Program-made: the position numbers and the translations under genes
IMG/VR virus record: IMGVR_UViG_2874951433_000005
Strand: one strand, 5' to 3'
From: a virus
Lineage: Duplodnaviria > Heunggongvirae > Uroviricota > Caudoviricetes
DNA length: 10,905 bases
The notes under the pieces: generated by a model
Databases searched by the model: none
Told to the model about the DNA's origin: nothing
The model's input: the letters and a program-made list of their open reading frames with translations, nothing else
Shown: piece by piece, positions 1 to 10,905 of the stretch
How the letters are laid out: every line of letters begins with the position of its first letter
How positions within the stretch are numbered: position 1 is the stretch's first letter

Positions 1-7465: not shown

Positions 7466-7542
7466 GCGTTGTTAGCTCAGCCGGACAGAGCAATTGCCTT
7501 CTAAGCAATCGGTCACTGGTTCGAATCCAGTACAGCGCGCCA
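7466..7542 (+). tRNA. tRNA-Arg (anticodon UCU, reads AGA/AGG), argN/argO/argU-like
   Basis: Hand-folded: acceptor GCGTTGT/ACAGCGC, D-arm GCTC...GAGC, anticodon stem ATTGC/GCAAT with loop CTTCTAA, T-arm ACTGGTTCGAATCCAGT, GCCA 3' end. Confidence 0.9.
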
Positions 7543-7652
7543 TATTCATTCTTCCAGATTCCTTCCGGCAGAGCCTTATACTGAAATATACCTGGCTCAG
7601 GATATTGTTGAAAATATTATATATTTGTCAAAAATAAAAGTTCTGTTAAGTA

Positions 7653-8006
7653 TTGATTGAGTATTTGTTATACGGTCTAATGGTTTTTTCAGCATTAAGT
7701 ATTTATCATTCATATGGTGTGGGTAGAGTGAATATTGATGAGGTGTCGGGGTGTTTCATCCTTAGGCAGCGTATTGATATAGTCAATGCAGCACGAGCAA
7801 AGGCCTTCAGCCGTTTGACAGTTTTGTTCTGTACTCCTGATCGTCTTTCGGGAAGAGACGTTATTATTCTGAATAGTGATGCTATACAGAGGGTTTGCGA
7901 TGAGTTCATGGTTGCTAATTCAGAATTATTTGCTCTTGTTCAGGAGTACAACAGAATAGCCAGGACCTGTGGTATGGATGAACTTCGGATTACTCATCTG
8001 GGGTAG
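7653..8006 (+). CDS. Hypothetical protein in the AT-rich cargo region (117 aa from TTG, 108 aa from the first ATG at 7680)
   Basis: Open frame in low-GC DNA with many rare codons (AGG, AGA, ATA, CGA, GGA) and no convincing ribosome-binding site. Unrecognised. Confidence 0.3.
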   Translation: MIEYLLYGLMVFSALSIYHSYGVGRVNIDEVSGCFILRQRIDIVNAARAKAFSRLTVLFCTPDRLSGRDVIILNSDAIQRVCDEFMVANSELFALVQEYNRIARTCGMDELRITHLG

Positions 8007-8398
8007 ATACATATCTGGATTATCACCTGTTACGGTAAAAAGTGATTGCTTACTGTTTTTGTTAATGGCATTGCAGCAGCCGGATAATGTCAGTGCCGGC
8101 TGACGGTGTGCTGGTGGCGGGTGTGGTGGTTGTTGCTTTCCCGTTGCTGAAAAAGAAAACGCCAGACTGTTAGCCGGGTATCAGTTAGCGGGAGAAATTT
8201 TTAAATACTTCACAATTCAGGCGGTTGACTGTTGTCTGGTTTGCGGGGAGTTTGTTAAAAGAAACTGGCATGGTGAATCCCCCTGTGCGGAGGGGCAATC
8301 AGCGAGTAGGTATATGGGATAATCGCGGATTCAGGTGCTGGTACTGAATTCACCGGGATGCACCCGGCACCATGGAATGGCACATAGCGCCACTCTCC

Positions 8399-8425
8399 AG
8401 CCCCTCTCCGGAGGGGCTGTTTATA
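8399..8425 (+). terminator. Perfect 20-bp palindrome AGCCCCTCTCCGGAGGGGCT followed by a T-rich tract; candidate intrinsic terminator
   Basis: 8399-8418 is its own reverse complement, followed by GTTTATATTGATTTTGT. Confidence 0.5.
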
Positions 8426-8453
8426 TTGATTTTGTCAGATGTGAGTAAACTCC

Positions 8454-8789
8454 TTATGGACTTTGTTGTTTTAGTCCATAAGGACATATTTGCAGAGTGC
8501 AACGGTTATTAAAGCATTCATTCAATACGTTATCTGTATTTGTAGGGCATTCCTGGCTGTTTTTGATTAAATTCCAGAATGTTTTATTGAATGGTACTAC
8601 GTTGTAAATGGTTACAGGTAGCACTTTGTTATTGAGCATGATGCCTGTGTGAGTCAGTGTAAATATACTTTCAGGAGGTAAGAAAGCATCCGATTGATAC
8701 CAGATTATTAATTTTATTTTACTCCATATGACTGAAAAAGATATTCCGCATGATGGCTGGATAACTGTATCAATCACAATCCACTTCAT
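8454..8789 (-). CDS. Hypothetical protein in the AT-rich cargo region (111 aa), transcribed against the phage late operon
   Basis: ATG at 8787-8789 on the minus strand, preceded by AAGGAAA. Six Cys, Trp-rich, low GC. Unrecognised. Confidence 0.4.
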
Positions 8790-9048
8790 TTAGTTTCCTT
8801 GTTTATGCCTTGCTGGTGATGTTCTGAAAAGTATAAATGATATTTTTGAATTAAACCATAGAGCAGAATTATTTTTCTGATGTTGTTTATTGTTTATTTA
8901 AATGCAGGGTGGTTTATATCTCGTCTTGTAGTTTATCCATGCATATCTGCTTGATAATCAGGTTTTTATTTAAGGTATGGTTTTGTGTTTTTTCTGTATT
9001 ACATGTCAGGTATTTTAAAGAATTATTTTTCAGATGGTGGAAAGAACC

Positions 9049-9237
9049 ATGGCATTTAAACACTATGATGTTGTCAGGGCGGCGCCGCCGTCAGATCTTG
9101 CGGAAAAGCTGACACATAAACTGAAAGAGGGCTGGCAGCCGTTTGGTAGTCCGGTGGCCATAACCCCTTATACCCTGATGCAGGCGATTGCAGCAGAAGG
9201 TGATGTGGTGGTCAGTGGTGCAACTGAGCCGGAGTGA
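9049..9237 (+). CDS. Small prophage protein (62 aa from the ATG at 9049), of a type found upstream of lysis genes in lambdoid prophages (DUF1737-like, by recollection)
   Basis: MAFKHYDVVRAAPPSDLAEKLTHKLKEGWQPFG... with a GGTGGAAAGA ribosome-binding site. The ORF track starts it 5 codons earlier, at 9034. Confidence 0.55.
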   Translation: MAFKHYDVVRAAPPSDLAEKLTHKLKEGWQPFGSPVAITPYTLMQAIAAEGDVVVSGATEPE

Positions 9238-9398
9238 TACTACGTCATCGTACTGGCCCGGCATTCCAGGCCATAAAAGACAGTCTGGCAGTGGGACTAA
9301 ATGCACTGACGCTGACGGATATTACCAAAAATGCAACGTATGGCGTTGAGATAGAAAGTCTGGTGCTGGAGATAAATGCACCGGCATCATCATAAAAA
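9234..9398 (+). CDS. Small ORF (55 codons, GTG start) overlapping the upstream stop in a GTGA junction
   Basis: GTG at 9234-9236 overlaps the TGA at 9235-9237. Translation: ...[44 protein letters not shown]. There is no ATG and no independent ribosome-binding site. Confidence 0.35.
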
Positions 9399-9479
9399 GT
9401 GAGCCAGTCAAATGGAAGGTATCGTTAAACTCACCGGTAGTGTCAGTGGGTCGTCTGAGACGCTTGCATGAGTTATCAG

Positions 9480-9510
9480 AGCCATCAGTAGTTAACTGGT
9501 GGCTTTTTTA
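9480..9510 (+). terminator. Intrinsic terminator immediately upstream of the holin gene
   Basis: 9-bp stem AGCCATCAG / CTGGTGGCT (one G-U pair) with loop TAGTTAA, followed by TTTTTTATT. Confidence 0.55.
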
Positions 9511-9544
9511 TTGTTGTCAGCTTCCGGATAACGGGAGACGGGGT

Positions 9545-9724
9545 ATGGACCAGATGGAAAAAATCACAACAGGTGTGTCATACACCACGTCAGCGGTGGG
9601 AACGGGCTACTGGTTCCTGCAGTTGCTGGACAGGGTTTCCCCGTCTCAGTGGGCGGCAATAGGCGTGCTGGGAAGTCTGCTGTTTGGGCTGCTGACATAT
9701 CTGACTGAGGTGTACTGGCAATAG
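9545..9724 (+). pseudogene. S21-type pinholin/antiholin gene (dual start M-D-Q-M), 3'-truncated by the IS600-like copy 2 insertion at 9705/9706
   Basis: [53 protein letters not shown] resembles the phage 21 S holin from memory. After ...LTYLT the frame runs into the IS and ends as TEVYWQ-stop, so the charged C-terminal tail is lost. Confidence 0.8.
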
Positions 9725-9748
9725 CGGACACTACCATTTGTTCTTTTT

Positions 9749-10567
9749 TTAAGCAGCTATCTGATGATATTTTTCCCTGAAGGCTGCCGGGGAGATATTC
9801 CCCAGACGAGAGTGACGACGCTGACGATTGTAGAAAATCTCAATGTATTCCCGTATTACTGAGATGGCTTCATCCCGGTTATTAAAACGATAGTGGCTCA
9901 GGCTCTCATTTTTCAGCGTTCCCCAGAAGCTTTCCATCGGAGCGTTGTCGTAACAGTTACCTTTACGCGACATTGATGTTTTCAGACCAGACTGCTCCTG
10001 TATGACCCGGTAATCGTATGCGCAGTACTGTGAACCTCGATCAGAGTGGTGGATTAGCCCGGCAGGTGGGCGCTGGCTCCTGAGCGCCATAAACAGGGCT
10101 TTACCTGTCAGCTCTTTTGTCATGCGCTCTCCCATGGCGTAGCCGACAATTTCGCACGTATAAACATCTTTGATGCCAGCGAGGTACAACCATCCCTCCT
10201 GTGTGGCAACATACGTCAGGTCCGCCACCCAGACCTGATTTGGTGCTGTAGGAGCGAACGTCTGGTTCAGCAGATTTGGCGCAACTGGCAGATTGTGGTT
10301 CGGGTTCGTAGTCGCTCTGAACTTGCGTTTCTGCTTACAGCGTAGCCTCAGCTCCTTACGAAGACGTGCCAGTCGGTCACGACCAACGATGATGCCATTC
10401 TCTGCCAGCTCCGTCTGGAGCCGCCGGGTTCCATATGTTTCGCGAGTGCGGATATGTGCCACCTTAATCTCCGGTTTTAGCCACTCATCACTTTGTTTTC
10501 TGTCTGAGGGTTCATGCTGTACCCAGTTGTAATAACCGCTCCTGGATACACCAAATACCTGACACAT
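9749..10567 (-). CDS. IS600-like transposase OrfB (272 aa from an internal ATG; normally made as an OrfAB fusion)
   Basis: DDE-type integrase core. Differs from copy 1 at one residue (W versus R in ...SDEWLKPEIK). Confidence 0.9.
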   Translation of the reverse strand: MCQVFGVSRSGYYNWVQHEPSDRKQSDEWLKPEIKVAHIRTRETYGTRRLQTELAENGIIVGRDRLARLRKELRLRCKQKRKFRATTNPNHNLPVAPNLLNQTFAPTAPNQVWVADLTYVATQEGWLYLAGIKDVYTCEIVGYAMGERMTKELTGKALFMALRSQRPPAGLIHHSDRGSQYCAYDYRVIQEQSGLKTSMSRKGNCYDNAPMESFWGTLKNESLSHYRFNNRDEAISVIREYIEIFYNRQRRHSRLGNISPAAFREKYHQIAA

Positions 10568-10602
10568 CGCTTCAATGGGAAATTGTTGTCGCCATTGTTC
10601 GA

Positions 10603-10905
10603 TTAACGCGTATTTTTCAGCGACTCCTGTGCAAAATACGCTGTTGCTTTTTTTAATATATCTCGCTCAAGGCGAGCTTCATTTAACGCCTTACGCAGTT
10701 GCAGAATTTCAGATTCCAGTTCAGCCACCGTGCGGGAACCAGGAGTACCGAGCCCTTTTCTGGCGGCGGTAACCCATTGTCCTAAAGTGCCTTCAGGAAG
10801 GAATAATCGGGAAGCGTCTTCACTGATCGAAAGTTGATTTTCAAGAACCGTTCTGACAGCTTCGGCTTTGAACTCTTTAGAGTAACGTCGGGTTTTTCTG
10901 CTCAT
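10603..10905 (-). CDS. IS600-like transposase OrfA (100 aa) with an intact frameshift window
   Basis: Ends ...DILKKATAYFAQESLKNTR. The minus-strand A-AAA-AAG motif lies at about 10647-10655. Three substitutions relative to copy 1 (Q6R, G30D, S35F). Confidence 0.9.
   Translation of the reverse strand: MSRKTRRYSKEFKAEAVRTVLENQLSISEDASRLFLPEGTLGQWVTAARKGLGTPGSRTVAELESEILQLRKALNEARLERDILKKATAYFAQESLKNTR

Follow-up and report, generated by a model that had tools for sequence, protein, structure and literature searches.

In 933W, the stx2 locus runs from the antiterminator gene Q through terminators and tRNAs to stx2AB. Behind stx2AB come an STnc100 element, the minus-strand AsxR, nanS-p and the holin gene. 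The STnc100-family copy of 933W is found 75 nt after stx2B. The family has been described as sitting just downstream of stx2B and overlapping EcOnc27/sRNA103 (PMC12711010, PMC12370729). This stx2-linked counterpart was reported to be a discrete Hfq-binding RNA, according to work cited in PMC12711010, and the role proposed for STnc100 is called hypothetical in PMC12370729. STnc100/EcOnc27 is furthermore related to PasD. In JLK-2012, the same slot holds tciA, which carries a TerB domain, then tciB and then STnc100. The tciAB pair is also known from phage P1.

The locus also has a relative in E. coli CFT073, namely the potB prophage, which carries iraL. [quoted passage not shown] The region upstream of iraL is at least 96% conserved among iraL carriers, and UPEC and Shigella are enriched for the gene (PMC4045071). 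Later expression data add two conditions: a fur mutation in CFT073 raises IraL levels, and a shift to 37 °C raises iraL mRNA (PMC7157518, PMC12890032). IraM of K-12 (YcgW, encoded next to prophage e14) shares the protein family and is likewise an RssB anti-adaptor, but it binds both RssB domains (PMC4045071); its response to Mg2+ starvation is mentioned in PMC10844676. Members of the IraL branch are set apart by at least 95% identity to CFT073 iraL and about 59% to IraM (PMC4045071).

We analysed a stretch of 10,905 nt, here called the window. It represents the late-regulatory region of a lambda-like prophage with numerous IS insertions. Starting at the left end, there are relBE and hokD-like genes, then a split DUF968 gene, then rusA, the Q antiterminator gene and two tRNAs, followed by a slot at 7550-9030, nanS-p remnants and a holin gene interrupted by an IS3-family element. 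The closest annotated match is the potB prophage of CFT073, with 98.2% identity across window positions 7247-9706 (~2.46 kb) and conserved gene order. With high confidence, we read 7550-9030 as an accessory-gene slot, built as a mosaic of catalogued modules in the stx2 register of 933W, with iraL as the working gene. The prophage around it is defective, lambda-like and of the CFT073-potB type, and its host is probably Shigella flexneri. The features on which this reading is built are the following:

6324-7145, plus strand: gene of the late antiterminator Q, inactive through a nonsense codon (both halves match Pfam Antiterm)
7226-7253, plus strand: tR'-like intrinsic terminator downstream of Q (terminator scan, 7226-7245; 7-bp stem and T run)
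7289-7364, plus strand: tRNA with CAU anticodon, ileZ-type tRNA-Ile2 (ARAGORN; Rfam tRNA, 72.5 bits)
7365-7465, plus strand: remnant of a decayed tRNA, argN-like, separating the two tRNA genes (alignment with the middle tRNA-Arg)
7466-7542, plus strand: tRNA-Arg (UCU) (ARAGORN; Rfam, 68 bits)
7728-8006, plus strand: orf92, conserved small phage protein, phrog_2873 (profile match, dN/dS, homologue starts)
8042-8173, plus strand: tciB-like DUF3927 small membrane-protein gene, pseudogene (RefSeq DUF3927 orthologue; phrog_1470)
8239-8428, plus strand: STnc100-family sRNA gene, RF02076 (cmscan, 121.2 bits versus a gathering threshold of 47, model positions 1-206 of 206)
8454-8789, minus strand: iraL coding sequence, 111 aa, predicted RssB anti-adaptor stabilising RpoS (100% nucleotide and amino acid identity to CFT073 iraL)
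8790-8835, minus strand: iraL 5' UTR with mapped transcription start (8822) and -10-like TATACT (8835-8830) (match to published 5'-RACE)
8836-9033, minus strand: iraL upstream regulatory region, very AT-rich with a GC fraction of ~0.28 (composition; 98% identical to CFT073)
9034-9395, plus strand: nanS-p, collapsed to an N-terminal part with DUF1737 at 9034-9237 and a leftover of the C terminus at 9288-9380
9545-9706, plus strand: class II holin gene, truncated by an IS3-family insertion at 9706-10905 (comparison with the CFT073 holin; IS-copy boundary)

The initial annotation had recognised the layout in which Stx phages carry their toxin genes, and the register turned out to be exact. Four anchors (the tRNA block, the STnc100 element, the start of nanS-p and the holin region) align with 933W in identical order and orientation at 79-94% DNA identity, and the tR'-like terminator corresponds in position to the terminators annotated ahead of the 933W tRNAs. 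The two loci differ in what lies between the anchors. Where 933W has stx2AB, the window has orf92 and the tciB-like gene; AsxR is present in 933W and iraL in the window; and nanS-p of the window has been cut down to stubs. The order of elements is tRNAs, orf92 with the broken tciB-like gene, STnc100 with its terminator, iraL on the opposite strand, collapsed nanS-p and holin. Comparison of the same slot in related prophages, which had been proposed as a check, showed that 933W, CFT073 and JLK-2012 all carry it.

Both tRNAs of the initial annotation, tRNA(CAU) at 7289-7364 and tRNA-Arg(UCU) at 7466-7542, were found by ARAGORN; in near-identical loci RefSeq labels the CAU gene as tRNA-Ile. The argN-like remnant between them aligns with the middle tRNA-Arg, which is intact in CFT073 and 933W; in the remnant, the anticodon-arm region is replaced, and neither ARAGORN nor Rfam called a tRNA within 7365-7465. 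Two tRNAs are recognisable in the window versus three in CFT073. The slot is AT-rich, as had been stated (GC 0.392 for 7550-9030 versus 0.488 for the whole window), and its composition is not uniform: 7550-8040 has a GC fraction of 0.385, 8041-8430 forms a GC-normal core at 0.51 and 8431-9030 drops to 0.32.

The minus-strand ORF of the slot had been described as rich in Cys and Trp, as preceded by a good ribosome-binding site and as unrecognised. Five Cys, four Trp and an AAGGAA motif upstream of the ATG agree with the first two statements. The third had to be given up: the ORF passes the NCBIfam IraM model NF007393 (162 bits, cut-off 121, residues 1-110), and iraL was characterised in 2014 (PMC4045071). 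No nucleotide difference from the CFT073 gene was found (336/336 nt identical), which places the ORF within the IraL branch at 100% identity to CFT073 iraL. In addition, it shares 62% identity over 107 aa with K-12 IraM and matches the solved IraM chain PDB 8twd (E 9e-32). That is, judged by its sequence the ORF at 8454-8789 is iraL. RefSeq names the gene "IraM", not IraL, in CFT073 as well as in the window; for annotation purposes, the "IraM" gene of this slot corresponds to iraL.

The correspondence extends beyond the coding sequence. The published 5'-RACE sequence ACATCACCAGCAAGGCATAAACAAGGAAAC matches the minus strand at 8822-8793 in 30/30 positions and occurs only once in the window, and the -10-like TATACT sits 7 nt upstream of the start at 8822. 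With an identical coding sequence and mapped 5' end, matching flanking genes and the same prophage slot, the locus is a counterpart of CFT073 iraL, and iraL together with its promoter was present in 1446 of the 5426 complete E. coli genomes. We also considered whether K-12 iraM and iraL share flanks or a promoter. This was rejected: DNA similarity between the two is confined to the coding sequence and ends at its ends, whereas promoters and flanks are unrelated. The limitation to the coding sequence agrees with the differing regulation of the two genes pointed out in PMC4045071.

In the window, late functions of the prophage are dead. Q carries the nonsense codon Y156* (stop at 6789-6791), the single in-frame stop relative to the intact 273-aa Q of CFT073; the tciB-like gene is interrupted at E8*; and the holin gene is cut by the IS element. 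With its Q nonsense codon, tciB-like nonsense codon and IS-cut holin, the window prophage is more decayed than that of CFT073. The inserted IS3-family element, presumably IS600, is a second copy (9706-10905) and 98.7% identical to window positions 1848-3037.

Against this background, iraL could stay active despite the broken Q, tciB-like gene and holin. It would be transcribed from its own sigma-70-type promoter, opposite to the late operon; since this promoter is its own and opposes the late operon, Q antitermination would not be needed and activity is possible even in a broken prophage. The protein is predicted to bind the N-terminal receiver domain of RssB, which would leave RssB unable to hand sigma-S to ClpXP, and with this delivery blocked sigma-S would be stabilised in growing cells. 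We take iraL to be the working part of the slot and infer its activity from the identity to the CFT073 protein. Mutations of rpoS or rssB in the host could make it irrelevant. A stress-response regulator intact within a prophage whose late functions are dead is in line with the published proposal that the host benefits from keeping iraL, and with the enrichment of iraL in Shigella and UPEC. The suggestion of the initial annotation that the slot might encode a regulator is borne out by this one cargo gene.

The cluster of GC hairpins noted earlier is present at about 8280-8420. It is covered by a full-length match to Rfam RF02076, the STnc100 family. A 3' intrinsic terminator at 8398-8419, followed by a T run, was the strongest of the region in the terminator scan. 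The consensus fold built from nine copies at six loci contains 34 pairs, 8 of them with compensatory double-sided changes. The full-length covariance match, the conserved helices, the terminator and the same position relative to nanS-p are shared with EcOnc27 (sRNA103) of EHEC/STnc100. Compared to the 933W copy, the element of the window scores lower (121 versus 208 bits) and has a shorter central variable region. By analogy with its stx2-linked counterpart, it is most likely an Hfq-binding regulatory RNA. Each cargo module ends in an STnc100 copy, and some prophages have three copies in tandem. As a weaker possibility, these copies may serve as homology linkers for cargo swapping at the slot.

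Directly upstream of STnc100 lies the tciB-like gene. At the equivalent place in CFT073 and MS6198, RefSeq annotates an intact 43-aa DUF3927 protein. In the window, no intact reading frame was found for this gene, since a premature TAA at 8063-8065 replaces the GAA codon of CFT073 (G to T, giving E8*). The C-terminal 28 aa still match phrog_1470 (TciB-like; E 1.5e-8). The arrangement resembles the tciA-tciB cassette of JLK-2012, where a DUF3927/TciB-like ORF also directly precedes STnc100 in the same slot. In contrast to that cassette, the window is without a TerB-like tciA, and its tciB-like ORF has the premature stop.

The plus-strand ORF of the initial annotation, 117 aa at 7653-8006, was found at these coordinates, as was the minus-strand ORF at 8454-8789. 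The conserved protein within it comprises only about 92 aa, namely residues 26-117, read from GTG 7728; we call it orf92. Residues 10-117 match the phrog_2873 profile over positions 1-108 of 108 (E 8.2e-69), and distant phrog_2873 members link to phrog_4827. Distant homologues are 91-95 aa long and start at the equivalent of V26, for example with MNIDD. The exact 92-aa protein is deposited at NCBI as WP_001017801.1, and exact 92-aa and 108-aa versions are recorded from Shigella flexneri, including strain 5a M90T. The weak conservation of residues 1-25 (dN/dS 0.6, pLDDT <50), the starts of the homologues and the 92-aa NCBI protein together make GTG 7728 the likely start codon. The plus-strand ORF is, by these comparisons, a real gene, probably of 92 aa and beginning at this codon.

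AlphaFold2 models orf92, at a mean pLDDT of 88, as two antiparallel helices forming a hairpin whose TPDR loop is conserved. The profile and structure searches that had been suggested for both proteins led to iraL in the case of the minus-strand ORF, and to phrog_2873 and generic helical hairpins only in the case of orf92. A profile search of 1.84 billion representatives returned just 22 relatives (clusters), none of them named, and a sequence profile search of the PDB yielded nothing below E 0.3. The relatives reach down to 22-41% identity. Among phage genomes, tblastn detected only mEp460_ev081 for the close family and sb55 of ST64B for the phrog_4827 branch.

Four loci, representing three other contexts, have an orf92 homologue downstream of Q, each time within a late region of lambda-like type. 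Two of these loci (L013 and L014; 63% identity) carry a methyltransferase, an AraC-like regulator, orf92, a TerB-like protein, DUF3927 and the holin in this order. In another (L006; 57% identity) the homologue follows an AraC-like regulator, and in the last (L012; 41% identity) it follows Q and a tRNA. In the fuller cassettes, orf92 may cooperate with the AraC-like regulator and the tciA/tciB pair. The gene was present in 1185 of the 5426 complete E. coli genomes, about a fifth, and also occurs in Shigella. RefSeq annotation over it was absent in 11 of the 12 sampled records; in the remaining one, where the match is partial (62%), it overlaps an annotated "hypothetical protein". Small, common and conserved, the gene at the position equivalent to stx mostly goes unannotated.

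Missing annotation could mean that the 117-aa ORF is a chance reading frame in AT-rich non-coding DNA, left uncalled by RefSeq for that reason. The TTG start codon of the 117-aa version, which has no clear Shine-Dalgarno sequence, and the weakly conserved, low-confidence N-terminal 25 residues would fit such an origin as well. We nevertheless regard it as very improbable. In comparison with the copy of an STEC prophage (57% protein identity), residues 26-117 have a dN/dS of 0.27, with 43 of 90 differences at third positions, whereas the other two forward frames have values of about 1 and contain stops. One antisense frame gave a similar dN/dS; it shares the wobble positions and also contains stops. 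In-frame homologues of 91-95 aa at 33-41% identity and the confident AlphaFold2 model likewise contradict a chance ORF. These comparisons argue that orf92 is a genuine accessory protein of the late operon, kept by selection. Still less credible is that the interval contains decayed stx or nanS-p remains only. Decay is evident nearby: the tciB-like gene and one tRNA are affected, and of nanS-p, which follows directly, only stubs of the N and C termini are left. Its N-terminal piece retains Pfam DUF1737 (E 4e-17), and tblastn with NanS-p of phi296 and 933W recovered only residues 1-88 and 610-640, with all matches within 9049-9380. These remnants are, however, located just outside 7550-9030, and tblastn with Stx2A and Stx2B gave chance matches only (best E 1.5 and 0.35), that is, no stx remnant. 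Within the interval itself, the DNA is explained by four elements, namely orf92, the tciB-like gene, STnc100 and iraL including the promoter region of the latter, and both ORFs singled out by the initial annotation are conserved.

Another possibility, put forward in the initial annotation, is that the slot hides an undescribed accessory function such as a toxin, an anti-phage gene or a regulator. The underlying idea of accessory cargo in place of a toxin stood up, with iraL and its neighbours in the stx slot and no trace of stx by tblastn. That the cargo is undescribed did not, as iraL, the EcOnc27-type sRNA STnc100 and the tciB-like pseudogene have all been described; the statement still applies to the function of orf92. 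The contents are settled as iraL, the STnc100 sRNA, a dead tciB-like gene and one conserved small gene; they are mostly already known. An undescribed function could now reside in orf92 only, and we think it doubtful that this uncharacterised, selected protein has a host-affecting role. Its occupation of the exact stx2AB position of 933W, the purifying selection, its wide distribution, its neighbourhood to an AraC-like regulator and the tciA/tciB pair in other prophages and the lack of any match to Pfam, NCBIfam or PADLOC speak for such a role. On the other hand, catalogue entries for the protein already exist (phrog_2873, WP_001017801.1), there is no link to toxicity or defence, and the model shows a plain two-helix hairpin rather than a catalytic-looking fold. 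Among the slot ORFs no Pfam toxin domain was found, and the four ORFs searched with PADLOC defence models gave no match at E up to 0.1. Moreover, orf92 points in the direction of the late operon. Neither a convincing promoter nor a strong Shine-Dalgarno sequence lies in front of it, and the promoter scan of the region yielded 7 promoter-like sites versus 5.7 expected; since this is chance level, we assign no promoter of its own to orf92 or to STnc100. It may act only in lytic growth, and because Q is truncated, it may be silent in the window prophage. Our best guess is a small protein-binding helical hairpin, which may modulate a host protein through a coiled coil.

Further small features of the slot were inspected alongside. 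Two minus-strand ORFs, one of 67 aa at 7706-7909 overlapping orf92 and one of 42 aa at 8255-8383 overlapping STnc100, were without family match and were rejected as spurious. PGAP annotates a partial minus-strand "hypothetical pseudogene" at the equivalent of 8258-8383, antisense to STnc100 and again without family match, which is probably spurious, too. A hairpin at 8451-8484 overlaps the iraL stop codon and is not followed by a T run.

With respect to codon usage, the initial annotation had expected tRNA-Arg(UCU) to serve AGA and AGG codons in both ORFs. This applies to the plus-strand ORF, where they make up 6 of the 11 Arg codons, but not to the minus-strand ORF, whose single Arg codon is CGT. 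In iraL, ATA accounts for 6 of the 13 Ile codons and is readable by the adjacent tRNA-Ile2.

Each cargo module of the slot between the phage tRNAs and the lysis genes was found to end with a copy of the small RNA STnc100 (family RF02076), and this holds in differing prophages. Copies are located in the window and in five related prophage loci as follows:

Window, 8239-8428 (+): one copy
L002, 4690-4880: one copy
L003, 4165-4358 and 4634-4822: two copies
L006 (STEC1585), 4575-4787, 6547-6742, 6806-7005 and 7067-7256: four copies
L011, 3778-3983: one copy
L015, 3666-3838: one copy

Three of the four copies in the STEC prophage L006 are arranged in tandem. Cargo cassettes could be swapped via the STnc100 copies as shared homology; alternatively, the copies could represent a terminator that moves along with each cassette. 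In the window, only 25 bp (8428-8454) separate STnc100 on the plus strand from the convergent anti-adaptor gene iraL on the minus strand. Since the STnc100 terminator hairpin has its T run on the plus strand only, iraL transcripts might, speculatively, read through into STnc100 in antisense.

We then turn to orf92 (window 7728-8006), a small phage protein gene under purifying selection. When 12 records sampled from the 1185 E. coli genomes carrying orf92 were checked, RefSeq/PGAP annotation of the gene was absent in 11, and the remaining record gave a partial match overlapping a "hypothetical protein". At the homologue in STEC1585, some 1.6 kb lack annotation in the same way (L006 5889-7475). 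In two diverged lineages an AraC-family regulator lies directly 5' of the orf92 homologue (L013 4142-6038; L006 5164-6261), and in L013 the homologue is followed downstream by a TerB-like (tciA-type) gene and then a DUF3927 (tciB-type) gene. Judged by these arrangements, the orf92 region of the window looks like a reduced form of a larger cassette.

Next to the slot, all that is left of nanS-p (window 9034-9395) is the N-terminus with DUF1737 and about 30 aa from the C-terminal end. CFT073 and MS6198 carry the same deletion, so it is older than the split of these prophages. With MS6198 the window also shares a decayed middle tRNA-Arg (argN type, window 7365-7465), whereas this tRNA is intact in CFT073 and in the stx2 phage 933W. 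Compared to the CFT073 protein, the Q antiterminator (window 6324-7145) contains a single nonsense codon, Y156*, so that late-operon read-through should be lost in the window prophage. Between Q and the tRNAs, CFT073 carries an IS200C copy with an STnc490 RNA (L008 21568-21691) that the window lacks.

An IS3-family element is present in two inverted copies (window 1848-3037 and 9706-10905, 98.7% identical); inversion or deletion between them would be possible. Of the two, the one on the right cuts the holin gene short. Further IS fragments were detected at 1-1075. The DUF968 (ydfU-like) gene (window 4890-5940) is one ORF of about 350 aa in related prophages, but in the window it appears to be broken up into two ORFs that overlap (4890-5627 and 5554-5940).

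Follow-up and report, generated by a model that had tools for sequence, protein, structure and literature searches.

A probable pseudogene fragment of an S21-family holin gene adjoining IS600 in a lambdoid prophage remnant at the Qin locus

Gene content of the prophage remnant

The genes and other features of the window, by which we mean the whole stretch of 10,905 nucleotides analysed (IMG/VR record IMGVR_UViG_2874951433_000005), are listed in Table 1. Its central part is a 6.7-kb prophage remnant (3038-9705) situated between two inverted IS600 copies and carrying ydfV, relBE, hokD, rem, ydfU, rusA, the late antiterminator gene Q, tRNA genes, an iraM-like gene, a DUF1737 gene, and the 5' part of a holin gene. 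The segment 3036-5940 has 93% DNA identity, over 2.9 kb, to the ydfV-relB-relE-hokD-rem-ydfU region of the Qin prophage of Escherichia coli K-12. As is typical of Qin, the remnant is located beside ydfJ and has the gene order ydfV-relBE-hokD-rem-ydfU-Q-holin. The ydfJ flank and the Qin-like early genes thus identify the element as a lambdoid remnant at the Qin position. The segment from Q to the holin gene, however, is of the CFT073 type (98-99% identity), not of the K-12 type, and positions 9400-9705 are 100% identical at the DNA level to the prophage of E. coli CFT073 and to many other strains.

Table 1. Genes, signals, and insertion sequences in the window
Feature	Position	Strand	Remarks
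IS629-like orfA	1-327		flank particular to the arrangement in this strain
Transposase-like ORF, 224 aa	401-1075		same flank
ORF of 186 aa	1226-1786	+	no match in Pfam or PHROG; its 3' end reaches into IS600 copy 1 at the left end of the element
IS600 copy 1	1784..3037	+	inverted relative to copy 2; 10-bp internal deletion; borders the far side of the 6.7-kb remnant
relB-relE and hokD	3321-4074		intact ORFs
Late antiterminator gene Q	6324..7145	+	amber TAC>TAG at 6789-6791; both halves match PF03589
tRNA gene	7289-7364	+	anticodon CAT; downstream of Q
tRNA gene	7466-7542	+	anticodon TCT; downstream of Q
STnc100 small RNA	8239-8428	+	lies in the Q-holin interval; Rfam, 121 bits (gathering score 47)
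Terminator-like hairpin	8398-8419		within the 3' end of STnc100
Anti-adapter IraM, 111-aa ORF	8454-8789	-	NF007393, 162 bits; Pfam PmrD
DUF1737 gene (67 aa) and 53-aa ORF	9034..9395	+	precede the holin gene; PF08410, E=4e-17; PHROG; order as in CFT073
Intrinsic-terminator-like hairpin and T-run	9478..9512	+	consensus scan; 33 nt upstream of the holin ATG
Shine-Dalgarno-like GGGAG	9533..9537	+	7 nt 5' of the first ATG; read from the sequence
Truncated S21-family class II holin ORF	9545-9724	+	ATG at 9545, TAG at 9722-9724; 59 aa
Native holin part	9545..9705	+	codons 1-53 and bases 1-2 of codon 54
IS600-derived end of the ORF	9706..9724	+	T completing Thr54, EVYWQ, TAG; all in the right inverted repeat
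IS600 copy 2	9706..10905	-	right inverted repeat at 9706; orfB 9749-10567; orfA 10603-10905; extends 64 nt beyond the window end

The relB-relE and hokD reading frames are preserved in the remnant, though the lysis and structural genes are gone. The iraM-like gene lies in the late region, on the opposite strand, and is also found in CFT073. At the position of the two tRNA genes CFT073 has three (Ile, Arg, and Arg) and an IS200C element; the tRNA with the CAT anticodon is called Met by ARAGORN, and its CFT073 counterpart is tRNA-Ile in RefSeq. On the outer side of IS600 copy 1, the stop codon TGA of the 186-aa ORF is formed by the first three bases of the element, making it, after the holin gene, a second ORF ended by an IS600 end.

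The remnant occurs in both orientations relative to the ydfJ-ydfI side and the IS1-fimH-like-ydeP side. One group comprises loci L004, L007, L008, L010, L012, L014, and L016, and the other L003, L005, L006, L009, L011, and L015; the window is identical to positions 3678-14582 of L014, from genome CP026799.1. Both orientations are found within and outside the sub-lineage with the Q amber mutation, which suggests that the remnant has been inverted repeatedly by recombination within IS600.

The exact 59-aa protein is present in the databases as 'Lysis protein S [Shigella flexneri]' (Q7UCH5, Q7UCH5_SHIFL), on 839 contigs (1,465 index blocks), and as 'MULTISPECIES: class II holin family protein [Shigella]', the assignment to Shigella being taken from these protein names. 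None of the 5,426 complete RefSeq genomes of E. coli spans the junction (0 records cover at least 80% of the query). The junction is carried by CP178302.1 ('E. coli ECMA0423'), which is 99.66% identical to the window and has an IS1 within IS600 copy 2; otherwise it was found only in proteins named as Shigella. With 4.44 Mb, the chromosome of CP178302.1 is small, and it is rich in IS elements, which suggests that this deposited E. coli may represent a lineage of the Shigella type. Our literature search found no title or abstract dealing with an IS600 and holin locus of a cryptic prophage in Shigella flexneri.

The holin reading frame, its junction with IS600, and the missing lysis genes

The product of the truncated reading frame matches the Pfam family PF04971 'Bacteriophage P21 holin S' (E=1.2e-23; 83.3 bits, the curated cut-off being 26 bits), covering profile positions 1-54 of 64, and also PHROG holin families (E=1e-25 and 8e-23). 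NCBIfam has no matching model for this holin, whether truncated or intact. S21-type class II holins have a weakly hydrophobic, SAR-like first transmembrane domain (TMD1), rich in G, A, S, and T, and a strongly hydrophobic second domain (TMD2), and pinholins of this type form small heptameric channels that depolarise the membrane. On inspection of the sequence, both domains appear to be kept in the truncated protein, with a hydropathy peak over the second. Met4, encoded at 9554, is in frame with Met1. The gene had been predicted to begin at 9480, but this position falls in a terminator hairpin upstream of the reading frame.

The junction between the holin gene and IS600 is at 9705|9706, ambiguous by one base because of a T. 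The right inverted repeat (IRR) of the element, TGAGGTGTACTGGCAATAGCGGACAC, begins at 9706, where the alignment to the CFT073 prophage ends: the DNA of CFT073 reads CTGACT AAC CTG TAT TTC AAA, and that of the window CTGAC-TGAGGTGTACTGGCAATAG (CTGAC TGAGGTG...). The reading frame consists of 54 native residues, followed by five foreign codons and a stop from the IRR; IS600 abuts codon 54, and translation would run into the repeat for EVYWQ and then stop. A cytoplasmic tail of 17 residues with a net charge of +3 is thereby lost and replaced by a pentapeptide with a net charge of -1. The lysine anchoring TMD2 (K56 of S21-68) is among the residues lost, and the basic tail that characterizes the family is absent. 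The original prediction of an S21-type holin cut by IS600, with removal of its charged C-terminal tail, is thus borne out by the PF04971 match and by the identity to CFT073, which stops at the IRR.

The same junction bears on the reading that the gene is a naturally short holin allele ending at this site, as might be taken from the ORF itself and from its database name, 'Lysis protein S', which carries no partial flag. The final 19 nt of the ORF are IS600 inverted repeat, and the DNA matches the 71-aa allele fully up to the junction base. A check for related holins that naturally end here, proposed together with the original prediction, found none: among the best 120 homologue clusters no member ends near the junction position, and all 120 keep the ..YFK anchor lysine. 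The junction sequence rules out a naturally short allele, and we assign practically no probability to it.

Many homologue clusters (P0007, P0011, P0014, P0019-P0023, P0025, P0029, P0082, and P0093) contain in-frame indels of 3-4 residues in TMD2, for instance TYLTYLT, LTNLTNL, or a missing TYL or FGL. This TMD2 stretch also contains the IS600 junction, and at 9690-9705 the window DNA has two direct copies of CTGAC separated by ATAT (CTGAC ATAT CTGAC). The TMD2 indels may have come from slippage at repeats of this kind.

The full IS600 copy 2 is 1264 bp long and occupies positions 13383-14646 of L014 (CP026799.1). Its ends are IRL TGAGGTAGCC... and IRR TGAGGTGTAC..., with terminal repeats starting TGAGGT as in IS600; the element matches the NCBIfam IS3 transposase model NF033516 (E=5e-100), its orfA and orfB encode 100 aa and 272 aa, respectively, and matching elements of E. 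coli are annotated in RefSeq as 'IS3-like element IS600 family transposase' (96-98% identity). The two copies in the window form an inverted repeat with 98-99% identity.

Because copy 2 runs on past the end of the window, the lack of lysis genes in the window is uninformative by itself. Seen from the window alone, which ends within the IS, a simple insertion of IS600 would fit, with the rest of the holin gene and the endolysin and spanin genes just beyond the element; or, given the IS600-IS600 inversions that occur at this locus, they could have been moved elsewhere intact. The sequence beyond the element, where the original prediction had proposed to look, is available in CP026799.1. There the last base of IS600 is L014 14646, and the base adjoining it aligns to ydfJ of E. 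coli K-12, 265 nt into the gene. Beyond ydfJ come ydfI, ydfZ, rspR, ydfG, and dcp, with 98.5% identity to K-12, and no endolysin or spanin gene. The statement that such genes are missing, literally true of the window, therefore also holds past IS600, and the ydfJ sequence rules out lysis genes just beyond the element. In the other orientation of the remnant the IS is followed by IS1, the FimH-like gene, and ydeP. No lysozyme or spanin family was found among the called genes within 10 kb on each side in 13 complete-genome loci with the junction. The 3' end of the holin gene is missing from all 19 Shigella-type loci compared, CFT073 being the only compared locus that has it, and the reciprocal junction, joining the left inverted repeat (IRL) of IS600 to this 3' end, was not found in one pattern search of metagenome contigs, which is a weak negative.

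A simple insertion of IS600 leaves a 3-bp target-site duplication. Here the flanks are TCC/GGG at the IRL and CAG/GAC at the IRR, with no 3-bp duplication in any pairing. A candidate common flank, 9699-9705 against 3038-3044, matches at 4 of 7 positions and was rejected as an artefact of lenient repeat extension. Since the target duplication is missing and copy 2 has its left end within ydfJ, simple insertion is unlikely, and together with its relocation variant we regard it as highly improbable. The missing duplication points to later recombination or deletion and does not cast doubt on the identity of IS600. We infer that the rest of the cassette was removed through IS600, either by an insertion with a subsequent deletion next to it or by two IS600 copies recombining; the far end of the element is joined to the interior of ydfJ. 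Of the proposal that an IS600 insertion caused the break, the contact of IS600 with codon 54 stands, but a plain insertion does not, given the flanks and the ydfJ sequence on the far side. What is gone includes the ydfR-like gene, the N-terminally hydrophobic lysozyme, the Rz-type gene, and all structural genes. Expansion of insertion sequences, pseudogenisation, and recombination between IS copies are well-known parts of genome decay in Shigella.

Expression and possible activity of the fragment

The terminator-like hairpin preceding the holin gene has a stem at 9478-9506 with 12 pairs and a 5-nt loop, followed by TTTTTTATTG, and a fold of -18.2 kcal/mol (z=-3.87 versus shuffled sequences). 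A strong terminator upstream of the holin gene, as originally predicted, is thus real by both fold and scan, though it is a native feature of the late operon and not a sign of decay, because it is identical in the intact prophage of CFT073. Terminator-like hairpins occur at 7226, 8398, and 9478, and there is no promoter-like site on the plus strand between 8100 and 9545. In lambdoid late operons, the Q-modified polymerase reads through terminators to reach the lysis genes, and the arrangement observed here seems to fit this design. Only Q-modified polymerase would then be expected to transcribe the fragment, and the Q gene of this strain has the amber codon. Given the absence of an own promoter, the several terminator-like hairpins, and the amber codon in Q, the holin fragment is, to judge by these sequence features, probably transcriptionally silent.

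The amber codon in Q was called after aligning the gene to the uninterrupted alleles of L004 and CFT073; a frameshift was also considered for this gene and rejected in favour of the nonsense substitution. The amber allele leaves a Q fragment of 155 aa, the same in CP026799.1, and ydfU (DUF968) has a +1 C frameshift at 5565. Q (273 aa) and ydfU (349 aa) are both intact in ten further loci that share the holin junction, so that both mutations are younger than the holin truncation. Judging from these alleles, the Q mutation is independent of the truncation. The broken Q-like gene of the original prediction is indeed interrupted in this strain, but by a single TAC>TAG substitution that is confined to a sub-lineage and arose after the holin gene had been cut.

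The M-D-Q-M start had been interpreted as the dual start of an antiholin/holin pair. The spacing of Met1 and Met4 is that of S21. Both S107 and S21-71, however, are antiholins owing to an additional positively charged N-terminal residue (PMC9636201), and the extension of the present holin is Asp-Gln, without Lys or Arg. Among the best 120 homologue cluster representatives, 91 have an MxxM start; about half of these (46 of the 91) have a basic residue in the extension (MKSM, MYRM, MLRM, and similar), and the other 45 have none (MYQM, MDQM, MNQM, MFQM), among them the entire MYQM/MDQM/MNQM clade to which the present holin belongs. The FuN-screen preprint states that in S21-68 D2 partly offsets the inhibitory K3 (10.1101/2021.04.20.440580). 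The antiholin reading is thus unsupported by the sequence because of the aspartate and the lack of Lys or Arg, and, by analogy, the Asp-Gln extension would not be expected to slow the release of TMD1.

Could the truncated protein still be an active, membrane-damaging pinholin, perhaps mis-timed, and owe its retention to a role as a toxin or in envelope stress? Its intact parts are TMD1, the loop, and almost the whole of TMD2 with the GxxxSxxxG-type stretch, and the ORF is unchanged in the 839 contigs. When S21-68 was shortened from the C-terminus by single residues, the tail proved unnecessary for pore formation down to K56, and the tail-less variant S21-56 is functional (10.1101/2021.04.20.440580). 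Lysis modules of other cryptic prophages are reported to affect vesicle production in E. coli K-12 (PMC7918800). The form of the present protein starting at Met4 also has 56 residues, but positions 52-56 are EVYWQ instead of NLYFK, so that Gln stands in place of the anchor lysine and the C-terminus has acquired a net negative charge. K56 is critical as the TMD2 anchor in S21-68, and only Arg is described as replacing it, the text giving no result for Gln at position 56 (10.1101/2021.04.20.440580). The conservation of this lysine in all of the best 120 homologue clusters, the terminator directly upstream, the lack of an own promoter, and the Q amber mutation also argue against activity.

The constancy of the ORF across many contigs is explained by the little divergence of these genomes: two of them differ at 14 positions in the 6.7-kb remnant, and these differences include new inactivating mutations in neighbouring genes. 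By analogy with another allele, identical at 40 of 54 residues, whose mutagenesis is the basis for deducing the loss of function, the fragment, if made, would most likely be a poor or inactive pinholin, although residual membrane activity is possible. We therefore consider an active, retained pinholin unlikely. An even less probable version is that the 59/56-aa tail-less pinholin has some depolarising activity and that Shigella flexneri keeps it as a small membrane toxin dependent on Q, on a 6.7-kb cassette with relBE and hokD that flips recurrently between two inverted IS600 copies.

The reading that we hold with confidence is that the ORF is a pseudogene fragment, formed by the 5' 161 nt of an S21-family holin gene, in a lambdoid remnant that occupies the Qin locus on a Shigella chromosome. 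The originally proposed lysis defect of the prophage is upheld: the S21-family holin has no tail and the lysis cassette is absent, and the prophage presumably cannot lyse the cell. This is ordinary IS-driven pseudogenisation of an ORF that has already been catalogued. Its significance is small: it is a further example of a cryptic Shigella prophage decaying through insertion sequences. Nevertheless, the name 'Lysis protein S' hides an IS-fused pseudogene and could mislead predictors of prophages and lysis genes. The fragment is also a natural counterpart of the engineered S21-56 with the anchor lysine replaced, and could offer an inexpensive way of testing the K56-anchor idea. Finally, when a window ends in a repeat, the absence of a gene from it is not absence from the genome; in this case the check confirmed the absence.

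Comparison with known systems

IS600 copy 2 has nothing unusual for an IS600 element of the IS3 family: the length of about 1.26 kb, the TG...CA-type ends, and orfA/orfB are all as expected. Copy 1, unlike the typical element, has a private 10-bp deletion. At 2095-2110 it lacks 10 bp (ATTAAA[AAAAGCAACA]GCG) present at 10643-10652 in copy 2. The A-run where orfA and orfB overlap is lost with the deletion, and orfA is shortened from 100 aa to 92 aa. This A-run is probably the programmed -1 frameshift site known from the IS3 family, and copy 1 is probably unable to make the fused transposase.

The Qin prophage of K-12 has a holin of the same family (essQ; another member is essD of DLP12) that points towards ydfJ in the same ydfJ-ydfI neighbourhood. 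K-12 retains essQ-ydfR-rrrQ-rzpQ/rzoQ and about 7 kb of late genes (cspI through ydfK), all of which are lost here. In K-12 the interval between ydfJ and essQ contains ydfR, rrrQ, rzpQ/rzoQ, and tail, terminase, and other late-region genes. The ydfJ gene is complete in K-12 and lacks its first 265 nt here. The Q-to-holin DNA of K-12 Qin cannot be aligned to that of the remnant, and so the two are mosaic relatives.

The closest intact counterpart of this segment is found in CFT073, where the 'class II holin family protein' WP_000372595.1 has 71 aa, starts with MDQMEK, and keeps the 17-residue tail. Its upstream genes (iraM-like, DUF1737, 53-aa ORF, tRNAs, Q, and rusA) are common to the window with 98-99% identity. 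Downstream, CFT073 has genes for a YdfR family protein, a hypothetical protein (on the opposite strand), a lysozyme of 177 aa with a hydrophobic, G/A-rich N-terminal segment, and a lysis protein of 155 aa. The lysis-cassette context is thus present in CFT073 and absent from the remnant.

In phage 21, S is followed by a SAR endolysin and a spanin, neither of which comes after the holin here. The S21-71 antiholin extends the S21-68 pinholin by M-K-S, as opposed to M-D-Q in the present protein, where the positive charge is missing, and the C-terminal 17 residues, including Lys56 (S21-68 numbering), are swapped for EVYWQ of IS600. In other respects the 59-aa ORF resembles S21, with which it belongs to one family (E=1e-23). 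It has a G/S/T/A-rich TMD1, a loop ending in ..SPSQW, and a TMD2 of the form IGVLGSLxxGxLTYLT. It also shares 40 of its 54 retained residues with the S21-like cluster representative P0060 and keeps the in-frame Met1/Met4 spacing of S21.
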